This document shows positions 1-64,000 of a stretch of DNA of 64,000 nt, in pieces. Numbering within the stretch: the stretch's first letter is position 1; each line of letters starts with the position of its first letter. The DNA lies in IMG/VR virus record IMGVR_UViG_3300021431_000002. One strand, written 5' to 3'. Source of the DNA: a virus. Taxonomy: Duplodnaviria > Heunggongvirae > Uroviricota > Caudoviricetes. A model generated the notes under the pieces. It did not search any database and had not been told where the DNA came from. It worked only from the letters and a program-made list of their open reading frames with translations. The position numbers and the translations under genes are program-made.

Positions 1-21
1 AAATACAATAATTTTATTTTT

Positions 22-456
22 TTATTTTATTTTTTTTAATATTATATTATTTGTTTCGTTTTTCCTAAGAGGAAATTGTTTTACTAGTTTCAACCCTTCT
101 TGAGCTATGACCACACCATGTTTAAACCTATCTTGAATGTAGCAGAGTATAGATTTGTCTCGTTCATGTTCAGCAATTTTTATTATCTTGAAAAGTTGTT
201 TATCACCTTCTTGTCTTCTTTTTTCTGTTTTTTTGAAACTACCAGGAGAATAATATGGGAAATCGCTGCTATTCGTAAAATAACGGAATGCTTCAATATA
301 TCTAGGATAAACATCCCTCCAATTTCTAACACGAACAATATCACCAATCCTAAAAGGCAAACAATCTCTACCCCCACTAGCTTTGTAGTAAATAAACACT
401 TCTTTAGCTCTAGGGTTTGAACGTTTCACTGATTGTATCTGTGTTAATTGGCTCAT
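22..456 (-). CDS. hypothetical protein, tandem paralog A (144 aa)
   Basis: ORF in track. About 60% identical to the adjacent ORF 453..887, sharing MSQLTQIQ...GDIVRV...QEGDKQLFKII..IAEHE...GLKLVKQFPLRKNET. Confidence 0.6.
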   Translation of the reverse strand: MSQLTQIQSVKRSNPRAKEVFIYYKASGGRDCLPFRIGDIVRVRNWRDVYPRYIEAFRYFTNSSDFPYYSPGSFKKTEKRRQEGDKQLFKIIKIAEHERDKSILCYIQDRFKHGVVIAQEGLKLVKQFPLRKNETNNIILKKIK

Positions 457-887
457 AGCCCTGTTTCATTTATTTTTTTTAATACTATGTTAATTGTTTC
501 ATTTTTCCTAAGAGGAAACTGCTTTACTAGTTTTAACCCTTCTGGAGCTATGACCACACCACGTTTAAGCCTATCTTGAATATAGCAAACTATATCTCCA
601 CTCATAAGCTCATGCTCTGCAATATTTATTATCTTGAAAAGTTGTTTATCACCTTCTTGTTCTCTTTTATAAAAAGAATAATATGGGGTTTCCCTACTTC
701 CTGTTAGAAAAACGAATGCTTTTGTGTAAGAAGAGTAACAGTAACCCCAATCTGTAACACGAACAATATCGCCAACTCTAAATGGAAAATATTTTGTTCT
801 TCCATAAGAGGTTTGATACATAAAAACTTGTTCAATATTCGAGTCTAGGTGACGTTGTTGCGCTTGTATCTGTGTTAATTGGCTCAT
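453..887 (-). CDS. hypothetical protein, tandem paralog B. Start placed at the internal MSQLTQIQ Met rather than the ORF-track start at 986
   Basis: Protein and DNA similarity to 22..456. An ATG at 887 matches the start of the paralog. Confidence 0.55.
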   Translation of the reverse strand: MSQLTQIQAQQRHLDSNIEQVFMYQTSYGRTKYFPFRVGDIVRVTDWGYCYSSYTKAFVFLTGSRETPYYSFYKREQEGDKQLFKIINIAEHELMSGDIVCYIQDRLKRGVVIAPEGLKLVKQFPLRKNETINIVLKKINETGL

Positions 888-1077
888 AGTCTCTTTCCTC
901 TGTTTCTTCAACGTTACCGTATGGGTAACTCCTAGAGTTATTATAATATGGGTTATACCTATCAGTTTGGTTTTTTGATAGTTCACCCATAAAATAGCAT
1001 CCCTCTACGCAGCCACCCATTAGGCATAACAAAAGCAATGTTCTGATAATACCTCTAAATAAATCTCTAGCCATCAC
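832..1077 (-). CDS. small putative secreted protein or lipoprotein (81 aa)
   Basis: Hydrophobic N-terminus (IIRTLLLLCLMGGC). The start ATG overlaps the stop of the upstream ligase gene (ATGA), suggesting translational coupling. Confidence 0.35.
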   Translation of the reverse strand: MMARDLFRGIIRTLLLLCLMGGCVEGCYFMGELSKNQTDRYNPYYNNSRSYPYGNVEETEERDYEPINTDTSATTSPRLEY

Positions 1078-1979
1078 TCTACCTTAATGTTTTCGATATT
1101 TTCGTGATACCATGTATTAAACTCTTCAAACTCTTCGTCTGAAAACTCTTTACGCACGGTGTCATACTCAATGTAATCACAGTATTTAACTTTTACAATG
1201 ATTCTCTTACCGCTTCCATTACAGAGTGGAATTACTGGGCGAGCAACAATACCCTCCTCAATCATAGTTGGGTCAGCAGCACCCTCAAACTGAGTTGTAA
1301 AACCACTTCTAACCTTATCTTCGATTTCCTTGAGCGCCATTATACCCAAGAAAGGAACAGTGCCTAGTCCAAGACCCTTACACAATGAGTCTCTTACATC
1401 CTTTGGTGTCCACCAACCTTGCTGTTTGATGTCAAACACACGGAATGCATTACCATTCTGAATGTAACGAGAACCGCACTTCTGAATACCAGTACCAAAA
1501 TACTCTCCGTAGATATAAACTGGAACCTCTTCAAGGGTTACACGATACATATCGGAACATAATGTTTCTGCTTTATTTCCATCGAGCCTATAGTACTCTA
1601 TTTTATTTGTTTCCTTATCTTTTACTGGAGTAAATCTAGCACTCTCTTTGGGGAACATTGCGCAAAGTTGTGGCTTGATACGCTCACCAATTTCTTGCAG
1701 CATTTCGAACTGTCCATGCATAGAGCTTGATTTCTCGTTTTTACCTTCAACGCGAATCTCTTGGGTAGATGGGAAAAACGCAATCTTAGAGTTCGTGCCA
1801 TCAATCTTGCTATATGCCTCCCAAGGACAATTGAAAAGGTAACTAGCCTCAATGTTTGAGAACTCGCCCAAGATTATCTTATTTTTGAATTTAAGCCACT
1901 TCTTGTTTGGGCATTTGCTACCATCAAAAATGTACCTTTTGTACATTGTATCAATTTTTTGATAAACTTCTAGACTCAT
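1074..1979 (-). CDS. ATP-dependent RNA ligase (Rnl-like nucleotidyltransferase)
   Basis: Covalent nucleotidyltransferase motifs: KIDGTN (motif I, KxDG), EGIVARP (motif IV), KVKYCD (motif V). Size 301 aa. Confidence 0.7.
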   Translation of the reverse strand: MSLEVYQKIDTMYKRYIFDGSKCPNKKWLKFKNKIILGEFSNIEASYLFNCPWEAYSKIDGTNSKIAFFPSTQEIRVEGKNEKSSSMHGQFEMLQEIGERIKPQLCAMFPKESARFTPVKDKETNKIEYYRLDGNKAETLCSDMYRVTLEEVPVYIYGEYFGTGIQKCGSRYIQNGNAFRVFDIKQQGWWTPKDVRDSLCKGLGLGTVPFLGIMALKEIEDKVRSGFTTQFEGAADPTMIEEGIVARPVIPLCNGSGKRIIVKVKYCDYIEYDTVRKEFSDEEFEEFNTWYHENIENIKVE

Positions 1980-1998
1980 AAATTTTATTTCTAACTAA

Positions 1999-2202
1999 TT
2001 ATTCTGTTTCTCCTCTCCACAAATTATTTTCCATTTTGTCGGAATGGGAAAATTCTATAATTTCGTCAATGTTATCACATTTAATTTTTTTCAGCACATC
2101 CAATTCAATTTCTCCATTATTGATGTCCTCAACAAGAGACAGCAATGTTCTATATGGGGTTAATAAATTTCTAAGATGTGCCCCTAAAGTTTCTGTTGCC
2201 AT
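1999..2202 (-). CDS. small hypothetical protein. The start is probably internal, because the N-terminal extension of ORF 1999..2253 is the reverse complement of a tRNA
   Basis: The ORF overlaps the tRNA at 2218..2302. Confidence 0.25.
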   Translation of the reverse strand: MATETLGAHLRNLLTPYRTLLSLVEDINNGEIELDVLKKIKCDNIDEIIEFSHSDKMENNLWRGETE

Positions 2203-2217
2203 TTTTTTATTAATTAG

Positions 2218-2302
2218 TAGGACAATGTGGACTCGAACCACAGACCTCCCCATACTAGTGTTTCCACGTTCTGGTGTACTCTACCAACTGAGCTATCGTC
2301 CT
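2218..2302 (-). tRNA. tRNA of about 85 nt with an extended variable region. Anticodon not resolved by hand
   Basis: Acceptor AGGACGA/TTGTCCT, D-arm GCTCAGTTGGTAGAGT, T-arm TGTGG-TTCGAGT-CCACA. Confidence 0.5.
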
Positions 2303-2562
2303 TAATGCAATCTTCATGCGGCTAGCGTTTCCTTCTTCCGCACTCATCTAAGTAATTGCTTGATAACTGACTGTTTTACAATCTCGGTCAAACTAACTCC
2401 ATTGCAAGCATCAATCTGTTCCGAAGTCGAGACTGTTATATCTTAGCAATGTCGTGTGGCAGGACTGCCCTCACCACGTCTTTCAGTTACCGTTTTGAAG
2501 CTTCATGGTGCAAATGTACGAAATTAAATTGATATATCCAAATTTTTTTATCTTAAAAAACG

Positions 2563-3267
2563 TTAATTTTTATAGATTTTTATTGTTACTCCTGCACAAT
2601 ATACCAACAATAACCCTAACATTGTTATCAATACAGAACATCCCCACATATAGTATATAAGGCAGAACATTAAAACAAGCCCAACTACAGTAGAACCTAT
2701 TCCGAATAGGAATTGATAATACAATAACGAGTGCTTTATTGGATAAGATTTCTTACTCAAGTAATCTTCAGCATAGAAGCTTAAAAAATTAGTTATACTA
2801 CTTCTATAATTTAATTTTTCCCATTTTTTAACATCATAATTGTTTATATAAATCATTCTGCAAAGTATTTTAAGCCTTTTTATCAAATCAGAATCATTTC
2901 TCATATTATACAATGTGATGCCTTTCAAATAAATAGGAGAGTCGTCTCTTAGCGCACTTCTTTTTTGTCCTGGAGGAACGTCTTTTATCGAATATCTCAT
3001 GCGGAATAGACCAAAAACTTTTTTGTTTTTTAACGCCCTACAAAAATCTTGCACTAGTTGGTGATTTTTACTAATCCCACAGAATTCAGAATCAATATCA
3101 GCATATGGGTCTTTTTTTATTTGTTCTTCCACCTTTTTAGCTTTTTTTAGTTTTCTTTTTATTCTAAGTTGTCTTAGTTTCTTGCTTTTTCTCATCCTTT
3201 TTGAAGACTTCTTTAAATGGACTAATAATGTTTTTCCAACTAAAGATTCTGTTAAGGATTCCTTCAT
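2563..3267 (-). CDS. membrane protein with a lysine-rich N-terminal region and two C-terminal transmembrane segments
   Basis: ORF in track. C-terminal hydrophobic stretches. Start uncertain because it overlaps 3164..3427. Confidence 0.4.
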   Translation of the reverse strand: MKESLTESLVGKTLLVHLKKSSKRMRKSKKLRQLRIKRKLKKAKKVEEQIKKDPYADIDSEFCGISKNHQLVQDFCRALKNKKVFGLFRMRYSIKDVPPGQKRSALRDDSPIYLKGITLYNMRNDSDLIKRLKILCRMIYINNYDVKKWEKLNYRSSITNFLSFYAEDYLSKKSYPIKHSLLYYQFLFGIGSTVVGLVLMFCLIYYMWGCSVLITMLGLLLVYCAGVTIKIYKN

Positions 3268-3427
3268 CTTCTAAATCCATAACAAGACTTTCCAAAATGC
3301 TTAATTTCTCTTTATATATTGCTGTTTCCTTTGAAACATCAACTAGAGTTTGTTCCAATGACTTAACTTTGCTTTTCAAGTCATTATACTCTTTCATTGG
3401 TATCTCTATCCTTGCCATATTACCCAA
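3164..3427 (-). CDS. small coiled-coil protein (87 aa)
   Basis: ORF in track with heptad-like charged composition. Confidence 0.35.
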   Translation of the reverse strand: MGNMARIEIPMKEYNDLKSKVKSLEQTLVDVSKETAIYKEKLSILESLVMDLEDEGILNRIFSWKNIISPFKEVFKKDEKKQETKTT

Positions 3428-3995
3428 TATTGACTCTTTCTGAATTATTGATAAAGTTTATAACTTTTTCCTCCCCATCTTTTGTTATTGCTGGGCAAAA
3501 ATCAATAAGAACGTGGAAATTAACATTTGGAAATGCCCTTAAACCATCTTTCAATGAATCAAAAAGACACACGTCTAAAGCAATGCCAGCCAAATCAATA
3601 TCAGTTACTTTCATCATTTCACAAATATTACTAAGTAATGCATTAGACTTTTCATTCTTAAACACTGAATATTCCTCGTGGTCTTCATCGACCCCTTTAG
3701 TCAAGACAATATAGTCACTATTAATAGCGTTCAAAGCATCAATAATTGGCTGATAGATTGCTGCATCATGCGTATGTTGTACGCAATGTTCAGGCCATAC
3801 CCCACCGTTTGCCTTGAATGAACAATGTGTATGCGGATGCCAATCTGCTGTTAGAAATATCTTATCATATGCTGGACCGTTTTCACGTATAAATTCAGCA
3901 AGACGATTCATTTTATGGGTTGCACCTTCCACTGGAAGATTACCGCCCTCTAGAAAACCATATTGACAATCTATTAAAATCAAAATTTTATTCAT
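3420..3995 (-). CDS. pncA: nicotinamidase/pyrazinamidase (isochorismatase family)
   Basis: Motifs DCQYGF, ADWHPHTHCSF, EHCVQHTHDAAI, and the catalytic Cys region VTDIDLAGIALDVC. Confidence 0.7.
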   Translation of the reverse strand: MNKILILIDCQYGFLEGGNLPVEGATHKMNRLAEFIRENGPAYDKIFLTADWHPHTHCSFKANGGVWPEHCVQHTHDAAIYQPIIDALNAINSDYIVLTKGVDEDHEEYSVFKNEKSNALLSNICEMMKVTDIDLAGIALDVCLFDSLKDGLRAFPNVNFHVLIDFCPAITKDGEEKVINFINNSERVNIG

Positions 3996-4007
3996 AATTT
4001 ATTCTGT

Positions 4008-4502
4008 TTAATTATTATTATTTTCACATGCGACAGCAGCAGTGGTAAGATTTCCAACAATTTCTGCTATAGCATCATTTTTAATCTCTGCTTCTTTCTC
4101 AGCCTCTTTTGGTTTTTTGACCTCTCTTGACTTTGATGTTTTTTTGGTCTCTTTTGGTTTTTTGACCTCTCTTGACTTTGGTGCTTTTTTAACTTTAATT
4201 GTTTTTGATGTAGTCTTTTTTTGCGTTTCTTGAGTGTTTACAACATCATCAGTAGGCATTTCCACTGTTTCATTTAATGCCTCTGTATCAATAGTTTTTT
4301 CTTCATTATTGATGGTTGTTTTCTTTTCATTTGCTAACTCCTCAAGTTCTTTCATGAATTTCTCTTTTTCTTGTTTCACCTTATACTCAGTAATATCATA
4401 TGTAACACAAGAATTATGATATTTTTTCGCAAATAGGGTCATACAAGAATCAGTTTCTGTCTTAAGACCCTTGCAAGGACAGTTTTTACATAGTGTACCC
4501 AT
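4008..4502 (-). CDS. Cys-rich (CxxC) protein with a C-terminal basic KKPKE/SREVKKPK tandem repeat. Possible DNA-binding protein
   Basis: N-terminal CKNCPCKG...C...C. The C-terminal repeat is encoded by a DNA direct repeat at 4090-4200. Confidence 0.4.
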   Translation of the reverse strand: MGTLCKNCPCKGLKTETDSCMTLFAKKYHNSCVTYDITEYKVKQEKEKFMKELEELANEKKTTINNEEKTIDTEALNETVEMPTDDVVNTQETQKKTTSKTIKVKKAPKSREVKKPKETKKTSKSREVKKPKEAEKEAEIKNDAIAEIVGNLTTAAVACENNNN

Positions 4503-4624
4503 AGTTTTTCTTTTTTATGCAAATATACTAAAAATAATTTAAATATAAAAATATTATATTATATATTATATTTTATTAATATTATTTAATATATTATATT
4601 ATTATAATTAAAGAACCTAATGGG

Positions 4625-6031
4625 TCATACCGTTAGGCTCTTTAATTTATTTTCAACAATCTCAAATGCTTCATCTTTAGTCATATTAGGATTTTCAAAA
4701 TATGCTTCTTTAACAGCCTCTAAAAGTATTCCAATATTTGGTCCACTTTTTAAATGAAATTCCTTCAAAATATCGTCTCCAGAGATAGGAAGTTTAACAT
4801 TTGCTGCTTTTTCAGCATCTTCCATTTCCTCTATTCTATTGAGAATATCAAGAACTTGCCGTTTTTTCTTACCAAAGGTGCAATAAAGATTATTGGCGTT
4901 CATTAGGTCAGCAGTTGCCCCCAAATCATCACCAGTTAAGTTGATAAATTTTCTAATCTTCTTATCTGGCGGTAATACGCCATCGGCATAACTTGCAAAA
5001 CCTCTATGATGCTTAATGGCTGTTTCAACAGATTTGATGATATAATTAGGGTATTTCATGTCCTTCAAGTCGCTTGCAGCAATTTCTGCACTAAACTTAT
5101 CTGGCATCACATCCCTACGTTTCTCTGTTATAATTCTACCAACATCATGGAACAAAGCAGCCAATCTATTTTCAAGATATGGTTGAACAGTATCTAGCAC
5201 ATTCATTGTATGGTCAAATGTGCTAACCATAGGATTCCTTGACTCATAGGCGTAGGTTGTATCATAAATGTCTGGCATCACTCTATGCAAAATGCCACAG
5301 AAATACATTTTCCGAATACCGATACTTGGTTTTTCACAAAGTAGAATCTTGGATATTTCCTCACTGATTCTTTCTTGTGAAATGATTTGAATACGGTGCG
5401 CATTTTTAACCATCCCTAACCAAGTGTTTTTTTCAATATCCCAACCGAATCTAGTTGAAAAACGAATTACACGTAGGATTCTCAATGGGTCATCATTGAA
5501 CGTAACATCTGGGTCAGTTGGAGTCTTTATTACTTGATTTACTAAGTCATCTATAGAGCCGTTAAAATCATGTATTTTCTCTGTGCTGATGTTATAATAC
5601 AGAGAATTGATGGTAAGGTCACGCCTTTTTGCATCCTCTTCAAGACTTCCGAATACAGTTTCTGGGTTTCTGCTTTCCTTGTGGTACTGTTCCTTTCTAG
5701 TTTGGACACATTCAATCTCTATATCTTTGAATTCATCGTTCTTGAACAATTGGAACTTCGCAGTTCCATAGTTTTCAAACACTACTGGATTAGTATTCTG
5801 AATAAAACACTGGTGTTTTATTGCCATATATACAGCAAACAGCATTCCACCGTTTTTCATTTCAACAACGATGTCAATGTCTTTAATGGGTAATCCTAAC
5901 AATGCATCACGCACACAACCGCCAACTAAATATACTTTCCCTTCAAAATGGGTGTTTTTGATTGACGCTTGTATGAGGTCAACTAAGTGTTTGATTCTAT
6001 CATCAACTTTTTTAAATAATAGTTCGTTCAT
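4625..6031 (-). CDS. cca: CCA-adding enzyme / tRNA nucleotidyltransferase (PolyA_pol head domain plus HD domain)
   Basis: GGCVRDALLGLPIKDIDIVV head-domain signature. FHDVGR HD motif downstream. Confidence 0.75.
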   Translation of the reverse strand: MNELLFKKVDDRIKHLVDLIQASIKNTHFEGKVYLVGGCVRDALLGLPIKDIDIVVEMKNGGMLFAVYMAIKHQCFIQNTNPVVFENYGTAKFQLFKNDEFKDIEIECVQTRKEQYHKESRNPETVFGSLEEDAKRRDLTINSLYYNISTEKIHDFNGSIDDLVNQVIKTPTDPDVTFNDDPLRILRVIRFSTRFGWDIEKNTWLGMVKNAHRIQIISQERISEEISKILLCEKPSIGIRKMYFCGILHRVMPDIYDTTYAYESRNPMVSTFDHTMNVLDTVQPYLENRLAALFHDVGRIITEKRRDVMPDKFSAEIAASDLKDMKYPNYIIKSVETAIKHHRGFASYADGVLPPDKKIRKFINLTGDDLGATADLMNANNLYCTFGKKKRQVLDILNRIEEMEDAEKAANVKLPISGDDILKEFHLKSGPNIGILLEAVKEAYFENPNMTKDEAFEIVENKLKSLTV

Positions 6032-6032
6032 T

Positions 6033-6989
6033 TTATTTTATTAATTCTAACGGATACATAAATTTAGCCAATTCGTGGTCATAGTAGAAAACTAAGTCAG
6101 AATCGTTTATTTCCATCCCATTGAGTAGTTTATACACTTGTGGGTAATAAGTGTCAGGAACGCAATGTAAAGTGTGTTTCCTGCCATTTAAATAATCTTC
6201 TTTAATATATGCCGTGACAATTCTGTCAGAAACTCCACGTTTGAAGTCTTGAGACATAAGTTTAAATTTATTAACTCTAAATCGGAATCCCATAAACTCT
6301 TCGTTAGTAACAGCAAGTTTTTTAAATTCCTCTTCTGTACCCAAGAACTTGAGAATAATTTCATCAGTCTTGATAGAGTAGAGTTTCATTTTATCATCAA
6401 ATCTTTCGGCAAGTTTCTTTGCAAACTTATTAGATATTAATTTCTCAATGGCAGATGTCCTTTTACCGTTAAGTTTACCAAACAGCATTTGTCTAAGTTG
6501 TTTTGCGTGTTTGAAATACTCTATGTCAGTGAATTTCTCGATAAACTCTTCATAGGTATCACAATCCTTTACAATTGCTGGGTCTGCATAATTTAATGCT
6601 TGGAAGTTTGCCTTAATCATGTCATAAGACACAAAAAAACAATTACACTGTTCCTTCGTATAAAGCTCTGGAGAACCTACAATTGGTGTCTCTGAAGCTA
6701 TCTCACTCTTAGCACCATTAAATGCCTTGTAAGCCTCGGAGTTGAGTATATAGGCTAATATTTGGTCTTCTATATTATGCCGATACTCAAGGAATTTCTG
6801 CATATTACCGTCAAATTTATCCCTAACAGTTTCTAACAAGGTGAGATATTTTGTTTTTGCCCCACAATCATCCTCAAGTAGTGTTATATGCTCGTCAAAA
6901 TAAGGCGATTGAACTACTTGGATAGGCAAATTGAAATCTTTAACAAATTTACTTCTAAATTGTTTGAGTAACAGTGTATTTTCAGTCAT
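6033..6989 (-). CDS. hypothetical protein (318 aa)
   Basis: ORF in track. Stop codon overlaps the start of the cca gene. Confidence 0.5.
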   Translation of the reverse strand: MTENTLLLKQFRSKFVKDFNLPIQVVQSPYFDEHITLLEDDCGAKTKYLTLLETVRDKFDGNMQKFLEYRHNIEDQILAYILNSEAYKAFNGAKSEIASETPIVGSPELYTKEQCNCFFVSYDMIKANFQALNYADPAIVKDCDTYEEFIEKFTDIEYFKHAKQLRQMLFGKLNGKRTSAIEKLISNKFAKKLAERFDDKMKLYSIKTDEIILKFLGTEEEFKKLAVTNEEFMGFRFRVNKFKLMSQDFKRGVSDRIVTAYIKEDYLNGRKHTLHCVPDTYYPQVYKLLNGMEINDSDLVFYYDHELAKFMYPLELIK

Positions 6990-7070
6990 AATCAGTTTAC
7001 ATTTTACGTTAATGCAAATATATGAAAAAAACGTGAGACTGCAAAATTATCTCACGTTTTTTAATTTTTT

Positions 7071-7835
7071 TTAACCATTATTGATTGAGCATTCAAAAAT
7101 GGTAACTAAATCATTTGGTTTGAGACCTTCCACGAATCTAGAATAGAATTCATTTATCCATTCTTTTTCATCCCCAGAGGAATCTACGTCAACCCATCCA
7201 TTTTCATCTGCATAGGCATAGTTCCAATATGAAGTGCTATAGGTGACATAATCCTCTTTTGACTTGAAATTACTGAAATAGGCTTCTTTATCCTTCATTG
7301 ATTCGTAAATGGTCTTCTCTTGGTCGTTTTGCGGCTCTCTACCATCTACCACAAGTTCCCAAGCTGCTTCATATACCTCTTTGTTAGCACCATTCATTGC
7401 ATCCCAATCAATATCTTTAGCCAATGCACTATATGATTCACTGCCATCTTTTAGTTTAAGAGGAATGCAGAAATTTCTTCCAATCCTACAAGTATTATAT
7501 TTGACGTATGGGTTTTCGTCTGATAATGCATCACCATTTTCATCATAGTACATACCATCGGTAAGTTCTCTGTAGTATTCAAATGGAGATAGTTTTTTGA
7601 TGGTGTCTAGCCTATCTTCCACAGCCTCTTTGGTTATTGGTAAATCTATTTTGTCAATATTTGCTAATATGGTATCAAGTGTTTTAATTGCGGTATCTTG
7701 ATATTTTTTAGCGTTTAGGTATTTGTATTTTACATATGGTTCTGTTTTGTATTCAGAACCATATTTTTCCACTATGCTTTTAGGGTTTTCACCGACAACC
7801 ATCAACGAATAAAATTTACTATTGGTTTGTGCCAT
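7071..7835 (-). CDS. hypothetical protein (254 aa)
   Basis: ORF in track. Confidence 0.5.
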   Translation of the reverse strand: MAQTNSKFYSLMVVGENPKSIVEKYGSEYKTEPYVKYKYLNAKKYQDTAIKTLDTILANIDKIDLPITKEAVEDRLDTIKKLSPFEYYRELTDGMYYDENGDALSDENPYVKYNTCRIGRNFCIPLKLKDGSESYSALAKDIDWDAMNGANKEVYEAAWELVVDGREPQNDQEKTIYESMKDKEAYFSNFKSKEDYVTYSTSYWNYAYADENGWVDVDSSGDEKEWINEFYSRFVEGLKPNDLVTIFECSINNG

Positions 7836-9255
7836 TTTCTCCTCCTACATCTATTGTTAATGCTTCTCTAGGAACTCCAGTTATTGCGTTAAGGTCTCCT
7901 CGCAATCTTTCATAGGTCGCTTCAACAGTTGCTATATTATCTTCAGCTATAGCATAACGTCCAGGTTGTTCCCAATAATGTACCACACTAGGACCAAAAT
8001 ATGGTACTCCATTCATTTCATCAGCATTACCGCCAATCTCTTGCGCTGTTTCAATATTTGGATTTGCCATTTCAAAATCTTCCTCCACTTCTCTTTCTTC
8101 ATTATCTTCAGCAGGACCATCTTCATCAGTTTCTTCATCAGCATTGCCAAAAATAGCATCATTAGTAAAAGCATCCCTAAAATTCCCTATTGTTGATGAA
8201 ACGGTATAATAACTTTTTTTATCTATCGAAAATTCATTTTCTTTAAGCTGTTTAGAAAAGTCGATGTTAAAGTAGTCTGCTGCTGCGTTATTAAAGTTGA
8301 AAAACTGAAACGAGCACAATGACTGAAATAAAATGTCGTTAATTACGGATTGATTGGATTCATCAAACCTACTATAAGTCCAGATATAAGGTTTGCTTTT
8401 ACTTTCAATCATTCTATTATATATTTTATCCATTACCACTCTTTCATCGTTAAGGTCATTTAAAAGAGTCTTATCTTTTGTGACCCAAGGGCTTTTCTTG
8501 AAAGCGTTTGTTCCTGGATATGCGAATGATGGCGAACTAGGCGTAATAATACAAGATATTTTATATTCGGAAAGTATTTCATTTATCCCATCTTCATCAA
8601 ATCTCATACGTTCATTTACCCAAAACATTTTTTTACCTATTCTTTTTTCTTGCTCAGATTTCCAAAGCCTATCCAATGAAACTTGACCACCGATACATAA
8701 ACAGTTGAATTTGTTTAGTTTAACCACAGAATAATCTTGAATAGTTTTCACATTACTAAGATTAAGTAATTCATCCGTAAAATATTTGGGGTCATCATTA
8801 CCTCTCACAAATAGGATATGCGTGTTATTATCGGCTAACACATCATTTAGCATATTAAATTTGTCATAATAATATTTCAAATCGTTTTGACCAAATGTAT
8901 TTGAGCCATTGACAATTAACACTGCGTTATCTAAAGAATAGCCACAATATTTTGGATGTTTGCTCATTTTGTTTACACACCTTCTAATGGTATTGCCATG
9001 TTGGTCACGAGGTTGTGGAATACCGCCACCTATGCCAAATGGGTTGTGTATACCACCAAATAATGATTGGGTCTCTTCTTCTTGTTTTCTTCTAATCCTT
9101 TCTTGTCTTTCTATTTCTTTTGGGTGCTGCTCAACTTTATATTTACTTATGTTGGTTAGACTTCCAACAATCATTTTAACAAAACGGTCAACGTTCCCAT
9201 TAATGCTTCCGCATATTAAACAAGTCTTGATTTTACCATAATCATAAATTTTCAT
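7819..9255 (-). CDS. putative calcineurin-like metallophosphoesterase
   Basis: GSINGNVDRF (GDxxDRG-like) and ILFVRGNDD (GNHD/E-like) motifs. Adjacent to cca and the ligase. Confidence 0.35.
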   Translation of the reverse strand: MKIYDYGKIKTCLICGSINGNVDRFVKMIVGSLTNISKYKVEQHPKEIERQERIRRKQEEETQSLFGGIHNPFGIGGGIPQPRDQHGNTIRRCVNKMSKHPKYCGYSLDNAVLIVNGSNTFGQNDLKYYYDKFNMLNDVLADNNTHILFVRGNDDPKYFTDELLNLSNVKTIQDYSVVKLNKFNCLCIGGQVSLDRLWKSEQEKRIGKKMFWVNERMRFDEDGINEILSEYKISCIITPSSPSFAYPGTNAFKKSPWVTKDKTLLNDLNDERVVMDKIYNRMIESKSKPYIWTYSRFDESNQSVINDILFQSLCSFQFFNFNNAAADYFNIDFSKQLKENEFSIDKKSYYTVSSTIGNFRDAFTNDAIFGNADEETDEDGPAEDNEEREVEEDFEMANPNIETAQEIGGNADEMNGVPYFGPSVVHYWEQPGRYAIAEDNIATVEATYERLRGDLNAITGVPREALTIDVGGENGTNQ

Positions 9256-9299
9256 AACAAATTAGGTTTTAATTGTTTAACATAAAATTTTCTTTTTGC

Positions 9300-9332
9300 A
9301 AAGATATGTTTTTTTTTCTTAAAAAACAAATG
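9300..9332 (-). promoter_or_regulatory. Bacteroidetes-type promoter (-7 TATCTTTGCA on the minus strand)
   Basis: tgcaaagata at 9300-9309 on the plus strand, with a TTTG-containing -33 box downstream. Directly upstream of 7819..9255. Confidence 0.45.
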
Positions 9333-9399
9333 AAAAGATAAAAAAAATGAGTGATGAAATTATTTTTTTTTCTTTATTCATCACTCATTTTGATGTTAA

Positions 9400-11505
9400 T
9401 TATGCTTTTGTAAGCTCTAATTCTAATTCCTCTTCTTCTGCTAAAGCACCTACTTTCTCAGTAGTATACTTTCCGAATATTGAGTCAGTTGGCTTTATGT
9501 ATTCGTCCAAGTTAATACCGAATTCTTTTGCCAAACTTTTATCCTCTTTTCTTATTTTCAAATCTGGTCGTTGTCCAAGAACTTTAAGTGCCTCAAGGTT
9601 GTTGTTTCTGATACAATTACCAACTGCTGTGCAATCAAAATCGTTAACAACGTTTACATCAACGTTTTTATTGGAAACTAGCTCTTTTACAATCCATACC
9701 TCATTTGTGTACTCACAAGCAGTATTAAGAGCGCAATCGTTATTGATGTCTTTTGCTGCAAGATTAAAGTTTTTACTAGAAAGGATTGACTTAATCATAT
9801 TAGTCAATATCTTGTTATCCTCTTCTGAACTTGCAACCTCATCACTTCCATGCAAATAGATTAATGACTGAAGCAAAGTTTCGCCAAAACCATCCTCAAT
9901 TTGTGAGTTGAATCCATCACAATTAACAATAGTGTCAAAAAGTTTGAACATTTTGTTAGTTATTGCTGAGAAAACAGGGATTCTCTGGTTAAATTCGTAG
10001 TTAACATTAATATTACCACGTTCTTTCTCAATCAACTTGATAGCCCCAATCTCATCGTTCTCATCAATGAGTTTGTGAAGAAGGATTGATGGGTCAATTG
10101 CCTCACGATTTAGATACTTATCCGTAGAAATACCAATTTTTGATAAATATCCTTCTTTTGAAATTTCAGCACCAAAAATGTCATACATCACAGACAAAGA
10201 CAATGTGCCATACATATCCTTGCGATATTGCATTGCAATAAGTGACCTTTCATTGTTTATTGGGAGGTTAAAATCCATAAACAAATAGGTTTTGTTGTTA
10301 TTGTCAATGGAGTTGAAATTGTTGGTTTTGATGAAAGTCTTTTTAACAAAATCATTGAACACTCTAGAGTTAAGGACATTTATAATCAAACGTCCATCAC
10401 CCTCATATGCAATAGCAAATGATTCTGGAGATTTTTTGACCATTGCTATCATATCGGTAATGTTCCAAGAGAATCCTAGTTCTTTAGGCAAACGCATGAA
10501 AGTGCTCATTTTAATGCCGAAATTATCGAACACATTATAAATACTTAGATTTTCGTTGCCTTGTCTATAAGGATTAATCATTGAATAGTTATGGCAAGTT
10601 TGTGCTTCAACAATGCCAGTTCCACCCTCAACAGTAAAACCAATGTGTGCAAATGCATCACTTTCTTTTCTGCTAAAGTCGAACAAGAAATACTGACTAC
10701 GATTCGCCTTACTTGTTACATAACTCTTGAAATACGACTCTTCACGAGCGATACACCAACCAGTACGTCCATTACCGCATAGTTTATGACTAGATTGGAA
10801 CGATGGAACATAAACAACTACACAAGGACCTTCGTTGAAAACCACTTCGCAGTCTTTTGCATTGTGTTCTATATAAGCAAGAAGGTCTTCTTTACCCTCT
10901 TTCCAATCATAAGTTCTATTGAGGCAATCTAGAATTGCTTGATGGAGTGATGCAGCGTTTTTAAGAGCAGAACTACTGCTGTAGAACTTGTTCTTAATAT
11001 TCATAGGTTTTTTATTGAACGTCTTGAAAACATCATACCATTTCTTAATGTTTGCATTCTCATACGCCTCAATTGGAGTGTATTCCTTACCCAAAATAGA
11101 TTCAGTCAGAATCTTTTTCTGCTCTGTATTGAAATGAGAGATAATATTCTTAACAAAAGCAATACGCTCAAGACCCTTAATCTCTTTAAGTAATTGGGCA
11201 ACTCCACTTTTATTAGAGTATGATACAACATTCTTCTTTTCGAGCTTGTTAATCATGTTACTGTTGGTAGTAATCCAAGTGTGAATGGTTTCCAACTCTT
11301 CAAAGGTCATTGACTGAGAGAATATCATTCTAACAGCCCAAATCTGGTAGTTTGACTGACCATCGAACATTTCACATACTTTAATAAATAATTTGTTAGT
11401 CTCTGGATTGATGCCATACTTATCAATCAAAGGCTGCATCTGTTTTTTATTATAAGTCATGTTTAATAAAAGAATTAAATTTGTTTTTTCCGTTTGTTTG
11501 TGCAA
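9400..11505 (-). CDS. large hypothetical protein (701 aa). Paralog of 11823..14282 with an ankyrin-like C-terminus
   Basis: Shared core with 11823..14282: DKYGxNP, WCI, YFLFDFS...IGFT. C-terminal repeats resemble ankyrin (GNCIRNNNLEALKVL). Confidence 0.6.
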   Translation of the reverse strand: MHKQTEKTNLILLLNMTYNKKQMQPLIDKYGINPETNKLFIKVCEMFDGQSNYQIWAVRMIFSQSMTFEELETIHTWITTNSNMINKLEKKNVVSYSNKSGVAQLLKEIKGLERIAFVKNIISHFNTEQKKILTESILGKEYTPIEAYENANIKKWYDVFKTFNKKPMNIKNKFYSSSSALKNAASLHQAILDCLNRTYDWKEGKEDLLAYIEHNAKDCEVVFNEGPCVVVYVPSFQSSHKLCGNGRTGWCIAREESYFKSYVTSKANRSQYFLFDFSRKESDAFAHIGFTVEGGTGIVEAQTCHNYSMINPYRQGNENLSIYNVFDNFGIKMSTFMRLPKELGFSWNITDMIAMVKKSPESFAIAYEGDGRLIINVLNSRVFNDFVKKTFIKTNNFNSIDNNNKTYLFMDFNLPINNERSLIAMQYRKDMYGTLSLSVMYDIFGAEISKEGYLSKIGISTDKYLNREAIDPSILLHKLIDENDEIGAIKLIEKERGNINVNYEFNQRIPVFSAITNKMFKLFDTIVNCDGFNSQIEDGFGETLLQSLIYLHGSDEVASSEEDNKILTNMIKSILSSKNFNLAAKDINNDCALNTACEYTNEVWIVKELVSNKNVDVNVVNDFDCTAVGNCIRNNNLEALKVLGQRPDLKIRKEDKSLAKEFGINLDEYIKPTDSIFGKYTTEKVGALAEEEELELELTKA

Positions 11506-11553
11506 ATATATAATAATTTTTCTACTCTACAAAATTTTTTATGTTAATAAAAA

Positions 11554-11742
11554 TTAAAAGAAAGAAAAATATATTGTCCATGAGATAATGATTATTATCA
11601 TCATTATAAATGAATAAATTGCACTATTTTTTGTTTCATCTTCGTTGAAGGCGATGACCCTGACTGCTTTACTGAATTTATCGTTTATAAAAAAAACGGT
11701 AAATGCAATAGCAATAAACAACGTAAATGTTTTCATCATCAA
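11554..11742 (-). CDS. small membrane protein (62 aa)
   Basis: ORF in track with two hydrophobic helices. Confidence 0.3.
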   Translation of the reverse strand: MMMKTFTLFIAIAFTVFFINDKFSKAVRVIAFNEDETKNSAIYSFIMMIIIIISWTIYFSFF

Positions 11743-11822
11743 AATGAATTAAAAATGTGGTGTGTAAATACCTTACACACCACTTATTTTTTTTTTTTAG
11801 AATGGTGTGTCAATCACAAATG

Positions 11823-14282
11823 TTAACGGAATGTTACCGTATAGGTTGGCATAGTTACAAATGCGCTAGAAATGAAATCTTCATGCTCTTTCTTTGACTT
11901 TAAAGCACTTTCATAGACTGGTTTAATCCATTCATACTTATCAGCAAGTTTTTTAATTGCTTCTTGCATTTCTTCATCACCATATCTAACGAAATAGTTA
12001 ACGATATATGACGGTGAATCCTTTTTACTAGACATATTCAAATTATTAAGCATCATAAACATGAACTCTTTTATAAGGCCTCCACTAAGGCCTGAGTTGA
12101 AAATGTTACTCAATAATTTTACATAGGCGATATTGAAATCCATTTTGTTACTGTTGTTTTCACTACCCAAGATACGTTTTATCAAAAGATAATAGCCGAC
12201 ATAGATGACATCTTCACGATTAGGTATCTTTTCGTCATAGAACAGATGTATTCTCTCTTCACTAGGTTTTTCAAGAATCCCATTCCTATACAACTGTCTA
12301 GCAGCACTTTTCAGATAGTTAAACAAGTTCTTCAGTAATTCAGCAATATGTGAGGAATCCATATACTCTACAAGATAATGACCGTTGTCATATATCAAAT
12401 CTAGATAATCGAAAGACAAATAATCTACAAGTGACGAATTGATGTAGGAATAGTTATTTCCGATGTCAAAATATTCATGCATTGCCCTGTGCAAGCAATT
12501 TTTATCAACCTTTATGCATTCCTTTAACATCTTAGTATTAAACGATGTATAAGCATTCCTTACTTTTTTGTCAATGTCATCAGTCCTTCTGATAATATCG
12601 TAAGGTACACCAAACTCAATCAGCTTGCCATCGAAACTAGCGCGTGTCTGGGTAGATGACTCATTGAATACGTTGCTTGGGTAATCTTCCCCACAACCAC
12701 CGTCGTATATTATGGAAAACAGCAATTTATTTGAATCATATTGGCTGATAGAAAAATCGGCAAATATGATGTGCTGTAACTCATAATCATCTGACGAAAT
12801 ATTATCCATATAGGCATCACCTAACAAATATTTGATGTTCTCATCACGGACAGAGAGTACTAGTTTATCTCCATCGTGTTTGATTATGTCAACATTGTTT
12901 TTATCAACGCATTCGTAAAGGTACGACATGAAATGGTCATAATCCCACTGATATTGAGGTCTGTCATAATGTGCAACAAGTGTTATGTCAATACCACAAT
13001 TTTGTAGCACACTATATATGCTATTCCTACCGTTAAATCTAGCCAAATATGATTTGAGCATAATTGCGTTAGGATTGTTACCAGCATCCATTAGATTGTC
13101 GTTAATGAAATTATGCGCTGATGTAATGCCTTTGTTGTGCGTGGTTGTAAATCCAATAATGGATAGTTTATCATCCTCTAACTTTGAGAAATCAAATATC
13201 ATATACTGGGTAGATTTACCATGAGTGTTACCGACATATTGATTCCAATATGTTTTGTTTTTAGAAATACACCAGTTAGTAGTCTTACCCAACTGTTTTA
13301 TCGTGTCGTAGTCATCAACTTTAACCAAGACTACATAATCGTTTTCAAATATTACCTTGTAATTAATTCCCTCTACATTATTGATGAAATCCATAAAGGA
13401 ATCTTTGTTCCAGTCAAAATGAACACTTGTCACATGCCTCATCTGACGCATAAGTTCATTGAAATCATCAATCGTGGATACTTTCTTAATGAAATTTATC
13501 TTTTTTATCTCTGAAAGTTTAGAGAATCTTGCAAGGGTTTTTTTATCGGTGTCAGATAATTCGTTGTTTCTCAACAATTTTTTCTGAGCCGTGTTAAATT
13601 CGTTAATCGCATCACCAACTCTCTTCTCATTCCTTAATACTGACAGCTCTTCCATAAGGTCGTTTATATTACTCTGTGTGGTATACGCAGTTATTGTGCC
13701 CTTAGAAAGTTTCTTAGTCAATTGTTTATAGTATTCATTCCATAATAAGATATTATGTATGGTTCTCATAGAGCAATGCGCCTTGAAGTATACATCAACA
13801 GCCCACTGGAAAAAATTCTTAGAGCCATCGGTATATATGTACAATCTCTTGCATTGTATATCATTTGGGTTTAAACCATACTTATCTGAGAGGCTTTTAA
13901 TCATTTTTGCATTTTCTTTCAAAAATGCTTGATAATCCTTATCAAATGATTTTGGCAATAGAGTGATTTCAGTCAAAACATTAGCATAATCGCCAAACCC
14001 ATTTGATGTTTTACTAACCTCTAGTAACCTAGGATGGTTAATGCATTGTAAATCATTCGCAATCTCTTTCGAAAGACTAGCCAAAGCTGAAGTTCCGAAG
14101 TTGTGATTATTAAACCAATTATTGAAAATGAACATTTTTTCACCAATCTGTGAATTTGGGTTTGTCTTTAAAACCTCACAAATGTCAAAACCATGTTCTC
14201 CAGCCCTAACTAAAATCTTTCTAAGAGAGTAATCAGACACCCTAAACAAGTGTCTGATTCCTCTTATATTAGTACCTATCAT
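11823..14282 (-). CDS. large hypothetical protein (819 aa). Paralog of 9400..11505
   Basis: Shared motifs: LSDKYGLNP, TTNWCISKNKTYW, YMIFDFSKLEDDKLSIIGFTTTHNKGITSAHN. Confidence 0.6.
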   Translation of the reverse strand: MIGTNIRGIRHLFRVSDYSLRKILVRAGEHGFDICEVLKTNPNSQIGEKMFIFNNWFNNHNFGTSALASLSKEIANDLQCINHPRLLEVSKTSNGFGDYANVLTEITLLPKSFDKDYQAFLKENAKMIKSLSDKYGLNPNDIQCKRLYIYTDGSKNFFQWAVDVYFKAHCSMRTIHNILLWNEYYKQLTKKLSKGTITAYTTQSNINDLMEELSVLRNEKRVGDAINEFNTAQKKLLRNNELSDTDKKTLARFSKLSEIKKINFIKKVSTIDDFNELMRQMRHVTSVHFDWNKDSFMDFINNVEGINYKVIFENDYVVLVKVDDYDTIKQLGKTTNWCISKNKTYWNQYVGNTHGKSTQYMIFDFSKLEDDKLSIIGFTTTHNKGITSAHNFINDNLMDAGNNPNAIMLKSYLARFNGRNSIYSVLQNCGIDITLVAHYDRPQYQWDYDHFMSYLYECVDKNNVDIIKHDGDKLVLSVRDENIKYLLGDAYMDNISSDDYELQHIIFADFSISQYDSNKLLFSIIYDGGCGEDYPSNVFNESSTQTRASFDGKLIEFGVPYDIIRRTDDIDKKVRNAYTSFNTKMLKECIKVDKNCLHRAMHEYFDIGNNYSYINSSLVDYLSFDYLDLIYDNGHYLVEYMDSSHIAELLKNLFNYLKSAARQLYRNGILEKPSEERIHLFYDEKIPNREDVIYVGYYLLIKRILGSENNSNKMDFNIAYVKLLSNIFNSGLSGGLIKEFMFMMLNNLNMSSKKDSPSYIVNYFVRYGDEEMQEAIKKLADKYEWIKPVYESALKSKKEHEDFISSAFVTMPTYTVTFR

Positions 14283-14293
14283 AAATTGTTTTG

Positions 14294-15742
14294 TTAGAAT
14301 TTAATTTCATTACTAAATTTATCATTGATAACCTTTTCGAATTCACTGAATTCTACTTTAGACTTTTCGCACAAAGCCTTAACCGCCTCAAGAACATCTT
14401 CTTTGATGCCAAGGATATGTGAATCATAGCGATTAACAATATACTTGACTGTTTCAAACTTGAGTTCATCTTCTTTCTTTGTAGTGGTTGTGGTAGTTGT
14501 ACGAGTAGTCTGGCTAGCGAATCCATAATTGCTCCTACGGCAGTTATCTCCAAGGTCTCTAAGCAATTCAGTATCGTCAGTTGTGATACACTTGTATGTA
14601 CCATCAGCGTTGCGCTTGTACGTATTATTTGTACGGTTAGTCCAACTGCTAGTGCTCTTGAGTTTATGCTCTGTGCAGCCAATGTTATCAACAAGGTCAA
14701 TACCCATACCGCAAGCACTATCCATATCCTCTATAATTGTATACTCCGTAGGAGAGTGAGGATTATAGCCACCGTTACCAAAGTTCATACATATAATATC
14801 CGTTTTCTCACGAATATTCTTCACATCGGTATAAGGCTCAGAGAAGAAACATCCTTTAGTAAGACCCCAACGGTCGCATACGCTTTTCATATGCTTTGTG
14901 TAGAAATCATAGCTAAAGAGTTTAACACTGCTACATGCCCAAGCAGCACGATAAAGTTCTGGAGAGTCGAATCCAATAACGTAACCGACATTTTCAAACC
15001 ATTCTTTATCCAAATTATCAGAGCCGTGACATCCAGTTTCCTCATCCAAGAAGAAGCAAGCCTTGAGTTTATCTACATAATTGAACATGGTCAAACAGAT
15101 GCAGACACCACCCTTGTCATCAGCACCAATACCAATAGATGCTCCACCATTCGAGTCAACACTAATTTTATGGTCTCCCTCCTTAGTTCTCTCTGTTTTA
15201 ATATCAAGAGGAACGCCAGCATAGATATATGGGTCTTGTCTATCTTGAACAGTGTCCAAGTGGGAAGTTACACAAGGATAAAATTCTCCCTCTGCAAGTT
15301 CACCCTTTGTGAGGTAAATGTTACCGAAGTCATCGAATTCATAGGTAATGTTATTCTTTCTAGCCCATAACATAATGAATGTAACCATACGATACTCTTT
15401 CTTAGAATGAGTTGGTACAGCCATGCACTCATATACGAATTCTTTATCCAAGTAAAGGAGTTTCATATCATCATCCCTTGGGTCTTCTGGAAGCGTCTCC
15501 TTTACATCTTCATTGGACTTTGACTCAGTTGAGGAATTAGCATTGTTGTCGGTAGCAACAGTGTTAGAAGATGTTTTCTTTTCATCTTTATTCTCTACAT
15601 TCTCGTTAGAGTCATTTTCATTTGTTTTTACCTCTTGCGTAGGAACATTTTCCTCATAAGGTGTGTTGGCAACAACATTGCCATTCTCATTTAAAGTCTT
15701 TGAGTCAGCCATTTCTATTATTGTTTTAATAAGTTTTCGCAA
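14294..15742 (-). CDS. putative M20/M42-family zinc metallopeptidase with a low-complexity N-terminal region
   Basis: HLDTV and GADDKGG motifs. Poly-Thr linker TTRTTTTTTTKK. Confidence 0.45.
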   Translation of the reverse strand: MRKLIKTIIEMADSKTLNENGNVVANTPYEENVPTQEVKTNENDSNENVENKDEKKTSSNTVATDNNANSSTESKSNEDVKETLPEDPRDDDMKLLYLDKEFVYECMAVPTHSKKEYRMVTFIMLWARKNNITYEFDDFGNIYLTKGELAEGEFYPCVTSHLDTVQDRQDPYIYAGVPLDIKTERTKEGDHKISVDSNGGASIGIGADDKGGVCICLTMFNYVDKLKACFFLDEETGCHGSDNLDKEWFENVGYVIGFDSPELYRAAWACSSVKLFSYDFYTKHMKSVCDRWGLTKGCFFSEPYTDVKNIREKTDIICMNFGNGGYNPHSPTEYTIIEDMDSACGMGIDLVDNIGCTEHKLKSTSSWTNRTNNTYKRNADGTYKCITTDDTELLRDLGDNCRRSNYGFASQTTRTTTTTTTKKEDELKFETVKYIVNRYDSHILGIKEDVLEAVKALCEKSKVEFSEFEKVINDKFSNEIKF

Positions 15743-15772
15743 AGATATAAAAATTTTTTAATTAAACAAATT
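15738..15772 (-). promoter_or_regulatory. Bacteroidetes-type promoter
   Basis: cgcaaagata at 15738-15747, with caaatt (the rc of a TTTG box) about 20 nt downstream. Confidence 0.45.
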
Positions 15773-16044
15773 ATTGATATTAATTTTAACTTTCTTTAAC
15801 TCGGATTCATTCTATTATCGCACATCTTACTAATGGTGAATGTTTGATTTTAGGTTCAATCTGAATTCTTCTTTCTTTTCTTTTACCAATTGTAATATCC
15901 TTTTCTTTACAGTCTTTAGTGGCAACATTAACGCCTATCTTATACCCAAGTTCTTTTATGAGACTAACTCTGAATTCAATCTCTTTGACGTGGGTAATAA
16001 AATAACAAATGTCTCTAATATCTCTATTTACATTTTTTACTTTC

Positions 16045-16407
16045 TTACGCATTGTGCAACACAGAATTTAAAAGTTTCTTTTTGTCATGCGGAGAAAGTT
16101 TAAACCATTTACTTGAGAAATGAGACAAACCAAATTCTCGTTTAATTTTGGTTTTATCTACATTTGCTAAAGAGTCGTAAGTTCTAATCAATTCACCTTT
16201 AAGTAAAATATTTTTTTGCTGGTTTGTTAATCCATCAAATCTATTTGCCCAATCATTAGATGGTAAGTTGTATTTTACAAAAATGTGTTTATACTTATAA
16301 CTTGCGTGTATTCTTTCTTGTATGGTTTTTGAGTTCCACTTATCGCATGCTTTTCTCTCTATTATTGTATGAGATAGAATATTACTGACGTTTTCATTTT
16401 CATTCAT
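16045..16407 (-). CDS. hypothetical protein (120 aa)
   Basis: ORF in track. Confidence 0.4.
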   Translation of the reverse strand: MNENENVSNILSHTIIERKACDKWNSKTIQERIHASYKYKHIFVKYNLPSNDWANRFDGLTNQQKNILLKGELIRTYDSLANVDKTKIKREFGLSHFSSKWFKLSPHDKKKLLNSVLHNA

Positions 16408-16409
16408 TT

Positions 16410-16928
16410 TTAATCGTTCTTCTTTAAAACATGGAAGCAGAACTGAGTTCCATTACCTTGCAACATTGATTTGTAATAGGTTCGCCATTCCTTTTCATCA
16501 AACTCTGGAAAAAATGTATCTCCATCATCATCATCTTCCACAATAGTTAACCTTAACTCGTTGACAAGGTTTCTCTCCATAAACTGACGGTATATCTCAC
16601 CACCACCGATTACGAATAGTTCCTTATCAGAGAAAAAAGCGTTACACAATTCGATAACGTCATCAATTGAGTTTACAATGTATACGTTATCGTATTCACC
16701 ACTTACTCCAAAATCTCTAGAAGTCGTAAGAATAATGTTTATCCTATCCTTCAGAGGCACACCATTGGGAAGGGATTCGAAAGTTTTTCTACCCATAATG
16801 ACAACTCCATTATGTTTAGTCATCCTAGCAAAATTATTAATATCGTTATCTATCCGATACAATAATTTACCATTTTTTCCAATTACTTGTTTTCGATTCA
16901 TACAAGCAATAATAATAAATTTAAGCAT
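16410..16928 (-). CDS. folA: dihydrofolate reductase
   Basis: IGKNGKL, VIMGRKTFESLP, PLKDRINIILT and FVIGGGEIY signatures. Start trimmed to the Met that aligns with the DHFR N-terminus. Confidence 0.8.
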   Translation of the reverse strand: MLKFIIIACMNRKQVIGKNGKLLYRIDNDINNFARMTKHNGVVIMGRKTFESLPNGVPLKDRINIILTTSRDFGVSGEYDNVYIVNSIDDVIELCNAFFSDKELFVIGGGEIYRQFMERNLVNELRLTIVEDDDDGDTFFPEFDEKEWRTYYKSMLQGNGTQFCFHVLKKND

Positions 16929-17526
16929 ATATAATATTATTTTGGTTATAAATGTTTTTATAAATTCTATCACTAAAAATATTGTATTTTTTTACTATTG
17001 ATTCCCTAATATAATATTTTAATTTAATTCCGTGTGCTTCACAAATTTCTTTTTTTCTTAAGTCTCTTTCTATTTCGTTTTCTAAAGAACTTGTAAAAAA
17101 ACTAGATTCAATAAAATGCTGTATTCCTTGACACTCGATAGCCACATTTTCTTTATCCAAATAAAAATCCACACTTTGATTACCAAGAATACCGCCAATA
17201 TTACTATACCTTTCATTAGAAATACCCATTCCGTTTAGAATCAATAGTATTTCATTTTCTAACGTACTATTTTTACAATCTGGACACCCTTGACCTCTTA
17301 AATGTGCTGAAGGTATCTGCCAAAATTCGCCATGCTCTGGACATATTATGCACACTTTTGTCTCATTATTTATATATTCTACTTTAGAATAGTCATACTT
17401 ATCACCATGAACTTTTTTAGCATCATTAATAAAGGCATCTAATTTTTTTTTCAATTTATTTGCTGCATTTTTTCTACCGCAAATTGGACATCCTTGACCT
17501 TGAAGATGATTTATAGGCTGCTGCAT
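16921..17526 (-). CDS. putative HEF-like homing endonuclease (duplicated zinc ribbon plus a PD-(D/E)xK-like C-terminus)
   Basis: Duplicated HLQGQGCPICG / HLRGQGCPDCK motifs. VDFYLDKENVAIECQGIQH. The 3' end overlaps the DHFR start. Confidence 0.4.
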   Translation of the reverse strand: MQQPINHLQGQGCPICGRKNAANKLKKKLDAFINDAKKVHGDKYDYSKVEYINNETKVCIICPEHGEFWQIPSAHLRGQGCPDCKNSTLENEILLILNGMGISNERYSNIGGILGNQSVDFYLDKENVAIECQGIQHFIESSFFTSSLENEIERDLRKKEICEAHGIKLKYYIRESIVKKYNIFSDRIYKNIYNQNNIIYA

Positions 17527-17660
17527 AAATTCTCCATGTATAGGGCATCCTATTTTAACTTTAGTATGATTAGTTACATATTCTACTTTAGAATATAAAT
17601 TAAGTAATTTGATGCAAATGTATAAAAAAAAAATGAGAGTTCAAATAGTGAACCCCCATT

Positions 17661-17993
17661 TTAATATACTTTAACATCTAAAATCGTGCGCCATAACATT
17701 TCGCTAAAAAGTTTGTTTACAACTTTTTCATATTTATAATTTTCCAAATCTTCTAGCATTGGATATTGTTTTTTCAATGCTGTCGGTTTTTCATTAATTG
17801 GATATGCAATTTTGATTTTTATTGGTTTCAAATTATCCTCCGTATAATTATTTCCATATGGATTTATATCATATGAATAATACGCAGTAACCTCTTCAAC
17901 ATCGTAATGATTCATTGCAATAAGGTTTTCGCATTTCCAATCTTCTAATTCAATTTCGATTTTCATCTTTCCAGTAGCAATATAAACAGCCAT
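17661..17993 (-). CDS. hypothetical protein (110 aa)
   Basis: ORF in track. Confidence 0.4.
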   Translation of the reverse strand: MAVYIATGKMKIEIELEDWKCENLIAMNHYDVEEVTAYYSYDINPYGNNYTEDNLKPIKIKIAYPINEKPTALKKQYPMLEDLENYKYEKVVNKLFSEMLWRTILDVKVY

Positions 17994-18723
17994 TGTTACA
18001 TTTATGCGGCTTTATTTTTAATAATTCTTTTTTATTACTAGGGCAATGACAACTGTTTCGTTGTCCTTTACTTCCTTCCAATGTAATGTCATCAGTAAGA
18101 CCTAAAATATCAATATCTTTCTGAGAAAGACAAGGTACGCTATCAATTCCTGGCTCTCCGCAAGCCTCAACTGATTCGTAACCGCATTCTTCAGCGCAAT
18201 ATTTAATTGCTGTTAGGCATTTTCGTCTTTCTTTTAGTGGGGCATGAAATTCACCATTATATAGTTCAACCCCAATTTCTTTAAAACGCTCTCTGACGTG
18301 TTTATAATTATCCAAGAAGGAAATCCTTACCCTTTTAATCCCAAGCCCCCTAAAGAGTCTTAAAACGCTTGTAGCGGTGTTTAAACCCTTGAAGGTTGGA
18401 ACTATTGGGTCAACCCTTAATACTATATGGTCTGTTGGAAAGCCACCATCAATCAATTTTTGTAATTTTTCTAAAGTTGCTTGTGGATTAGGAACAAACG
18501 GTTCAATACGAGTTGACCCCATGCCAGTTACGGTAAGATGTAATATTATCTTATCTTTATACTCGATAAGTTTTTCTATCAATTTATCGGTTAACCTTTT
18601 TGTGATGATAATATTAGCCTTATATAGCCTATCGAAAGCATCTAGGTTATAAGCGATTTCACCTGATTCCGTGGTCCCAATTCTATTTCCTATGTCTGAA
18701 ACTGATTTTTTTGTCGAAGCCAT
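17950..18723 (-). CDS. hypothetical protein with a Cys-rich C-terminus (CHCP...C..GC.YC)
   Basis: ORF in track. Confidence 0.4.
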   Translation of the reverse strand: MASTKKSVSDIGNRIGTTESGEIAYNLDAFDRLYKANIIITKRLTDKLIEKLIEYKDKIILHLTVTGMGSTRIEPFVPNPQATLEKLQKLIDGGFPTDHIVLRVDPIVPTFKGLNTATSVLRLFRGLGIKRVRISFLDNYKHVRERFKEIGVELYNGEFHAPLKERRKCLTAIKYCAEECGYESVEACGEPGIDSVPCLSQKDIDILGLTDDITLEGSKGQRNSCHCPSNKKELLKIKPHKCNNGCLYCYWKDENRN

Positions 18724-19447
18724 GCGATTCTATATGTTGGTCGTTAGTTCTTGTATCTTCAAATTCTTTATCTCTTAGAGAAGATATGTATTCATAAAGG
18801 TTATTCCATGCTTCTTTAGCATCAATAAATTTCGGTATGTATGTGCTATAAAGTATTGGATTATACACTATCTGCTCTTTATCATCATCATATATTTTGA
18901 AAACATTTTTATATTGTCTAGTTATCGGAAGGATTGAAATTGGGGCATAAGCCACTCTATCATCTGCTTTTTCAACCCTTTCTTTTTTGATTAGACGGTA
19001 TTTTAAAATTAGTTTTTTATCATCATTATCATCTATGTATCTTTCAACTTCAAATATATAATGATAAAACCCAATTTCAAGCAAGAAATGTAGTATTTTA
19101 CCTTCCATTAAATCAACTGGTGATTTAATTGGTTTAACTCTATGTCCTTTACTCAAAAGCCTCTCCCTCTCTTTCTCTTCTTTTTCTATTGACAGTCTAG
19201 TAGCAACAGAATTAGAATTGTAAATTTTAATCGGTTTCCTTTTTATGTCATCGTAAAGTATCTCACGTCTAAACCAGCGGTCAAAATTGGCGTTAGTATA
19301 ATTGCCACAGTAAAGACCTCTATCGCATATTGGCTTGGAAACTTCAATCGGAAACGAGCCTCTTCTATCATAAACCACCAACTCATCTATGCCATAGATT
19401 CCTTGCAAATAGTCATAATAATCTTTATTTTTATCTATAATTCTCAT
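18683..19447 (-). CDS. hypothetical protein whose C-terminal tail SHGFDKKISFRHRK is shared with 44197..44820
   Basis: ORF in track. The C-terminal motif recurs 25 kb away. Confidence 0.45.
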   Translation of the reverse strand: MRIIDKNKDYYDYLQGIYGIDELVVYDRRGSFPIEVSKPICDRGLYCGNYTNANFDRWFRREILYDDIKRKPIKIYNSNSVATRLSIEKEEKERERLLSKGHRVKPIKSPVDLMEGKILHFLLEIGFYHYIFEVERYIDDNDDKKLILKYRLIKKERVEKADDRVAYAPISILPITRQYKNVFKIYDDDKEQIVYNPILYSTYIPKFIDAKEAWNNLYEYISSLRDKEFEDTRTNDQHIESHGFDKKISFRHRK

Positions 19448-19530
19448 AGTCGTAAAACAATTAAACGCTAGACAATAAACTTTGTTATCATCTAGCGTTA
19501 TTTAACATAATAATCTTTCTTCACTAAAGA

Positions 19531-19704
19531 TTACTCAGCTACCACACTGTCAGCCTCAACTACAAGAGAGTCAACAACAGTAGAATCAACTACTGCTACG
19601 CTGTCAGAGTCGTTTGCTGGAGTCTCGCACTTACTTGTTCCGCAGTTGCAAGAAGCAAATGTCATGGCAACGCTAGCCATAAACAAAAATACTAACTTTT
19701 TCAT
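19531..19704 (-). CDS. small lipoprotein (57 aa)
   Basis: MKKLVFLFMASVAMTFASC signal peptide with lipobox, found by manual translation. Acidic Ser/Val-rich mature part. Below the ORF-track size cutoff. Confidence 0.4.
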   Translation of the reverse strand: MKKLVFLFMASVAMTFASCNCGTSKCETPANDSDSVAVVDSTVVDSLVVEADSVVAE

Positions 19705-19768
19705 TTCTTTTTTTTAATTTTTTAAAATATTATTTTATCTTTAATAAATATCATATCCTCGTAATTTG

Positions 19769-19806
19769 TGCAAAGATATAAATATTTTTTTAAATTTCCA
19801 AATTTT
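19769..19806 (-). promoter_or_regulatory. Bacteroidetes-type promoter (-33 TTTG / -7 TAnnTTTG)
   Basis: tgcaaagata plus an about 19-nt spacer plus ccaaatttt. Reads AAAATTTGG-N19-TATCTTTGCA on the minus strand. Confidence 0.6.
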
Positions 19807-19985
19807 ATCCATTATTATTATTTAATTTTCAATTTTACTTCAATATTTCCATTTTTTGCATCTACAGTATAACTTGTCTCTAGCACATGATACCCCTTTT
19901 CCTCAATGTTTATTTCGGCTATCTTAATAGCTTCAAACACTGCATTTTTTTTTTCTGTATAAAATTCCATATTTTACGTCTCTTT

Positions 19986-20339
19986 TTAATGATATTTATA
20001 AGTAATTGTATGAACGTTTAACCCATATCTTTCATAATCTTCAACAATAACGTTACTGATTGGGCAATTTTCTTTTCGTTCTGCCATTCTATATCCACAC
20101 ACAGCATTATCGTATACTTCATTTGCTCTCTTTTTATTCTCTACGATATAGATGTTTCTTCTTTCATTTGAATTAGGTTTGAAACAAGTCATAAGGTGAC
20201 AGCCACAAATAGTGTTAATAGAAAAACCGCCATCACGATGATAACCACATCCAAATTCAAGCCAAATGGGAATGTGCTTTTTTTTAGAAACTCCACTTTC
20301 ATTCAGATAACTGTAATTAATTTCTTTGTTCATATACAT
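19986..20339 (-). CDS. Cys/His-rich small protein (117 aa)
   Basis: ORF in track with multiple CG.H / C..C pairs. Confidence 0.4.
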   Translation of the reverse strand: MYMNKEINYSYLNESGVSKKKHIPIWLEFGCGYHRDGGFSINTICGCHLMTCFKPNSNERRNIYIVENKKRANEVYDNAVCGYRMAERKENCPISNVIVEDYERYGLNVHTITYKYH

Positions 20340-20407
20340 TATTCTATTTAAAAGTTAAACATGAAATCCATTGAAATGATATAAATATTTTTTTAAATTT
20401 CCAAATT

Positions 20408-20746
20408 TTACCACAAAAATTTTGCTTTAATGTAGAAATTCCACCATTGTACACTCTCTTTGGTAAACTTTAAGAACTCTGAATACCAATGTATGCGTAT
20501 GAATGTGTTTCCTACATCAAGAAAACCACATGCTTGAAGCGCATTGGTTAATGCAGCCAATTCCTCGTAGTCAGAAGGGTATGGATATGTACCCCTACTG
20601 CTATAATTATAGTCCATATAAATCATGTACTCGTCAAACAGCTTGTTTCTCTTGAGATAGCGAAGCCATTTCTTGTAAACAGTACTGACAGATTTTGGCT
20701 GGTTCTTCCTAGTAGAACTATTGAGCAAGCTTACAATCTTTTTCAT
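20408..20746 (-). CDS. hypothetical protein (112 aa)
   Basis: ORF in track. Confidence 0.4.
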   Translation of the reverse strand: MKKIVSLLNSSTRKNQPKSVSTVYKKWLRYLKRNKLFDEYMIYMDYNYSSRGTYPYPSDYEELAALTNALQACGFLDVGNTFIRIHWYSEFLKFTKESVQWWNFYIKAKFLW

Positions 20747-20757
20747 AGCTGCTATGA

Positions 20758-21363
20758 TTAAACGTCCTCGTCTTCATCCCACAAACGCAACTGAAGAGAA
20801 ATCTCTTCAATGCGAGTCTTGTGGTTGAAAGCCCACTCGTAGTTGTCAATGTCCTTAATCTTGACCCACTTAATCTCGCCTACCTCTGCACCCTCATTCT
20901 TCTCTTTTGAGAACTTGAAGTCAGTGGTGATATGGTTTTCAATCTTAGCACCAAAACGGAAAGTCACATTCTGCCTATTAGCAGTAACTGGGTCATCCTC
21001 ATAACCAATGAATATCAAACTTTCAATAGGAAGTTTAACACCTGTTTCCTCAAAGCACTCACGAACCGCACATTCCTTTGTGGTCTCGTCAAAGTCAAGA
21101 TAGCCACAAGGACAATTCCACATGCCTCTGAAATCAGCAGCTTCTTCACCACGTTCAGATGCTAGAACACACCAATCACCATCAGCATCTTTACAGAATA
21201 CAAAAATGGCTGTTGCCATAGAACGGCTAAACCAACCAATAAATGCTTGGCTTAATACTACTCCAATATCTCCTTCTGAAATGCCCAAACTACTTAAATT
21301 GGCTGCAAGCAATTTTATTGCTTTTTCCATGTCTAGACAAGGACGATTTGTCATTTTCTCCAT
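20758..21363 (-). CDS. Nudix hydrolase
   Basis: Nudix box GYLDFDETTKECAVRECFEETGV (Gx5Ex7REUxEExGU). Confidence 0.75.
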   Translation of the reverse strand: MEKMTNRPCLDMEKAIKLLAANLSSLGISEGDIGVVLSQAFIGWFSRSMATAIFVFCKDADGDWCVLASERGEEAADFRGMWNCPCGYLDFDETTKECAVRECFEETGVKLPIESLIFIGYEDDPVTANRQNVTFRFGAKIENHITTDFKFSKEKNEGAEVGEIKWVKIKDIDNYEWAFNHKTRIEEISLQLRLWDEDEDV

Positions 21364-21824
21364 GCTTTTTTATTATATTTATTTTTTTCGTAACTTTTAT
21401 TATACCAAGGTTGTTCTTCTTTTTCTCTTGGGTGATAGCTACTGCTTATTTTGTTGTTAGACCTATAAAGTTTTCTAGATAACTTTCTAGATAATGTAAT
21501 TGGTGGGTGTCTTAAAGTATAAAAATTATGATATATTTGAAACCAATCTATTTTTGATGAACTGTAATAAGCAATAGTCCATTTTAAATCACGAGCAATC
21601 CTATCTATTACATATCTAAGACCTTTATCGTTTGCTACGCCAAATGAATTGATAATTGTGTCTATGTAGTCAGATTTTCCGCATAGACCAAAAATATAGC
21701 GCCTTGGATTAGGAGCGTTTTCACATGCATACGCACATAACGATAAGTCGTTTTTCCATGTGCCATATAGCTTTTTCTCATGTAGATAATCTATCCAATC
21801 TAGATATAATTCTGGGTATTCCAT
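21351..21824 (-). CDS. hypothetical protein (157 aa)
   Basis: ORF in track. Confidence 0.4.
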   Translation of the reverse strand: MEYPELYLDWIDYLHEKKLYGTWKNDLSLCAYACENAPNPRRYIFGLCGKSDYIDTIINSFGVANDKGLRYVIDRIARDLKWTIAYYSSSKIDWFQIYHNFYTLRHPPITLSRKLSRKLYRSNNKISSSYHPREKEEQPWYNKSYEKNKYNKKAWRK

Positions 21825-22411
21825 TATTTCGTAAATAACTTAAAAAAACCGTCCACTAATGTATCATATATACTTTTCTTTAGTTTACTGCTTCCGATGT
21901 ATGTAGAATGATGTTTCTCTTTTTTATCAGTCATATACAGTCTAGCACTCATAATATGGTTAATGCTTGCTTTATTCTCTTCGAACATAAATTCATCATA
22001 TACGTTTTGCCACCAACGGAATGTTCCGTTGCCACTTATGAATTCATCTATGCGTCGGCATATTTTTTTGATTGTGCCAGTGTATTCTAAACCAAAATAA
22101 CTACCGCTAAATCCTCTTCTTTGGCACATTTCATTTATTCTATTGACGTATTTTTGGAATAATTTTCTTTTTTTTAGGAAAGCGTACCATTTTCTTTCAA
22201 TATTACAATGCCACAATTTATGTCTCTTGTTATTCGCAAGAACAAGTTGTTGCGCCAAAAACTTAATTTTATTGTGTTCTGTTAGTCTTTTATTCATATA
22301 ACCATACCATTCTGCCATCCATTTTGCCATATAATGCAAAGATACTAAAAAAAAATTGAATATCCAAAATAAAACCGTTAAAAAAACAAAAAGTTGGTGC
22401 ATCTGCATCAA
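21824..22411 (-). CDS. hypothetical protein (195 aa)
   Basis: ORF in track. Stop overlaps the downstream gene's start. Confidence 0.4.
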   Translation of the reverse strand: MMQMHQLFVFLTVLFWIFNFFLVSLHYMAKWMAEWYGYMNKRLTEHNKIKFLAQQLVLANNKRHKLWHCNIERKWYAFLKKRKLFQKYVNRINEMCQRRGFSGSYFGLEYTGTIKKICRRIDEFISGNGTFRWWQNVYDEFMFEENKASINHIMSARLYMTDKKEKHHSTYIGSSKLKKSIYDTLVDGFFKLFTK

Positions 22412-22429
22412 CTTTTATTCAACTTTTTT

Positions 22430-22537
22430 TTAATAATGCCTATATGAATATTTATAATATTTCTCATTATAGCACTGTGCATACTGGTTAAAATACCATT
22501 TAATTGCTTTCTTAGCTAAATTACCAATTGTCTTCAT
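22430..22537 (-). CDS. tiny Tyr-rich ORF (35 aa) behind the conserved leader AAAGGGAAATAATTATGAAG
   Basis: Manual translation gave MKTIGNLAKKAIKWYFNQYAQCYNEKYYKYSYRHY. Shares a 20-nt leader/RBS with two neighbouring genes. Confidence 0.3.
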   Translation of the reverse strand: MKTIGNLAKKAIKWYFNQYAQCYNEKYYKYSYRHY

Positions 22538-22553
22538 AATTATTTCCCTTTCT

Positions 22554-22949
22554 TCACTTAATTAAAAATTTGTTTAACTCATAAACATCAAATCCCCTAT
22601 TAGTTAGGGTAATGTTAAGAAGCGTCAAATACTTACGATATTGTTTATCGTTCAAGATATAAGACATATATTTGATATTCTTCTTAACAGCGTTTGCAAC
22701 GATTTTCTCGCTGCTCTCTTCTGTATCCATGCAAGATGCAAAAACCAAATCTCTCTCAAGTTCTGAGATTATTTCATCCGACATTTCCATCTGGTCTTTT
22801 GACATATTCAACGCACATGCCAATTTACGATGATTTACTTTCAACTCATACTTTTCAGTATTTGCTAACTTAGTTGCATTGTTATCCTCTGCAAATGAAT
22901 ACACACTCATGGTGAGCATCATCACCATCATTAAAAAAAACTTCTTCAT
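22554..22949 (-). CDS. secreted protein (131 aa) with a signal peptide
   Basis: MKKFFLMMVMMLTMSVYSFA. Preceded by the same AAAGGGAAATAATT leader. Confidence 0.45.
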   Translation of the reverse strand: MKKFFLMMVMMLTMSVYSFAEDNNATKLANTEKYELKVNHRKLACALNMSKDQMEMSDEIISELERDLVFASCMDTEESSEKIVANAVKKNIKYMSYILNDKQYRKYLTLLNITLTNRGFDVYELNKFLIK

Positions 22950-23084
22950 AATTATTTCCCTTTTTACACTTACTTATTTACTTACTTTTTTTTTAAGGAA
23001 CTGTTAAAGGGTCTAAACCCCCAACAATTCCGCTGCACTTACTGTTCTTTTCGTTTGGCTAGGGCAAAACTTCCCAAGCTGTCA

Positions 23085-23168
23085 TTACACCAATGGAATC
23101 ATTCCAGTGGGAGTCATGCTAGCATAGTTGTTAAGCCAAGCATGTAGATAATTTGCTATCTTCTTCAT
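23085..23168 (-). CDS. tiny ORF (29 aa) behind the third copy of the conserved leader
   Basis: MKKIANYLHAWLNNYASMTPTGMIPLV. Leader cttcataattatttcccttt at 23163-23182. Confidence 0.25.
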   Translation of the reverse strand: MKKIANYLHAWLNNYASMTPTGMIPLV

Positions 23169-23551
23169 AATTATTTCCCTTTCAATTTAAATTTAACAAT
23201 CTGATATAGATATGAAAAATAACCATATAGGTCTTTGTAATACTCATCAGCCAATTTCAACTTAGACCATTTATAATACCCTAGCTTTATAAATCCTACA
23301 GATGAGAAACTTTCTTTTGCACTTCTTCCTATTATTTTTTCAAGTTCTCTACTGTTCCTTGCTTTCTAGTGATTACATAACCAAGGTTAAATTTCAAGTT
23401 TTCTATATCAACCATTATTCACTCACTTCCTATAATATATATTATATAATTTTTTTAAAACAATCATTTTATTAATCTATTTTCAAAAAACACCCTTAAT
23501 TTTGACGTAAGTCAATTATGTGTGTGCGAACACACCAATCATTTATAACAT

Positions 23552-23590
23552 TGCAAAGATATGAAAAATATAATTAATACCCAAAATTTC
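23552..23590 (-). promoter_or_regulatory. Bacteroidetes-type promoter
   Basis: tgcaaagata at 23552-23561 and ccaaaattt at 23581-23589. Confidence 0.55.
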
Positions 23591-23660
23591 CAAAGTAAAA
23601 TTGTTGTTTTTACACTTTTAATTGATATAAGTCAGTTCTTAATAATTATCTAAAAATGAA

Positions 23661-23690
23661 AAAAAGCACTCATTTCTGAGTGCTTGGATA
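23661..23690 (-). terminator. rho-independent terminator downstream of the tRNA pair (minus strand)
   Basis: Stem AAGCACTCA/TGAGTGCTT with a 4-nt loop, followed by a T7 run on the minus strand. Confidence 0.5.
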
Positions 23691-23704
23691 TAAAACAAGA
23701 AGCA

Positions 23705-23776
23705 TTAAAGGTGGGATTCGAACCCACAAAAGATAGTTTTGCAGACTATTGAGTATACCATTCCTCCACAGAGTTA
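23705..23776 (-). tRNA. tRNA-Cys(GCA) candidate. Acceptor stem poorly paired
   Basis: Anticodon arm ATAGT-CTGCAAA-ACTAT. T-arm GTGGG-TTCGAAT-CCCAC. Confidence 0.4.
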
Positions 23777-23793
23777 CTTGCTGTATGCTTCTT

Positions 23794-23878
23794 TGTAGCG
23801 AGGGTTGGTTTCGAACCAACGATGAGCCGAAGCTCCCTTCCTTATGAGAGAAGTGCGATAGACCACTCTGCCACCTCG
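23794..23878 (-). tRNA. class-II (long variable arm) tRNA with a CAU anticodon loop CTCATAA. Identity unclear
   Basis: Acceptor GGCGAGG/CCTCGCT plus A73. D-arm GCAGAGTGGTCTATCGC. Anticodon arm CTTCT-CTCATAA-GGAAG. Variable hairpin GGAGCTTCGGCTC. T-arm GTTGG-TTCGAAA-CCAAC. Confidence 0.5.
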
Positions 23879-23952
23879 CCATTAACTAGCTGCGTCACTA
23901 GAATAAATCCGTTCACTATGTTTAAGGTTGTGTACACATACCTACAGCTACT

Positions 23953-24543
23953 TTATCTTCTATCAACGAAATTTAAAAGAAGAAAACCATTTTCATTCTC
24001 ATATTTCTTGATGTAGTATCTATTTCTGAAACTAGATAGGATTGGAAGTAAACGATAAAACCAATTACTATTGCTCATATCAATAATGTTAGGAGTTCCG
24101 TTTTTCGCTTCATACTTAAAGGTATGCAACTTTTCCCCATCATATTTCCTATGACCACCTATATATTTAATGTTTGGATATATGGTTTCCATTATCCCAC
24201 ATATTTCAGAGAATTTTTTCTCAATTCTTTTGTATTCTGTGTCGTTATTCTTATCGTATAAAGACGCTTCAAAAACCACATTAAGAGTTACATCACCTTT
24301 ATCATTGAGATATTTGAGCGTTTCATAGAATGAAAACAAATTATACTCATATTTTCCATTTTTTACAATGATATGGCAATGATTATCAGCATATAAATGG
24401 AAATCAAATAGTCTCACGCCACAATATGTATACTGCTCTTTGTAGTCTGCCGATTGGCATCTTCCAAACCATTTGAAAGCCTTAGACCACCATGTAGATG
24501 GTCTAAGGTATGTTAATGAATTATTAGACCCTATAAACATCAC
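23953..24543 (-). CDS. hypothetical protein (196 aa)
   Basis: ORF in track. Confidence 0.45.
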   Translation of the reverse strand: MMFIGSNNSLTYLRPSTWWSKAFKWFGRCQSADYKEQYTYCGVRLFDFHLYADNHCHIIVKNGKYEYNLFSFYETLKYLNDKGDVTLNVVFEASLYDKNNDTEYKRIEKKFSEICGIMETIYPNIKYIGGHRKYDGEKLHTFKYEAKNGTPNIIDMSNSNWFYRLLPILSSFRNRYYIKKYENENGFLLLNFVDRR

Positions 24544-24631
24544 TTACTTACACTATTAAAATATATTATTTCTACATAAATATTTCCCTATTTTGAAAAA
24601 ATTGTTTATGATTGTATTTAATGGATTCAAA

Positions 24632-25996
24632 TTAATACAAGTCACCTTCGTTGGCAATTGTTTTATACCACTCCTCAGGATTATTATCTTTTACATACGC
24701 TTTGAATGAGGTATAGCTGCCAGTGAGTTGCTTGCGCTCCTTCATCCACTTAGTCTTAGTAGAAACTGCACACTTCTGAGTAGCTTCACCTGTTTTTGCT
24801 GTCAGTTCTGTAGAGCCAACCCTTGTTACAATTTCTAAAGCATTGCGAGTTGCAGTATTATCAGCAGGACCATAATAAATACGGAATTGAACTGGAGCCA
24901 AACCATCAACGCCACCATTAGCATTGGTATTAATCATGGTAGAAACTGGTTGACCAAACAACTCATGCACTTCCTTACCACCAATTGTCAGAGCCTTGGT
25001 ACCACCTGCTGCCCACAAAGTAATAAGAGCATAATCATAATATTTCCAGTCTACTTGACTTTGCTCTGAAATAAATGCGACATCAAATACAGCATCGTTG
25101 AAGTCCCAGTCGCTGATATTAAGATTATCGAGACTGCTGTCCTTCAAGTCCTCAACAAATACGCGCTTAGTATTAATGTACTCTGCAGGACTGATACGTA
25201 CAATCCAGTCAGTAAAGAACCAGTCGCGTTCAACATCCATGTTCTTATTACTCTCTTGTCCTGTTGGATGTGTAGCATAGAAATCGAAGCCAACATAGTA
25301 ATATCCCGCTAAAGAGGGGTCAATTTCAGAACCAGGAATAATTATATATTCATTATGGTATTTAGAATCCACTGCATTATGGTAAGCAAAATCGTATGTA
25401 CCACTATTATACATAAAAGTGTGACCTTCTATAGTACCAAAAGAAGAGTTGTGGTTACCGTTATTGAAGTCGTTTGCATGCTCCCAGTTTCCTACTAAAG
25501 CACCATCAGAGTTAATGCTACCATCACCCTTAAGAACCTGCAAGTGATTCATCTTGTCAGAGCCTAATACATTATTTCCGTCTCCATCTTTAGATGTAGA
25601 CGTACCTTTCCATACCTCAGAAATGAAGTAGTCAGTCCAAATAACGTTATTCTGGTTAACAGCTCCCTCACGTTTTACATTGAAATAGTCATAAACTAGC
25701 TGTCTTTCATTGGGAGTAACGTTTACAGGAACATTAACTGCACATTGGTCTGTTCCCCATTGATTACGGTTTACATTATGAGCACGGCGAGAGGCACTTG
25801 CATCATCTTTATCCTTTACCACATTGGTATTCATATCAGTGAAGCCCCAATTTACATTGGCGTTTACTTGTCCACCCACGAGATTCTCAAATGCAGCAGC
25901 GTACTTCTGGTCTTGAGTCTGTGGGGCAACTTCCTTGTCACTTACGCAACTTGCGAAAGCAAGGGCTACGAAACCCATCAATAAAAACTTTTTCAT
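24632..25996 (-). CDS. surface lipoprotein (454 aa)
   Basis: MKKFLLMGFVALAFASC lipobox. Bacteroidetes-like SpII signal. Confidence 0.55.
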   Translation of the reverse strand: MKKFLLMGFVALAFASCVSDKEVAPQTQDQKYAAAFENLVGGQVNANVNWGFTDMNTNVVKDKDDASASRRAHNVNRNQWGTDQCAVNVPVNVTPNERQLVYDYFNVKREGAVNQNNVIWTDYFISEVWKGTSTSKDGDGNNVLGSDKMNHLQVLKGDGSINSDGALVGNWEHANDFNNGNHNSSFGTIEGHTFMYNSGTYDFAYHNAVDSKYHNEYIIIPGSEIDPSLAGYYYVGFDFYATHPTGQESNKNMDVERDWFFTDWIVRISPAEYINTKRVFVEDLKDSSLDNLNISDWDFNDAVFDVAFISEQSQVDWKYYDYALITLWAAGGTKALTIGGKEVHELFGQPVSTMINTNANGGVDGLAPVQFRIYYGPADNTATRNALEIVTRVGSTELTAKTGEATQKCAVSTKTKWMKERKQLTGSYTSFKAYVKDNNPEEWYKTIANEGDLY

Positions 25997-26746
25997 TTTT
26001 ACTTAATTTTTATAAAATTTTTAATTAAATTATTATAACTAATGTCGGTAGTCATGGATTTGCACCACTGCTGCCTAGGTCAACATTCTCGTACAATGTA
26101 CTACTACCGTTGAGAAACAAAAAGGTTAACCCCTATGCAATAGTTAGCTACGCCATTGCTAGTTGGATTAACCTTAAAAGCCCTTGCATCCCAATCTGCC
26201 TCACGTGCTGGCTAGGTGATACAAATATAAGTCTGTTAAACCACAAGCATAATTTTCTATTAATATATAATTTATTATATTATAGTTCTATATTATATTA
26301 TAGTTCTATTTAAAGTGCTTGCATAATTATTCTATAGGGCTATTCATACCCCCTCCCATAGCATTAGGGTCTTGACCACCCATAGCGTTTGGGTCTTGAG
26401 GTATACCGCTTAATTGTCTAACAAAACTTTCCTTAAGACTTTTTAGCGTATTCTATGCCGTATTCAAAGAATTTCCTACATAACTCGCTCACTTGATTGT
26501 GCGTCATTAATGATGATTCACCAAGTAAAGCTATCCTCAATTTCTTACGAAAATAATCTTGCATTTCTTTATCCTTTGACATCATCATAATTTTATTCTT
26601 ATTTTAATAAGTTAATTTTTCAAGAAATTCATCTTCATCATCTTCTTTAACATATATTCCCATATCGAAAATACATCTAGGTCTGCGATTCGCAAATTCG
26701 CACCTAAAATATAATTGACATTTTTCATCACATGGTATCATAAATA

Positions 26747-27034
26747 TTATGTTTTAAGAAAATTATTTGAAATATCTTTTCCTTCTTTTCGTTGTTTTTT
26801 ATTCTTTATATGCGATTTTATTTTTTCATACACATAAGACCATTTTCTAGTAACAGTCTTATACTGTTTAGCTTTACTCTCTGGAGTATCTAACTCTTTC
26901 CAATTTTTCGCCTTTCTCCATTTGTTGGGAGCATTTTTATCTTCAACATCCCAATAATATAGAACTTTTTTCAGCCTAGATACATATTTCATGTGGTCTT
27001 TCCACCTTCTATATGCTTTATCCCTAGTTTTCAT
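26747..27034 (-). CDS. small lysine-rich protein (95 aa)
   Basis: ORF in track. Confidence 0.35.
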   Translation of the reverse strand: MKTRDKAYRRWKDHMKYVSRLKKVLYYWDVEDKNAPNKWRKAKNWKELDTPESKAKQYKTVTRKWSYVYEKIKSHIKNKKQRKEGKDISNNFLKT

Positions 27035-27083
27035 AATTATAAATATTCGAATACGTACAAAAATAATTAGTATCTGAAATTAG

Positions 27084-27167
27084 AACACCACATGGGATTC
27101 GAACCCATAAGACCTTTCGATACCTCTTTAGGAGAGAGGGACGCTTCCAATTACGTGCTAGTGGTGC
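27084..27167 (-). tRNA. tRNA-Arg(CCU) with an extended variable arm
   Basis: Acceptor GCACCAC/GTGGTGT. Anticodon arm CCTCT-CTCCTAA-AGAGG. Variable TATCGAAAGGTCTT. T-arm ATGGG-TTCGAAT-CCCAT. Confidence 0.55.
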
Positions 27168-27223
27168 GTTTTAATAAAAAAAAGGCTTATCATCCATTCT
27201 CCTAAATGATAAGCCTTAGTTTT

Positions 27224-27832
27224 TTAGTGTCTACCGAGTCTGAACCTACGATTCATAACGGTATCAGCACTCTCTGCCACTGGAGGATTCTTCCAAGGCT
27301 CGTTGCTTCCAAGAACATCATCTTCAATAAGTTTTTTGTCTGATGGTGTTTCATCTTTCTCTAGCTTGCGAACAAAACGTCCGTTTGCGTCTCTCTGAGC
27401 AGTGCGCTGCTCCATTGCACGATAGTTAGCTGAAGCAACTTTATCGATGCTAGGACGTGCCACACGTACCTCTGGTCTACCACACTGACTCTGCCTTGGC
27501 TGTACGCAGCCATTCAGCAACTCAGTAACAACGCAAAGCAACACAGCCGAAGCAATTTGAAGCTCTGGAGTACTGTCAATCAAGTAAACGTGTCCACTAC
27601 CACAGTCAAAGGCAAGAATCGCATGCACACCATTACGTGCCTCATTGCGGATTGTACGTGCCTCTTCACTAGTGAGAGTAAGCTGACGAACCTCGTTAGG
27701 GCCAGTTGCACACTCTACATGATTTTCAGAGAGGTGATAAATAACGAGACGGAGATTAGACTTGTCGCTGCACTGTGACAAAATCTCAGCCATAGGGCTG
27801 TTGTCAGAATGAAGTTTTGCGAATTTCCACAT
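27224..27832 (-). CDS. hypothetical protein (202 aa) in a GC-rich islet
   Basis: ORF in track. Local GC is clearly higher than the surrounding genome. Confidence 0.5.
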   Translation of the reverse strand: MWKFAKLHSDNSPMAEILSQCSDKSNLRLVIYHLSENHVECATGPNEVRQLTLTSEEARTIRNEARNGVHAILAFDCGSGHVYLIDSTPELQIASAVLLCVVTELLNGCVQPRQSQCGRPEVRVARPSIDKVASANYRAMEQRTAQRDANGRFVRKLEKDETPSDKKLIEDDVLGSNEPWKNPPVAESADTVMNRRFRLGRH

Positions 27833-27926
27833 AAAGTCTCTTATCTTTTTAAGTTAATACTTTGAAAAAAAGTAGGTAGCCATTTTGGTGGCTACCCACC
27901 TAGCTTAGATGCGCCTCTAACTTTGA

Positions 27927-28274
27927 TTACTGAGCGTCAGCAGCATCCTCATCGTCACCACCGAAGAACTCGTCATAAGTTGCCTGAGCAATCTTCAGTT
28001 CAACACCAAGCTCGTAGAGACGAGTCTTAGCATCCTGCAGGTCAGCAGCCCACTTGTTAGGATTCCAACCCTTTACACCAGGGCGCAGAGAATCAGTGGT
28101 GTCTGGAGCGAAGTCAGTCAGACCCTGAATCTGCATTTCAACATTGGTTTTCTCAATCTTGAGCTTGTGGATAATCTCCTCCTGGGCAATCTTTGCCTGA
28201 GTGTTAATTTGTGACGCACGTGCTACAAGAGCTTTCGAGTCATTCTGACTCATCATCTGTAAAAACTTTCCCAT
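27927..28274 (-). CDS. hypothetical coiled-coil protein (115 aa) in the GC-rich islet
   Basis: ORF in track. Preceded by two tandem promoters. Confidence 0.5.
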   Translation of the reverse strand: MGKFLQMMSQNDSKALVARASQINTQAKIAQEEIIHKLKIEKTNVEMQIQGLTDFAPDTTDSLRPGVKGWNPNKWAADLQDAKTRLYELGVELKIAQATYDEFFGGDDEDAADAQ

Positions 28275-28361
28275 TTTGTTTAAGTTTTAAAGTTAATAAA
28301 AATTGTGAATTGTGAAATATTTGTCTGCAACTTTCGTTGCTAGTTTGTTTTTGTTTTACAT

Positions 28362-28400
28362 TGCAAAGATATAAATTTTATTTGTAATTTCCAAATTTTT
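28362..28400 (-). promoter_or_regulatory. Bacteroidetes-type promoter, proximal copy
   Basis: tgcaaagata at 28362-28371 and ccaaatttt at 28391-28399. Confidence 0.6.
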
Positions 28401-28464
28401 TCGTGTTAAAAACATTTAAAATTTAAACCTCATTTTGTATATTGTTTTCGTTTCCGAATCACAT

Positions 28465-28503
28465 TGCAAAGATATAGAAAATTTTAGAGACTTCCAAATT
28501 TTT
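28465..28503 (-). promoter_or_regulatory. Bacteroidetes-type promoter, distal tandem copy
   Basis: tgcaaagata at 28465-28474 and ccaaatttt at 28494-28502. Confidence 0.6.
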
Positions 28504-28530
28504 TCGTATTAAAAACTGTTAATGTTTTAA

Positions 28531-29148
28531 CTACTTCCTTAAAATCAAAAGGTTACGTTTGTAATCAATAGAAATATCGTCACCTAGTTTTTTTAAAACG
28601 CTCATACCTAATAGTAAAGGAGCGTCTTGCTGTTCCATAACAACGCAAGGTATGTTATTAATCTTTATGCCTCCTACTTCTACCTCATTTATAATGATTG
28701 TATAAGACTTTACCGTATCTCCATTGGCAATTCTACATTGACCACTCTCTAGAGTTGAATCATTGAGTAATTTTTGCTTTTTTAAGAACAAATACTCAAC
28801 AACAGAAATAGAAATGTCGGTAGCACCAGTATCCAATGTCATTATCATCGGTATTCCGTTGATTTTAGTGGGAACAAGGTAGCAATTATTCTCATGCTGT
28901 AGTTTGACCGCTAATTTAAAATCATTTGGAACTTGTTTCAAAACCTTTGTGGTATCAGTCTTTGGTATTGTATCCGATTTGACAATCTGAACCACTGTGG
29001 TCGTGTCTTTTTCGATTCCTAACGCCTTGGCTTCTAATGTATCATATGCTCTAGGAAATAGTTTAGAGAACGCCCAAATGAATCCCATCACTATTATAAC
29101 CCCTAAAAAAAGTTTGGTGATACAACCAGATAATGTTATTTTTTTCAT
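28531..29148 (-). CDS. retropepsin-like (clan AA) aspartic protease with an N-terminal membrane anchor
   Basis: MTLDTGATDISIS active-site motif (D-T-G-A). N-terminal transmembrane helix. Confidence 0.6.
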   Translation of the reverse strand: MKKITLSGCITKLFLGVIIVMGFIWAFSKLFPRAYDTLEAKALGIEKDTTTVVQIVKSDTIPKTDTTKVLKQVPNDFKLAVKLQHENNCYLVPTKINGIPMIMTLDTGATDISISVVEYLFLKKQKLLNDSTLESGQCRIANGDTVKSYTIIINEVEVGGIKINNIPCVVMEQQDAPLLLGMSVLKKLGDDISIDYKRNLLILRK

Positions 29149-29158
29149 AAATTTTTAT

Positions 29159-30142
29159 TTATTTAGCAAAAGTTTCAAATGCATCATCAACCAATTGAGA
29201 AACCATGTCTATCTGGTATGTCGCTAATTCGCTCCTAAACATTCTTCCACTCATTGTTCTTCTACCTTTCTTTTTCTTAGACACGAAAACTGTTTTACCA
29301 CCTTTGTTATCTTTCGATGGTTTAAGCTGCTCGTCTTCAGTAGAATACCCAATGTGGGTGAAACCTAAAAATGAACCGTTTTTCTCAATTTTGCAGAGTT
29401 CAACATGATTTGCGCCATATTTAAACTCTCCAGTACGAACCTTAATTTGTTTAATGTACCTTGTTGAGGGGTCTTTAAGACTCATACCAACTGCAAACAT
29501 TGCATCAAAAAAATTGGTTAGTTTTTTACTACCACTTAGGCTGTTCTGCGTAAGTGGAGAACCCAAATTCCTTTTTGGTGTATGCGAGAGAACTAGAATA
29601 CTCATTCCGTATTTTTTCTTTAACGTACAGAGATTTTTCATAAGTTTTCCAGCAGTAGTTGCAGTATCTTTCATATTGACAAGCCAACTAAGGTTATCAA
29701 CAATTATAATTTTTGAATTGTATTTGTTAATGTTAGCCTCAATTCCACCAATAAGAACATCATCGAAACTTTCTTTTGTCGCATCACAATAATCTTTGAC
29801 CGCATCTGAATCAAGTTCCACTCTAATGAACTTATCACTGAAATTAAAGGTATCCTTTGTTTTCTCGTCAGTATATCTAAGCTCAAACTGTTTTTTACTC
29901 AACTCAAAATCGTAGTATAAAACAGTCTCACCGTTTTTCACTTTTTCAGCAATGGCATTACCAATCTGAACGGCAAGAATACTCTTACCTACATTTGCGT
30001 CAGCAAAAAGGCAACAGACCTCATTTTCAAACCAAAACTCTTTCCAAAGTTTCTTGGGGTCTTTCTGCTCTTTCGCTTTAACAATTGTCTCATTGGCACT
30101 CATGCCACTGAATATGTCTGCTAAAGATGGTTTATTTGCCAT
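29159..30142 (-). CDS. RecA-like / AAA_25-type P-loop ATPase
   Basis: Walker A ADANVGKS and Walker B KIIIVDNLS. Confidence 0.55.
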   Translation of the reverse strand: MANKPSLADIFSGMSANETIVKAKEQKDPKKLWKEFWFENEVCCLFADANVGKSILAVQIGNAIAEKVKNGETVLYYDFELSKKQFELRYTDEKTKDTFNFSDKFIRVELDSDAVKDYCDATKESFDDVLIGGIEANINKYNSKIIIVDNLSWLVNMKDTATTAGKLMKNLCTLKKKYGMSILVLSHTPKRNLGSPLTQNSLSGSKKLTNFFDAMFAVGMSLKDPSTRYIKQIKVRTGEFKYGANHVELCKIEKNGSFLGFTHIGYSTEDEQLKPSKDNKGGKTVFVSKKKKGRRTMSGRMFRSELATYQIDMVSQLVDDAFETFAK

Positions 30143-30435
30143 TACTTTTGTATTAAAGTTAGAGTTATTTCGTTATTATCGTAGTTATAAACCCTATTAA
30201 TTATTTTCCAATAAAGCCCACCTAATACCACAGTATCGCCTAAATCCAATACTAATGCAGTATTATTAACGTAGAAATACATGTCATGCTTTACAAGTGT
30301 CCCACATTTAAGTATTTCTTTCAATGTGCCATCTGTAAAACCATCTGGACGAGGGAAATTCCCTTTAACGATATATTCCTCAATGAAGTCTCTATCTTCT
30401 GAAATATAAAATCTAGTTCTAGTATAATAATCCAT
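30142..30435 (-). CDS. hypothetical protein. Start trimmed to MDYYTRT because the upstream extension is the rc of a tRNA-like element
   Basis: ORF in track. ATG at 30435. Confidence 0.35.
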   Translation of the reverse strand: MDYYTRTRFYISEDRDFIEEYIVKGNFPRPDGFTDGTLKEILKCGTLVKHDMYFYVNNTALVLDLGDTVVLGGLYWKIINRVYNYDNNEITLTLIQK

Positions 30436-30451
30436 AACGTTTTCTTTTAGA

Positions 30452-30559
30452 GTGCGGTAGAGGAATCGAACCTCTGTATTTGTCCTACCCATAGACGAAT
30501 CACAATGTGATGGTGGGCTCGAACCACCTTTCATGAATCCTAACCACTAGATGAACCGC
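30452..30559 (-). tRNA. 108-nt composite tRNA-like gene with an internal second T-arm-like hairpin
   Basis: Acceptor GTGCGGT/ACCGCAC spans 108 nt. T-arm AGAGG-TTCGATT-CCTCT. Internal GGTGG-TTCGAGC-CCACC and ATCAC-ATT-GTGAT hairpins. Confidence 0.3.
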
Positions 30560-30715
30560 ACATATAAAAACTGACTGCTAGGGGCAGACCCATTCTAATG
30601 TTTATCCCCTCTTAAAGTTGTACGCCCATAGGTATTATTACGTAATTATCCCCTATTGCTTTCAACGTCCTGTGGTACACCTTACTCAAATTACGTGCTC
30701 AACAGTCAGAAAAAT

Positions 30716-30795
30716 TGTGGTGACTAGAAGAATCGAACTTCTACCAAAATATACGTTATCAGCAAATTTAAATTGCGATGTCTAGGTGTTTCCTA
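30716..30795 (-). tRNA. tRNA-like element with a T-arm and a UAA-anticodon-like hairpin. 5' half not found
   Basis: AGAAG-TTCGATT-CTTCT and GCAA-TTTAAAT-TTGC. Confidence 0.25.
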
Positions 30796-30904
30796 AGTTT
30801 ATTTAAAGAGCGTTTTATACTAGGGTCTTTCGCATTCACTCTCTAGTCTGCCAATAGTTTCATTCTGTAACCGTTTGTCACCAAAGCAAAGAAACTTTAT
30901 TATT

Positions 30905-31294
30905 TCATGAGTGAAAAAATGATAAGGCTTTATCATTTTTTATTTCCATATTTTTTGTTTCCATGTTTCCAGAAATAGTAAAATATCTTTTGACCACATC
31001 TATATCTGATAAGGATGGACGAGTAAAACACTCAGTTTTTCCATTATAACATAATATATCCATATTACCAAATTTAGAATGTATTTCTTGTAGGTATTTA
31101 ATTAAATTTTCAAGGTCAAAACTTGCGCCATAATTAGTCGTTTTCACCTTTTTCCTCGTATCACGTAATTCCTTATAACAAATATTACTTACTAAAAGTG
31201 GGGAAAATGTTTTTTTCCTTTCATTGGCTTCACCAATGGTGATTTTTTCTTTTTCAACCCCATCTATTATAACACTTACAACTTTTTTATCCAT
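30905..31294 (-). CDS. hypothetical protein, with the start trimmed at the tRNA overlap
   Basis: ORF in track. Confidence 0.35.
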   Translation of the reverse strand: MDKKVVSVIIDGVEKEKITIGEANERKKTFSPLLVSNICYKELRDTRKKVKTTNYGASFDLENLIKYLQEIHSKFGNMDILCYNGKTECFTRPSLSDIDVVKRYFTISGNMETKNMEIKNDKALSFFHS

Positions 31295-31311
31295 ATTCCT
31301 AAATGTTTGTA

Positions 31312-31390
31312 CCCCCTCAAGGAATCGAACCTCGTTCTCCAGCGTCACGCTATTGTTGTCCTAACCTTTAGACGAAGGGAGTATAGCGGT
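31312..31390 (-). tRNA. tRNA-like element (T-arm CGAGG-TTCGATT-CCTTG) with an unresolved cloverleaf
   Basis: T-arm and partial acceptor only. Confidence 0.25.
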
Positions 31391-31585
31391 GGATTGATTT
31401 TGCTAGCGTTGCTCATTCCACCTAAAGCAAACAGTTGTACTCAACCAACGAGACGGTTTAGTTCCCCCGCAGACTCGAATTCCGACAACCCAGTCAGTTG
31501 CTTTAGGGCAACCACTCCACAACCTTATGCGTCATGCCATTACGCAATAGAAAAGGGAAGGTTGTGTACCCTTAGTATGTCTAGT

Positions 31586-32410
31586 TTATCGTCTGACATT
31601 CCACATTTGGCTAGCGTTACCACCAACTAGCACATCAATATTAGCGCCTTGTTTTGCAGCAATAGTTTCAATCCACTTAAGACTGATGAAATCTTGTGTA
31701 CTCAAACCAAGTTCCTCACGATATGCCTTATCAGCCTTTGCCCTCTGACGTTCAGCCTTTTCACGAGCCAACTGTACCTCTGCCTCACGCTCTTGAGTCT
31801 GCTTTGCTTGCACAGCCTTTGCAGTCTTGTTCATTTCAGCCAACTGTTCCTTATTAGGCATAGCCTTACCAATGGTAACTTGTTTTACGACAACTGGAAA
31901 CTCTTTCTCCTTGGACAACTTTGCCACATAATCTTGCATCTGCTTAAGCACCTTTGCGTCAATTTCATTGAGGATTGCACGATTACTCATAAGGTCAAAA
32001 GGACTATGCTGAGAAATATGGTCACGTACCAAGTTGCAGTAATAGTTATACAAGTTAGTATTGAACCAATCTACACCATAATTCTGCAACAGAATAGGAG
32101 ACTTACCCTTCTCAATCTGTGTGATGATAATGGTATGGAAATCCAACGGTGTGTTGTCATCAGAGAACAAATCGTCCATATCAACTTGATGTTTGAACGG
32201 AACAATCTTAAATGTCTCAGAAGACGTGCTCCACCAAACCCACGTCAAACCTGTCTGTACTGGAGTCATGTCAATACCACCATGTCCAAAAAACCAAGGC
32301 TTTTCAATGAGAACTGATTCCTCATCAGCCCCTGGACGCACACCATGACAACTTGTCATACTAGCCATTGCTACAACAGCAAGCGAAAATACTACTAAAA
32401 ATTTCTTCAT
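31586..32410 (-). CDS. lipoprotein with a possible SPFH/band-7-like C-terminus
   Basis: MKKFLVVFSLAVVAMASMTSC lipobox. C-terminal charged coiled region. Confidence 0.35.
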   Translation of the reverse strand: MKKFLVVFSLAVVAMASMTSCHGVRPGADEESVLIEKPWFFGHGGIDMTPVQTGLTWVWWSTSSETFKIVPFKHQVDMDDLFSDDNTPLDFHTIIITQIEKGKSPILLQNYGVDWFNTNLYNYYCNLVRDHISQHSPFDLMSNRAILNEIDAKVLKQMQDYVAKLSKEKEFPVVVKQVTIGKAMPNKEQLAEMNKTAKAVQAKQTQEREAEVQLAREKAERQRAKADKAYREELGLSTQDFISLKWIETIAAKQGANIDVLVGGNASQMWNVRR

Positions 32411-32445
32411 GTTTTAATATTTAAATTAATTGTTTGAAATTCGAT

Positions 32446-32482
32446 ACAAAGATATGAAAAAAAATTGGTTTAACCAAATTTG
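32446..32482 (-). promoter_or_regulatory. Bacteroidetes-type promoter
   Basis: tacaaagata plus a ccaaattt box, immediately upstream of 31586..32410. Confidence 0.5.
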
Positions 32483-32499
32483 TTAACATCATTTAAGAA

Positions 32500-32859
32500 C
32501 TAATCCTCAGTAATCGTATCTACAACCCATTGGATAAATTTATCTTGGAGTTTTGCTGCATCCGTATGGTTAAGATGATAACACCCTTCACTAGTTCCAG
32601 TGAGTTTTCTCCAACCACGAACCATAATCAGATTACCTTTTATGTATAGCTTGTCTTTCTCTACAGCTACATCTTTTTTATTGTATTTTTCAGATGGCTC
32701 ACCATTGAGAATGCCTACAATGTTAAGCATATGCGATTGCGCAACATCCCCAAACGCTGTAAACGTTTTAGTTCCGTTCTTGCTGAAACCATAAATTTTG
32801 AACCCACCAACATAAAATGGTGGCATATATACGTCTTTAAACGTTAATTCTTTATTCAT
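32500..32859 (-). CDS. hypothetical protein (119 aa)
   Basis: ORF in track. Confidence 0.4.
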   Translation of the reverse strand: MNKELTFKDVYMPPFYVGGFKIYGFSKNGTKTFTAFGDVAQSHMLNIVGILNGEPSEKYNKKDVAVEKDKLYIKGNLIMVRGWRKLTGTSEGCYHLNHTDAAKLQDKFIQWVVDTITED

Positions 32860-32877
32860 GCACTATATATTTCTTAG

Positions 32878-32950
32878 TTGCAGAAGATAGATTCGAACTA
32901 CCGACCTCCCCATTATGCGTGGGGCGAGCTACCGACTGCTCCACTCTGCG
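32878..32950 (-). tRNA. initiator-like tRNA-fMet(CAU) with a C1:A72 mismatch
   Basis: Acceptor CGCAGAG/TTCTGCA. D-arm GAGC-AGTCGGTA-GCTC. Anticodon arm CCCCA-CGCATAA-TGGGG. T-arm GGTAG-TTCGAAT-CTATC. Confidence 0.55.
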
Positions 32951-32995
32951 ATGCTATCTGTTTATATCGTCTATTATAGCAAAGACCTAAGTACC

Positions 32996-33055
32996 TAGAA
33001 TGGTATCGAACTTTCAAAAGGTAATGGCCTGTCACCTAATGACTCTGATACCATC
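32996..33055 (-). ncRNA. tRNA-like minihelix with a 7-bp acceptor-like stem and no canonical arms
   Basis: TGGTATC...GATACCA terminal stem, with an internal GGTGA-CAGGCCA-TTACC hairpin. Confidence 0.2.
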
Positions 33056-33056
33056 G

Positions 33057-33130
33057 TGGGCCTAGCAAGGCTTGAACTTGCGACCTTCAGATTATGAGTC
33101 TGCTGCTCTAACCAACTGAGCTATAGGCCC
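33057..33130 (-). tRNA. tRNA-Met(CAU), elongator or Ile2 type
   Basis: Acceptor GGGCCTA/TAGGCCC. D-arm GCTC-AGTTGGTTA-GAGC. Anticodon arm GCAGA-CTCATAA-TCTGA. T-arm GCAAG-TTCAAGC-CTTGC. Confidence 0.7.
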
Positions 33131-33426
33131 TAGTGCCAAAGGAACTTTCAAATTAATTCTATCGCATATACCGTGTTTTACGCCTAGACTATAACACATT
33201 TAAGCTAATATCCTTCCGTTTTAGCGCATATACAAATCCTACGTTAGACTCTCTTTGGCTATATCTTTATTTATTAACCCCAATCATCATCATAGTCTTC
33301 ATCGTATTCATCAGAAAGAGATTCATCGCAATCCTCTTCATAATCATCATAAAGGGATTCATCTAGATAATCGTTATACTCCTCAACCATAATTTACAAT
33401 GTTTTTTGTTTCACAATGCAAAGATA

Positions 33427-33464
33427 CGGAAAAAAAATGTAATAGCCAAATTTATTAACTTTTT
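33427..33464 (-). promoter_or_regulatory. Bacteroidetes-type promoter
   Basis: tgcaaagata and ccaaattt boxes. Upstream of a 38-aa acidic micro-ORF (33296-33391). Confidence 0.45.
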
Positions 33465-33865
33465 TTACAAATTGTAACTATTCCAATTATCACCAAAATT
33501 ATAGCGCATAAAATAAAAACGATTAAAACGATAGCTGCCATCCCAATAATAGTAACAGATAGTTTTAAAAGATTATTCGCTAAATTTTGAATGAATGCAG
33601 CAGTCTTTTTTTCTTTTTCTATTTTTTCATCTATTTTTTTCTGTTTCTCTATGGAGTCGGTTTTAGATATTATAGGAACTAACTGCAATTTGTCATTTTC
33701 ATCTATCTTGAGGCCAATATCAACTCGTCCATCATTGAAAATAAGATATTCTTTGCCATTTGCATCTTTTCCCTTTACCCCTTGAAAATAATAGGTATCA
33801 GCATATGTAAACAAAGACAACGATAACGCAATCACAATTGTCCAAATTTTTTTTTCACCAATCAT
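33455..33865 (-). CDS. membrane protein (136 aa)
   Basis: N- and C-terminal transmembrane helices. Confidence 0.4.
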   Translation of the reverse strand: MIGEKKIWTIVIALSLSLFTYADTYYFQGVKGKDANGKEYLIFNDGRVDIGLKIDENDKLQLVPIISKTDSIEKQKKIDEKIEKEKKTAAFIQNLANNLLKLSVTIIGMAAIVLIVFILCAIILVIIGIVTICKKS

Positions 33866-33866
33866 A

Positions 33867-34235
33867 TCAGTATTTTTGTTTAGATTGAATTACACCTCTC
33901 ACACCCCCTCTTGGGTCTTCGCAATCACCATTATATCTAGGTATAATGTGTATATGGCAATGCATAACGGTTTGTCCAGCAGCCTCGCCACAATTCACCC
34001 CTATGTTATAGCCATTTGGCTGGTATTTAGAATCAAGTATTTCTTTAACGTGGTCAACTGCACTAGCTAGAGCACCCAATTCCACTTGGTTTAAATCAAA
34101 ATATGTTTCACAATGCCTTTTGGGAATTAATAGGGTATGTCCTTTCGAAACTGGATAACCATCTGAAATAGCCACCCATAAAGAATCTTGATAGATTATT
34201 CTATCTTCTTTGATACCACAAAATACACAGCCCAT
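33867..34235 (-). CDS. HIT-family (histidine triad) hydrolase
   Basis: HCHIHIIPR histidine-triad motif. Confidence 0.75.
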   Translation of the reverse strand: MGCVFCGIKEDRIIYQDSLWVAISDGYPVSKGHTLLIPKRHCETYFDLNQVELGALASAVDHVKEILDSKYQPNGYNIGVNCGEAAGQTVMHCHIHIIPRYNGDCEDPRGGVRGVIQSKQKY

Positions 34236-34735
34236 TATTCTTCAGCAGTAATGCGTTTAACTTCAACTATAAGAGCGTCTAAAGCAGATTCAATTACAGT
34301 TTCAATATTTTGACCTCGCAGACCATCTACTTGTATTTTGCTATATTTAAAATCTACTTTCTTATCTGTCATTGTTGCTATACAAATCCAAACGACATTA
34401 TGAGTCTCCTCATTAAAGTCTTCCGTAGGTGATACATTACCAACCACCGCAACACAAATATCTGTATCTAACTTATAAAGACCATTTAAAGCCATTTGGC
34501 AAGCCACTTGGGAACTTACAAGCCCATTGTTTTTTATTGCGTTAGATGACACATCTAACAGTTTTTCCATGTGAGGCTGGTCAACAACAACTATTGTTCC
34601 GCAATAAACTGTATCTAGTCCACACATACTTGATATGGATGCGCCAAGTAAACCACTAGTACAATGTTCTACTGTGCCAATCGTTAAGTTTGAATTAAGT
34701 AACTCTACGCCCAATACCCTTAATTTATCCTTCAT
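34235..34735 (-). CDS. CinA C-terminal / PncC-like NMN deamidase
   Basis: TVEHCTSGLLG matches the AESCTGG motif. VAVVGNVSP matches the SISGIAGP region. Confidence 0.55.
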   Translation of the reverse strand: MKDKLRVLGVELLNSNLTIGTVEHCTSGLLGASISSMCGLDTVYCGTIVVVDQPHMEKLLDVSSNAIKNNGLVSSQVACQMALNGLYKLDTDICVAVVGNVSPTEDFNEETHNVVWICIATMTDKKVDFKYSKIQVDGLRGQNIETVIESALDALIVEVKRITAEE

Positions 34736-34740
34736 ATGTT

Positions 34741-35214
34741 TTATTTTTTATACAATTCTTTTTGGAGAGCAAGCATTTTCTTATCAACATTTCTACGCTC
34801 TTCCCTTAGTCTATTAATAACTATATTATATGCATCCTCTTTTTGAAGGTAGATGCATATATCTGCTCTACCCCTATAATACCAATGGTTTCTAACCATC
34901 GAAGATTCTCCAACTAGTTTAGTGGTGTTTCTAGGTGATGGTGTGGTAATACCATTAGGTAATATGAAGTAAGACAAATGTATAATAGTATCATAACCAG
35001 TTTGCCTACCTAGTTTATCATATTTCATTAATACTAGGCTATTGCCATAACCATTATATCTAACTTTCGCAGTTCTAGGGGTGACTTTGTTTCCACACAC
35101 CTCATAATACTGAATCATTTGTCCGTTTAATTGTTTTAAATCATTAAATGTCATTGCATAATAATTTATAATTTCATTTTGCGCAAATGTATAAAAAAAA
35201 ATTGAGAAAGACAA
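34741..35214 (-). CDS. hypothetical protein (157 aa)
   Basis: ORF in track. Confidence 0.4.
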   Translation of the reverse strand: MSFSIFFYTFAQNEIINYYAMTFNDLKQLNGQMIQYYEVCGNKVTPRTAKVRYNGYGNSLVLMKYDKLGRQTGYDTIIHLSYFILPNGITTPSPRNTTKLVGESSMVRNHWYYRGRADICIYLQKEDAYNIVINRLREERRNVDKKMLALQKELYKK

Positions 35215-35235
35215 CCATCTTCCTCAACTTTAAGC

Positions 35236-35643
35236 TTATTTAACAGTTAGTGCCTTTATTTCTATTTGTCGAGCAACATCCATCATCGTTTCGCTTGTGA
35301 TGCTGTTTTCAAAATAAGTATATATCTCTTCTTTACTTTTTAATACAGCACCCTCTTTGTGGTAGACTGTTTTCATGAGAAACCTTTCTCCATATTTCTC
35401 ATATAATGGGTCAAAACTTTTGCGAACAACCAATTTTGAAGCCGCCTCAATAGAATCACGCAGTTCATCGGCATCAACTGAATAATACCCCTCAGTATTG
35501 TATACTTTCAAGGTGTATTCTAGTTTAACGCTATCTTTAAGTGCCTCATAAGTTGTAAATGCACACTGAATGTCTAAACCAGGGGTTTCATTACATGATG
35601 CGAGACATACAATCGCTAAAATTGCTAATAAAATCTTTTTCAT
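35236..35643 (-). CDS. lipoprotein (135 aa)
   Basis: MKKILLAILAIVCLASC lipobox. Confidence 0.5.
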   Translation of the reverse strand: MKKILLAILAIVCLASCNETPGLDIQCAFTTYEALKDSVKLEYTLKVYNTEGYYSVDADELRDSIEAASKLVVRKSFDPLYEKYGERFLMKTVYHKEGAVLKSKEEIYTYFENSITSETMMDVARQIEIKALTVK

Positions 35644-35662
35644 ACTGTTTATTGTTTTATTG

Positions 35663-35735
35663 ATGCAAAGGTACGAAAAAAAGCTGAACTAGCCAAATAA
35701 TCAGTTCAACTTTAACAATCTTTAATCATTTATTA
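35663..35735. repeat. about 72-bp promoter/leader repeat, copy 1 (second copy at 36337..36410)
   Basis: gcaaaggtacgaaaaaaag..gaacta.ccaaataat.agt.caactttaacaatctttaa is nearly identical in both copies. Confidence 0.6.
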
Positions 35736-36303
35736 AACATCTTCTCTTTTTGGGCTTATAGTCATATGTGAATTCAAATCTTTTAAGCATTTGGTTGACT
35801 GTAAGCATTAAAATATCTTTAAGTTTGTTTTTAAAGAATTCTTGATAATCTTTATATGGAAAATTTTCTTTTTTTCTTTTCCAGTATTTTGTTTTATGCA
35901 GTTTGCTCAAATTAAAATAAAAATTATATCCGTCATACATTTCATCCCCTAAAGATATTGTGTTATCGTTATTTATTTTGAAATAAAATGATATAAATGA
36001 TGTTGGAGAAAAATCGTTAAAAATTGATTTTGTATTTATTAAGAAACCTTTTTGTTCTTTGCAAAATTTATAATGTCCAAATACATAATTATCATAATAA
36101 TAATATTTGCTTCCACAAGGTTTTTCATCCAAAGAACTTGTGAGAATTACGCAGTTATGTAATCCGATAAACTTTAACACTGCTGGTGCTATTGGACTTA
36201 ATGGAACAAATAAAAGATAATCACCAAACATAAAATCTACATAATCAACCCCATAAATTAATTTTTTTTTGTTTTTGTTGTACTCTTCTATAAAATTTGT
36301 CAT
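35722..36303 (-). CDS. hypothetical protein (193 aa)
   Basis: ORF in track. Confidence 0.4.
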   Translation of the reverse strand: MTNFIEEYNKNKKKLIYGVDYVDFMFGDYLLFVPLSPIAPAVLKFIGLHNCVILTSSLDEKPCGSKYYYYDNYVFGHYKFCKEQKGFLINTKSIFNDFSPTSFISFYFKINNDNTISLGDEMYDGYNFYFNLSKLHKTKYWKRKKENFPYKDYQEFFKNKLKDILMLTVNQMLKRFEFTYDYKPKKRRCLIND

Positions 36304-36336
36304 AAAAAAATATTTTTATTACTATTTTAATTTATA

Positions 36337-36410
36337 GTGCAAAGGTACGAAAAAAAGTCGAACTAACCAAATAATTAGTCCAACTTTAACAATCTTTAAC
36401 TTTACACTTG
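36337..36410. repeat. about 72-bp promoter/leader repeat, copy 2
   Basis: See 35663..35735. Confidence 0.6.
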
Positions 36411-36607
36411 TTTTGCGCCTTGTTTATCTTAGGTCAATAATATAGAATAGGTTTACCTATACCAACCATAAAGGTATCCTCTTATCCATCAAGGAACTAG
36501 GGTAAGGGGCTAATCCTCGCACCGCATTACTGCTTCACCTACCATTTCTTACGTGGTTTGTGCTGTCTTACCTATTTCAGTACTTCACTTGAGTACACCA
36601 GCCGTAG

Positions 36608-36698
36608 TGAGCATAGTAGGATTCGAACCCACGATGAACTTTCTCAAGCCCATAACGGTTTTAGGGACCGCCACAATCGACCACTCTGCCATATGCCC
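36608..36698 (-). tRNA. class-II tRNA with a CUA anticodon loop (CCCTAAA): candidate amber-suppressor tRNA
   Basis: Acceptor GGGCATA/TATGCTC plus A73. D-arm GCA-GAGTGGTCGAT-TGT. Anticodon arm GCGGT-CCCTAAA-ACCGT. Long variable arm. T-arm GTGGG-TTCGAAT-CCTAC. Confidence 0.45.
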
Positions 36699-36707
36699 AG
36701 TTAAATA

Positions 36708-37028
36708 TTAAGATTCAGATAATCTTTTTAATTTATTATTAAGAACAAGAATCATACCTTCAGCGATTAGTTTCTCATTCTCATAGTGTTTTATTCTTTT
36801 TTTCAAAGTTTCAACTAGTACTTTATTTGCTTCTTCTGTGGTGTCATATACTACACTGCCGTTAATTAGATAATCACCATTTGCTAGGTCTTTCCGTCCA
36901 ATTTTGAAAATAGGGCGTTCCCTACCATCATCAATTGGTTTACTAACTACGACACTAGTAGTTATTTCATCATCACCACTTATATATATGGCAGTATCGC
37001 CAACATTTAAATCTGCTGCTTTTTTCAT
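36708..37028 (-). CDS. hypothetical protein (106 aa)
   Basis: ORF in track. Confidence 0.4.
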   Translation of the reverse strand: MKKAADLNVGDTAIYISGDDEITTSVVVSKPIDDGRERPIFKIGRKDLANGDYLINGSVVYDTTEEANKVLVETLKKRIKHYENEKLIAEGMILVLNNKLKRLSES

Positions 37029-37129
37029 AATGCAAATATATGAAAATTATTTTAAATAACAAAATATTTTCAATAGTTTTAACAAAAAAAAGCACTATAA
37101 GCTAAAGCCCATAGTACTTTTATATCGCA

Positions 37130-37429
37130 TCAGTCTTCGGTTACTGTTTTCAAATTTTTAAATAGCTCTTCGTGTCCGAAAACCGCCAAGGCTGTTGTTT
37201 TATAGTTTAAATCTGGTTCTTTAAACTCGGTATAGTCAATGCCATACCCTTCAAGCCTTCTTTTCCACTTATCTACGTCAGCATATAGATAAATCAAATA
37301 ATCGTTACTCCATTCAAGGCTATTGGGATGCTCAATCATCCATTGAGCCACTGCATGACCTCCTTGAACACAACCATATACTGGTTTTAACGCTCTATCT
37401 ACGAGTATGTATAACTTCTTTTTAATCAT
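37130..37429 (-). CDS. possible PTH2-like peptidyl-tRNA hydrolase
   Basis: KLYILVDRALKPVYGCVQGGHAVAQW resembles the PTH2 GKGKIAAQCxHA core. Start trimmed to MIKKK. Confidence 0.3.
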   Translation of the reverse strand: MIKKKLYILVDRALKPVYGCVQGGHAVAQWMIEHPNSLEWSNDYLIYLYADVDKWKRRLEGYGIDYTEFKEPDLNYKTTALAVFGHEELFKNLKTVTED

Positions 37430-37733
37430 TGTCTTCTGCGGATGCAAATTTGTTATACTCCTCGATAACGTAATTTTTAAAAAGTGGAATTGCATAATTC
37501 TCAGTCATATCACCACCACTACCAACTATTCTACCATTGTAGAGACCTTTATGGCAACGAGTCTTAACCTCTTCATCAAGGTACTTATCACGTTCCTCAC
37601 CTTCAATACGATGCTTAAAAATGTAATATGCTACGTAAGTCCAATGAGAATGCTCTCTACTTTTGATATACTCCTTAAATTTAAGATACTGTTCTTTAGT
37701 GGTTGCGTTGTTTGTAAAAATTTTTGTATTCAT
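37422..37733 (-). CDS. hypothetical protein (103 aa)
   Basis: ORF in track. Confidence 0.4.
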   Translation of the reverse strand: MNTKIFTNNATTKEQYLKFKEYIKSREHSHWTYVAYYIFKHRIEGEERDKYLDEEVKTRCHKGLYNGRIVGSGGDMTENYAIPLFKNYVIEEYNKFASAEDND

Positions 37734-37957
37734 ATTTTTTCCTATTATTAATTCGTTATATTCTTTAAATGTTAAAAACTTTACTTCACTTTTTTTCCCT
37801 AACGAATTAATTTTAGGAGTGCCACGAACACGATTCAGCTACCAAAATTGGCTGAAAACCTACCAAAAACTGTTTTTCTTCATAATAATAATTTTTATTT
37901 TAATTAGTTAATAAAAGGAAATGATATACTTGTTGGCATAAAAAGAGTGTCATAATT

Positions 37958-38233
37958 TTAATCTTTGTGTGATTGATTATATTCATCCATAGCACGTTTT
38001 GCCTCTTCATAAGAATATGTTTTTCTATCATTTGGCAAAAACCAACACTTCTGACCGTATTCATCGATTGTTTCAATACCTCTCATTGTAATCATATCAA
38101 AGTCGTATTTTTTGGCTAATAATTTTATTTTTTCACAATCTCTGTAATTATCTCTTCCAAAGATTTTTCTTGCAGCATCACTAAGTGATGAGCAATTATC
38201 AAAAAATTCGTAATTTAAATTTTCCATATTCAT
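37958..38233 (-). CDS. hypothetical protein (91 aa)
   Basis: ORF in track. Confidence 0.4.
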   Translation of the reverse strand: MNMENLNYEFFDNCSSLSDAARKIFGRDNYRDCEKIKLLAKKYDFDMITMRGIETIDEYGQKCWFLPNDRKTYSYEEAKRAMDEYNQSHKD

Positions 38234-38284
38234 TATACCTTTTATTATAAATATAATGAAATGTGGAGAAAATTCAAGTCGAAA

Positions 38285-38356
38285 GTAAAAAAGTGGAGGC
38301 TGTGGGATTCGAACCCCTCTGTGACAGTGCAGATGTCAAGTGCTAGCCTTTACACT
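38285..38356 (-). tRNA. tRNA-Ala(UGC)-like with a G3:U70 pair and a weak T-stem
   Basis: Acceptor GGGGGCT/AGCCTCC. Anticodon arm TGACA-TCTGCAC-TGTCA. T-arm AGGGG-TTCGAAT-CCCAC has two mismatches. Confidence 0.4.
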
Positions 38357-38520
38357 ACAGCCCCCGTTTGTTAGTTTTTATACAGAACTAACAAACTGTT
38401 GCGAAAACAATGAAGATTCTCAAGATTGTTTACAGGATATTAGAGACTATTCATTTCATTGTTTCATTTGTCACCCATTATGGAGTCGAACCATAAAATA
38501 CCACTTGGGTATTGGAGAAT

Positions 38521-38847
38521 TCAAAGTATCTCCACAACTTTTCCGTAGATTTGGTTTCTACCTACCCATCCGTTCATATGTCCGTGATTGTTACCAATAA
38601 GATATTCACTATCATTTTTAATTGCATGGATTAGGTGCAGATAATGATGACCTCTAACTTTGCAAAGAACAATATTTTTCTTTTCTAGTTTTGTGTCATC
38701 TTTTACTGGTTCACATATAACCGCTTGTCTTGATTTAAGAATAGGGGCCATAGAGTTACCAATACCAGTTACTTTACACGTCTCACCTCCTCTGAGGTGA
38801 TTGCAAGTTTCTTGATTTTCGAAACCGCTATAAGTAAATTCTCTCAT
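38521..38847 (-). CDS. S24 (LexA/UmuD-like) peptidase domain protein
   Basis: GIGNSMAPIL matches the GDSM catalytic Ser motif. C-terminal region is lysine-containing. Confidence 0.5.
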   Translation of the reverse strand: MREFTYSGFENQETCNHLRGGETCKVTGIGNSMAPILKSRQAVICEPVKDDTKLEKKNIVLCKVRGHHYLHLIHAIKNDSEYLIGNNHGHMNGWVGRNQIYGKVVEIL

Positions 38848-38863
38848 ATGTTAATTGTTTAAG

Positions 38864-38973
38864 TGGAGTATTGGAGATTCGAACTCCAAGAGGTCTTATG
38901 TTTCCCGCCTCTCGTATGGTCTTCTTATGCATGAAACCGACCAGCAGGTCACCACCCAACGTGTTTATACCCC
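38864..38973 (-). tRNA. 110-nt tRNA-like gene with an internal insert (palindrome TTATGCATAA)
   Basis: Acceptor GGGGTAT/ATACTCC spans 110 nt. T-arm TGGAG-TTCGAAT-CTCCA. Confidence 0.3.
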
Positions 38974-40185
38974 ATGAGAATTACTTATTGCAGGGACTGA
39001 CGGATTCGAACCGCCATCGTTTATTAACAGTTAAAGGCACACTCTGTTCCGAGGTCGAGAGTGCTTTATTCCTTAAAGCGCAACAAATTACTTTACCATT
39101 AAGCTAAATCCCTATATAAATACAAAAGACTGAGAATGTTGTCTTATTGTTAATGCCATTTTACAAGCGTTGGAACTTGCTATTCACACGTCACCTTACG
39201 ATGAACGTAGACATCATGCACGGAAGTCTTGAGAAGACAACCAAGAATCTTACTAGTTTAAACCTTGCGGTGCAGCATCATAGCTTTCAGTTCTTCGCCA
39301 AGCTCTTGCGGATTCATAGGATGCCTCCTATTAACTCAGACGAGTACTTTTACACGCTCATTGAATTCCTTGCGAGTCCTCAATGTCTCAATATTTCATG
39401 AGAATAAGTGCATTTTAGCTGCCTAGTGTCGCACACTTTTGCTTAAATTGATTTTTGAATCATATTTATGTTCCGTAGGCGGTTTGGAAGACGAGGTGCG
39501 ACTAAGGACATCTGTAACTTTTGGCTACAGCCCATCCAATCGCCTCCCTGTGCTAGCTCACCACAAGCTATTCACTATTATACACCATCACCTCATATGA
39601 GTTCTTACACATTTCTATGTAAGACTAGTGCATAACTGAGTACAACACGCCAACTGGTGATTATTGCATCATACTCCATACAGTAATCTATCGTGTCACC
39701 ACTCATTCAAAGATTCCTCACCCTTGAAAATATACAACTTTGGTGTTACCCACATTGTATACCGTACTGTATGCTTTTCAGTGAAATACATGAGAGTTTC
39801 TCATATATCTGCAACGTTTACCGCTAGTACACGTCACATTTATCCCATCACTGGATTATCCTTCCATCTGGCTACGAAAGCTAGCCATTAGCCTCATATC
39901 TTTCGCAAGATATTTCCTCATGGAAATTGGCTTATTTCTTGAGTTTTTCATTCGTTTTCAGTTTATTATAATAGGTAAACTGCTTCCTCTTTAGAGGTGG
40001 GTTCATATCCCAAGCTCCTATTTTTTAGCCCTACATCGAATTTTTTTACCCAATACTTACTTTTTTCTAGTACACGTTCTCTAGAATATGGTTCCCGAAG
40101 TTACCATTGCTATGGATTGTTTAACCACATAAAACCCATTTTTACCGTTGTCTACGGCACGAAAAGGCATATCTCGTTGGTTAGA

Positions 40186-40320
40186 GCAGATTTGCACTGC
40201 TGAAGCTTCCGAAGAAACACATCAAGCACGAACTTGATGCCCATTTGTCTACATCGTCATTGCTGACGTTCTCCTCTGGTACTAACCAAAAGGTGGTTTT
40301 TTGACTTGTCCACCACAAGG
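40186..40320. repeat. about 135-bp direct repeat, copy 1 (copy 2 at 40481..40620)
   Basis: gatttgcact..gaag..tccgaaga..cacatcaagcacgaacttgatgcccatttgtctacatcgtcattgctgacgttctcctctggta..ccaaaaggtggtttttt. Contains the CATCAAG/CTTGATG hairpin. Confidence 0.7.
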
Positions 40321-40480
40321 TATAGTGTGTAGTATTGTAAAGGCTAATTCATTTTGCAGAACTAATTTAATGGTAAAGGACATCTGCTATGTTTCATACA
40401 GTTGTGTGTTTGTCGCAACCTCACTTTCCTCGCCAACCTTTACTGCCGATTGCACCTGAGCGTTTATACTACATTTGTTG

Positions 40481-40620
40481 GTAGAGCTAGATTTGCACTA
40501 GCGAAGACTCCGAAGAGCCACATCAAGCACGAACTTGATGCCCATTTGTCTACATCGTCATTGCTGACGTTCTCCTCTGGTATCTACCAAAAGGTGGTTT
40601 TTTAACTTGCCCACCACAAG
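40481..40620. repeat. about 135-bp direct repeat, copy 2
   Basis: See 40186..40320. Confidence 0.7.
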
Positions 40621-40625
40621 AATAG

Positions 40626-40698
40626 TTGCGGCAGTAGGAGTCGAACCCACTGTTACTAGGTTATGAGCCTAGTGTGTAAACCGTTTCACTCTGCCACG
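40626..40698 (-). tRNA. tRNA(CAU), Met or Ile2 type, with C1:A72
   Basis: Acceptor CGTGGCA/TGCCGCA. Anticodon arm CTAGG-CTCATAA-CCTAG. T-arm GTGGG-TTCGACT-CCTAC. Confidence 0.6.
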
Positions 40699-40803
40699 AT
40701 ATTATGTATTTAAATCGGAAACTTTTTCTAAACGTTTCAAAGTGACAATTTGATGTTAAGAATAGTTTGCTGTGAGTTTCCTTTATTGTTTTCAAATCAA
40801 CAA

Positions 40804-40842
40804 TGCAAAGATATGAAAAATATTTTTAATATCCAAATTTTT
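40804..40842 (-). promoter_or_regulatory. Bacteroidetes-type promoter
   Basis: tgcaaagata at 40804-40813 and ccaaatttt at 40833-40841. Confidence 0.6.
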
Positions 40843-41111
40843 TAAGATTTCTTTGCATTTTTGGCGAAATACTCTTTGAGTTTAGCCCATTCTGAAAGGA
40901 TGGTACTATATTCATCGGCACTAAGTAATACTTCCTCTTTGCCATGCTCAATACTATCTGCTTGCCCCCTAAGTTTATCAACTAAATTGATTTTAAGAGC
41001 CTCATAATATTTTACGCTAACAATATTAGTAGCTTCTCCTTTGCTATACCCAGCCTCTTGAAGGTTTTTATATAGTTCACTTCTGAAATCTTTATCTAAA
41101 ATTTTACTCAT
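40842..41111 (-). CDS. hypothetical protein (89 aa)
   Basis: ORF in track. Confidence 0.4.
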   Translation of the reverse strand: MSKILDKDFRSELYKNLQEAGYSKGEATNIVSVKYYEALKINLVDKLRGQADSIEHGKEEVLLSADEYSTILSEWAKLKEYFAKNAKKS

Positions 41112-41133
41112 TGTATGTCTTTTTCTTTAACAG

Positions 41134-41171
41134 TGCAAAAATATACAAAATTTTTGAAAGTTCCAAATTTT
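41134..41171 (-). promoter_or_regulatory. Bacteroidetes-type promoter (variant -7 TATTTTTGCA)
   Basis: tgcaaaaata and ccaaatttt boxes. Confidence 0.5.
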
Positions 41172-41191
41172 AAGCGATTTTTTTAAAGATT

Positions 41192-41452
41192 TTAACATCT
41201 TCCTTCATATAAATCATCATAATTGGTTTTACCTCTTTTGAATATTGTAATATTTTTTGCGTCTTGGAAAAGACACCAACCAATTACTGACAAACATATT
41301 CCCACGATAACGCCAATGCTTAACCATGACAATAAACCACATACAAATGCAGCAATCAAATCAGCAAGAGTTACGACTCTAAATTTTGGGCATCTAACAG
41401 CTAGTGTTAGAAAAAACGCAACAATGCATCCAATAAAATAAATACTTCCCAT
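41192..41452 (-). CDS. small membrane protein (86 aa)
   Basis: Hydrophobic helices. Confidence 0.4.
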   Translation of the reverse strand: MGSIYFIGCIVAFFLTLAVRCPKFRVVTLADLIAAFVCGLLSWLSIGVIVGICLSVIGWCLFQDAKNITIFKRGKTNYDDLYEGRC

Positions 41453-41965
41453 AACTAAATTGTTTTTTTACTTTAAAAATAATCAGCTACACGAACCTCT
41501 TCAATGTACTTATGAAAGATTCCCTTCCATACATGTTATACAGATTAACGCATGACTTATATCCTAATATAGCCTAACTTTACTGTAAAAGTTTACTTCA
41601 TCATCCAACCCTGACTGATTATTTAGTGGACTTGCGCAGAGTCGAACTGCGGTCCAAACAACCATTCCATAAGAAATTATACAAGCTTTGATTTGGAAAG
41701 TTGACAGCAAACGCTGCCCTCACCGCTACCTTATTTTGCGAAAACAAGGAAAACTATACAAAGATGACTAAAGAATAATGCTAGGGTGTTCTGTTCCTAA
41801 GAGCCTAGCCTCTCGGCTTACATTACGCAGCTATAGCGTACTCGTAAGCAGGAGAATCAACATTCTCGCCAGTTATATTTTTTGCTATTGAAGTGTATGC
41901 CCACTGCTTGTTTCTTACCAAATGCATTGCTGTCAAATCCATTACAAGCCCATGATAAAAAATTG

Positions 41966-42039
41966 TCGAGAGGGTAGGACTTGAACCTACGACCTTCATC
42001 TTATCAGGATGACAATCTAACCAACTGATATACCCCTCG
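41966..42039 (-). tRNA. tRNA-Ile(GAU)
   Basis: Acceptor CGAGGGG/CCTCTCG. Anticodon arm TCATC-CTGATAA-GATGA. T-arm GTAGG-TTCAAGT-CCTAC. Confidence 0.8.
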
Positions 42040-42179
42040 ATAAGCTAGTTTGTGGAATTCCGATTCTTCACCACACAAGTTTCACTAGACCTCCTAATGT
42101 TATATGCGTCCGTTATAGGATACCAACGTTATACGCTTGCCAATTTATTTATCGTACTGCGGAACTAGCTATATTCCTA

Positions 42180-42740
42180 TTACACGTCTTTAAATGCTTC
42201 AATAAAATGTTTCAAAATCATTGCATTTTCTATGACGCAAGTCGGAACTGCTTCTCTAAGGCTTTCAACATCCTCTTTCAAAATCATTTCTCTTACTTTC
42301 GTAGCAGAAAGACTATTATGGATAGTTCCTCTTGCATTAAGTTTGAATGATACGAAATCTCTCGTAATGAAAGGTGGAAACCACTGCATAATTATCTCAA
42401 AACCATCAGAGTAATATATTGTAAACTCTGGAGATTTTGTAAACCCAACAATGTGGCTATAGAGATAAAAACCCCAATCATGAGAATTGTCCGATTCATC
42501 TGTAAGGTCTGCTAATGGTTGTATTATAACCCTTTTAGAGTCCTCTTTAAATGCCTCTTCTATCGCCTTATTAGCGAGTTCCAATCTCATGGCAATTGGT
42601 ATTGGATTCCTTTTATTGAGTTTATCAGCAGAACCAACGAGCAGAAGAACATTTTCATTCTCGTTTAGTGCTTGCCGTATTAACTCAAGATGCCCTTTAT
42701 GTATGGGCTGTATTCTTGCAATGATAACACCTACTGCCAT
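42180..42740 (-). CDS. nadM: nicotinamide-nucleotide adenylyltransferase (NadM-like cytidylyltransferase fold)
   Basis: ARIQPIHKGHLELI matches (H/T)xGH. ISATKVRE matches the ISSTxxR motif. Confidence 0.7.
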   Translation of the reverse strand: MAVGVIIARIQPIHKGHLELIRQALNENENVLLLVGSADKLNKRNPIPIAMRLELANKAIEEAFKEDSKRVIIQPLADLTDESDNSHDWGFYLYSHIVGFTKSPEFTIYYSDGFEIIMQWFPPFITRDFVSFKLNARGTIHNSLSATKVREMILKEDVESLREAVPTCVIENAMILKHFIEAFKDV

Positions 42741-42846
42741 TATAAATATTGTTTTTTGTTAAAAAAAAATACGGAAACATGTTTTTAGAAATCAAAATTA
42801 AAAGTTTTGCTCTTAAAAATTCCTAATATTTGCTGTATGTTTCCTT

Positions 42847-42925
42847 AGTGCTTGTGATAGGATTTGAACCTACTGTACCCCACTATAAGATGGCGTGTGT
42901 CTTCCAATATATCACCCCTCAAGCA
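42847..42925 (-). tRNA. tRNA, anticodon unresolved (loop CTTATA)
   Basis: Acceptor GCTTGAG/CACAAGC. T-arm GTAGG-TTCAAAT-CCTAT. Confidence 0.35.
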
Positions 42926-43233
42926 TATTTCGCCTACTGTACCCCTTCGAGCCATCGCAGACTTGTCTTGCATTAACGTAGTTAAGACCAATATACGGCA
43001 TTCTTAATCTAAAGTATGCTTACGAGCACGTTATAAAGAATATGGAGTTGTTTAACTTGTCCTGTTTATAAACCCCTAACGTACAAAAGGTTATTTTTCA
43101 GTATATCTAAAATGAAAACCACAATGAGGGCATAAAAACACCTCACCATTCTCATCAATCGCATTGGAAACGTCAATTTTGACATGATTTCCACATCTTA
43201 CACATTCTACTTCCATAACATTTATTTTTATAA

Positions 43234-43273
43234 TGCAAAGATATGTAAAAAAAATGAAATAGCCAAATATTTT
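43234..43273 (-). promoter_or_regulatory. Bacteroidetes-type promoter
   Basis: tgcaaagata and ccaaatatttt boxes. Upstream of a 41-aa CxxC zinc-ribbon micro-ORF (43091-43217). Confidence 0.45.
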
Positions 43274-43294
43274 AACATTTTTTTTATGAAAAAG

Positions 43295-43365
43295 TAGGGT
43301 ATGACGGAATCGAACCGCCCTTCTTAGGATGTAAGCCTAATGTCCTTCCGATGAACGAATACCCT
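43295..43365 (-). tRNA. tRNA-Val(UAC)
   Basis: Acceptor AGGGTAT/ATACCCT. Anticodon arm TTAGG-CTTACAT-CCTAA. T-arm GGCGG-TTCGATT-CCGTC. Confidence 0.75.
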
Positions 43366-43556
43366 AGTTTGGCACTAACATCTTGTCATATACACATTGT
43401 ATATTACTAGACAAACTCAGTGCCTTTTCCGTAAGTTTATTAGCCTATTAGAGACCAATCTTGCCTTTGTACTTATAAGCAAACCAACCTACAACGCCAC
43501 CAATGATAAACTCAATCATAATCGTAATTTATTTAGTTAGACATTTAATTTAACAA

Positions 43557-43594
43557 TGCAAAGATATATAAAGTTTTTGAAAGTTCCAAATCTT
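43557..43594 (-). promoter_or_regulatory. Bacteroidetes-type promoter
   Basis: tgcaaagata and ccaaatctt boxes. Confidence 0.45.
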
Positions 43595-43612
43595 AATAGT
43601 TAAAATATGTTT

Positions 43613-44200
43613 TTAATCAGATAAAATATATTCACGTTCCGCATCTGTTAATGGCGCATGTTTTCCTTTGACTACTTTCTTCGTGCGTACTTTTTTATTT
43701 TCACGAGTTATAGCGTTTTTCCCATCACCCCAACGATATTGAAGCCATCCTTCATATTCACCAGTATCAAAAACATAGTCTTTAGGTATTTCGTCTTCAC
43801 CTCTAAATAATTCATCAAGCATTCTAAGGCTTACTGGTTCTGACCCCCAACTTCTTATACCATATTTATGATATTTATAGATTCCGTCACCACCAAGCTT
43901 AATAACTCTTTCTTTATCAAAATCAAGGACAAGGTAGCCCCAAAATCTACTGTTTATTTCAAATTCCCATGTTTTCTCATGGTATTTAGAACCCTCTTTC
44001 TCTACTTTATACGGTCTAGGAGTATCTGCATATACATCTTCAATTAATTCTACTTCCTCTTTCCATTCTGATTCAGTATCAAATTCGGCTTCAGAATAAG
44101 TATATTCTTTAAGATTAAACAGCCCCCTCATATCTTTTGCAGACAGAGACTTTCCCCACATAGAGAAAATGACCATAAATCGTTTTGTGTGCTTTTTCAT
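43613..44200 (-). CDS. hypothetical protein (195 aa)
   Basis: ORF in track. Confidence 0.45.
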   Translation of the reverse strand: MKKHTKRFMVIFSMWGKSLSAKDMRGLFNLKEYTYSEAEFDTESEWKEEVELIEDVYADTPRPYKVEKEGSKYHEKTWEFEINSRFWGYLVLDFDKERVIKLGGDGIYKYHKYGIRSWGSEPVSLRMLDELFRGEDEIPKDYVFDTGEYEGWLQYRWGDGKNAITRENKKVRTKKVVKGKHAPLTDAEREYILSD

Positions 44201-44820
44201 ACTTCTTTTCTTTTCCTAAATGACATTTTTAAATCAAAACCGTGAGAAAGAATCTTTCCTTCATTCGTTTGGGATTTCATTCCATCTGGAAAACCAAACA
44301 AATTTGTGAATACATCATTTTTAAACTCTGAAATCTTTTCTTTATTATATAGTTTTGTTCCATACATGAAATTAATAATATCATTCAGAACCTTTTCCAA
44401 ATCCTTTATAAAATGGTCTGGCATTCCATTACCACTTAAATCCCAAGGTCTTGTATCATGGCATATTGAAGTATTGTTGTACGAAACAAGATATTTTATT
44501 TCATACCTACCACCGTCAAAAGTGATAATATATCTCTTTCTTATACCGCATTCATCATAAGTCGTTTTATAACGTATATCGCTTTCATTTTTAAAATAAT
44601 AGAAACCTAGGGGCGATTTACATTTTATCTTACATTTCCGTCTCCCCTCTTTAGATACGATTCTATCACCGTTTATAATCTCCTTACGTTCACCAACATG
44701 AAAAAAAGATTCACTATGAGTGATTGAATATGAGTCTATTGCGTGATTATCGTATTTTTCAATAATAACATCACAATTACTGAATAGTATTTTTTTCTTT
44801 TCAATTACTTTATCATTCAT
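44197..44820 (-). CDS. hypothetical protein whose C-terminal tail SHGFDLKMSFRKRK matches 18683..19447. Start trimmed to MNDKV
   Basis: ORF in track. Shared C-terminal motif. Confidence 0.4.
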   Translation of the reverse strand: MNDKVIEKKKILFSNCDVIIEKYDNHAIDSYSITHSESFFHVGERKEIINGDRIVSKEGRRKCKIKCKSPLGFYYFKNESDIRYKTTYDECGIRKRYIITFDGGRYEIKYLVSYNNTSICHDTRPWDLSGNGMPDHFIKDLEKVLNDIINFMYGTKLYNKEKISEFKNDVFTNLFGFPDGMKSQTNEGKILSHGFDLKMSFRKRKEV

Positions 44821-45019
44821 TGTCAAAACAATTTCTAACGGCTTTAAAAGGCCAAAAAAATATAAAAAGCATGAGCAATAACGTAGCCATTGCATCTGAT
44901 GCATCACCACGTTCTTTTGCGTACTCGTATTCTGCCTTATACTCATCATTCCACCACATAAATGCTAGCGATGTTCCAATTACAAAATACAAAATAGTAA
45001 TAATATATTCAATACTCAT
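44813..45019 (-). CDS. small membrane protein (68 aa)
   Basis: Two transmembrane helices. Confidence 0.35.
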   Translation of the reverse strand: MSIEYIITILYFVIGTSLAFMWWNDEYKAEYEYAKERGDASDAMATLLLMLFIFFWPFKAVRNCFDNE

Positions 45020-45136
45020 AACAATAGAGTAGGCTTCCTCTACCTACCACGACAGTTAACGGTTTTTGTTAGTTCAAGGTACTAATAGACCAAGCGCAGT
45101 GCTCTGTTACACCGTAAACACCGATAAGGATTATAG

Positions 45137-45212
45137 CTCGCAGGGTGCGATTCGAACACACGTACAATTCATTTGGAGTGAATCAGATTAGACCACTTTC
45201 GTTTACCTGCGA
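45137..45212 (-). tRNA. tRNA-Trp(CCA)
   Basis: Acceptor TCGCAGG/CCTGCGA. Anticodon arm ATTCA-CTCCAAA-TGAAT. T-arm GTGTG-TTCGAAT-CGCAC. Confidence 0.65.
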
Positions 45213-45282
45213 GTGTATTATATTCCTAAATAATCTTTTAATTCTTTTTTACTAATTGGCAAATCATTTGGTTCGATTTTCT

Positions 45283-45780
45283 TTAAAAAACCCAGCCACT
45301 TTGGTTTGTAAATTCTATTTTCTTTCCTTTATAGACTATATAACCTTTTTTGCCTTTATAGATGATTGGACAAATTTTAGGCATTGAAATGCTGCATTTA
45401 TTGCTGTTTCTCCAACCAACAAGTGCTTTCTTCTTACCAAAAAAATCAACAATGCAAAGGTCTTTGTTTTTGTTTTTAATTAACTCAATTGGCTTGTTAA
45501 ATGTCAACGCATGTTCTGTGAGCCATGCATCTTCATCATTTGGTTTCTTATGCTTTTTATGCAGTTCCTTAAACTCCGTTTTCAATTCCTCGTCAGATGG
45601 GCATTCATCTTGCCATTCCTCGCAAATTCGTTTCCTTTCGTCTTTAAACTCTTGAAGAGTCATTAAACGAGAGGATTTTGGTTTTGTATAAGCCCCATCA
45701 ACCCTAGTTAGATATTTATAAGGAACATTCAAATAATGGCTGTCAACAGACCTATGTTTCCCAAATTTATTTACTGACAT
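45283..45780 (-). CDS. hypothetical protein (165 aa)
   Basis: ORF in track. Confidence 0.45.
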   Translation of the reverse strand: MSVNKFGKHRSVDSHYLNVPYKYLTRVDGAYTKPKSSRLMTLQEFKDERKRICEEWQDECPSDEELKTEFKELHKKHKKPNDEDAWLTEHALTFNKPIELIKNKNKDLCIVDFFGKKKALVGWRNSNKCSISMPKICPIIYKGKKGYIVYKGKKIEFTNQSGWVF

Positions 45781-45781
45781 A

Positions 45782-46429
45782 TTATTTATCTTCTACATAC
45801 ACACCACAATATTGAGGTTTGCCCAATTCAACCCATTCATCGTGAGTCATAATGTGATATGTCTTGTGTTTCGACTGTTTTTTATCACCTACCGATTTAA
45901 TGTCTCTTGTTTTAGAATCAACGGATTTGATAATATCTGGTATTCTATAATTACCAACCATTTGCTTTATTAACGATGCATAATTATTAGTGAAATACCA
46001 CTCAGAGCATGTTATCCATAAAGGTGTCTTTGAGTTACCACGTAAAATTTCAACACAATCTGGTATCTCACAATGGTATGGGTTTTTAGCAATCCCAACA
46101 ATTGATATATCTGGTCTGTTGTATTTTTCCATTAAAGCATTTGCCAAACGCATACCAATTCCAGGTGTTTTATCTTTTCCGTTTTCAGATAGCCAAACAA
46201 ATCCATCAACGATAATTGTGTCAACATCATCTAGGTCTATCATTTTTAAACACTGCATAATACATGGTAGTTCACGTTTATATAATTCTCCTGGTTTGTA
46301 CTCTGCGTCAATTGTTTCTCTTTTACTTGTAATGAAATATTTTACTTTTGTGTCTGCCCAACTTTCAAACACCCCACCAACGGTATACGAATACCCATCG
46401 TAATAATATGTATCAAACGCAATAATCAT
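45782..46429 (-). CDS. endonuclease V (Nfi)-like protein
   Basis: DTIIVDGFVW...PGIGMRLANAL...ISIVGIAKNP follows the EndoV LVDGxG...G.A.H.GV....P.IGVAK pattern. Confidence 0.45.
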   Translation of the reverse strand: MIIAFDTYYYDGYSYTVGGVFESWADTKVKYFITSKRETIDAEYKPGELYKRELPCIMQCLKMIDLDDVDTIIVDGFVWLSENGKDKTPGIGMRLANALMEKYNRPDISIVGIAKNPYHCEIPDCVEILRGNSKTPLWITCSEWYFTNNYASLIKQMVGNYRIPDIIKSVDSKTRDIKSVGDKKQSKHKTYHIMTHDEWVELGKPQYCGVYVEDK

Positions 46430-46438
46430 AAAAACTTG

Positions 46439-46720
46439 TTATTCAAGGTATCCATGCTCAATAAGGTATTTTTTACCTTTCTTTGTAGCATGATATTTTG
46501 TTCTTACTACCTCCCCATACCTATGTCTGTATTCATTTGTACGGTACTTATGCCTATCAACAATCTTCTCTATTATGTAGCCATCCTTTATCAATCTCTC
46601 AATTGAGTATGAAATACCATATTCTGAAATAGTTTTTAAATATGGCAATGCTCCTATCTCACCATACGACATCGGTATGGCATGAATACTAGCCAATATT
46701 TTTTCCGTAACTTCTAACAT
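46439..46720 (-). CDS. hypothetical protein (93 aa)
   Basis: ORF in track. Confidence 0.4.
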   Translation of the reverse strand: MLEVTEKILASIHAIPMSYGEIGALPYLKTISEYGISYSIERLIKDGYIIEKIVDRHKYRTNEYRHRYGEVVRTKYHATKKGKKYLIEHGYLE

Positions 46721-46721
46721 A

Positions 46722-47129
46722 TTATAAATACCAACTGAATATTACTTTGTAGCCATTTCTATTACATAAGCAATCAAACATACACCCACAACTTTCGACA
46801 TGTAAAGTTATATGAAAACCAAGCACATTGAATTCTTCTTTAATCATAGATTCAATAAATTTAGTTTGTTTTTCTCCATAAACTCTAAGACGCTTTGGTA
46901 TCATAATCTCAACTTTTTGCTCATCATAATTTTTGGACAATACTTTTTTTATCTCATCCTCATATGTTTTTTTCAAAAAGCCAATAATTAAATTGCCTTT
47001 ATCGTGCAATTTTTTTTCTTCTTCCATTCGGTTTAGTTCAGCCCAATATTTAGCTGACTTATTATCAAAAACTTTTTCCATATTTTTTGTGCTTTTATGG
47101 CGCAAATATATGAAAAAAAAATGAAACAA
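46722..47129 (-). CDS. hypothetical protein (135 aa)
   Basis: ORF in track. Confidence 0.4.
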   Translation of the reverse strand: MFHFFFIYLRHKSTKNMEKVFDNKSAKYWAELNRMEEEKKLHDKGNLIIGFLKKTYEDEIKKVLSKNYDEQKVEIMIPKRLRVYGEKQTKFIESMIKEEFNVLGFHITLHVESCGCMFDCLCNRNGYKVIFSWYL

Positions 47130-47425
47130 CCAAATTCATTAACTTTTTTTTAGAAAAAAAGGGTACATTAAACCAACATTTCAACCCCTCCAAATGTCAT
47201 AGCTAAAAATGCGGAGGGGGTAGGAATCGAACCTACGTTACACAAATTAACAGTCTGCTTGAAAAAAATAATTTTGCTGTGTGTACCCACTAAATATGTT
47301 TCCAAAGTAACCTTCCCTGACATCGAACCTTTGGCACATTATTACAGACTAATGCGTTCTGTTCTAGATTCCTCACCGTATAAAAATGCATCTGTATACC
47401 TAATATGCGGCTTCTCCTAGTATCG

Positions 47426-47497
47426 AGCCTACTAGTGGAATCGAACCACTCTCTCAAGATTACGAACCATGTGTAATAACCGATATACTAAATAGGC
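47426..47497 (-). tRNA. tRNA-Thr(CGU) candidate
   Basis: Acceptor GCCTATT/AGTAGGC. Anticodon arm CATGG-TTCGTAA-TCTTG with one mismatch. T-arm AGTGG-TTCGATT-CCACT. Confidence 0.4.
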
Positions 47498-47529
47498 ATT
47501 TTTCGTATTTCATGAGATTCTTTTTTTTG

Positions 47530-47601
47530 TTCCCCCAGAGAATTTTGCAATCTCGACCCCATGTTTAAGAGACACGTGCTCTACTTCTGAGCTATGAGGG
47601 A
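47530..47601 (-). tRNA. tRNA-Lys(CUU) paralog with a non-canonical T-loop (TGCAAAA)
   Basis: Acceptor TCCCTCA/TGGGGGA. D-arm GCTC-AGAAGTA-GAGC. Anticodon arm CGTGT-CTCTTAA-ACATG. Confidence 0.45.
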
Positions 47602-47611
47602 ATATGAACTG

Positions 47612-47686
47612 TACGCCTGGTGGGATTCGAACCCACGTAGTCACAGATTAAAAGTCTGGTGCATAAAGCCACTCTGCCACAAGCGC
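47612..47686 (-). tRNA. tRNA-Lys(UUU)
   Basis: Acceptor GCGCTTG/CAGGCGT. Anticodon arm CAGA-CTTTTAA-TCTG. T-arm GTGGG-TTCGAAT-CCCAC. Confidence 0.6.
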
Positions 47687-47694
47687 AAATATTG

Positions 47695-47766
47695 TGCGCC
47701 CAGAGGATTCTGCCACCTCGACTCCTAGTTTAAAAGACTAGTGCTCTACTTCTGAGCTATGAGCGC
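47695..47766 (-). tRNA. tRNA-Lys(UUU) paralog with a non-canonical T-loop (GGCAGAA)
   Basis: Acceptor GCGCTCA/TGGGCGC. D-arm GCTC-AGAAGTA-GAGC. Anticodon arm CTAGT-CTTTTAA-ACTAG. Confidence 0.45.
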
Positions 47767-48086
47767 AATTTCTACTATTTTTACCTATAGCTAAAAGAGG
47801 CCGTAGCTCTACCATTAAGCTATAGGAGCATTTCTATATCTTATCCATAACGCTCCTTGCCCAACGGTGTTGGTTGCAAACAGAGCGTTACATCTGTTTC
47901 TTACGTTTTATGTACTTAATCATAGTCTTCATATGTTAATTTTAAAATGTTTTAATATTTTTTTTAATTCCATTATAACAGTTCCACTATATTCTATTTC
48001 CGAAATAGTTGATTTGGAACTTGACAACTTTTTTTAGTTTATGTTATACCTTTTTAAGATGTAATCCAAAACCTTATTACTATCCA

Positions 48087-48332
48087 TCACTTAATTTTTA
48101 TCAGTGTGCCATTTTCGTTTGCCCTTCTAATCCACCTCATAAGGAGCAATCCCTTCTCAGTTGGTTTAAATGCAGCAGTTTCGCCAACATCTTTCTTGTC
48201 AGAAAGGTCAATCTCTAGTTGATATTTGTTACCATCCACATCAATGATGTGATATACGGCAATACCGCCAGCCATGATATACTGCAATTGAGCAATACCT
48301 TTTATCAAAGGCTTAATATCATCCAAAATCAT
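48087..48332 (-). CDS. hypothetical protein (81 aa)
   Basis: ORF in track. Confidence 0.4.
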   Translation of the reverse strand: MILDDIKPLIKGIAQLQYIMAGGIAVYHIIDVDGNKYQLEIDLSDKKDVGETAAFKPTEKGLLLMRWIRRANENGTLIKIK

Positions 48333-48724
48333 ATTATTTTAAATCTTTTTCTATCTAATTTATATTTGTATTCGGCAATTTCATTAAGAAATAACTCTCT
48401 CATATTATTCTCTTTCACGCCAAATTCTTTTTTCTGTGTTTTATATACATGATAATCAAGTAAAAGAGCAACAATGCTTAAAGCAAAAACAAACCATCTA
48501 AGTTCTATTAATGCTGCAATGCTATTAAATATTAACCCTATTATCATTAATAGCCAACCCATTAATATTTTTCTATGATTACTTCGGTATTTTTTTGCCC
48601 AAACAAAATATAGACCCAAGTATATATCAATAACACCAATAGCCCAAAAAATCCAAAAAATCCAACCTAATGCTGTACTCATAACATTAAACTCATTAAA
48701 TATGTTAGGATTCCGCTTTCCCAA
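48329..48724 (-). CDS. membrane protein (131 aa)
   Basis: Multiple transmembrane helices. Confidence 0.45.
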   Translation of the reverse strand: MGKRNPNIFNEFNVMSTALGWIFWIFWAIGVIDIYLGLYFVWAKKYRSNHRKILMGWLLMIIGLIFNSIAALIELRWFVFALSIVALLLDYHVYKTQKKEFGVKENNMRELFLNEIAEYKYKLDRKRFKII

Positions 48725-49152
48725 ATGATTGACATAATTTTTTTATGCCAAGTTACACTCCGTCAAGTTTATCCAATTTATTTTCTACTCTCCTATATAC
48801 GCAGAAGAGAAGCCCAGTCAATGGTGAATCCAAGTTCATCCCAACGGTGCTGAATGCTCTCACGTATCTGTTTTTGTGCGTTGTACTCGATATTACCAAC
48901 TACACCACTTGATAAAAATTCTTTCATAAATACTTCTGTCATACTCTACCTCTTTGTTTTAATGAAATTAAATAAATTAGATGTTGCCTACCTACACGCA
49001 TTATACTCGCTCCCAATCTCTATTTTACTAGAAGGTGAATTAGTACTGCCCTTTCAGCCCTTCACATTTCCTTTTTTCTTCCTCGATAGGACCAACATCT
49101 ACGTCTTTTGTTCGCTCAATTAAGAACAGCCCAGAGAACTAACTGGGAAATG

Positions 49153-49239
49153 CGGAGGGTAGTGGATTCGAACCACTGGTACCATTGAAGGTACACCTCT
49201 TTAGCAGAGAGGCGGTATAAGCCACTCACCCAACCCTCC
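49153..49239 (-). tRNA. tRNA-Ser(GCU), class II
   Basis: Acceptor GGAGGGT/ACCCTCC plus G73. D-stem GGT/ACC. Anticodon arm CCTCT-CTGCTAA-AGAGG. Variable hairpin GTACC-TTCAAT-GGTAC. T-arm AGTGG-TTCGAAT-CCACT. Confidence 0.85.
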
Positions 49240-49251
49240 TTATTATTGTAG

Positions 49252-49325
49252 TAGTGATGGTAGGACTTGAACCTACGACCTTCATCTTATCAGGATGACA
49301 ATCTGACCAACTGATATACACCACT
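49252..49325 (-). tRNA. tRNA-Ile(GAU), second copy with a different acceptor stem
   Basis: Acceptor AGTGGTG/CATCACT. The body is identical to the copy at 41966 (TCATC-CTGATAA-GATGA). Confidence 0.7.
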
Positions 49326-49412
49326 ATTTAAATACCTACATTCCACTATCTCGTACAACTCTACAAGGAGCGTCTTTAACATCCCACTCTTTAATTATCG
49401 ACTTGTGGTTGC

Positions 49413-49700
49413 CTACGATAACTTCTTCAAGCTATTACCCTTGATGTTTCCTTCAGTATTATATCTTGCTAATAGCCCATTATACCAATGAAGACATCTT
49501 ACGTACTTTCTGTGTATTCTATAATGAACTAATTTTCCATTCCAAGGCGTTATTCCATCAACATCAAAAAACTCTCCATTGAACTTCAAATGCCTAATGC
49601 TACACCAAGTATATTCGCCTTTATAATTTTCATAAGGTCTAATGTACCTTACCTCAAATGGTTGATGATTTTTCAACCAATCAAATTGCTTTTTAGTCAT
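49413..49700 (-). CDS. hypothetical protein (95 aa)
   Basis: ORF in track. Confidence 0.4.
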   Translation of the reverse strand: MTKKQFDWLKNHQPFEVRYIRPYENYKGEYTWCSIRHLKFNGEFFDVDGITPWNGKLVHYRIHRKYVRCLHWYNGLLARYNTEGNIKGNSLKKLS

Positions 49701-49729
49701 TTTATATCAGCCGCCACCAACTATATTTG

Positions 49730-50167
49730 TTACTCCCCTAATACTAGAAGGGATGCTTTTCTTATCATTGTCGGCAATAATTCCCCACAAGGAACAAACC
49801 CCAACTTACCATAGAATCGTCTTAAATCTTTTACCGTTTTATGTGATTCATCATAATGCCCTCTAGGCATTGGATGGCATAAAAGATAGAGATTAAAATC
49901 TTTATATATCCTAATCACCTCTTTCAGTAGTTCTGTTGCAACACCCCAACCGCAATATTCACTGTCAGTTTCAACTCTGACGATTTTGGCTAGTTTGTTT
50001 CCGTTACATAAATGCTTGTATCTTTCATACTCAACATTTTTAACGTCAACTATAACTTTGCCAAGATGCACCCAATTATGCTCTGCGTCATAGGCATTAA
50101 AACACATTATACCATCAAGACTAGCATACCATTCTATCTTAAATAAACTACTTCTATCTTCAAGCAT
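49730..50167 (-). CDS. possible GNAT-family acetyltransferase
   Basis: CGWGVATELLKEV resembles the GNAT motif A (Q/RxxGxG/A). Confidence 0.3.
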   Translation of the reverse strand: MLEDRSSLFKIEWYASLDGIMCFNAYDAEHNWVHLGKVIVDVKNVEYERYKHLCNGNKLAKIVRVETDSEYCGWGVATELLKEVIRIYKDFNLYLLCHPMPRGHYDESHKTVKDLRRFYGKLGFVPCGELLPTMIRKASLLVLGE

Positions 50168-50173
50168 AACATT

Positions 50174-51088
50174 TCATTGATTAATACTACTCAATATATG
50201 TTCTTTCCAGTAATTACGTCTTGTACTATTTTTGTTTTTAGATTTAAAAGTGTCTAGTTGACTATCACAGTTAGGGCATATCATCCTTAAATTTTCTCTT
50301 TTGTTGTTTGACGCATCACCATCAATATGGTCTAATACAAACACTAACGGTTTACCATTATGTTCTGGTTTACATCCGCATATTGCACAAACACCACCTT
50401 GCTCAGACATAAATTGTTCTCTTACAAAGCCTCTAGGCGTGTAATTTCCTCTACAATATTTTTCATTGTTCTCTATAAAATCTTTATATCTATCTTCTTT
50501 TAGTTTGTTTGATGAACATTCATTCGAACAGAATCTAGCTTTAAGATTTTTTGTTTGAAATGGTTTACCACAGAATTCACAAATTTTAGTTAGTATTTGT
50601 TTACTTCTACAATTACCTTTTCTTTGTTTGTCGTATAAAACTTTTCTACATTCATCACTACAATACTTTGTATTCTTTCCTTCTAGTTCTTTTCCACAAA
50701 CAACACAATATCTTTTAGGGTGTTCTACTTTTTTCGTAGATTCTTTTCTAAGTGCATTAGCAACCCTTTCATAAACGGATTTATCTCTATGTTCATTGTT
50801 ATACTTAGCTGAACAAGCTGAACAACAAAAATCCTTGCCCCATTTACTAGTAATTTCTTTACCGCATTGTTTGCAATATCTAATTGGTTTCTTTCGTCTC
50901 TCTTTATAAACAGACAAATCAAATCCAACTGACAATGCAATTTCTTTCAAGTATTCAGAACCTTGTTTATTATCACTAATTCCAAAATATACGTGTGCTT
51001 GATTTTTACTAGTAAAGCCATCAAGTCTTTCAAAGACCTCTTTCTTTTTCTCTTCGGTACTAATGTCAATAATTTTTCTTTTTCTCAT
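50174..51088 (-). CDS. HNH endonuclease with multiple N-terminal zinc-ribbon repeats
   Basis: C-terminal VLDHIDGDASNNKRENLRMICPNCDSQ HNH motif. Repeated C..C...C..C modules. Confidence 0.7.
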   Translation of the reverse strand: MRKRKIIDISTEEKKKEVFERLDGFTSKNQAHVYFGISDNKQGSEYLKEIALSVGFDLSVYKERRKKPIRYCKQCGKEITSKWGKDFCCSACSAKYNNEHRDKSVYERVANALRKESTKKVEHPKRYCVVCGKELEGKNTKYCSDECRKVLYDKQRKGNCRSKQILTKICEFCGKPFQTKNLKARFCSNECSSNKLKEDRYKDFIENNEKYCRGNYTPRGFVREQFMSEQGGVCAICGCKPEHNGKPLVFVLDHIDGDASNNKRENLRMICPNCDSQLDTFKSKNKNSTRRNYWKEHILSSINQ

Positions 51089-51175
51089 ATTTAAATGTAT
51101 TACCTATATAATAAATAATACATTTTTGCGGAAAATCAAGGTTTTGACTAATTTTTTTTTATAACACTGTTGTCG

Positions 51176-51264
51176 AGGAAGGAGAGGGATTCAAACCCTC
51201 GGAACGCTCATCACGTTCGCAGCTTTTCAAGAGCTGTGCAATAAATCACTCTGCCACCCTTCCA
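51176..51264 (-). tRNA. tRNA-Ser(UGA), class II
   Basis: Acceptor GGAAGGG/TCCTTCC. D-stem GCA/TGC. Anticodon arm CAGCT-CTTGAAA-AGCTG. Variable hairpin CGAACG-TGATGA-GCGTTC. T-arm GAGGG-TTTGAAT-CCCTC. Confidence 0.75.
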
Positions 51265-51277
51265 TTTTTCTACCTTG

Positions 51278-51350
51278 TGGAGCTGAAGAGAATCGAACTC
51301 TCCCACGAACCTTGCAAAGGTCCATCGCCAGCCTTGGAACATGCAACCCC
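51278..51350 (-). tRNA. tRNA-Ala(UGC) with G3:U70
   Basis: Acceptor GGGGTTG/CAGCTCC plus A73. Anticodon arm GGACC-TTTGCAA-GGTTC. T-arm GAGAG-TTCGATT-CTCTT. Confidence 0.55.
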
Positions 51351-51527
51351 TACTGCCTCATCACTATCGTAGATGAAAGGCTTGCACACGACTAGGTAAA
51401 ATGACTGCTACCTTGAACGGACGTATGGCTAACGTTGTGGGTTACTTCGTCCCACTTCACAGTTTAACAACCCTAGTCACCCATATGTACATCTTTGGAT
51501 GTTGTTTTAGGCCCACGTCTGGGATTG

Positions 51528-51600
51528 CTGGTCCACTGGGACTCGAACCCAGCCTCGCAGATTAACAGTCTGCCGTGCTAACCACTATCACTATAGACCA
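51528..51600 (-). tRNA. tRNA-Asn(GUU)
   Basis: Acceptor TGGTCTA/TGGACCA. Anticodon arm GCAGA-CTGTTAA-TCTGC. T-arm CTGGG-TTCGAGT-CCCAG. Confidence 0.75.
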
Positions 51601-51607
51601 ATATTTG

Positions 51608-51679
51608 CTGGGAAGGAGAATTTCGAAATCTCGACCTGATGATTAACAGTCATCTGCTCTGCCTCTGAGCTACTACCCA
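51608..51679 (-). tRNA. tRNA-Asn(GUU) paralog with an aberrant T-arm
   Basis: D-arm GCTC-AGAGGCA-GAGC. Anticodon arm GATGA-CTGTTAA-TCATC. T-region GAGA-TTTCGAAAT-TCTC. Confidence 0.5.
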
Positions 51680-51831
51680 ATGTAAAAAAGATGCTGTGTT
51701 GGAGGCGTAAATCTCTCGCCCACTTTAACCCAAACTAGGCGTGGAAAACACGTCTGCTCGGAAGGGTACGACTTTCCACATTTAATCTACTTCAACGCAT
51801 TTCGAACTACGTTTTTTTGAACACCTTTTGT

Positions 51832-51940
51832 GGATGCAATAGGATTCGAACCTATGATTTAATTACCATCGTCATGGGTGTAACGCCCCCCATCGCGCAA
51901 CTCAGATGGTCACTCCCCAGAGGAGTCCTTACACGCATCC
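51832..51940 (-). tRNA. 109-nt tRNA-like gene with an unresolved internal region
   Basis: Acceptor GGATGCG/TGCATCC spans 109 nt. T-arm ATAGG-TTCGAAT-CCTAT. Confidence 0.3.
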
Positions 51941-52120
51941 ATTTTTTTTATTTTGTTTAAACAGTACCTTACATTTAATTAAACTACCTTGACAGCAGTC
52001 ATTGCAAGTCCCATACCAAGGTAAAATACATTTTGTTCCTTTCCACCAAGTACAAATATTGCAAAGTTTTACGAGAATTTGATTTATTTTTTGTGGTTTT
52101 TTTATCTTTTTAAATTTCAT
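51929..52120 (-). CDS. small Cys-rich protein (63 aa)
   Basis: ORF in track. C..C......C...C. Confidence 0.3.
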   Translation of the reverse strand: MKFKKIKKPQKINQILVKLCNICTWWKGTKCILPWYGTCNDCCQGSLIKCKVLFKQNKKNGCV

Positions 52121-52280
52121 AACTCTGTTTCCAATATATATTTTAATGGTCTTACGGCTTCGTTTGGGATTTGTTTGTTAAGATGTTTAATACGTTTGTC
52201 AATATATTCTCCATTAGTAGAATCCTCTATAAATTGTTTCCCGCCATTATGCCATAATTTATAAATTTTATATTTCATTG

Positions 52281-52353
52281 CGGAACATACGAGAGTTGAA
52301 CTCGCTCCTTACTGCGTGACAGGCAGAAATCTTAACCGTTTGACCTATGTTCC
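52281..52353 (-). tRNA. tRNA-Asp(GUC)
   Basis: Acceptor GGAACAT/ATGTTCC plus G73. Anticodon loop CTGTCAC in stem CTGC/GCAG. T-arm GCGAG-TTCAACT-CTCGT. Confidence 0.75.
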
Positions 52354-52359
52354 TTTTTG

Positions 52360-52442
52360 AGCTGGAGACAGGATTCGAACCTGCGAGGGCTTTCGCCTTT
52401 GGGTTACAAAGCCAACCTATTCAACCACTCTAGCACTCCAGC
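52360..52442 (-). tRNA. class-II tRNA with an unresolved anticodon (Tyr- or Leu-like body)
   Basis: Acceptor GCTGGAG/CTCCAGC. D-stem CTA/TAG. Variable hairpin GGC-GAAA-GCC. T-arm GCAGG-TTCGAAT-CCTGT. Confidence 0.5.
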
Positions 52443-52627
52443 AATTGTTAAACTAGGTCTCCGCTCTTATCGGAAGTTACGCACAGAGTTGCTTGCTAAA
52501 TATTGGCGTTGCAACGGTCTTAGCAATTAATCTCTTCCATTCTAGAAATGGAGTCACAGAAACTCAGCGTTTACTATTCAAATGACCTTTTAAAAACCAA
52601 ATTCACGCATTGTTATTACCTAGTTTG

Positions 52628-52656
52628 TGGGGAGGGGTGGACTCGAACCACCATTA
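52628..52656 (-). other. tRNA 3' half (T-arm plus 3' acceptor) directly downstream of the HNH gene
   Basis: GGTGG-TTCGAGT-CCACC followed by CCTCCCC. The matching 5' piece GGGGAGGTAGCAAAGATGG lies at 53233-53251, beyond the HNH gene. Confidence 0.45.
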
Positions 52657-52659
52657 CCC

Positions 52660-53136
52660 TTATGTTTTATTTTTACCACAATATGTTTCTGTTTGAGAAT
52701 GGCAGTTAGGGCATAATAGTCTTAAATTTTCTATCCTATTATCTCTATTATTGCCGTTAATGTGGTCTAATTGTAAAACTATTTTTTTACCCAACCATTC
52801 ATTAATACCACATATTGCACATTTATATTCTATTAAATTTGACTTTAGAATTCTTAGTTTAAGACGAGTCATATTTGTATATATACTATCTTTTACTAAA
52901 ATTTTTTCTAAAGGAAATGTTTCATTTTTGGCTAAACCATTAGATTTACCTAAAAAATGAGAAAAACTAATATTATTCTCTCTAAGATATTTTTTCAACG
53001 GTTGATACGAGTTTCCTCTATTCGCAGTATAGCCTAGTTTTCTCATAACTTCAGCGAATGTTTTGCTATTTTGCACAATATTAGATAACTCTTCTTTATC
53101 AATTTTTTTATAATAACATTCCATTATTATTTTCAA
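52660..53136 (-). CDS. HNH homing-type endonuclease, inserted between the two halves of a Tyr-like tRNA
   Basis: LQLDHINGNNRDNRIENLRLLCPNCH HNH motif. Flanked by tRNA half sequences. Confidence 0.75.
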   Translation of the reverse strand: MKIIMECYYKKIDKEELSNIVQNSKTFAEVMRKLGYTANRGNSYQPLKKYLRENNISFSHFLGKSNGLAKNETFPLEKILVKDSIYTNMTRLKLRILKSNLIEYKCAICGINEWLGKKIVLQLDHINGNNRDNRIENLRLLCPNCHSQTETYCGKNKT

Positions 53137-53232
53137 TTAACTATGTGGGGGTTCCAGTTGCCGCCACTGGTCCTATTGATTTTCAGTCAATCGCTTCTAC
53201 TGAGTTAGCTTAACCCCCAAATTATTAAACCA

Positions 53233-53251
53233 TCTTTGCTACCTCCCCAAT
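53233..53251 (-). other. tRNA 5' fragment (acceptor plus start of the D-arm) upstream of the HNH gene
   Basis: GGGGAGG-TA-GCAAAGATGG. A near-identical motif occurs at 60071-60090. Confidence 0.4.
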
Positions 53252-53262
53252 ATTTACTTTTT

Positions 53263-53300
53263 TGCAAAGATACAAAAAAATTTTTTAATATCCAAATTTT
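53263..53300 (-). promoter_or_regulatory. Bacteroidetes-type promoter
   Basis: tgcaaagata at 53263-53272 and ccaaatttt at 53292-53300. Confidence 0.55.
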
Positions 53301-53637
53301 TGTAAATAAATTAACTTTCATTAACCCATAGCATATAAAAAAGCTGCTGATTACTTTTTTGGAGTTCATCAACAGCTTGGGAAATATATAGTGAAGTAAG
53401 TGCCTTTATATTATTCTTTTATATCATACCTCCATATCACCTTCTAGCTGTTCTAGAACCTTTGAGTTAAACACAACTGTATCATTCCATTTACTATCCG
53501 CAAATGAATTAGAAAATGTATTAGCGATATTTTTAATAGTTGCATTCATAATATAAAAGTTTAATTGATTTTTTCTATAATTATTATTTAACTCTCAAAA
53601 AGTTCTATTTTTTGTAATTTTTTTTTTATTTTTTTTT

Positions 53638-54072
53638 TTACTTTAAGTCGTTTCCGCACTTTTTACACTTGTTTTTAACGTCATCAAAGTATTTTTTTGC
53701 TTCTTGATTTGATGTGAAATCTCTTGTTTCATCATTTCTACTATTCAAGCAAGAGATTATCACCTTTGCTTTAGCATAGACTGCTTTTTCGTTCTCATTC
53801 AAAAAACTATCCCAATATTCATAATTCAGTTCATATGCTTTTTTAAGTGGTTGAAACCTAAATAAAGTGTTTCCCCAACCAACTTTATACAAATCTTCTT
53901 TTGCACGTTTCGGAATCAATGGAATTAAACCAAAAAGTTTCCAAAAAAACCATTTTCCTCTTGGAACAGCAACTTTCATTTCCTCTATTTTTTCCATTGG
54001 TATGAAAAGTATGCTTTTTATACTTTTATAGAAAGCAGTGCCTTCTACCTTAATAGGATTATAGGTTTCCAT
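53638..54072 (-). CDS. hypothetical protein (144 aa) with a C-terminal CxxC pair
   Basis: ORF in track. Confidence 0.45.
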   Translation of the reverse strand: METYNPIKVEGTAFYKSIKSILFIPMEKIEEMKVAVPRGKWFFWKLFGLIPLIPKRAKEDLYKVGWGNTLFRFQPLKKAYELNYEYWDSFLNENEKAVYAKAKVIISCLNSRNDETRDFTSNQEAKKYFDDVKNKCKKCGNDLK

Positions 54073-54099
54073 TGTATTCGTTGTTTATTGAGTTTCACA

Positions 54100-54148
54100 A
54101 TGCAAATATATAAATAATTTTTTTAATTTCCAAATTTTTAGCGAAAAA
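54100..54148 (-). promoter_or_regulatory. Bacteroidetes-type promoter (variant -7 TATATTTGCA)
   Basis: tgcaaatata and ccaaatttt boxes. Confidence 0.5.
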
Positions 54149-54151
54149 AAA

Positions 54152-54484
54152 TTATGCAGATTCTGCAATTGATATGTCTTTTTCTTCATCAGTAACATCA
54201 CTATAGCTAGTAACACTAGAAATATGTTCAACGCTTTTATCCCCAATTTGTGTAAAAACTTGGTTTATGCCTCTGATTTTTACTTTTTCTCCATTGGTAT
54301 ACCCATCAACATATCCTTTGTAGCCACCTTTTTTACCATCTTCTTTGATGTAGTCAAAACTAACAATATCTCCTTCTACCCCTTCATATTTTTTAGTGAT
54401 AGTATTATAGAGTTTTTTGTCTTTAACTATCAAATATGTTTCATCTATGTTGATTTCTATGTCAGTATTTACTTTTATTATCAT
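54152..54484 (-). CDS. hypothetical protein. Start trimmed because the N-terminal extension overlaps a tRNA
   Basis: ORF in track. Confidence 0.35.
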   Translation of the reverse strand: MIIKVNTDIEINIDETYLIVKDKKLYNTITKKYEGVEGDIVSFDYIKEDGKKGGYKGYVDGYTNGEKVKIRGINQVFTQIGDKSVEHISSVTSYSDVTDEEKDISIAESA

Positions 54485-54503
54485 ATTTGGAAATTTGATT
54501 TTG

Positions 54504-54592
54504 TATAGAGGGTGGGATTCGAACCCACAAGTACCTTTCGATACACTAGTTTCGTAGACTAGGACGGTCATCCAGTTACGTTTTACCCCTAC
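54504..54592 (-). tRNA. tRNA-Arg(ACG) with an extended variable arm (89 nt)
   Basis: Acceptor GTAGGGG/CCTCTAT. D-loop AACTGGATGA. Anticodon arm CTAGT-CTACGAA-ACTAG. Variable TGTATCGAAAGGTACT. T-arm GTGGG-TTCGAAT-CCCAC. Confidence 0.55.
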
Positions 54593-54795
54593 ATAAAGGA
54601 ACGGTCAATTTATTGCCTTGACTCGGCATTCGCTCCGAAGAGCATAGATAAGTGCCTCGCAATGATTATTTAACGCTTCTCTTATCCTTCGTCTAGTCAG
54701 ATTAATAATTAAAAATGTTTTGTAAATTAATATCAAACTGCTGTACGCTCCTACTAACACGCAAATAGATGCAACTAGGCATTCTAGATACGTTG

Positions 54796-54884
54796 TGGCC
54801 CTAGAGGGATTCGAACCCCCAACTACCTCTCAGTAGAACTGTTTAGAAGACAGTGACGGTCATCCAATTACGTTTTATAGGGTC
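54796..54884 (-). tRNA. tRNA-Arg(UCU) with an extended variable arm. Paralog of 54504
   Basis: Same D-arm (TAAAACGTAATTGGATGACCGTC). Anticodon arm ACTGT-CTTCTAA-ACAGT. T-arm GGGGG-TTCGAAT-CCCTC. Confidence 0.55.
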
Positions 54885-54892
54885 AATTAGTA

Positions 54893-54975
54893 CATCCGCT
54901 GGGACTCGAACCCAGAACCTACGGCTTCTTGCCACTCTATGTTGCCATAGCCAAGTAATGCTATTAAAGTATGTA
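54893..54975 (-). tRNA. tRNA-like element (T-arm CTGGG-TTCGAGT-CCCAG). 5' half unresolved
   Basis: T-arm and 3' acceptor CGGATGT only. Confidence 0.25.
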
Positions 54976-55500
54976 ACGAAGGCACCCGTATCCTTCTCTT
55001 AATGGGTTATTTATCACATACACATCAGTTGTTGTGGTCTAGAATACATTATTACCATATTGAAATTCTTGCAAGTAAAGAACATCAGATAACACTATTT
55101 TAGGACTGTCAGCCTCTCTCGATGACTGTATACGGGGTTGTCATCCCAAATAGGTAATGAGCCTATCGTACCATTTCTTTTGTTCTTAATTTCAACTTAG
55201 GTATCTCCTATATGCTCTCTACACATTTATGAATGTAGCATACTTAATCATTAACTTTTCTGAAGCGTATTTTCATTCTCATTAGAGATTTTTTCGCCTC
55301 TACATTCAATTTAGCACGGTATTATCCTTACACGTTATTGGTTAGTGTGACGTTCTCTTAGTGCGCTGTGCATAACCTTTGAACTATAGTAGCACGTGCC
55401 GTTTTCCAAGAAGGACTTCCACCGTTTTAGGGAGATTCTACATAGGGATTTCTCGCCTATGCATCCAATTTGGTTTAATCATTTTCGGATGTATTTATTG

Positions 55501-55581
55501 TGATGGGACTGGGACTCGAACCCAGATTCCTTTCGGAGCCAGTTTAGAAGACTGGTGCATTATCCATCCTGCCCTCCCACC
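55501..55581 (-). tRNA. tRNA-Arg(UCU)-like with a 3-bp D-stem and an extended variable arm
   Basis: Acceptor GGTGGGA/TCCCATC. D-arm GCA-GGATGGATAA-TGC. Anticodon arm CCAGT-CTTCTAA-ACTGG. T-arm CTGGG-TTCGAGT-CCCAG. Confidence 0.5.
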
Positions 55582-55979
55582 AAATAAAATTTATCTATTT
55601 TTTCATTATATCTATAAAACTTACAACCAAGTTCAGATATTATTTCTTTTTGCCTTTTGATGGGTCATAATCCCCATAAATAAAAGGCTCTTTTGGGTCA
55701 ACCTTTTTAGCGTGTTTAATCTCATAGAGAAATAATCCAAGAGATAAAACCACCATAATCCCTATAACAATAAAAATAATAGTCATAATTATTGTTTGTT
55801 TTTTATTTTGTTGGCTAAATCATCAATATCCTTTTCAAAAGTTTCTCTGTTTTCTTTTTTAGAGGTTTTATTGCCTTTTCTACCTAAGAAATCAGACACC
55901 ACCATAAATACAAGTGCCATGATTAATGCAGTGAACATAAAAAATAGTAATCTTCCCATTTGTTTTTTCGTTTTAACAA

Positions 55980-56015
55980 TGCAAATATATGAAAAAAAAT
56001 TGGAATAGCCAAATT
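55980..56015 (-). promoter_or_regulatory. Bacteroidetes-type promoter variant
   Basis: tgcaaatata and ccaaatt boxes. Confidence 0.4.
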
Positions 56016-56034
56016 ATTTCACATTTTTAAAGAA

Positions 56035-56274
56035 TTATTTTTGTTTAATGTAATTGTTCCAAGAAAGTTGTGTTGAAGGAATACCTCTCTTCAACCCCTC
56101 TTCTCTCCAAGCCTTAAATGCATCATAGGATGGATTACCCATTCTTCCTAATCCTTTAAAATTCTGTTCTCTTTCCTCTGGTGTATAAGGAGTAAACTGG
56201 TCTACATTACCAAAAGTTGCTTCTTCAATTGTTTCTCTAATGATTTGTTTTATTCTATCTTCTGAAAGTTTCAT
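56035..56274 (-). CDS. hypothetical protein (79 aa)
   Basis: ORF in track. Confidence 0.4.
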   Translation of the reverse strand: MKLSEDRIKQIIRETIEEATFGNVDQFTPYTPEEREQNFKGLGRMGNPSYDAFKAWREEGLKRGIPSTQLSWNNYIKQK

Positions 56275-56750
56275 AATATTAAAAAGTTGATACCTATTAT
56301 TTAATAATAATAAATATCAACTAAAAATAAATAGTTACAGGTGTGCTGTTACGCCAAAGACAGCGCAGTTAACTTTACGCCTCACGATTTACGTTTACTT
56401 TTGTCCAAGAGTCCAGCAGCGGCTTTAAAGGTTCTCTAGCTTGACTTCACGAGCCTCATTCGGTCTTATATTTCAGACTCTCCGACTTCGACCTCTCGTC
56501 TCTCGCCAGTTAGGGATTTGCAACTCCCAGATTATCTAGACGCACCTAGGGTTTTTGCACGAGGTGTAAACCCATAAAACATTCTACCTCACCACTTACT
56601 GAGCACTGTCACTCTTTAGCAGATGGCTGCTTCCAAGCCTACTGTCCTATACCTATTAATAAAGGCTGTTATTCAAATACCATTTAACTACAGCGTTATA
56701 CGAACTCGCCACTATCAAATTGGCTTCCTCAGTCTGTCGTAGCACCTTTG

Positions 56751-56833
56751 TGGGGCTAGTGGGAGTCGAACCCACACGCCTTTCGGCATTAGTTCCTAAG
56801 ACTAACGTGTACTACCAATTTCACCATAGCCCC
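56751..56833 (-). tRNA. tRNA-Leu(UAG), class II
   Basis: Acceptor GGGGCTA/TAGCCCC plus A73. D-stem GTG/CAC. Anticodon arm TTAGT-CTTAGGA-ACTAA. Variable hairpin GCC-GAAA-GGC. T-arm GTGGG-TTCGACT-CCCAC. Confidence 0.8.
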
Positions 56834-56860
56834 ATAAAAAAAAACAGGAAACGTGTTTTT

Positions 56861-56925
56861 ATACTGTCGCATTTAGCCACTCTGCCAACCTTCAAAGAAG
56901 GTGTGGGATTCGAACCCACGAAACC
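56861..56925 (-). other. tRNA 3' half followed immediately by a class-II tRNA 5' half (permuted or fragment arrangement)
   Basis: On the minus strand: GTGGG-TTCGAAT-CCCAC ACCTTC-TTT-GAAGGT TG GCA GAGTGGCTAAA TGC. No 5' half lies upstream of the T-arm. Confidence 0.35.
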
Positions 56926-57070
56926 ATACGGTAACGGTTTTCAGAACAAATATTGCTGCTTGTTTCCTTTGTAAAAAAACTACTGAGTAATTGTAGGGGC
57001 GATGGGTAATGCTCCCACTATCTCATGCTTATAAGGCATGTGCTTTTACTGTCTAAGCTACACCCCAATC

Positions 57071-57295
57071 TTACTTAAAACTATTCCAATATGGATAATT
57101 TCTCTTTTCAGATTCTGGTGTACCTGTCAACTCATACCTTGCACCGCAATAAGGGCAATGTGCATAAGTCACCATCGTATCGTCATCTTCATTCAATTCT
57201 TCTCCGTTGATTTCACTAAGCATAAAGTTTCCTTCTAGAATTATCTCATGCTTACAACGCATACATTTTTCCATATTGTCAGTTTTCAGTTTCAT
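57071..57295 (-). CDS. zinc-ribbon protein (about 75 aa). Start trimmed at the tRNA-like overlap
   Basis: CMRCKHE...CPYCG. Confidence 0.35.
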   Translation of the reverse strand: MKLKTDNMEKCMRCKHEIILEGNFMLSEINGEELNEDDDTMVTYAHCPYCGARYELTGTPESEKRNYPYWNSFK

Positions 57296-57437
57296 AGAGC
57301 CGTGTGCTGGATTCGAACCAACGTTAGTACTTAAACACCCCTTTACGCATATGCTGGTACCAAATTGGGGTCGCCTTGTTTGCGCTGTGCTGTCCATCTT
57401 ACACTAACACGGCATGGTGCAACTTTCTAGTCTAATG

Positions 57438-57510
57438 AGCGAGTAATGGGACTCGAACCCACAACCCTCTGTCTGGCAGGCAGATGCTCTAACCATTGAG
57501 CTATACTCGC
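57438..57510 (-). tRNA. tRNA-Gly(GCC)
   Basis: Acceptor GCGAGTA/TACTCGC. D-arm GCTC-AATGGTTA-GAGC. Anticodon loop CTGCCAG. T-arm GTGGG-TTCGAGT-CCCAT. Confidence 0.7.
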
Positions 57511-57519
57511 AATTAATTT

Positions 57520-57714
57520 TTATAGGCTATATTTCTCCGTTAGCCACTCTACAAATAAAAATGGTAAAGGGTCATCGAAAACAAAATTGCCACACACTGC
57601 ATATCTGAGACAAAAATAGATAAGCTGTAAAGGTATTAATAACGTTAAAGGTATAAATAAAATTATTATTGTCAACCTTAAAAAAATCTTTTTAATTGTA
57701 TTTTTTCCACCCAT
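57520..57714 (-). CDS. small membrane protein (64 aa)
   Basis: Hydrophobic helix. Confidence 0.3.
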   Translation of the reverse strand: MGGKNTIKKIFLRLTIIILFIPLTLLIPLQLIYFCLRYAVCGNFVFDDPLPFLFVEWLTEKYSL

Positions 57715-57756
57715 AGTTTATCCATTTAAAAAAAGGAAACGTTTGTTGTTTATTTT

Positions 57757-57880
57757 TAGTGCTCTATCCAACTGAGCTACCGCCACATTATCGTTATAAA
57801 ATTGAGTGGCGGACAGGACTCGAACCTGCGACCCCTAGCTTGGAATGCTTTTTAAACGATATACATTGCTGTACGTTTCC
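57757..57880 (-). other. circularly permuted-looking tRNA module. The T-arm plus 3' acceptor (57806-57830) is followed 15 nt downstream by a canonical 5' acceptor plus D-arm (57757-57790)
   Basis: Minus strand reads ...GCAGG-TTCGAGT-CCTGT CCGCCAC T [15 nt] GTGGCGG TA GCTC AGTTGGATA GAGC A. The two acceptor strands are perfectly complementary. Confidence 0.4.
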
Positions 57881-57886
57881 ACGTTG

Positions 57887-57959
57887 AGCGAGTGAACGGA
57901 ATCGAACCGTCATATGAACCTTGGAGGGGTCCCATTCTAACCATTGAACTACACTCGCA
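57887..57959 (-). tRNA. tRNA-Gly(UCC)
   Basis: Acceptor GCGAGTG/CACTCGC. Anticodon arm GGACC-CCTCCAA-GGTTC. T-arm GACGG-TTCGATT-CCGTT. Confidence 0.7.
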
Positions 57960-58209
57960 TGGTGAACTAACTTAGTGATGTTCCACAAATATATTTTATG
58001 AACACATATATTTAATGAAAAGGCAAGAACATCTGGTTTGGTATTAGTCCTTGAGCTGTTTACCTTATCGCAGCAACCGTTTATCTAATCACCTATAGAA
58101 TTGAAAATAAGGAGAATGTAGACAAATATTTGATGACCGATAAACTTGCGGTTTTGGACGTAGAATCACCGCCAACGCAAATCGTTTGTAATTCTCCTTA
58201 GTTGAGTTG

Positions 58210-59238
58210 TTACTGAACTGTCTTAACAACAGCAGACCTACCACTCTCGACACTTACGCCCTTGCCAGCGAAACTATTAACTTTCACTCCACGATTTGAT
58301 AGGTAATCGGCAACAACTGCTGCTCTCTTCTCAGAGAGACGCTGGTTAAACTCTTTTGAACCATCAGGACTTGCTGTTGCAGTAACATCTACAACTGCAT
58401 TATCCCCAACTTGGTTAAGAATGAACTTAGCCTCATTTGTCAATACTGAGCTTGCTGTGGCAAATGTAACAACCCAAGAGTCATTTCCATTCTTTACCAC
58501 TGCTGCATCAGTAGTTGGGGCATTCACTTCAACAATCTTCTCAACAACCTTTGGTTCACGTTTCTCACACTCATCAAGTCTTCCACGCAGATAGTTAATC
58601 TCGTTAGCCATTGCGCCAACATCGTAGGTCTTGAAATGATGTGTTCCGTTGCTAGTCTTAAAATGATATACATAAGTCAAGTTAAGTGCCAACTGTGCGC
58701 CCTTCTTATTGAACTGAATTGCGTCAATCTTATGCAAGTTCCAATACACCGCTGGTGTCAACACCAAACTATGTGCCTTATTCTTACCAATGTTAAACGC
58801 AAGGTCAAGACCAGTCTTTGCAGTTAGACTATTCTCAGATACGTTCCATGCATGAAGCCATCCAAGACCCGCAATGGCGCTAACCTCAAACACTCGTGGA
58901 GTACCCTTGTAGCCCCAAAAAAGGTTTGACAGATTCAATGCGCCATTAAGTCCGATATTAGTTGCCTTCACAGCGGTCTTAAGGTCACTGAAATGATTGT
59001 CGTTGAGTATGGCAAGACCCTCAATCTGGAATCCGATTACTGGTGTAATATCCTTAGTAATCTTCAAACCAACGTTTGTGTTCAAAGGGAACACGGAATT
59101 GAAATCAAGTGGTGTAGATACACCAGCGGTAACACCAACCCCAACGTTATCGAAAACGTTACTATTCTCTGTCGCAATCTGTGCATTTGCACTCACAACG
59201 GCACAAATAAGTGCCAACATTAAAAAAATTTTCTTCAT
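58210..59238 (-). CDS. OmpA-family outer-membrane protein with a signal peptide
   Basis: MKKIFLMLALICAVVSANAQ signal. C-terminal OmpA-like domain (SEKRAAVVADYLSNRGV...). Confidence 0.6.
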   Translation of the reverse strand: MKKIFLMLALICAVVSANAQIATENSNVFDNVGVGVTAGVSTPLDFNSVFPLNTNVGLKITKDITPVIGFQIEGLAILNDNHFSDLKTAVKATNIGLNGALNLSNLFWGYKGTPRVFEVSAIAGLGWLHAWNVSENSLTAKTGLDLAFNIGKNKAHSLVLTPAVYWNLHKIDAIQFNKKGAQLALNLTYVYHFKTSNGTHHFKTYDVGAMANEINYLRGRLDECEKREPKVVEKIVEVNAPTTDAAVVKNGNDSWVVTFATASSVLTNEAKFILNQVGDNAVVDVTATASPDGSKEFNQRLSEKRAAVVADYLSNRGVKVNSFAGKGVSVESGRSAVVKTVQ

Positions 59239-59290
59239 AACTTTTTTTATTTATTATTGTTTAAAATATGAATTAATATCAAAATTTTAA

Positions 59291-59605
59291 CTAAAATGGT
59301 AAATCATTTGCATTTGGGAGTTTAATAAGTTTCCAATTATAAGTATATATTTTCACCCCATCTTTTTTCACTAGATGAAAAGTTGGAATTCTAGTGCTAA
59401 AACCTTTTCTCTCAAATGTTCTAACAATCAGTTCAAAAGCCTCATAGCAATAAGGATGTTCTGAAGTTTCCAACTCCAATGATAATTCGTCTCCTGGATT
59501 CGTAATATCATTCTCCTCCAAACTTTCAATTATTTCTTTAATGAAAAAGAAACAATAATTAGGAAAATCAATGTCTTCTTTTGTTATTTTTTTATATTCT
59601 CCCAT
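59291..59605 (-). CDS. hypothetical protein (104 aa)
   Basis: ORF in track. Confidence 0.4.
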   Translation of the reverse strand: MGEYKKITKEDIDFPNYCFFFIKEIIESLEENDITNPGDELSLELETSEHPYCYEAFELIVRTFERKGFSTRIPTFHLVKKDGVKIYTYNWKLIKLPNANDLPF

Positions 59606-59874
59606 AATATTATCATAAAAACGGATACTTTTGTTTTAATATACCAATACCCACGAATGGGTGCTTAAACCACATGTTTAGCTTGGATTCGAACCAAGAA
59701 ATTGTAACAAAGTTACATTGCTGTAAGTATCCTTAGTTGATGGTGTGGGATTCGAACCCACGTTGCCGATAGGCTGCGTTCCTACAGAATTTATTCACCT
59801 ATCCATAGGATTCACTACTCTCTAGTTTCTTTTAGTACCGCCTTGCGCAATCCTCTTACTGAACCACCAATTTG

Positions 59875-59947
59875 TCTAGGTGAAGGGACTCGAACCCCCG
59901 ACCACAGCCGCCCAAGGGCCGCATTCTACCAACTGAACTACACCTAG
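59875..59947 (-). tRNA. tRNA-Pro(UGG)
   Basis: Acceptor CTAGGTG/CACCTAG. D-arm GTTC-AGTTGGTA-GAAT. Anticodon arm CGGCC-CTTGGGC-GGCTG with G37. T-arm GGGGG-TTCGAGT-CCCTT. Confidence 0.75.
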
Positions 59948-60070
59948 ATAAAACGATGCAAGTGATAAGCCTCGCAGTTTTTTTATTTAACGTGGAGAAC
60001 CTTGGATACTTCCTGCGTTACCAAACTCCATTCCTACCCTATGATTTTTGGAAACATTTTTTTCCATCTT

Positions 60071-60130
60071 AGCTACCTCCCCAAGTTTAATAATTTGTGG
60101 GGAGGGTTGGACTCGAACCAACGACCCTTA
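60071..60130 (-). other. Tyr-like tRNA 3' half followed by a 5' fragment (permuted arrangement). A repeat of the pieces flanking the HNH gene at 52628/53245
   Basis: GTTGG-TTCGAGT-CCAAC CCTCCCC A [16 nt] GGGGAGG TA GCTAAGATGG. Confidence 0.4.
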
Positions 60131-60373
60131 AATTATTAGTTTAATGCTATACCCTTTAATACTTGCTGTATGTTTCCTTGTATCATTTAATCATATAAAC
60201 CTCCGTGTGTTGGTTCATATTCTCCACCACTTTTATTAGTTACAGCATCCACCATGTGTTGGTTCGTACTCACCACCTCCGTAGAGGTATGGGTCTTCAT
60301 CATCGTGCATCATGAGGTTGCTATAATCATTCTTATCAACTGCTGCCATAATAATTCTTTTTTAAATTACTTT

Positions 60374-60412
60374 TGCAAAGATATATAAAATATTTCTTAT
60401 TTCAAAATTTTC
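60374..60412 (-). promoter_or_regulatory. Bacteroidetes-type promoter variant
   Basis: tgcaaagata plus a ttcaaaatttt box. Confidence 0.4.
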
Positions 60413-60425
60413 AATGAACTTTTTT

Positions 60426-60608
60426 TCAATACACCTCTATTTTGTTTCCGCAACTTGGACAAGTAATAAACTTACCAATATAGGTTTCTCCAGCATATGA
60501 CTGAACGCCATAAGAACATTCTTTTTCCTCTATGTCAGATGCCCCATATTTTATATATTGACTGCATTTGTAACATTTTACAACGTTTTTACCAAGTGTT
60601 TTTGCCAT
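60426..60608 (-). CDS. zinc-ribbon protein (60 aa)
   Basis: CYKC...CPSC. Confidence 0.35.
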   Translation of the reverse strand: MAKTLGKNVVKCYKCSQYIKYGASDIEEKECSYGVQSYAGETYIGKFITCPSCGNKIEVY

Positions 60609-60630
60609 AATATTCTCTTTTACTTTTTGG

Positions 60631-60704
60631 GGTGTTCGACAGGACTCGAACCTGCGTAAACAAGTGCCACAAACTTGCGCCTAAACCACTCGGCCACGAA
60701 CACC
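60631..60704 (-). tRNA. tRNA-His(GUG) with an encoded G-1:C73 pair
   Basis: G-1 plus acceptor GTGTTCG/CGAACAC plus C73. D-arm GCC-GAGTGGTTTA-GGC. Anticodon arm CAAGT-TTGTGGC-ACTTG. T-arm GCAGG-TTCGAGT-CCTGT. Confidence 0.8.
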
Positions 60705-60721
60705 ATATTAAAAAATTGAAC

Positions 60722-60800
60722 ATGCGTCAGGCGAGCTGGATTCAAACCAGCGAACTCTGCTATATCAAACACGGCTTAGTTGCAGACAGTGTGCCGTTTC
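60722..60800 (-). tRNA. tRNA-like element (T-arm GCTGG-TTTGAAT-CCAGC) with an unresolved cloverleaf
   Basis: Acceptor CAGGCGG/TCGCCTG. Confidence 0.3.
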
Positions 60801-60834
60801 CGCCTGAATTAAAGACTTGGACAATATATTTTAA

Positions 60835-61773
60835 CTATTTTTTTTCAAACTCTATTTCACAAACCAATGGTAAGTGGTCAGAAACACCTTTCATTTCCTT
60901 ATCAAAATAACAACTCTTGATATTCAAAGTTTTCAGTAATTCCACATTACTTATTGCATATATTCTGTCACAATCTGCAAAATTCTGTGGCACAACCTCT
61001 TGTATTGTTAAGTTATGCGTTGATTCAATTGGCTCAATTAAATTCTTCTTAAGGTTATCTACATCCCAAGAATATTGATTATAACTGTTTGTATCACCCA
61101 TGATTATTGTCAATGGATTATTCCCCTTTGAATTTTCTATTATGTCTTTTACCAATTGCTTCAATTGTGCTTCTCTAGCCTTGATGTCTTTTGGTGTCTC
61201 TGTAGTCTCAGCGGTATAGTAATTGGCATCCATATGAATCACATACACACCAATTTTTACGTTTTCTTTTATAATTTCATAAAACCTATACCCCTTATGA
61301 GTTAATGCATCATTGGCGTTGCTGAAATATCCACAATTCTTTTTCCATGATATAATGGTTTCATCAATTGTGGTAACTTTTTCTTTTTTGGTTAGCAAGT
61401 TAAGACCATCACACTTAAATCTAGGAAGTGGGAAATATGTTAACCATTCAGTGTTTGAGAATATCTTAGAAAGGTCAAAACCACCGAGATAAGTACCGCA
61501 ATTATATTTCTTATCCAACTTAGACATTAAGTTGTCATGGTAGTTAAAATCCTCTTGAACCGCAATGATGTCAGCATCAGAGGAATTTAAATAATTGGCA
61601 ATCTTATCATTATTCTCTTCTTTATTTACGTTATCATTAATTGTAATGACAGTTGTACCCTTTATTAGTTTATATATCCATACAAAAGGTTTAAACAGCC
61701 AAGGAAGGTCATTCAAATCCAATGTTTCTGGAAGTCCATCAACGTTATATGTAAGCAATTTAAGATTCGTCAT
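60835..61773 (-). CDS. endonuclease/exonuclease/phosphatase (EEP) family protein
   Basis: LKLLTYNVDGL, IIAVQE, GDTNSY and SDHLPLVCEI motifs. Confidence 0.65.
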   Translation of the reverse strand: MTNLKLLTYNVDGLPETLDLNDLPWLFKPFVWIYKLIKGTTVITINDNVNKEENNDKIANYLNSSDADIIAVQEDFNYHDNLMSKLDKKYNCGTYLGGFDLSKIFSNTEWLTYFPLPRFKCDGLNLLTKKEKVTTIDETIISWKKNCGYFSNANDALTHKGYRFYEIIKENVKIGVYVIHMDANYYTAETTETPKDIKAREAQLKQLVKDIIENSKGNNPLTIIMGDTNSYNQYSWDVDNLKKNLIEPIESTHNLTIQEVVPQNFADCDRIYAISNVELLKTLNIKSCYFDKEMKGVSDHLPLVCEIEFEKK

Positions 61774-61793
61774 AATATTACAAACAAATTATG

Positions 61794-61867
61794 GGGGTAG
61801 TGTTGGAATCAAACCAACCTAAACAAGTGCCACAAACTTGCGCCTAAATCACTCTGCCAACTATCCC
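61794..61867 (-). tRNA. tRNA-His(GUG) paralog with acceptor mismatches and a TTTGATT T-loop. Possibly a decaying copy
   Basis: Same D-loop and anticodon arm as 60631. Acceptor GGATAGT/ACTACCC with G-1:C73. Confidence 0.45.
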
Positions 61868-61963
61868 ATTTAAAAAACTTGGACAATTTACCGCCACTGA
61901 TGGATTGGGCTTGGCTTTTCAAGGTCACGCTTCCAAGTTATATGTCGGAATCATTAAAACTAA

Positions 61964-62036
61964 GGTGGTGCAGGATTCGAACCTACGTTCTCTTGGTAAA
62001 ATCCAAGGCTTTAAACCACTAAGCTAACCGTCTGGA
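61964..62036 (-). tRNA. tRNA-like gene with a 6-nt anticodon loop (CTTGG-ATTTTA-CCAAG)
   Basis: D-arm GCTT-AGTGGTTTA-AAGC. T-arm GTAGG-TTCGAAT-CCTGC. Acceptor has two mismatches. Confidence 0.3.
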
Positions 62037-62068
62037 GTTTATATCAATTGCTGTTAGATTCCTTTTTG

Positions 62069-62141
62069 TCAGGGTACTTGGACTCGAACCAAGAACAGCG
62101 TGTCTCCAAAGCACGTCGTCTACCTATTGACGTACACCCTG
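62069..62141 (-). tRNA. tRNA with a Gln-like acceptor. Anticodon loop reads TTTGGAG (UGG) or CTTTGGA (UUG) depending on register
   Basis: Acceptor CAGGGTG/TACCCTG. D-arm CGTC-AATAGGTAGA-GACG. T-arm CTTGG-TTCGAGT-CCAAG. Confidence 0.45.
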
Positions 62142-62237
62142 AGTTAAAATGCCAACACTCTAGAATTCTTGCATTATATCCTCTATCGTCTTATGCTGCT
62201 CTTAGAGAGGTTGCCTAAAGACTTGCGTTAGCATTTG

Positions 62238-62323
62238 TCGGAGGGGAGGGATTCGAACCCCCAGTGTTTCTGATGTGCTGGTTTTACAGACCAGTGCTAA
62301 TCCGCCATCTTAGCAGCCCTCCG
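62238..62323 (-). tRNA. tRNA-Tyr(GUA), class II
   Basis: Acceptor CGGAGGG/CCCTCCG plus A73. D-stem GCT/AGC. Anticodon arm CTGGT-CTGTAAA-ACCAG. Long variable arm. T-arm GGGGG-TTCGAAT-CCCTC. Confidence 0.7.
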
Positions 62324-62395
62324 ATTAAGCATAGGTTTCTCAACCACAATCCTTTCGAATTGACCACAGTGGTGAACTATGTATGCTTTAGCGTT

Positions 62396-62833
62396 TCATT
62401 TAAATTTTCCTAATCTTATACCTTCAACAAGGTAGTTATACAATATTTCCCAATCTGTTTCGGCTTCAAATCCGAACTTATCATCTATCCCTACATTGAA
62501 ATATGTTTTCTCATCGAAGCAAGACAGCGATGTGTTTTCTGTTTCAGTGTTTCGGTTAATATAATCAAACCTAATACCATTAGTTTTAAAATATTCAACA
62601 TAATCATTTATAACATTTTTATACGTTGATGTCCATAGTATGAGAGAAATCTGCTGGGCATGACTCATAATTTCCAATGCTTCTTTCGCAAAAGGATACC
62701 ACTTATACTCTTCTTTCTCGTGATAGCAAGCCTCAAATACAGTGTCGTGAATATCAACAAGCACATATATTTTCTCCCAATTACGGTCTTTCATTCGTTT
62801 GAATGCGCCATCGAAACTTTTTTCTATATTCAT
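62396..62833 (-). CDS. possible HAD-like phosphatase
   Basis: VLVDIHDTVF resembles the DxDxT motif I. Confidence 0.25.
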   Translation of the reverse strand: MNIEKSFDGAFKRMKDRNWEKIYVLVDIHDTVFEACYHEKEEYKWYPFAKEALEIMSHAQQISLILWTSTYKNVINDYVEYFKTNGIRFDYINRNTETENTSLSCFDEKTYFNVGIDDKFGFEAETDWEILYNYLVEGIRLGKFK

Positions 62834-63484
62834 AACGGCATATGTTTTTTAAATAAAGGGAAGTAGTTTCAAATCAAGCAAACAAACCAAAGTACCCTCT
62901 ATGGTTGTTATGACATTCTCATATGCCTTGGGTAATCTGCATCAAATGACATATCTCGAAAGACTTGCTTCCCAACAAGGCTTACATAGTTTGAGTGACG
63001 CTTTGCGACTCTCAGTGACTAATAAGCTCCATTCCTTAAATGGGTAAACCACACCACAAATAGATAGTCAATCATTGAGATTCGTGAAATGTGGGCTTGC
63101 ACCTTCTATACTACTCTCTAGACTCCTCATATAGACCCTTATACCCATTTTGTCAGCCAAGGCAGATTCGAACTACCACCGTTATTTCTAACGCCACCAA
63201 GCCTTCCCATATGCACTATAGCTTGAAACCTCCTAGGCAAATACTAGGTGTGCTACCATTACACCATTGACTGAAATTTGCTATGTTGGATGGATTCGAA
63301 CCATCGTAGAAAACGAAAGATTGTTTTCGAGTCATATCTAACGTGGGTCTCAATGTTTAAAGTCTCTGCTAGCAACGACTCCCTCGTTTCATTGACGGTT
63401 TCTCTCATTTGTCCCAGACATGGCATTAAAACTTGCAATTTTTTTCAAACACTCCATGTCCATTCCTCTGATACAACATAGTTG

Positions 63485-63557
63485 TTGGGATAGAGGGATT
63501 CGAACCCCCACAAACCAAGTGCCAGAAACTTGTGCGCTACCGTTACGCCATACCCCA
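63485..63557 (-). tRNA. tRNA-Gln(CUG)
   Basis: Acceptor TGGGGTA/TATCCCA. D-arm GCG-TAACGGTAG-CGC. Anticodon arm CAAGT-TTCTGGC-ACTTG. T-arm GGGGG-TTCGAAT-CCCTC. Confidence 0.75.
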
Positions 63558-63844
63558 ATGAAAACTGAAACCCTAGCTAGTAACGTATTTTAACAGCATC
63601 CTTACCTATTCTCTCAACCTCTCAGTGACGTTGGGCAATTTAGTCAATCAACGTGGTTTCAGTTTATACTGAAAGTTGAAATTCTCATGAGTATAGTCTA
63701 TCATGTCATTCACTCAAGCTTTACTGAGCCGAATCGTAGTGCTATAATTTCAACTTTATATTATAAGGGAACATTTAACTGTACTTTTAAAACCCAAATT
63801 TAATTACTTGTTAATTCAAAATACTTGCTGTGTGTTCCCACTTG

Positions 63845-63928
63845 TACCCCCAGTAGGAGTCGAACCTACAATGTCCTTTCGAACTCCACATCCTTAGTGT
63901 GGCGGCTATACCATTCGCCTATAGGGGC
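63845..63928 (-). tRNA. class-II Leu-like tRNA with anticodon loop CTAAGGA (AAG, A34)
   Basis: Acceptor GCCCCTA/TGGGGGT. D-stem GGC/GCC. Anticodon arm CCACA-CTAAGGA-TGTGG. Long variable arm. T-arm GTAGG-TTCGACT-CCTAC. Confidence 0.5.
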
Positions 63929-64000
63929 ACAGTGTTCGCTATGAACGATATTGTAAAAGGTCAGAGCACCATAGATAGTCTTGTTTTCACAATTCGGATT

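What the first reader, a model, noticed from the sequence alone, without database searches (positions are those of the whole stretch)
57757..57880. Permuted-looking tRNA modules: 3' half (T-arm plus 3' acceptor) followed by its own 5' acceptor plus D-arm
At 57757-57830 the minus strand reads T-arm (GCAGG-TTCGAGT-CCTGT), 3' acceptor CCGCCAC, then a 15-nt linker, then GTGGCGG-TA-GCTC-AGTTGGATA-GAGC-A. That last piece is a perfect canonical tRNA 5' acceptor plus D-arm, and it is complementary to the upstream 3' acceptor. No 5' half lies upstream of the T-arm. The same 3'-then-5' order recurs at 56861-56925 (ACCTTC...GAAGGT plus GCA-GAGTGGCTAAA-TGC), at 60071-60130 and at 47185-47230. This is either a circularly permuted or split tRNA gene arrangement, which would be unprecedented in a phage, or a recurrent product of recombination or endonuclease-mediated rearrangement between tRNA paralogs.
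Basis: seen in the sequence. Interest (0 to 1): 0.8.

Follow-up and report, generated by a model that had tools for sequence, protein, structure and literature searches.

The report
Y-RNA-like tRNA mimics in megaphage
The "backwards tRNA" pieces are neither broken nor split tRNA genes: they are copies of a conserved, apparently undescribed family of small phage RNAs that imitate a tRNA with its ends moved, as bacterial Y RNAs do, and in many other phages they lie next to a gene for a Ro60-like RNA-binding protein.

Summary
At 57735-57880(-) a T arm and 3' acceptor strand precede their own 5' acceptor strand and D arm. The same order recurs at 60050-60177, 56846-56968 and 47161-47288.

Each module is enclosed by a long-range stem of 7-9 bp whose sequence covaries, followed by an invariant (U)ACAGCAA box. 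At least 10 such elements lie on the minus strand of this tRNA array: five permuted tRNA-like, two enclosing a non-permuted tRNA-like core, and three short.

Many homologues in other viral contigs keep the closing, T, acceptor-hairpin and D helices through compensatory changes (96.5% of cells paired against 65% in shuffles).

The architecture (end stem, V, T, closed acceptor hairpin, D) is that of bacterial YrlA Y RNAs. Rfam's YrlA model scores only 24-41 bits (cut-off 69), and the Ro60 motif GNCGAA is replaced by ACAGCAA.

In other phages, including Felix O1-like Bas63, mycobacteriophage Rose5 and Listeria, Staphylococcus and Campylobacter phages, these RNAs sit beside and on the same strand as a DUF2828 protein. 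Its predicted fold matches Ro60.

No such gene lies within the 84 kb visible here. RNA ligase, CCA-adding enzyme and RtcB genes do.

Verdict: a new variant of the Y RNA kind.

The parts
57735..57880 (-). Complete Y-RNA-like tRNA mimic (the finding), 146 nt: closing stem, ACAGCAA box, V hairpin, T arm, closed acceptor hairpin and D arm.
   Evidence: Sequence. R1 scores 100.6 bits. R2, trained without this lineage, scores 79.1 bits, E 4.7e-14. Rfam YrlA scores 41.4 bits, below its gathering cut-off of 69. The MFE fold recovers all helices, z = -2.6.
57873..57880 (-). 5' strand of the closing stem (GGAAACGT). It pairs with 57735-57742.
   Evidence: The helix covaries across homologues.
57866..57872 (-). 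Conserved ACAGCAA box. It is the inferred protein-binding module and sits where YrlA has GNCGAA.
   Evidence: CAGCAA is invariant, and the preceding A is present in 69 of 80 validated elements.
57837..57849 (-). V hairpin AGC-AUUCCAA-GCU, an anticodon-arm mimic with a 7-nt loop and the 'anticodon' UCC. UAG at 57837-57835 pairs with CUA at 57759-57757, the tRNA 41-43/27-29 equivalent.
   Evidence: The 7-nt loop occurs in 49 of 80 elements against 28.5 in shuffles, with U33 in 73% and A37 and A38 in 69% each.
57813..57829 (-). T arm GCAGG-UUCGAGU-CCUGU.
57780..57812 (-). Acceptor stem closed by a 19-nt loop (CCGCCAC ... GUGGCGG).
   Evidence: All 7 pairs show compensatory changes in homologues.
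57761..57777 (-). D arm GCUC-AGUUGGAUA-GAGC.
57735..57742 (-). 3' strand of the closing stem (ACGUUUCC), followed by a U run at 57728-57734.
60050..60177 (-). Second permuted tRNA-like element. Closing stem GGAAACAU/AUGUUUCC, V loop CUAAUAA, acceptor hairpin CCUCCCC/GGGGAGG, degenerate D arm.
   Evidence: R1 64.7 bits. R2 53.7 bits. Fold.
56846..56968 (-). Third permuted tRNA-like element. Closing stem AGGAAAC/GUUUCCU, acceptor hairpin ACCUUC/GAAGGU.
   Evidence: R1 59.7 bits and R2 42.5 bits. The strain variant in L122 and L126 has compensatory changes in the acceptor hairpin and D stem.
47161..47288 (-). Fourth permuted tRNA-like element. Closing stem GGGUACA/UGUACCC, V loop CUGUUAA, conserved UUGAAAUGUUGG in place of a D arm.
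   Evidence: R1 50.9 bits and R2 46.4 bits. Orthologues are in L093, L182 and L214.
59623..59732 (-). Fifth element. Closing stem GGAUACUU/AAGUAUCC, with a T arm followed by divergent hairpins.
   Evidence: R1 42.1 bits and R2 37.3 bits. Fold.
61947..62062 (-). Element with closing stem GGAAUC/GAUUCC and ACAGCAA that encloses a non-permuted tRNA-like core (ARAGORN 'tRNA-???' at 61962-62033).
   Evidence: R2 30.9 bits.
23697..23793 (-). Element with a 9-bp closing stem AAGAAGCAU/AUGCUUCUU and ACAGCAA that encloses an acceptor-less tRNA-like core (D, anticodon and T arms).
   Evidence: (Rfam tRNA positions 7-64 at 23710-23769). R2 24.5 bits.
63767..63839 (-). Short element without a tRNA module (YrlB-like). 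Closing stem GGGAACA/UGUUCCC plus ACAGCAA.
   Evidence: z = -3.3. A paralogue lies just outside the window at L121 8214-8293.
42773..42844 (-). Short element. Closing stem GGAAACAU/AUGUUUCC plus ACAGCAA, followed by a U run.
   Evidence: R1 29.4 bits.
40717..40781 (-). Short element. Closing stem GGAAACU/AGUUUCC plus ACAGCAA.
1074..1979 (-). Context gene: RNA ligase (PF09414).
4625..6031 (-). Context gene: CCA-adding enzyme (PolyA_pol head, RNA-binding and HD domains).

Best explanation
The elements are genes for small structured non-coding RNAs of the Y RNA kind, with YrlA-type architecture.

Shown:
- The two ends of each RNA pair in a 7-10 bp stem, and an invariant single-stranded (U)ACAGCAA box lies just inside it, opposite an A-rich 3' segment.
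- The interior is a variable module. In five window copies it is a tRNA mimic read in the order anticodon-arm-like V hairpin, variable loop, T arm, acceptor stem closed by a loop, D arm, then a 3-5 bp helix equivalent to tRNA 27-29/41-43.
- This layout is why the '3' half' precedes the '5' half'.
- In many other phages the same RNAs are encoded beside, and on the same strand as, a DUF2828+vWA protein whose predicted fold matches Ro60.

Inferred:
- The stem plus the ACAGCAA box is the binding site for that Ro60-like protein.
- The tRNA-like module presents a tRNA shape to tRNA-handling enzymes or to tRNA-targeting nucleases.
- The resulting particle acts in RNA repair or surveillance or in counter-defence during infection. 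This megaphage has RNA ligase, CCA-adding enzyme and RtcB genes nearby, and the Bas63 homologue gp130 is reported to counter the Ppl defence system.
- The RNAs are probably cut out of the polycistronic tRNA transcript, because five of the ten start 1-25 nt after a tRNA.
For: Anatomy and recurrence:
- Ten elements carry covarying closing stems: GGAAACGT/ACGTTTCC, GGGTACA/TGTACCC, GGATACTT/AAGTATCC, AAGAAGCAT/ATGCTTCTT, GGAATC/GATTCC and GGGAACA/TGTTCCC.
- Single-sequence folds recover the helices.

Conservation:
- A viral-contig scan for ACAGCAA followed by a T loop gave 174 matches, 114 of them with a closing stem directly 5' of the box. These include 75 unique elements of 90-160 nt.
- RNAalifold on an unbiased MAFFT alignment of 26 elements recovers the closing stem, T stem, acceptor hairpin and D stem, with 18 of 22 pairs showing double compensatory changes.
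- 96.5% of cells are paired against 65.1% in shuffles (0 of 500 shuffles reach it), and slid controls pair at most 47%.
- The inner 27-29/41-43 helix covaries: CUA/UAG, ACG/CGU, ACAG/CUGU, AUAGA/UCUGU, GUA/UAC.
- The V loop looks like an anticodon loop.

Kinship with YrlA:
- Rfam YrlA is the only non-tRNA family that matches, over the full model length, at 41.4 and 24.4 bits.
- The layout matches the V/T/AS/D description in PMC4201824.

Protein partner:
- ORF clustering of the RNA-bearing loci found a ~480-aa protein in 32 of 118 loci, always on the RNA's strand and mostly within 500 nt.
- In the reverse direction, 38 of 80 loci fetched by the protein carry the RNA motif on the protein's strand and none on the other strand. 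In 27 of the 38 the motif lies within 500 nt.
- All 44 covariance-model matches in those loci are on the protein's strand.
- The protein carries PF11443 (DUF2828) and PF25043.
- Its AlphaFold model (pLDDT 87.5) has Ro60/TROVE structures as its top 11 PDB matches over the full length, including 9kop, 1yvp, 2nvo and 9l5y.

Cultured phages:
- The RNA lies next to the 'Ro-like RNA binding protein' of Rose5 (63.5 bits) and 1 kb downstream of the vWFA gene in humlepung (57.7 bits).
- In Bas63 it lies downstream of bas63_0130 at 72.7 bits.
- Tandem short forms flank the gene in Listeria LMTA-94, Staphylococcus 6ec and Campylobacter F355.

Link to this window:
- A model trained only on protein-linked elements from other lineages finds the window copies at 79 to 24 bits.

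Context:
- RNA ligase and CCA-adding enzyme genes lie in the window and RtcB lies 5-7 kb beyond it.
- RtcB also lies next to the DUF2828 gene in the Listeria phage.
- Bas63 gp130 is described as Ro60-like and as a counter to Ppl (10.1101/2024.10.10.617714).
Against: - No DUF2828-like or TROVE protein is detectable in the window plus about 20 kb of flanks (84 kb), by Pfam, a family HMM or hhalign. The same holds for the fragments of the closest relatives. The partner for these particular copies is therefore unproven, and the other 320 kb of the 408-kb genome could not be read.
- The canonical Ro60 recognition motif GNCGAAN0-1G is absent, and Rfam's YrlA threshold is not reached.
- No binding, expression or processing data exist. 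Protein-RNA association is inferred from gene linkage and fold only.
- Part of the covariation in the closing stem follows from how sequences were selected, since a stem was required. The acceptor hairpin was not a selection criterion for alignment A1.
- One DUF2828-encoding phage that was examined, Vibrio CZ01, showed no element within 3 kb.
Confidence: 0.75

Rival explanations
1. True circularly permuted or split tRNA genes. The transcript would be cut at the acceptor loop by RNase P and 3' trimming, given CCA by the phage enzyme, and joined at its outer ends (for example by RtcB or the RNA ligase) to give a decoding tRNA.
For: - The 3'-half-then-5'-half order and complementary acceptor strands are present.
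- Many copies have an anticodon-arm-like hairpin with U33 and A37.
- The genome encodes a CCA-adding enzyme, an RNA ligase and RtcB.
- M. smegmatis YrlA is cut by RNase P and receives CCA (PMC4201824).
Against: - There is no bulge-helix-bulge junction.
- The ends form a long helix with a conserved ACAGCAA box and A-rich spacers totalling more than 30 nt. These would have to be removed precisely from within the anticodon-stem 5' strand.
- The D arm is degenerate in 60050-60177 and replaced in 47161-47288.
- The same 5' module is attached to short RNAs with no tRNA part at all.
- The family is linked to a Ro60-like protein.
- V-loop triplets include AAU, and many copies lack a 7-nt loop.
Confidence: 0.04
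2. Decayed remnants or recombination products of tandem tRNA paralogues, with no function.
For: The elements lie in a dense tRNA array that also holds homing-endonuclease-like ORFs. Two degenerate fragments exist at 52602-52701 and 63240-63305.
Against: The permuted order, the closing stem and the ACAGCAA box are conserved across more than 100 unrelated viral contigs and several cultured phage families, with compensatory changes in every helix. Strain variants also change both sides of pairs.
Confidence: 0.02
3. Free-standing tRNA decoys or sponges. The expanded set of paralogues would present tRNA bodies and assorted anticodon-loop mimics to host anticodon nucleases or other tRNA-targeting defences, or to tRNA-modifying enzymes, without needing a Ro60-like partner in this phage.
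For: - There are at least 10 copies in one genome and no partner gene in 84 kb.
- V loops follow the anticodon-loop consensus, and their triplets differ between orthologues. The GGGUAC subfamily shows GUU, GUC and UUU.
- RNA-repair genes lie in the neighbourhood.
Against: The invariant ACAGCAA box and end stem are shared with the protein-linked copies and with the short forms that have no tRNA part. This points to a common bound factor rather than to tRNA mimicry alone. No nuclease data exist. This rival overlaps the main explanation, because a decoy could act as part of the particle.
Confidence: 0.13
4. Punctuation of the tRNA operon. The stem plus U run would act as a transcription terminator or processing signal, and the tRNA-like part as an RNase P/Z landmark.
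For: Six of the ten closing stems are followed by a U-rich run, and five elements start 1-25 nt after a tRNA.
Against: - The closing stems are AU-rich helices that enclose 50-130 nt, unlike intrinsic terminators. The terminator scan did not call them.
- Several lack a U run (60050, 40717, 63767).
- The ACAGCAA box and the linkage to the Ro60-like gene in phages without tRNA arrays (Rose5, Staphylococcus 6ec) are left unexplained.
Confidence: 0.05

Closest known systems
YrlA, the tRNA-mimicking bacterial Y RNA (Rfam RF02553; Chen et al. 2014, PMC4201824)
   Same: - The ends pair in a stem that carries a conserved 5' box.
- The interior is read as V, T arm, closed acceptor stem-loop (AS) and D arm, and a helix after the D arm pairs with nucleotides before the variable loop.
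- Short, non-tRNA siblings occur (YrlB-like).
- The RNAs are encoded next to, and on the strand of, a ring-plus-vWA RNA-binding protein.
- The neighbourhood is linked to RtcB.
- YrlA RNAs have been reported in phages.
   Different: - The box is (U)ACAGCAA rather than GNCGAAN0-1G/CGAA.
- The Rfam model scores 24-41 bits against a cut-off of 69.
- The linked protein is Pfam DUF2828+PF25043, not TROVE, and shows no sequence-level match to any solved Ro60.
- The V hairpin follows the anticodon-loop consensus.
- In this megaphage there are at least 10 paralogues scattered through a tRNA array, and no partner gene is in view.
Phage Ro60/Y RNA particles: Thermus phage phiLo Ro60 with Yrl1 and Yrl2 (PMC12135203), and Bas63 gp130 (bioRxiv 10.1101/2024.10.10.617714)
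   Same: - A phage-encoded Ro60-fold protein has Y-like RNAs encoded beside it.
- A role against host defence has been proposed.
- Bas63 gp130 is a member of the very protein family linked to these RNAs.
   Different: - phiLo uses a TROVE-type Ro60 and RNAs with the CGAA motif.
- For Bas63 the RNAs were only conjectured ('some tRNA genes ... are possibly Y RNAs'). The element located here (MZ501086.1 82781-82906) is not an annotated tRNA.
Circularly permuted tRNA genes of Cyanidioschyzon merolae and other algae
   Same: The 3' half lies upstream of the 5' half, and the acceptor strands are joined by a short intervening sequence.
   Different: - The algal genes have a bulge-helix-bulge junction cut by the splicing endonuclease, pass through a circular intermediate, and yield a normal decoding tRNA.
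- Here there is a plain helix, a conserved box, long spacers, optional loss of the D arm, and a protein partner of the Ro60 fold.
Two-piece (permuted) tmRNA
   Same: It is a tRNA-like domain produced from a gene in which the T-arm and 3' acceptor part precedes the 5' acceptor part. A standard tmRNA is present in this same array.
   Different: There is no tag reading frame or pseudoknots. Rfam tmRNA_permuted scores only 20 bits against a cut-off of 47.

Membership tests
YrlA / bacterial Y RNA (RF02553) | The 5' and 3' ends pair to form a terminal stem. | tested here: met
   Stems of 7-9 bp are present in all ten window elements and covary.
YrlA / bacterial Y RNA (RF02553) | A tRNA-like domain in the order V, T arm, closed acceptor stem-loop, D arm. 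| tested here: met
   Alignment to the Rfam consensus, the MAFFT/RNAalifold consensus and the inner helix. This holds for five of the ten window elements.
YrlA / bacterial Y RNA (RF02553) | The GNCGAAN0-1G (CGAA) Ro60-recognition motif near the 5' end. | tested here: not met
   ACAGCAA occupies that position in 80 of 80 validated elements. The motif definition is from PMC4201824.
YrlA / bacterial Y RNA (RF02553) | A score at or above Rfam's gathering threshold of 69 bits. | tested here: not met
   41.4 and 24.4 bits in the window, and 33-41 bits for homologues in other phages.
YrlA / bacterial Y RNA (RF02553) | Encoded within about 4 kb of a Ro60 (TROVE) gene, on the same strand. | tested here: not met
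   No TROVE or DUF2828 ORF lies in the window plus flanks (84 kb). In other phages the family does lie beside a gene of the Ro60 fold, but it is DUF2828, not TROVE.
YrlA / bacterial Y RNA (RF02553) | Binds Ro60 and carries tRNA modifications (pseudouridine 55, dihydrouridine). | not testable with these tools
   This needs RIP or gel-shift assays and modification mapping.
   R2 scores 79.1, 53.7, 46.4, 42.5 and 37.3 bits on the five tRNA-like copies.
   None is found in the 84 kb visible. The rest of the 408-kb contig could not be read.
Circularly permuted tRNA genes (Cyanidioschyzon type) | The 3' half lies upstream of the 5' half, with the acceptor ends linked by an intervening sequence. | tested here: met
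Circularly permuted tRNA genes (Cyanidioschyzon type) | A bulge-helix-bulge motif formed by the transcript ends at the permutation junction. | tested here: not met
   The ends form an uninterrupted 7-9 bp helix with a single-stranded ACAGCAA box.
Circularly permuted tRNA genes (Cyanidioschyzon type) | Joining the ends restores a complete canonical cloverleaf with a decoding anticodon. | tested here: not met
   More than 30 extra nucleotides interrupt the 5' strand of the anticodon-like stem. The D arm is degenerate or replaced in two of the five copies.
Circularly permuted tRNA genes (Cyanidioschyzon type) | A mature, aminoacylatable tRNA is detected. | not testable with these tools
   This needs RNA sequencing or acylation assays.
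Permuted (two-piece) tmRNA | A tag-peptide reading frame and a match to the tmRNA_permuted model. | tested here: not met
   RF04321 scores 20.2 bits against a cut-off of 47 at 60074-60122. ARAGORN finds only the standard tmRNA at 41626-41951.

The most novel reading that the evidence does not exclude
These elements may define an undescribed and very widespread class of phage Y RNAs, the 'ACAGCAA-box' class. They would be the missing RNA partners of the DUF2828 Ro60-like proteins, which occur in more than 700 sequenced phages including Felix O1, Bas63, Listeria P100-like, Staphylococcus, Campylobacter and cluster E mycobacteriophages. Their tRNA module would carry a swappable anticodon-arm mimic. 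On this reading the megaphage has multiplied and diversified them to at least 10 paralogues inside its tRNA array. They would serve as decoys, sensors or repair scaffolds against tRNA-targeting host immunity.
Probability: 0.3. Interest if true: 0.85.

Novelty: new variant of a known kind. Interest (0 to 1): 0.62.

Why it matters
- It corrects an attractive but wrong reading (permuted tRNA genes in a phage) and replaces it with a concrete, testable one.
- It supplies sequence, structure and coordinates for the RNA partners of a large family of Ro60-fold phage proteins (DUF2828). These proteins are annotated only as 'hypothetical', 'vWFA' or 'Ro-like RNA-binding' proteins.
- One member, Bas63 gp130, has been reported to counter a bacterial defence system, and its authors could only guess that Y RNAs hide among the tRNA genes.
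- The RNAs are missed by Rfam and by tRNA finders, and in Bas63 the RNA lies under a small CDS on the opposite strand that looks spurious.
- Because the family occurs in genetically tractable phages of E. coli, Salmonella, Listeria, Staphylococcus and Mycobacterium, the function of bacterial-type Ro60/Y RNA particles during infection can be tested directly.
- The anticodon-arm mimic and the expansion to at least 10 paralogues in a 408-kb rumen megaphage suggest a link between Y RNAs, tRNA repair and tRNA-targeting immunity.

Tried and rejected
- Close relatives in GenBank phages: none beyond single tRNAs.
- First collection scan with a 14-base pattern: most of the 120 loci were chance matches. 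About 24 matches with a closing GTTTCC were kept, nearly all true homologues.
- A 6-bp stem criterion next to CAGCAA has a high background (a mean of 3.8 hits for permuted hexamers), so stems of at least 7 bp were used.
- TROVE or DUF2828 in the window: Pfam on the ten largest ORFs, a family HMM run with --max, and hhalign against the 478-, 454- and 462-aa ORFs were all negative.
- A sequence-profile search of the PDB with the DUF2828 alignment found nothing. Only the fold comparison shows the Ro60 relationship.
- Papers that might settle prior description were not held: Burroughs and Aravind 2016, Sim et al. 2020, Sim and Wolin 2018, and the supplement of Chen et al. 2014 listing phage YrlA RNAs. 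Some mycobacteriophage members may therefore already have been listed as YrlA.
- The bacterial-genome scan gave mostly chance or tRNA matches. Only 5 of 120 loci carry the protein, on contigs of metagenome-assembled genomes.
- Vibrio phage CZ01 has the protein but no detectable element within 3 kb.
- The sigma-70 promoter and terminator scan was uninformative.
- A permuted-tmRNA reading was rejected.
- A dimeric-tRNA artefact was rejected. The acceptor strands are mutually complementary and covary, and there is no upstream D arm or downstream T arm.
Full report
1. THE OBSERVATION

ARAGORN and Rfam ordinary tRNAs and one tmRNA on this strand of the window, but nothing at this site.

The whole module is bracketed by GGAAACGU (57880-57873) and ACGUUUCC (57742-57735), usually with a U run after it. 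The 5' strand is followed at once by ACAGCAA. Searching for CAGCAA preceded by a strand whose complement lies 40-200 nt downstream gives ten elements, all on the minus strand:
- 63839-63767
- 62062-61947
- 60177-60050
- 59732-59623
- 57880-57735
- 56968-56846
- 47288-47161
- 42844-42773
- 40781-40717
- 23793-23697

Their closing stems differ in sequence but stay complementary: GGGUACA/UGUACCC, GGAUACUU/AAGUAUCC, AAGAAGCAU/AUGCUUCUU, GGAAUC/GAUUCC and GGGAACA/UGUUCCC.

Five elements hold a permuted tRNA-like core. Two enclose a non-permuted tRNA-like core: ARAGORN's 'tRNA-???' at 61962-62033, and an acceptor-less core at 23710-23769. Three are short and have no tRNA part. Minimum-free-energy folds of the single sequences recover the closing stem in all ten, and the T arm in the seven that have one. 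The acceptor hairpin appears in the permuted copies, and the D arm only in 57880 and 56968.

3. CONSERVATION ELSEWHERE

The window comes from a 408-kb contig (ENA ERZ12302815 NODE_9). Near-identical contigs occur in rumen-type metagenomes. GenBank phages hold no close relative.

It gave 174 matches, 114 of them with a closing stem directly 5' of the box. These include 75 unique elements of 90-160 nt, from contigs mostly 50-420 kb long.

The common plan is: closing stem (7-10 bp), one to three nucleotides (usually UA), CAGCAA, about 10 AU-rich nt, V hairpin, variable loop, T arm, acceptor stem closed by a loop, UA, D arm, an A-rich run, and the 3' strand.

An ordinary MAFFT alignment of 26 elements (A1) has ACAGCAA, the T loop and D-arm residues invariant. 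RNAalifold recovers four helices on it, with 18 of 22 pairs showing changes on both sides.

Pair counting gives:
- 96.5% of cells paired against 65.1% in shuffles (0 of 500 shuffles reach it).
- 177 double-change cells against 52 in shuffles.
- At most 47% paired when the partners are slid.

The closing stem was a selection criterion for A1. The acceptor hairpin was not, and all seven of its pairs covary.

A further 3-5 bp helix joins the nucleotides just after the D arm to those just before the variable loop: CUA/UAG, ACG/CGU, ACAG/CUGU, AUAGA/UCUGU, GUA/UAC, GGAG/CUCC. This is the equivalent of tRNA pairs 27-29/41-43, and the V hairpin stacks below it.

In 49 of 80 validated elements the V hairpin has a 7-nt loop (28.5 expected from shuffles). 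U is at the second loop position in 73%, and A at the sixth and seventh positions in 69% each. This is an anticodon-loop look-alike with varied 'anticodons'.

The RNA is therefore a whole cloverleaf mimic. Its acceptor end is closed, and its chain ends leave through the 5' strand of the anticodon-like stem. Decayed remnants cannot explain this.

4. WHAT IT RESEMBLES

The only non-tRNA Rfam family that matches is YrlA (RF02553). It matches over the full model at 41.4 bits (57728-57853) and 24.4 bits (56838-56941), below the gathering score of 69. Homologues in other phages score 33-41 bits.

Chen et al. 2014 (PMC4201824) describe YrlA as follows:
- a Y RNA whose ends form the stem;
- a GNCGAAN0-1G box near the 5' end, taken to be the Ro60 site;
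- an interior of V, T, a closed acceptor stem-loop (AS) and D;
- encoded within 4 kb of the Ro60 gene on the same strand;
- found in 254 bacteria and 22 phages;
- accompanied by shorter YrlB-type siblings;
- and, in M. smegmatis, cleaved by RNase P and given CCA.

The layout here is the same. The box (ACAGCAA) and the score are not.

5. THE LINKED PROTEIN

Clustering the ORFs of the RNA-bearing loci gave a recurrent protein of about 480 aa, with a weak Pfam match to DUF2828. A family HMM finds it in 32 of the 118 loci of the second scan. It is always on the strand of the RNA and mostly within a few hundred nucleotides.

The reverse test gave the same answer. Of 80 viral loci fetched by the protein alone, 38 carry CAGCAA followed by a T loop on the protein's strand and none on the opposite strand. 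In 27 of the 38 the motif lies within 500 nt. All 44 covariance-model matches in those loci are on that strand.

More than 3000 relatives were found. The 120 that were listed all carry PF11443 and PF25043, and none has an informative name. A profile search of PDB sequences finds nothing. An AlphaFold model (pLDDT 87.5, pTM 0.86; helical repeats plus an alpha/beta domain with a DxSGSM site) has Ro60/TROVE structures as its top eleven Foldseek matches over the full length. These include Xenopus Ro with RNA, Deinococcus Rsr and Thermus phage phiLo Ro60. Isolated vWA domains follow.

Gene linkage and fold are shown. RNA binding is inferred.

6. CULTURED PHAGES

tblastn finds the protein in 705 phage records. 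These include Felixounavirus of E. coli and Salmonella, mycobacteriophages (annotated 'Ro-like RNA binding protein'), and Listeria, Staphylococcus, Campylobacter, Enterococcus, Bacillus, Vibrio, Aeromonas and Synechococcus phages.

The covariance model R1 finds the tRNA-like RNA in two of them:
- 110 nt downstream of Rose5 gp53, at 63.5 bits. It is flanked by two short CAGCAA elements.
- In a gap of the tRNA array 1 kb downstream of the vWFA gene of phage humlepung, at 57.7 bits.

Bas63 (JohannRWettstein, MZ501086.1) carries the same gene as bas63_0130. The RNA lies at record positions 82781-82906 (72.7 bits), under a small minus-strand CDS. A 2024 preprint reports that Bas63 gp130 resembles Ro60, counters the Ppl defence system, and might use 'some tRNA genes' as Y RNAs. 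The RNA located here is not one of the annotated tRNAs.

Tandem short elements abut the gene in three other phages. There are three upstream in Listeria LMTA-94, which has an RtcB gene 1.3 kb downstream. There are three downstream in Staphylococcus 6ec and two upstream in Campylobacter F355. Vibrio CZ01 showed none.

The constant part is therefore the stem plus the ACAGCAA box. The tRNA module is optional, as with YrlA and YrlB.

Bacterial genome contigs rarely carry the pair: 5 of 120 pattern matches, all on contigs of metagenome-assembled genomes.

7. THE WINDOW COPIES BELONG TO THIS FAMILY

A second model (R2) was built only from elements adjacent to DUF2828 genes, none from this lineage. 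It scores the window elements as follows:

| Element | Bits |
|---|---|
| 57734-57881 | 79.1 |
| 60049-60178 | 53.7 |
| 47160-47289 | 46.4 |
| 56846-56968 | 42.5 |
| 59622-59733 | 37.3 |
| 61946-62063 | 30.9 |
| 23697-23793 | 24.5 |

It also picks up two degenerate fragments, at 52602-52701 and 63240-63305.

8. WHAT IS MISSING HERE

No DUF2828-like or TROVE ORF is detectable in the window plus about 20 kb of flanks. The same holds for the fragments of the closest relatives that carry the GGAAAC-type stems. The remaining 320 kb could not be read.

The neighbourhood does hold an RNA ligase (1074-1979), a CCA-adding enzyme (4625-6031) and, 5-7 kb beyond the high end of the window, RtcB. Five of the ten elements begin 1-25 nt after a tRNA. 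This suggests release from the tRNA transcripts by the normal end-processing enzymes, which is inference.

9. MECHANISM, WITH STATUS

| Status | Statement |
|---|---|
| Shown | A conserved RNA fold |
| Shown | Modular design: a constant end module plus a variable interior |
| Shown | tRNA mimicry, including an anticodon-arm look-alike |
| Shown | Genetic coupling to a Ro60-fold protein across many phage lineages |
| Shown | RNA-repair genes nearby |
| Inferred | The end stem plus ACAGCAA binds the Ro60-like protein, as GGUCCGA/CGAA does on Ro60 |
| Inferred | The tRNA module recruits or distracts tRNA-handling enzymes or tRNA-targeting nucleases |
| Inferred | The particle acts in RNA surveillance, repair or counter-defence |
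| Unknown | Whether this megaphage has the protein |
| Unknown | Why it keeps at least 10 diversified copies |
| Unknown | Whether the acceptor loop is opened by RNase P |

10. RIVALS

- A true permuted tRNA gene is unlikely. There is no bulge-helix-bulge, long conserved insertions are present, D arms are optional, and the same end module sits on non-tRNA RNAs.
- Remnants of deleted tRNAs are excluded by covariation.
- A terminator or punctuation role does not explain the box or the protein linkage.
- A partner-independent decoy role remains open for this genome.

11. NOVELTY

Phage Y RNAs that mimic tRNA, and phage Ro60 proteins, are known. I found no description of an ACAGCAA-box RNA or of RNA partners for DUF2828 proteins in the held literature. 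Rfam 15 has no family that reaches threshold.

The supplement of Chen et al. and three reviews could not be read, so some mycobacteriophage members may already have been listed as YrlA.

I rate the finding a new variant of a known kind. It is of real interest to people working on Ro60, Y RNAs, phage tRNA arrays and anti-defence.

Noticed in passing
window 39127-39548 (-), with repeats at 40188-40319 and 40489-40620: A sub-threshold, full-length match to GOLLD RNA (RF02032): 85.7 bits against a cut-off of 150, E 6e-22. It lies just downstream of a 132-nt direct repeat (91% identical, 301 nt apart) inside the tRNA array. It may be a divergent GOLLD-type large RNA.
   Followed up: partly
window 41626-41951 (-): A phage-encoded tmRNA with tag peptide GENVDSPAYEYAIAA, embedded in the tRNA array.
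   Followed up: no
window 36607-36698 (-): A tRNA with anticodon CTA, which ARAGORN labels 'Pyl'. It is an amber-suppressor-type tRNA and hints at stop-codon reassignment or read-through in this megaphage.
   Followed up: no
window 38991-39113 (-): An Rfam tRNA match that spans 123 nt, which suggests a tRNA with a large insertion or intron. ARAGORN does not call it.
   Followed up: no
window 1074-1979 (-), 4625-6031 (-); L121 2126-3490 and 374-1285; L245 12039-14362: An RNA-repair and NAD gene set surrounds the array: RNA ligase (PF09414), CCA-adding enzyme, RtcB, NAD synthase, NAPRTase and NADAR.
   Followed up: partly
window 52602-52701 (-) and 63240-63305 (-): Two degenerate relatives of the elements. 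The first has a T arm plus a CCCUCCCCA acceptor strand, with ACAGAAA instead of ACAGCAA and no partner strand. The second has a T arm followed by a D arm, with no box or closing stem.
   Followed up: partly
window 58210-59238 (-): A 342-aa OmpA-domain protein with an N-terminal signal-like sequence. It keeps its position next to the elements in nine related contigs (L014, L033, L035, L089, L102, L115, L119, L121, L214). This is probably synteny rather than partnership.
   Followed up: no
L329 2730-3004 (MZ501086.1 82748-83022): In phage Bas63, two small minus-strand 'hypothetical protein' CDS (bas63_0137 and bas63_0138) lie in this tRNA-array gap. bas63_0137 overlaps the plus-strand Y-like RNA and is probably a mis-annotation; bas63_0138 lies just beyond it.
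   Followed up: partly
window 57840-57846 (-) and 57886-57958 (-): The anticodon-like loop of the 146-nt element reads AUUCCAA ('UCC'). This is the same triplet as the genuine tRNA-Gly(UCC) that ends 5 nt upstream of it. The match may be coincidence or a sign of origin.
   Followed up: no
window 42845-42868 (-): A T-arm and acceptor-like sequence (GTTCAAATCCTATCACAAGCACTA) lies directly upstream of the short element at 42844, where no tRNA is called.
   Followed up: no
L327 4425-4680 (Mycobacterium phage Rose5, MW822149.1 about 40286-40541): Three tandem CAGCAA-box elements (short, tRNA-like, short) fill the unannotated 368-nt gap after the 'Ro-like RNA binding protein' gene. A band-7-like gene lies 1 kb upstream.
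   Followed up: partly
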